Positions 1 through 619 of a stretch of 619 bases of DNA are shown piece by piece. The translations under genes were made by a program, and so were the position numbers. Each line of letters opens with the position of its first letter. Position 1 is the first letter of the stretch. Under the pieces are notes generated by a model. It was not told where the DNA came from. It saw only the letters and a list, made by a program, of their open reading frames with translations, and did no database searches. Origin of the DNA: a phage. The stretch lies in the sequence record DQ006827.1; one strand, 5' to 3'.

Positions 1-14
1 TTACTGGAGGCAAC
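1..14 (+). other. 3' end of the 5' untranslated leader of an ssRNA phage genome (partial; the 5'-terminal part of the leader lies outside the window)
   Basis: Sequence immediately upstream of the A2 start codon. Only 4 in-frame codons precede the ATG, so the leader identity depends on the start-codon call. Other frames stop at TAG 29-31 and TAA 64-66. Confidence 0.6.
6..10 (+). promoter_or_regulatory. Shine-Dalgarno ribosome-binding site for A2
   Basis: GGAGG at 6-10, followed by a 4-nt spacer (CAAC, 11-14) and ATG at 15-17. The spacer is slightly shorter than typical but workable. Qbeta has a purine-rich SD-like element a few nt upstream of its A2 start in the analogous position (from memory). 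Confidence 0.55.
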
Positions 15-619
15 ATGCCACGTTTACCTAGGGGACTTCGATTCGGAGCGAATATGGAGGTCTTAAACGACTTCCAGGAACTCTGGTATCCAGAGTCCCA
101 CATCGATTCCGATATGATCTTCCCTTTGTATACCTTCAAAGGTAACATGGGTGGTTCGTTTTTCGATTCCTACGGCACAAATAATATTGTCCGTCAGGTC
201 CGGAAGACGCCACACCGTGCTACAGTTCCTATAGCCTCTTCTGGCTTAAGGCCCTGTACCTCTGTATGGTATGACCCAACCAGCCTGCTTTTCAGAATTC
301 CTGAAATGAGGGCTGAGTGGGACAATGGCATGGGTGACACTGGAGATATTGTCTATAAAGACTTTCTCTTCAGTGCGCCGGCACCTAAGGAGTTCGATTT
401 CTCCAATTCCTTAGCGCCACGCTACAGTAATGCCTTTTCCGCCTTTAACGCCAAGTATGGCGTCATTATCGGAGAAGGGCACGAAACACTTAAGTATTTC
501 GCGCTATTACTTCGCAGACTACATAAAGCAGTCCGTGCCGTTCGGCACGGAGATTTACGTGGTCTCCGGAGGATCCTTGACTCTTACCATAAGGGTCATT
601 GGAAACCTGCTACTGCTGG
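15..619 (+). CDS. A2: Maturation protein A2 (maturation/lysis protein) of a Qbeta-like ssRNA phage; start codon present, 3' end truncated by the window edge (last complete codon 615-617, then GG of a Gly codon)
   Basis: Seen in sequence: the frame is open from position 3 to 617 with no stop, while the other two + frames and all three - frames carry multiple stops. Translation from ATG 15 is MPRLPRGLRFGANMEVLNDFQELWYPESHIDSDMIFPLYTFKGNMGGSFFDSYGTNNIVRQVRKTPHRATVPIASSGLRPCTSVWYDPTSLLFRIPEMRAEWDNGMGDTGDIVYKDFLFSAPAPKEFDFSNSLAPRYSNAFSAFNAKYGVIIGEGHETLKYFALLLRRLHKAVRAVRHGDLRGLRRILDSYHKGHWKPATA (201 aa). Established knowledge, from memory: Qbeta A2 begins MPKLPRGLRFGADNEILNDFQELW and contains RQVRRTPHRVTVPIASSGLRP, APKEFDFSNSLVPRY, AFSAFNAKYG, LLLRRL, GDLRALRR and KWKPATAG in the same order and spacing. 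Arg codon usage is mixed and includes AGG, AGA, CGG and CGA. Confidence 0.9.
   Translation, partial: MPRLPRGLRFGANMEVLNDFQELWYPESHIDSDMIFPLYTFKGNMGGSFFDSYGTNNIVRQVRKTPHRATVPIASSGLRPCTSVWYDPTSLLFRIPEMRAEWDNGMGDTGDIVYKDFLFSAPAPKEFDFSNSLAPRYSNAFSAFNAKYGVIIGEGHETLKYFALLLRRLHKAVRAVRHGDLRGLRRILDSYHKGHWKPATA
80..96 (+). other. Local RNA hairpin inside the A2 coding sequence (7-bp stem, 3-nt loop)
   Basis: ACTCTGG (80-86) is the exact reverse complement of CCAGAGT (90-96); the loop is TAT (87-89). The equivalent Qbeta segment, as I recall it, can form a similar but shorter stem with a UUU loop. Confidence 0.4.
532..551 (+). other. Local RNA hairpin inside the A2 coding sequence (8-bp perfect stem, 4-nt loop GUUC); not a transcription terminator
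   Basis: TCCGTGCC (532-539) is the exact reverse complement of GGCACGGA (544-551); the loop is GTTC (540-543). No U-tract follows, and an RNA phage genome has no rho-independent terminators. The homologous Qbeta segment (recalled) forms a 7-bp stem at the same codon positions, with two base pairs changed on both sides. Confidence 0.5.

Follow-up and report, generated by a model that had tools for sequence, protein, structure and literature searches.

The 5′ end of an M11-like RNA coliphage genome, with the ribosome-binding site and the N-terminal half of the A2 maturation/lysis gene

The 5′ leader and the A2 reading frame

The window, i.e. the whole stretch of DNA that was analysed, consists of 619 nt of one strand with 48.6% G+C, and all counts given here refer to its full length. 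It opens with the last 14 nt of a 5′ untranslated region (UTR; 1-14, plus strand), which correspond to M11 nt 43-56 in an ungapped alignment of the window to M11 43-661 and MX1 42-660, and which show zero differences from either phage, the first ~42 nt of the genome falling outside the window. A Shine-Dalgarno sequence, GGAGG (6-10, plus strand), can be read directly from this leader and ends 4 nt before an AUG at 15-17; its bases G7-G10 are invariant in 10 out of 10 aligned genogroup III strains.

This AUG starts exactly 201 codons (15-617), which together with 2 nt of codon 202 make up the N-terminal part of the A2 maturation/lysis protein gene (15-619, plus strand), open at the 3′ end of the window. 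The assignment is based on matches to Pfam PF03863 and PHROG 4286, on identity to the M11 and Qbeta proteins, and on dN/dS. Base 15 of the window corresponds to M11 nt 57, the annotated start of the M11 A-protein coding sequence, and through the alignment to M11 the A2 gene is placed first in the genome with its start ~56-61 nt from the 5′ end, as is typical of this lineage. Maturation proteins have a full length of about 400-450 aa, and their C-terminal alpha-region is required for incorporation into the capsid. The remaining features of the genome plan of the genus, i.e. a coat gene with leaky UGA read-through (A1) and the lack of a separate lysis gene, all concern regions downstream of the window.

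In a six-frame reading, frame 3 (bases 3-617) runs through all 205 codons without a stop codon, which confirms the single stop-free frame claimed by a first-pass annotation made from the sequence alone, including the 201 codons counted from the AUG at 15. Each of the other five frames contains 6-15 stops, and when the window was shuffled by mononucleotides 20,000 times, a stop-free plus-strand frame of any kind arose in only three cases. No minus-strand or out-of-frame ORF longer than 50 codons is present in the ORF list of the window. An overlapping small ORF (325-414) was considered as an embedded gene and dismissed as unremarkable.

The 201-aa translation matches the Pfam family PF03863 (Phage_mat-A) at 276 bits (cut-off 25, E = 7e-82), exceeding the gathering threshold, with residues 32-201 aligned to profile positions 16-215 of 446; it also scores 148 bits against PHROG 4286, and a search of the NCBIfam profiles returned no family for it. 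The maturation-protein profile proposed earlier as a check is therefore found, and similarity to ssRNA phage maturation proteins is strong. The encoded 201 residues are a genuine maturation-protein N-terminus, kept under purifying selection. Starting at M11 nt 43 and covering 201 of about 421 A2 residues, it is indeed the 5′ region of a Qbeta-like ssRNA phage with the N-terminal half of A2, as had been proposed.

Placement within the genogroup III coliphages

A megablast search against 50,697 phage records returned three matches, each full-length and ungapped: M11 (AF052431; nt 43-661, 93.4% nucleotide identity), MX1 (AF059242; nt 42-660, 89.8%), and the RefSeq record NC_001890, a copy of MX1 labelled ‘Escherichia phage Qbeta’ (nt 42-660, 89.8%). 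Identity between M11 and MX1 over the same stretch is 88.9%, and GenBank taxonomy places both in Qubevirus durum. With sensitive blastn, the alignment to Qbeta-proper strains is confined to the 3′ 39-46% of the window (73-76% identity), in agreement with the earlier statement that this is not Qbeta itself, and only short pieces are alignable to group IV phages. At the protein level (tblastn), identity is 94.5% to M11 and 90.5% to MX1, then 61-64% to Qbeta, BR12, BZ1, HL4-9, TW18, VK and the Fr phages, and 37-42% to SP, FI, NL95 and other group IV strains. M11 is collinear with the window without gaps over all 619 nt, differing at 41 nt and at 11 of 201 residues, and MX1, a member of the same lineage with the same ungapped collinearity, differs at 63 nt and 19 residues. 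The description of this A2 as divergent is thus appropriate relative to Qbeta proper (62% identity), but not relative to M11.

In an NJ tree (300 bootstraps), the window, M11 and MX1 form a clade with 100% bootstrap support, within which the window groups with M11 at 77% and MX1 is the outgroup to both; the Qbeta-proper strains form their own clade, and group IV falls outside. Quartet-informative nucleotide sites, counted with seven different Qbeta-clade outgroups, number 12-16 for (window, M11), 3-4 for (window, MX1) and 5-7 for (M11, MX1), and a split of 15/3/5 departs from that expected under a star tree (chi-square about 10.8, 2 d.f., p about 0.005, by hand calculation).

We are therefore highly confident that the window is a cDNA, in plus-strand sense, of nt ~43-661 from the genome of a naturally occurring F-specific RNA coliphage of genogroup III (Fiersviridae, Qubevirus durum), a member of the M11/MX1 branch and sister to M11, and that it contains the last part of the 5′ UTR, the ribosome-binding site of A2 and the opening 201 codons of an A2 gene of about 421, the species assignment being based on 619 nt of 5′ UTR and A2 while the replicase criterion lies downstream. 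Judged from these comparisons, it would be the third genotype, alongside M11 and MX1, of their branch of genogroup III. This is a new strain of a well-known kind, with an anatomy that holds no surprises and no new biology.

That there is no closer relative refers to the INPHARED complete genomes and to the IMG/VR and JGI contigs, with GenBank covered to August 2025. The IMG/VR and JGI metagenome contigs contain no M11-like sequence; they yielded one Qbeta-clade contig at 63% amino acid identity, the same in both collections, and one SP-like contig at 44%. A search of 5.8 billion proteins with the 201-aa query returned no match at E <= 1e-10, and because this collection apparently lacks these RNA phages, the empty result has no bearing on novelty.

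The position next to M11 could in principle hide a mosaic produced by RNA recombination between M11-like and MX1-like parents. Indeed, between 311 and 560 there are 12 sites at which the window shares its base with MX1 only and eight at which it shares it with M11 only, as against nine and 35 elsewhere. However, a two-breakpoint maximum chi-square test was not significant (permutation p = 0.26), rate variation and M11-specific changes clustered locally at 311-317 account for the pattern, and sites polarised with Qbeta number three for window plus MX1 versus 15 for window plus M11. We therefore consider a mosaic origin highly unlikely, and retain that of a natural strain sister to M11.

The nature of the differences from M11 bears on a second alternative, namely that the window derives from M11 or MX1 in the laboratory, as a cDNA clone, an engineered construct or a population from experimental evolution. 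The 41 substitutions, unaccompanied by any indel (0), are distributed over codon positions 1, 2 and 3 as 6, 6 and 29, and comprise 33 transitions and eight transversions; they affect 28 codons synonymously and 11 non-synonymously, with dS of 0.25, dN of 0.025 and dN/dS of 0.10 (Nei-Gojobori). M11 alone deviates, the window being identical to MX1, at 21 sites, and the window alone deviates at 15. As dN/dS is 0.10 and most changes are synonymous, we read this pattern as long natural divergence under purifying selection, unlike laboratory evolution or sequencing error. The sequence is written as DNA, and cDNA clones and evolution lines of the Qbeta group do exist (e.g. MH108093-104), yet 41 differences in 619 nt with such values of dS and dN/dS and a 4:1 transition bias are far above what evolution experiments yield, and there is neither vector sequence nor a match to a plasmid record. 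A laboratory derivative consequently deserves very little credence.

The first-pass annotation had left open a group IV-type phage or an uncultured relative, a suggestion which does not survive the comparison with cultured and sequenced genogroup III phages, as the window lies at 93.4% and 89.8% nucleotide identity from M11 and MX1. An allolevivirus of group IV (Qubevirus faecium, SP/FI/NL95-like), or else an uncultured and deeply divergent relative, would be compatible with ~62% amino acid identity to Qbeta proper and with a nucleotide sequence that for the most part cannot be aligned to Qbeta. Moreover, group IV phages (SP, FI, NL95; Qubevirus faecium) belong to the same genus, also have A2 as the first gene, and share with the window the N-terminal MP-LP-GLRFG and the block FSAF..KYG..GEG-ETL-Y. 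However, their A2 proteins are longer (438-450 aa) and have 22-31 additional residues inserted ahead of G-x-W-K, which the window lacks, their identity to the window is 37-42% as against 94.5% for M11, and the window lies inside the M11/MX1 clade with 100% support. Identity, missing insertion and tree all led us to reject group IV membership, and a group IV or deeply divergent origin is extremely unlikely. The earlier reading is thus partly supported, being right in family and gene and wrong in subgroup.

Finally, the idea that a bacterial genome or plasmid harbours this sequence as an integrated or carried DNA copy has only the DNA lettering of the window in its favour and is negligible as an explanation, given the collinearity with RNA phage genomes at their 5′ end, the exceptionally strong RNA folding with covariation (see below), and the fact that the DNA-genome context raised by the first-pass annotation was not found, with no relative in 185,579 GTDB genomes, in PLSDB plasmids (blastn) or in 5,426 complete E. 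coli genomes. The empty DNA searches, the very stable fold and the compensatory pairs also lend indirect support to a single-stranded RNA genome.

Predicted folding of the 5′ domain

Read as RNA, the natural M11-like sequence has a minimum free energy (MFE) of -264 kcal/mol, while shuffles average -182 kcal/mol (SD 10), corresponding to z = -8.2. An RNAalifold consensus of ten strains (the window, M11, MX1 and seven Qbeta-clade strains) contains 152 pairs in 28 helices, with standard pairs in 96.6% of cells and compensatory double changes in 31 of the 152 pairs. Controls in which the 3′ partners were slid by 1-3 columns gave 40-45% of cells paired and 2-7 compensatory pairs, a comparison that is inflated by scoring the consensus structure on the very alignment that predicted it. 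The observed values of pairing and compensation were reached by none of 500 column shuffles. A search of Rfam at permissive thresholds returned no family for the window.

Two predicted long-range helices of this consensus cover the A2 ribosome-binding site (9-20, plus strand), 17-20 being paired with a 3′ arm at 242-245 and 9-11 with one at 251-253 (both within 242-253, plus strand), in all cells of the ten strains. Each helix includes one compensatory pair between the M11 and Qbeta clades (11-251, CG/AU; 20-242, AU/UA). The MFE fold of the window itself also buries 14-20, but with a different partner, and the partner assigned here was chosen because of the covariation. For Qbeta, the relevant paper on translation of the maturation gene from nascent strands is reportedly that of Beekwilder et al. 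1996, J Mol Biol 256:8. The long-range helices predicted here fit translation of A2 from nascent strands only, and the window RNA would then be a folded element that allows this translation while strands are still incompletely folded. For MS2-type phages, the established view is that translation of this gene takes place on nascent strands only, before the 5′ region is finally folded (PMC6071253).

Three further hairpins are predicted, all on the plus strand. The first (385-414) has 13 bp (385-397/402-414) and a 4-nt loop; 96% of its cells are paired and nine of its 13 pairs are invariant, which makes it a conserved element with no compensatory support. The second (433-478) is bipartite (433-441/470-478 and 446-453/458-465), is conserved in the consensus fold, and holds five of the 15 window-specific substitutions: a G-U pair is retained at 437, an A-U pair is lost at 464, and 443, 455 and 467 are unpaired. 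The third (510-571) is long and irregular (510-527/554-571), with an apical 7-bp stem (533-539/544-550) closed by a GUUC tetraloop; 98.6-98.7% of its cells are paired, and compensatory changes occur at 512-569, 536-547 and 539-544. Over the whole consensus, the predicted pairs contain seven of the 15 window-specific substitutions, with pairing kept at 285, 437, 518 and 605 and broken at 158, 205 and 464. For comparative modelling of RNA structure in the 5′ domains of Qbeta-group genomes, the new strain contributes a few more informative substitutions.

The A2 N-terminal region and its proposed function

Against the Qbeta A2 chains of 5VLZ, 5VM7 (the complex with MurA), 7LHD and 5MNT, the translation gives E = 6e-79, and residues 1-201 pair with Qbeta A2 1-200 through a single one-residue indel, the window having one extra residue near position 97. 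The two proteins belong to the same family and have the same domain order, and they share the blocks MP+LPRGLRFGA, TPHR-TVPIASSGLRP, APKEFDFSNSL-PRY and FSAFNAKYG. Identity is 62% overall, distributed as 75% in residues 1-28, 49.5% in 29-121 and 72.5% in 122-201, which bears out the earlier description of a protein collinear with Qbeta A2, with conserved blocks and substituted throughout.

The variable segment of the exposed beta-region (codons 29-121; 99-377, plus strand), delimited by amino acid changes, dN/dS and its 49.5% identity, corresponds approximately to Qbeta A2 residues 30-120. With respect to M11, the amino acid changes are R29H, V30I, T34M, T52S, R64K, S89T, V101E, N115K, N120S, T121A and R156H, so that ten of the 11 fall in residues 29-121, the sole exception being R156H; the chance of at least ten of 11 changes falling in these 93 of 201 residues is about 0.003 (binomial, our own calculation). 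The same segment holds 13 of the 19 differences from MX1, and its dN/dS is 0.20, as compared to 0.02 in residues 122-201.

The latter residues form a conserved segment (codons 122-201; 378-617, plus strand), with 98.8% identity to M11, 96.3% to MX1 and 72.5% to Qbeta, and are the only part of the window that blastn can align to Qbeta proper. Judged from the amino acid sequence, they are probably largely helical, and would represent the start of the alpha-region. An AlphaFold2 single-sequence model of the fragment shows helices in 122-201 but is too poor to count (mean pLDDT 34, pTM 0.27).

The Qbeta protein offers a framework for interpreting these segments. In each virion one coat dimer is replaced by a single A2 molecule, which binds the genomic RNA within the capsid through its alpha-region, exposes its beta-region, and mediates attachment to the F-pilus (PMC12856241). 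MurA in its closed state, loaded with UDP-GlcNAc, is a further target of A2, and this binding blocks the synthesis of peptidoglycan precursors and leads to lysis (PMC10610835). With reference to Cui et al. 2017, PMC12856241 places most of the contacts with MurA in Qbeta A2 residues 30-120 and gives residues 1-180 as the shortest lytic fragment. By the collinearity of residues 1-201 with Qbeta 1-200, the window includes the equivalent of this minimal fragment, and therefore spans the whole region implicated in lysis. Residues 29-121, which approximate the reported MurA-contact segment, are also those that vary most, both relative to Qbeta and among the window, M11 and MX1. To our knowledge, MurA inhibition has been shown experimentally for Qbeta A2 only; the GenBank note on the M11 A-protein, ‘particle maturation and bacterial lysis’, is an annotation and not an experiment.

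By homology with Qbeta, we infer that the A2 of this strain would act both in F-pilus binding and in MurA inhibition. A single copy per virion would bind the side of the F-pilus and accompany the genomic RNA as it enters the cell. Freshly synthesised A2 would also bind MurA via its exposed N-terminal beta-region, and the first committed step of peptidoglycan synthesis would be stopped, so that the growing cell would lyse.

It might be that the beta-region (29-121) of M11-lineage A2 contacts MurA or the F-pilus differently from that of Qbeta A2, because these residues are ~50% identical to Qbeta and are the fastest-evolving even with respect to M11; we regard this as unlikely, if worth keeping in mind.

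Beyond cataloguing, the importance of the new strain is small. The sparsely sampled M11/MX1 branch gains a genotype, which may help primer and probe design and strain typing; genogroup III F-RNA coliphages serve as indicators of faecal pollution. It also adds one more natural A2 variant, whose amino acid changes cluster in the exposed part of the protein that has been linked to contact with MurA and the pilus. Should the contacts of the M11-lineage beta-region indeed differ from those of Qbeta, these phages might be insensitive to the MurA ‘rat’ allele (L138Q) or have a shifted pilus specificity, and the present strain, M11 and MX1 would be a series of naturally occurring alleles with which the specificity of a protein antibiotic could be mapped.

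Predicted RNA structures within the A2 coding region

A 13-bp hairpin at positions 385-414 is near-invariant across genogroup III, and its nucleotide conservation exceeds the needs of the encoded protein. Buried inside it is a perfect Shine-Dalgarno-like motif, UAAGGAG (386-392), for which no start codon lies at a fitting distance on the 3' side in the window.

Further upstream, the consensus fold of the window, M11, MX1 and the seven Qbeta-clade strains includes a predicted helix formed by positions 102-106 and 163-167. Positions 102 and 167 are A and U in the window, in MX1 and in all Qbeta-clade strains, and are G and C in M11 only. As read from this alignment, G102 and C167 of M11 are a compensatory double substitution that took place inside one strain, which provides direct support for the predicted helix.

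Within a conserved bipartite hairpin spanning positions 433-478, five of the 15 substitutions that only the window carries are grouped in 31 nt (437, 443, 455, 464 and 467). None of the five alters the encoded amino acid; a wobble pair is retained at one site, an A-U pair is lost at another, and the remaining three fall at unpaired positions.

A small reading frame overlapping A2

An AUG-initiated ORF of 29 codons (325-414, + strand, frame 1), coding for MAWVTLEILSIKTFSSVRRHLRSSISPIP, overlaps A2 and is uninterrupted in M11 and MX1 as well as in the window. Of the seven Qbeta-clade strains, six have an open form of 27 codons, which starts two codons downstream and shares the terminal UAG of the longer ORF; the seventh, BZ1, has UGG in place of this UAG. 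Frame 1 contains only six stops in the 206 codons of the window, so that a run of 29 codons is just average for this frame. Moreover, the peptide differs from its M11 counterpart at 4 of 29 positions, and no clear transmembrane stretch could be found along its length. On these grounds we rejected the candidate, which is probably not a gene, judging from its sequence.

Database coverage and record labels

When searched against a collection of 5.8 billion protein clusters (E <= 1e-10), the A2 fragment of the window gave no match, yet dozens of relatives are present in GenBank (Qbeta, M11, MX1, SP and others). Fiersviridae maturation proteins are therefore apparently missing from this collection, and an empty search there should not be counted as RNA phage novelty. 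A Qbeta-clade A2 is also encoded by a metagenome/metatranscriptome contig of 2,890 nt, which is present both in IMG/VR (IMGVR_UViG_3300019216_000421) and in JGI (Ga0179939_1057709), and which is placed with BR12 and VK at only 49-60% bootstrap.

Concerning existing records, NC_001890.1, labelled 'Escherichia phage Qbeta', gave the same match length, coordinates and identities as MX1 (AF059242) in every search, and MX1 shares only ~62% identity with Qbeta proper over the N-terminal half of A2. Both this record and PHROG 4286 call A2 a 'head maturation protease', a misnomer, since to our knowledge A2 is not known as a protease. These two labels can mislead automated annotation.

Follow-up and report, generated by a model that had tools for sequence, protein, structure and literature searches.

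The window, a stretch of 619 nucleotides (nt) of record DQ006827.1 that was analysed over its whole length, carries one long open reading frame (ORF) on the + strand with 201 codons and without a stop before the 3′ end. The encoded protein matches the Pfam family PF03863 (Phage_mat-A) with 276 bits at a cut-off of 25, with residues 32–201 lying on profile positions 16–215; it matches PHROG 4286 with E=7e-43, and the PDB chains of Qbeta A2 (5VLZ/5MNT) match it over all 201 residues with E=6e-79 to ~1e-78. The assignment of the protein to A2, made earlier in a sequence-only reading of the window, is borne out by these matches. The nearest relatives are M11 (AF052431) and MX1 (AF059242) of Qubevirus durum, which have the same gene at the same genome position. 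The nucleotide identity amounts to 93.4% with M11 and 89.8% with MX1, and Qbeta proper can be aligned to the DNA of the window only from ~nt 333 on; the amino acid identity is 94.5% with M11, 90.5% with MX1, ~62% with Qbeta, and ~40% with Qubevirus faecium. The window corresponds to nt 43–661 of the M11 genome—in which the A-protein coding sequence starts at 57 as the first gene, right after the 5′ UTR—and its Shine–Dalgarno (SD)-like GGAGG has a counterpart there at nt 48–52, shortly before that start. A complete maturation protein of this kind has about 420 residues, with an α-helical C-terminal region that binds RNA; the A2 proteins of the nearest relatives consist of 421 amino acids, and the window stops at codon 201. 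No phage record identical to the window was found among the records searched. These comparisons of sequence identify the window as the 5′ end of A2 from an M11-like Qubevirus durum. The RefSeq record NC_001890.1, titled ‘Escherichia phage Qbeta’, scores the same as MX1 (AF059242) in both searches and names A2 ‘head maturation protease’; in LC710219.1, the label ‘lysis protein A2’ sits on the coat-protein range.

A2, present in a single copy, is the maturation protein of phages of the Qbeta type and serves in binding of the F pilus, in entry of the RNA into the cell, and in lysis via inhibition of MurA. F-pilus binding and MurA inhibition are known for Qbeta only; for the M11-like phages, they are expected from homology and from the lack of a separate lysis gene. 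The maturation protein of MS2 (Emesvirus) has the Pfam family and the two-region architecture in common with A2 but is not the lysis protein of its phage, whereas A2 of Qbeta is both. That A2 has two functions and is less conserved in its N-terminal part is already established, as is the gene itself. The features of the window are collected in the following table.

Features of the 619-nt window, with positions counted from its first nucleotide
Feature	Position	Strand	Remark
SD-like GGAGG	6..10	+	4 nt 5′ of the A2 ATG; read from the sequence
A2 maturation/lysis gene, 5′ portion, 201 codons	15..617	+	ATG at 15; ORF open at the 3′ end of the window
Upstream flank, residues 17–24 (LNDFQELW)	63..86	+	Identical in Qbeta
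Block first half, residues 25–45	87..149	+	Changed side chains, scaffold kept
Block second half, residues 46–59	150..191	+	Loop-like, Gly/Ser/Asn-rich
Downstream flank, residues 60–80 (RQVRKTPHRATVPIASSGLRP)	192..254	+	19 of 21 residues as in Qbeta
Second variable segment, residues ~94–119	294..371	+	Seen in identity windows and entropy scan

The segment of interest, in the following the block, comprises residues 25–59 (nt 87–191) and reads YPESHIDSDMIFPLYTFKGNMGGSFFDSYGTNNIV in translation. The sequence-only reading had set this block apart as hypervariable between conserved flanks: its coordinates and sequence match the translation exactly, and the Qbeta counterpart given there is indeed that of residues 25–59 of the PDB chains 5vlz/5vm7/7lhd/5mnt. 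The conservation of both flanks is likewise confirmed. In the upstream flank, D19, F20, L23, and W24 are invariant in both Qubevirus species, and in the downstream flank, the genus shows no variation at T65, P66, T70, V71, P72, G77, R79, and P80. The block itself shows 10 identities and 5 conservative matches between window and Qbeta, with a BLOSUM62 global score of z=6.1 over shuffles. The claim that the two versions share almost nothing thus stands as far as only 10 of 35 residues are identical but is overstated, since the homology is in frame, the score lies well above shuffles, and a scaffold is kept. In the first half, this scaffold consists of P26, I30, S32, P37, Y39, T40, K42, and G43, of which neither P26 nor G43 varies across the genus and Y39 hardly does; in the second half, D51 and N56 are the only residues common to window and Qbeta. 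The block of the window features 7 aromatic residues compared with 4 in Qbeta and 13 Gly/Ser/Asn/Thr residues compared with 9, and it is without R44 and R53, which are both present in Qbeta. M11 already carries essentially the block of the window: 31 of 35 residues are identical, compared with 28 of 35 in MX1. Altogether, the window differs from M11 at 11 residues, 4 of them in the block (three within residues 25–45, the fourth being S52T), and from MX1 at 19 residues, 7 of them in the block and all seven at residues 29–45. The second variable segment contains an indel of one residue compared with Qbeta (FRIPEMRAEWD in the window versus FLL-NARVDWD in Qbeta). Residue 81 (nt 255–257 of the window) is Cys in M11-like A2 (RPCTSVW) and Val in Qbeta, Q. 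faecium, and the metagenomic relatives P0001 and P0002; it is Thr in P0003 and P0005 and again Cys in the distant metagenomic P0004.

Divergence is strongly localised to the block, as judged by an alignment of full-length A2 from 18 phage records together with the window. Between window and Qbeta, 10/35 residues are identical inside the block and 115/166 elsewhere (Fisher p=1.3e-5). Between M11 and Qbeta, residues 25–59 form the lowest of 387 windows of 35 residues, with 26% identity compared with 67.5% over the whole 421-residue protein, followed by residues 80–114, 356–390, and 227–261; upon permutation of the identity vector, an equally poor window arose in 1 of 20,000 trials. The block is among the two lowest nonoverlapping windows in all between-lineage pairs, but not within Qbeta proper (Qb-BR12), and residues ~94–119 form the second-lowest window in nearly every comparison. 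An entropy scan over eight lineage representatives, which was blind to the earlier coordinates, ranks residues 28–59 first, followed by ~94–119 and 366–375. Five further, metagenomic lineages, obtained by an exhaustive HMMER search (cluster representatives; 1.8 billion metagenomic proteins), show a block identity of 9–41% compared with 38–60% elsewhere. The multiple alignment proposed as a check on the variability of the block therefore agrees with it by three measures—identity windows, entropy scan, and metagenomic lineages—and within the sequences aligned here, residues 25–59 are the fastest-diverging segment of A2. A word-indexed search of 5.8 billion proteins gave zero matches to the A2 fragment, and Qubevirus proteins seem to be almost missing from that collection; scans of IMG/VR and JGI metagenomes yielded two usable contigs only.

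Within lineages, the block behaves differently from one to the next. Among eight strains of Qbeta proper, it changes at 0–2 of 35 positions, and these changes are only L50M/I and G58S; the dN/dS ratio is 0–0.09 in the block and 0.07–0.09 in the rest of the gene. In the M11-like phages, based on three sequences (M11, MX1, and the window), the ratio is 0.15–0.30 in the block and 0.08–0.11 in the rest, so that the block is two- to threefold less constrained than the rest of the gene; 9 of the 36 differences between M11 and MX1 fall inside it (p=0.001), with a dN/dS of 0.30 versus 0.10. In Q. faecium, the block reaches 0.32–0.89 compared with 0.11–0.18 in the rest and contains indels, the second half included. 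For every pair compared, dN/dS stays below 1. How far the block diverges hence depends on the lineage, from a frozen state in Qbeta proper via a moderate rise in the M11-like phages to near neutrality with indels in Q. faecium. The term hypervariable is apt between lineages but fails within Qbeta proper, where eight strains differ at no more than two positions and dN/dS is not above that of the rest. Among the differences fixed between the two Q. durum clades, replacements are overrepresented inside the block (OR 2.3, p=0.03), which does not hold for the polymorphism of the Qbeta clade (OR 0.8). The corresponding ratios of the block are a fixed Dn/Ds of 3.3 versus a Pn/Ps of 0.28, with the divergence ratio inflated by the saturation of synonymous sites from one clade to the other (pS 0.7–0.9). 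The McDonald–Kreitman-type contrast is significant in the block, and the remainder of the gene gives an equally significant one; owing to the saturation, the contrast between fixed and polymorphic changes is biased, and the replacement enrichment is therefore not read as proof of positive selection.

Polarisation by outgroups favours the state of the window 7 times, that of Qbeta 9 times, and neither 9 times; both lineages have therefore changed. The motif GGSF.DSY..N in the block of the window is also found in the metagenomic P0001 and partly in phage FI but is absent from Qbeta proper, and the LNAHLDDRLPN of Qbeta is unique to Qbeta proper. P0001 comprises 421 amino acids and is, outside the block, 59% identical to M11, 60% to Qbeta, and 57–58% to Q. 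faecium. It blends motifs of both species: TVPVNHLGYRPVTTV resembles Q. faecium, and FKG..GGSF.DSY resembles M11. Its protein sequence suggests that P0001 represents a Qubevirus lineage of intermediate position that has not been described before; P0002–P0005 are still more distant.

The N-terminal β-region of A2, residues 30–120, contacts MurA according to Cui et al. 2017 as quoted in two later papers (PMC12856241; PMC7354602), and the same two papers, again citing Cui 2017, place this β-region outside the capsid. Since the reported range spans residues 30–120, the variable segments 28–59 and ~94–119 would lie inside the external, MurA-contacting range; residues 25–29 of the block are outside the range as quoted. 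The exposure of the block is accordingly an inference from the literature with a second-hand range, and the suggestion of a surface-exposed, MurA-contacting block is supported from residue 30 on but not for its first five residues. A single-sequence AlphaFold2 prediction of the protein of the window had a pLDDT of 33.5 and gave an unusable model. Two substitutions reported from experiments fall into the block: A2 L54R emerged exclusively during coevolution with a host that was partly resistant and was tied to a shift in host specificity and virulence (PMC3150450), and E30D (E31 in the numbering used here) was present in thermally adapted lines (PMC7354602). L54R maps to the second half of the block and is the only direct hint at a function of the block.

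MS2 offers a second point of comparison. Its pilus contacts are V15, L31, L33, R36, F92, F94, and R99 of the β-region, plus H357 (PMC6635492), and these residue numbers lie near the three most variable segments of A2—by number alone, as the N-termini are unalignable. By hhalign, A2 aligns with the maturation proteins of MS2, fr, and GA only from A2 residue 146 on, which is consistent with the report that homology among maturation proteins resides mainly in the C-terminal α-region (PMC12856241). With profiles that align only from that residue on, the transfer of MS2 pilus-contact residues to A2 is impossible, and the positional resemblance of MS2 and A2 may serve as a lead only. In addition, the β-regions of MS2's maturation protein and of Qbeta's are reported to point in opposite ways (PMC13483237). 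The RNA of the window was considered besides the protein.

Window positions 1–300 fold with a minimum free energy of −113 kcal/mol, z=−6.6 versus shuffles. The maturation-gene start of these phages is closed by long-distance pairing; the start-codon region of the window, of M11, and of MX1 (nt 14–19) pairs with nt 268–273 at a mean pair probability of 0.78–0.91, which fits this known closure. In fragments of the Qbeta clade, the 5′ end, nt ~3–18, pairs with nt ~282–297 instead. Single-sequence folds of both clades feature two long irregular stems, 25–51/103–130 and 146–180/187–219, with the block as one arm; its partners are the conserved flanking codons of residues 4–13 and 59–68, and the register is shifted between the clades. 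Rfam contains no family matching the window, even at E≤1.

Several explanations compete for this pattern. One would attribute the amino acid changes to the RNA, as by-products of compensatory changes that keep the hairpins of the 5′ domain. Apart from a fold far beyond shuffles, it draws on an RNAalifold consensus that has 14 covarying pairs and 95.6% of the cells paired, looks good compared with controls, and contains two hairpins in the block that carry two-sided changes. In the hairpin 115–124/141–150, three covarying pairs would couple the replacements M34D/G46L, I35T/M45V, and F36H/N44R. The pair probability of this hairpin is ~0 in each individual sequence, however, the other one, at 170–190, is predicted in the Qbeta clade only, and nearly all of the covariation stems from one phylogenetic split of 3 versus 10 sequences. 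Individual folds pair the block with flanking coding sequence in shifted registers—the consensus fold missed the two long stems because the register differs between the clades—and the pattern at the protein level reaches Q. faecium and the metagenomic lineages. RNA covariation as the driver is thus largely refuted by the zero probability of the key hairpin per sequence and the clade-specific occurrence of the other, and the explanation is improbable. Still further down ranks the possibility of an artefact or mosaic, namely a frameshift with compensation, an insert recombined from another lineage, or an overlapping gene embedded in the segment, which is highly improbable. Nothing speaks for it positively; the block of P0001 shares 41% with M11 compared with 21% with Qbeta while its remainder is equidistant, which could hint at exchange. 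No indel separates window and Qbeta before residue ~96, though. The frameshift is rejected, since the in-frame block scores 45 and the two shifted frames reach 12 and 18, and so is the overlapping gene, since alternative ORFs in other frames are not conserved and have stops in MX1 and Qbeta; a recombinant insert finds no support, with a dS of 0.34–0.54 in the block of the M11-like phages that resembles the 0.24–0.45 of the rest.

The two explanations at the protein level carry more weight, yet each taken alone is rather unlikely, and about equally so. Pure tolerated drift would make the block a permissive surface loop without a role in binding, in which lineage differences are neutral. The dN/dS ratio, which is below 1 everywhere and near neutral in Q. 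faecium (0.86–0.89 for FI versus SP and FI versus HB-P22), fits this explanation, as do the indels in the block of that species, the Gly/Ser/Asn-rich second half in the window, and the same host ligands for all compared phages. The block of Qbeta proper, in contrast, is under no weaker constraint than the remaining gene, unlike a permissive loop; L54R was selected in coevolution in association with changed host specificity (PMC3150450); and the block lies inside the range that is quoted as contacting MurA. Episodic adaptive divergence would instead have a specificity block that was re-optimised on the stem of each lineage and afterwards fixed, with F-like pilus variants or else MurA binding and the timing of lysis as the target. 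It is favoured by the low polymorphism of Qbeta proper relative to divergence, by the excess of fixed replacements in the block over the rest of the gene, by the occurrence of L54R in coevolution lines only (PMC3150450), and by the pilus and MurA sites on the β-region, which are thought to be adjacent or overlapping (PMC12856241). Against it stand the synonymous saturation that inflates the divergence ratio gene-wide, the absence of a dN/dS above 1 from all comparisons, and the lack of any known difference in phenotype that sets M11-like phages apart from Qbeta, none having turned up in the papers examined; all compared phages, moreover, have the same receptor and presumed lysis target. A block that determines specificity, as the sequence-only reading had suggested, is not shown by these data: no ratio exceeds 1, and within Qbeta proper the block is held like the rest of the gene. 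We know of no ligand difference among the compared phages, all of which use the F pilus and presumably target E. coli MurA.

Tolerated drift and episodic tuning each account for part of the data. Pure drift is disfavoured because of the tight conservation in Qbeta proper and because of L54R, and a clear change of specificity is disfavoured because receptor and lysis target are shared and dN/dS is below 1 throughout. Probably, the block lies exposed to solvent at the periphery of the face that binds pilus and MurA, and its chemistry is re-set lineage by lineage; this re-setting may be adaptive tuning or tolerated drift. According to this preferred explanation, the block would belong to the N-terminal β-region (~30–120), which in the papers quoting Cui 2017 lies outside the capsid and makes most MurA contacts in Qbeta. 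The retained residues P26, I30, S32, P37, Y39, T40, K42, G43, D51, and N56 would hold a framework of strands and turns, and the other positions, chiefly those of residues 46–59, would be replaceable at a lineage split. Rather than varying continuously, the block exists in a version of its own in each lineage, kept by purifying selection with a hold that is tight in Qbeta proper, looser in the M11-like phages, and nearly absent in Q. faecium.

A bolder extension, which is doubtful, assumes that the M11-like phages address the same partners, F pilus and MurA, via a chemically different surface—aromatic, Gly/Ser-rich, and without R44/R53—and that the block is a swappable module. If this were true, the block would set the timing of lysis, the sensitivity to rat-type MurA resistance alleles, or the preference among F-like pili; the version in Qbeta proper would be derived and frozen, and the GGSF.DSY version (in the window, in P0001, and partly in FI) would be the older one. 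Suppressors of a murA rat allele in Qbeta, termed ‘por’, are reportedly N-terminal missense changes of A2 that raise its translation.

The block is nothing out of the ordinary for A2, a protein already known, and is to be expected for a receptor-binding protein. What is new is one M11-like allele and a quantified map of conservation; the understanding of A2 is unchanged. As a lone phage protein that inhibits MurA, the enzyme targeted by fosfomycin, A2 is a protein antibiotic; it is at the same time the protein with which a model RNA phage binds its receptor. A map of which residues of its exposed face can be rewritten and which are fixed may aid the engineering of A2-based MurA inhibitors and of pilus-targeting proteins, and the same map may help in reading host-range variation in the F-specific RNA coliphages that are used as faecal indicators.

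Follow-up and report, generated by a model that had tools for sequence, protein, structure and literature searches.

A hairpin in the A2 coding region of Qbeta-like phages, conserved throughout the genus and maintained by compensating mutations

The stretch of DNA analysed here, referred to throughout as the window (619 bases), is the 5' part of the genome of a Qubevirus (formerly Allolevivirus) of the M11/MX1 type. At the nucleotide level, it is 93.4% identical to M11 (AF052431 nt 43-661) and 89.8% identical to MX1, with an identity to Qbeta-type genomes of ~74-76% from position ~333 onward. Since no record in the phage collection is identical to it, the window comes from a distinct M11-like strain. 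It harbours the beginning of the A2 gene, in the form of an open frame that starts with an ATG at position 15, is preceded by a GGAGG at 6-10 and is annotated as A-protein/A2 in the M11, MX1 and Qbeta records. The product of this frame displays 94.5% identity to the A-protein of M11, 62% to A2 of Qbeta and ~40% to the corresponding proteins in group IV phages (SP, FI, NL95). When used as a tblastn query against the phage collection, this A2 fragment matched 50 records, and when searched against a collection of 5.8 billion proteins it gave zero matches at E <= 1e-10; RNA-phage proteins seem to be absent from the latter collection. The following features of the A2 gene are central to what follows.

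15 to 617, plus strand: A2 (maturation/lysis) coding frame, which contains the hairpin and continues past the window end; its translation begins MPRLPRGLRFGA...
532 to 551, plus strand: whole hairpin, UCCGUGCC-GUUC-GGCACGGA, -14.5 kcal/mol, with a lineage-specific outer pair U532-A551
533 to 539, plus strand: 5' arm (CCGUGCC) of the conserved 7-bp core stem, pairing with 544-550
540 to 543, plus strand: tetraloop, GUUC in the window, different in sequence among lineages
544 to 550, plus strand: 3' arm of the core stem, GGCACGG, with two-sided changes at 544 (with 539), 547 (with 536) and 548 (with 535)

The sole 100%-complementary inverted repeat within the window is found at 532-551. Folded in isolation, this segment forms a perfect 8-bp stem closed by a 4-nt loop (-14.5 kcal/mol, z = -5.1), as had been described in a first-pass annotation of the sequence, and none of 200 shuffled versions folded as stably. 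In the fold of the whole window, every pair of the hairpin has a probability of 0.99-1.0. Some perfect 8-bp hairpin was present in 114 of 3000 dinucleotide shuffles of the window (3.8%), and from the single sequence alone the structure is only moderately unusual. A comparison of the window with the covariance models in Rfam, on either strand, gave no match at E up to 1.

A gap-free codon alignment of A2 places window 532-551 opposite Qbeta 575-594, M11 574-593, SP 563-582 and NL95 561-580, the Qbeta counterpart reading ACCGCGCTGTTAAGCGTGGC (nt 575-594 of AB971354). The first-pass annotation had compared the window with a Qbeta segment given as ACCGCGCU-GUUA-AGCGUGGC, which is an exact match to Qbeta nt 575-594, and the three differences that it named are all borne out by the alignment: U536-A547 in the window corresponds to C-G in Qbeta, C539-G544 corresponds to U-A and G535-C548 corresponds to G·U. 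The outer pair U532-A551 corresponds to an A·C mismatch in Qbeta. This comparison was accurate. The choice of reference record deserves a word of caution here. RefSeq NC_001890 (NC_001890.1), entitled 'Enterobacteria phage Qbeta', is MX1, as indicated by its locus tags MX1p1 to MX1p4. Across the region studied, NC_001890.1 is the same as MX1 (AF059242) rather than classical Qbeta, and it has the same hairpin as the window, so that its use as the Qbeta reference would mask all the compensatory changes.

Conservation was assessed in a codon-based alignment of 27 Qubevirus sequences, including 24 annotated genomes and two metagenome contigs. Scans of IMG/VR and metagenomes added one new Qbeta-like and one new SP-like contig to the sample, and a DNA-pattern scan of IMG/VR recovered the same three contigs. 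All 27 sequences have the hairpin at the homologous position, without gaps. Its distinct versions number 14, although the data set is small in that these ~14 versions represent three or four deep lineages. Within the seven inner pairs (533-539 with 544-550), 187/189 cells are paired (98.6-99%), the two exceptions being one C·A in TW18 and one C·A in HB-P24. Of these seven core pairs, three are invariant and another three have changes on both sides. Stem registers slid along the alignment display 22-54% pairing, and the hairpin was predicted in every run of the alignment consensus fold. The outer pair 532/551 is U-A in only five of the 27 sequences (the window, M11, MX1, FI4184b and HB-P22); in the other sequences, the two positions are A·C, U·C or U·U. 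The different versions of the hairpin range in stability from -8.2 to -14.9 kcal/mol, with the two isolates that have a C·A mismatch (TW18 and HB-P24) at -8.2 kcal/mol. The full stem is therefore not absolutely required, since two natural isolates tolerate such a mismatch.

The history of these changes was reconstructed by placing switches by parsimony on a neighbour-joining tree, for which the remainder of the region was used. At least six independent two-sided switches were found. Three of them replaced C-G by U-A at 539/544 (Qbeta clade, FI4184b and HB-P24), with no intermediate seen. The same replacement occurred at 536/547 on two occasions, once in the M11 clade and once on the short branch leading to BZ1, with U·G intermediates in VK, NL95 and the MAVO contig. 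The pair 535/548 has changed to U-A once, in FI4184b. The partition of taxa defined by column 539 is identical to that defined by column 544 and is matched by only 2/406 other variable columns. A mutual-information ranking is uninformative for 536/547 because of the U·G intermediates that are allowed there, and for 535/548 because it is a singleton change on a long branch.

How much of this could have arisen without any selection on structure? It could be argued that shared ancestry, combined with protein and codon constraints, has produced what looks like compensation. None of 500 column shuffles matched the observed pairing or covariation, but plain column shuffles inflate significance among related sequences, and there are only three or four deep lineages. 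Likewise, the double change at 535/548 in FI4184b lies on a long branch on which many columns have changed. Phylogeny was taken into account in a simulation in which each stem column evolved independently along the tree with its observed number of changes (20,000 runs). The simulated alignments had a mean of 21.9 unpaired cells, compared with two observed, and two or fewer in 0.095% of the runs (P = 0.00095). Added to this are the three separate origins of the switch at 539/544 without observed intermediates, the double switch on a branch as short as that of BZ1 and the silent nature of the compensating partner, which protein constraint cannot explain. An origin without structural selection is thus highly improbable. 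Covariation beyond chance across Qubevirus, the test set beforehand, was found (tree-aware P about 0.001), and the earlier proposal that selection acts on RNA structure is upheld by it together with the near-complete pairing of the inner stem and its repeated two-sided switches. The hairpin is common to every sequenced Qbeta-like phage and is maintained by compensating mutations.

The coding context shows how this compensation operates. The window reads GUC CGU GCC GUU CGG CAC GGA (V R A V R H G) where Qbeta reads UAC CGC GCU GUU AAG CGU GGC (Y R A V K R G). More generally, the 5' arm is made of the third position of a Val/Tyr/Phe/Ile codon followed by Arg and Ala codons, and the 3' arm of Arg/Lys, His/Arg and Gly codons. 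Each covarying pair joins a third position that changes silently (536, 539, and 548 in FI4184b) to a second position at which the change alters the amino acid (H/R at 547, K/R at 544 and R/L at 535). The covarying sites had been described as synonymous or near-synonymous, which is right for one partner in each pair but not for the other, since the latter alters the protein (K/R, R/H or R/L). Each pair therefore represents an amino-acid change plus silent repair, rather than purely synonymous drift. In addition, C533 is invariant in 27/27 sequences although the codon to which it belongs encodes F, I, V or Y, and only 18/196 third positions in the region are invariant. What is preserved by selection is pairing, not sequence: where one arm acquires a substitution that alters the protein, the pair is re-formed through a silent substitution in the other arm.

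The types of pairs found in the stem also have a bearing on which strand is under constraint. The seven core pairs comprise 18 G·U/U·G cells and 2 C·A cells. Since a plus-strand G·U turns into a C·A in the minus strand, it is the plus strand that is under constraint. A further observation concerns the adjacent pairs 535/548 and 536/547, which appear to swap a wobble between them: Qbeta has G·U followed by C-G, and VK, NL95 and the MAVO contig have G-C followed by U·G. These wobble-swapped versions fall within a narrow span of stabilities (-12.1 to -14.1 kcal/mol), and the swap and the narrow energies may reflect selection on stability besides pairing.

The hairpin forms the tip of a 62-nt arm in the window (510-571; -34 kcal/mol, z = -4.0), the parts of which are as follows.

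510 to 518, plus strand: tentative 5' side of the arm base helix, partner of 563-571 both in the MFE fold and in the consensus of the alignment
519 to 531, plus strand: 5' side of the arm middle, in M11-type phages only, with 519-527 pairing with 554-562 in the window MFE fold
563 to 571, plus strand: tentative 3' side of the arm base helix, pairing with 510-518 on the same evidence

The base helix is largely kept throughout the genus, with pair 512/569 alternating between U·G, G·U and G-C, but its conservation is due mostly to columns that do not vary, and no significance was reached in the tree-aware test (P = 0.10). An extension of the conserved arm through its middle part (519-527 with 554-562) was considered and rejected, as 69/216 cells are unpaired across the genus (P = 0.91). 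The 3' side of the arm base also contains a perfect palindrome, CUCCGGAG, at 564-571, which is specific to M11-type phages. Several other local hairpins in this part of the genome have been conserved as well. The one at 77-99 is 98% paired across the genus with four covarying pairs, the one at 434-477 has 16 bp that are 93% paired with three covarying pairs, and the one at 57-74 is likewise conserved genus-wide with two-sided changes. Window 485-498 corresponds to Qbeta stem-loop #8 (528-541), which is listed as operator-like in the virion (PMC8880383). Among the local helices in the first 600 nt, that formed by 533-550 is the most strictly conserved (99% paired, compared with 70-98% for the others).

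Taken as a whole, it is probable that the hairpin is a generic element of plus-strand folding, located at the tip of a local arm (~510-571) and devoid of a sequence-specific ligand. This is also the best remaining reading among those put forward in the first-pass annotation, which had mentioned genome folding: its structural side is established by the existence of the hairpin, the conservation of its position, its covariation and its plus-strand polarity, while the benefit to fitness is something that we infer. By locking up a G+C-rich stretch, a stable local stem would help to keep the plus strand folded on itself, a requirement of Qbeta-type replication, and would thereby limit annealing of template and product into dead-end double strands; it may also contribute to the fixed fold, organised domain by domain, that the RNA has in the virion. 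Work on Qbeta replicase has shown that less double-stranded RNA is produced from templates that are strongly folded and have few G/C in their loops, a rule which natural ssRNA phage genomes obey (PMC4652763). The RNA of the Qbeta virion has 77 stem-loops and a single dominant fold, in which it is arranged domain by domain (PMC8880383). A role in generic folding is, however, a default reading that predicts little specific to this hairpin, and the fact that its conservation is the strictest among local helices could hint at a more specific role.

One such role would be that of a specific folding nucleus, or of a ligand site, that steers the evolution of A2, with replacements at residues ~174-178 needing a silent partner. 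We consider this unlikely. If true, K/R, R/H and R/L replacements would be permitted only given a silent change of the partner, and the hairpin would offer a clear-cut example from nature of amino-acid substitutions being gated by RNA structure.

An equally unlikely scenario is that the hairpin is recognized specifically, either through a tertiary contact, by docking on RNA, or through binding of a protein (replicase/S1, Hfq or A2). That no other local helix in the first 600 nt is conserved so strictly would be in keeping with this, as would the documented existence of kissing loops of 4-5 nt elsewhere in Qbeta (PMC8880383). The loop itself is not conserved, the window having GUUC, Qbeta-type phages GUUA, group IV GUAA, FrSangria GUGA and one IMG/VR contig GCUA. 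To a large extent, the loop sequence is fixed by the Val and Lys/Arg codons. With a G+C-rich stem and a 4-nt loop starting with G, the hairpin does resemble GNRA tetraloop hairpins, and GNRA-type loops are indeed found in group IV (GUAA) and FrSangria (GUGA), but these are the only versions in which the consensus is followed, GUUC in the window and GUUA in Qbeta both departing from it. No homologous 4-mer complementary to the loop, in any register, was found as a kissing-loop partner in a whole-genome alignment of 19 genomes. Moreover, the known S and M sites of the replicase are located elsewhere (PMC6071253), and the binding site for A2 is in the 3' UTR (PMC8880383).

That the hairpin is a contact site for coat protein, or a packaging signal that helps nucleate or stabilize the capsid, is quite unlikely. 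The idea has some appeal since, in the model of the Qbeta virion, 59/77 stem-loops are within 5 Å of capsid proteins, and those that are operator-like have diverse sequences and are clustered in the 5' half of the genome (PMC8880383). Like these, the hairpin is short, stable and situated in a coding region in the 5' half of the genome; it is also conserved. However, no capsid- or Mat-contacting stem-loop listed in Tables S1-S3 of that study covers Qbeta nt 575-594, the capsid-contacting stem-loops near the site being 492-505, 528-541 and 628-640 (PMC8880383); these are data for Qbeta rather than for an M11-type phage. A role in packaging by contact with the coat protein, another suggestion of the first-pass annotation, is thus disfavoured for Qbeta, in which 575-594 lies between contacting neighbours (528-541 and 628-640) and is not itself among them. 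The architecture of the hairpin points in the same direction. The classical Qbeta operator, studied by Witherell and Uhlenbeck in 1989, reportedly has a 3-nt loop and a bulged A, as opposed to the 4-nt loop and the uninterrupted stem, without a bulged A, that are seen here, and the sequence of that 4-nt loop varies among lineages.

A part in translational control of A2, which had also been raised, appears very unlikely. According to this idea, the hairpin would help to close the A2 ribosome-binding site, or to time its closing, and both its location within the A2 gene and the long-distance control of A2 known in Qbeta (PMC6071253) make it worth considering. In Qbeta, synthesis of A2 is restricted to nascent strands, the Shine-Dalgarno region being paired with a distant downstream complement (PMC6071253). 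In the MFE fold of the window, the A2 start region pairs with 421-430 and 326-332; more precisely, the Shine-Dalgarno region (1-11) pairs with ~419-431, ~410 nt downstream, and 14-20 pairs with 326-332. The pairing between 1-11 and ~419-431 resembles the long-distance interaction by which the A2 start is known to be closed. The segment homologous to window 415-436 retains the Shine-Dalgarno complement in all three lineages (M11-type, Qbeta-type and group IV phages), and the duplex, which differs in sequence by lineage on both sides, has a stability of -9.5 to -15.7 kcal/mol. This control thus resembles the hairpin in that it operates in the same gene and in that pairing is conserved through different sequences, but the hairpin is a separate, purely local helix further downstream, in a different domain. 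Its arm belongs to the domain just downstream of the one that is closed by pairing of the A2 Shine-Dalgarno region with its complement. The hairpin lies ~100 nt downstream of this complement, and it cannot delay closure of the Shine-Dalgarno region since it is made ~100 nt later. Furthermore, neither its arms nor its loop has complementarity to the start region.

Finally, the notion that the stem masks the ribosome-binding site of a hidden overlapping gene is scarcely credible. A GGAG at 549-552 followed by a GUG at 559-561 could open an ORF for a hydrophobic peptide in the +1 frame relative to A2, a frame that runs through the hairpin from window ~414 to beyond 619 and that, in most group III phages, continues without a stop for 64-89 codons (47 in FrSangria). 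This candidate was rejected because the GUG is replaced by GAG in M11, the closest relative, Qbeta-type phages have GGCG rather than GGAG, and the frame is closed after 10 codons in 6/8 group IV phages, all of which retain the hairpin (in the remaining two, it extends for 19 codons in HB-P22 and is open in FI4184b). A2 is strongly conserved in that stretch, which accounts for the conservation of the +1 peptide, and, judging from these comparisons, the ORF is probably a by-product of A2 conservation.

Beekwilder, Nieuwenhuizen, Poot and van Duin reportedly presented a phylogenetic model of Qbeta RNA, covering the 'first three domains', in J Mol Biol in 1996, and Beekwilder's thesis (Leiden, 1996) contains a phylogenetic secondary-structure model of Qbeta RNA for the whole genome. 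The M11, MX1 and NL95 records were presumably sequenced by the same laboratory for those comparisons. The region, the method and the comparison set (M11 AF052431, MX1 AF059242 and NL95 AF059243, plus SP) are the same as those used here, and the hairpin is of the same kind as the stem-loops of that model, being local, situated within the A2-gene domain and backed by compensatory changes. Since it is exactly the kind of helix that such a comparison yields, the hairpin is already known in kind and, as far as can be judged in this way, almost certainly in this instance too. A literature search for probing data, mutations or experiments on this particular hairpin found nothing specific. The present analysis goes beyond the earlier comparison in covering later isolates (FJ4838xx, FJ5391xx and the Fr phages) and two metagenome contigs, and in applying a tree-aware test. 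What it adds is a tree-aware statistic, the repeated independent switches in later isolates and the coupling between nonsynonymous and synonymous changes.

No new question is raised by these findings, inasmuch as coding-region hairpins of Qbeta-like phages have been established by comparative means since 1995-96 and form the basis of the cryo-EM model of the genome, Chang et al. 2022 having traced the complete RNA of the Qbeta virion with the help of Beekwilder's phylogenetic secondary-structure model (PMC8880383). They do document real selection on RNA pairing within a protein-coding gene, with a textbook-type example of an amino-acid change in one arm of a stem that is matched by a silent change in the other. 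The hairpin also represents a convenient, purely synonymous handle on the value of local structure to an RNA phage.
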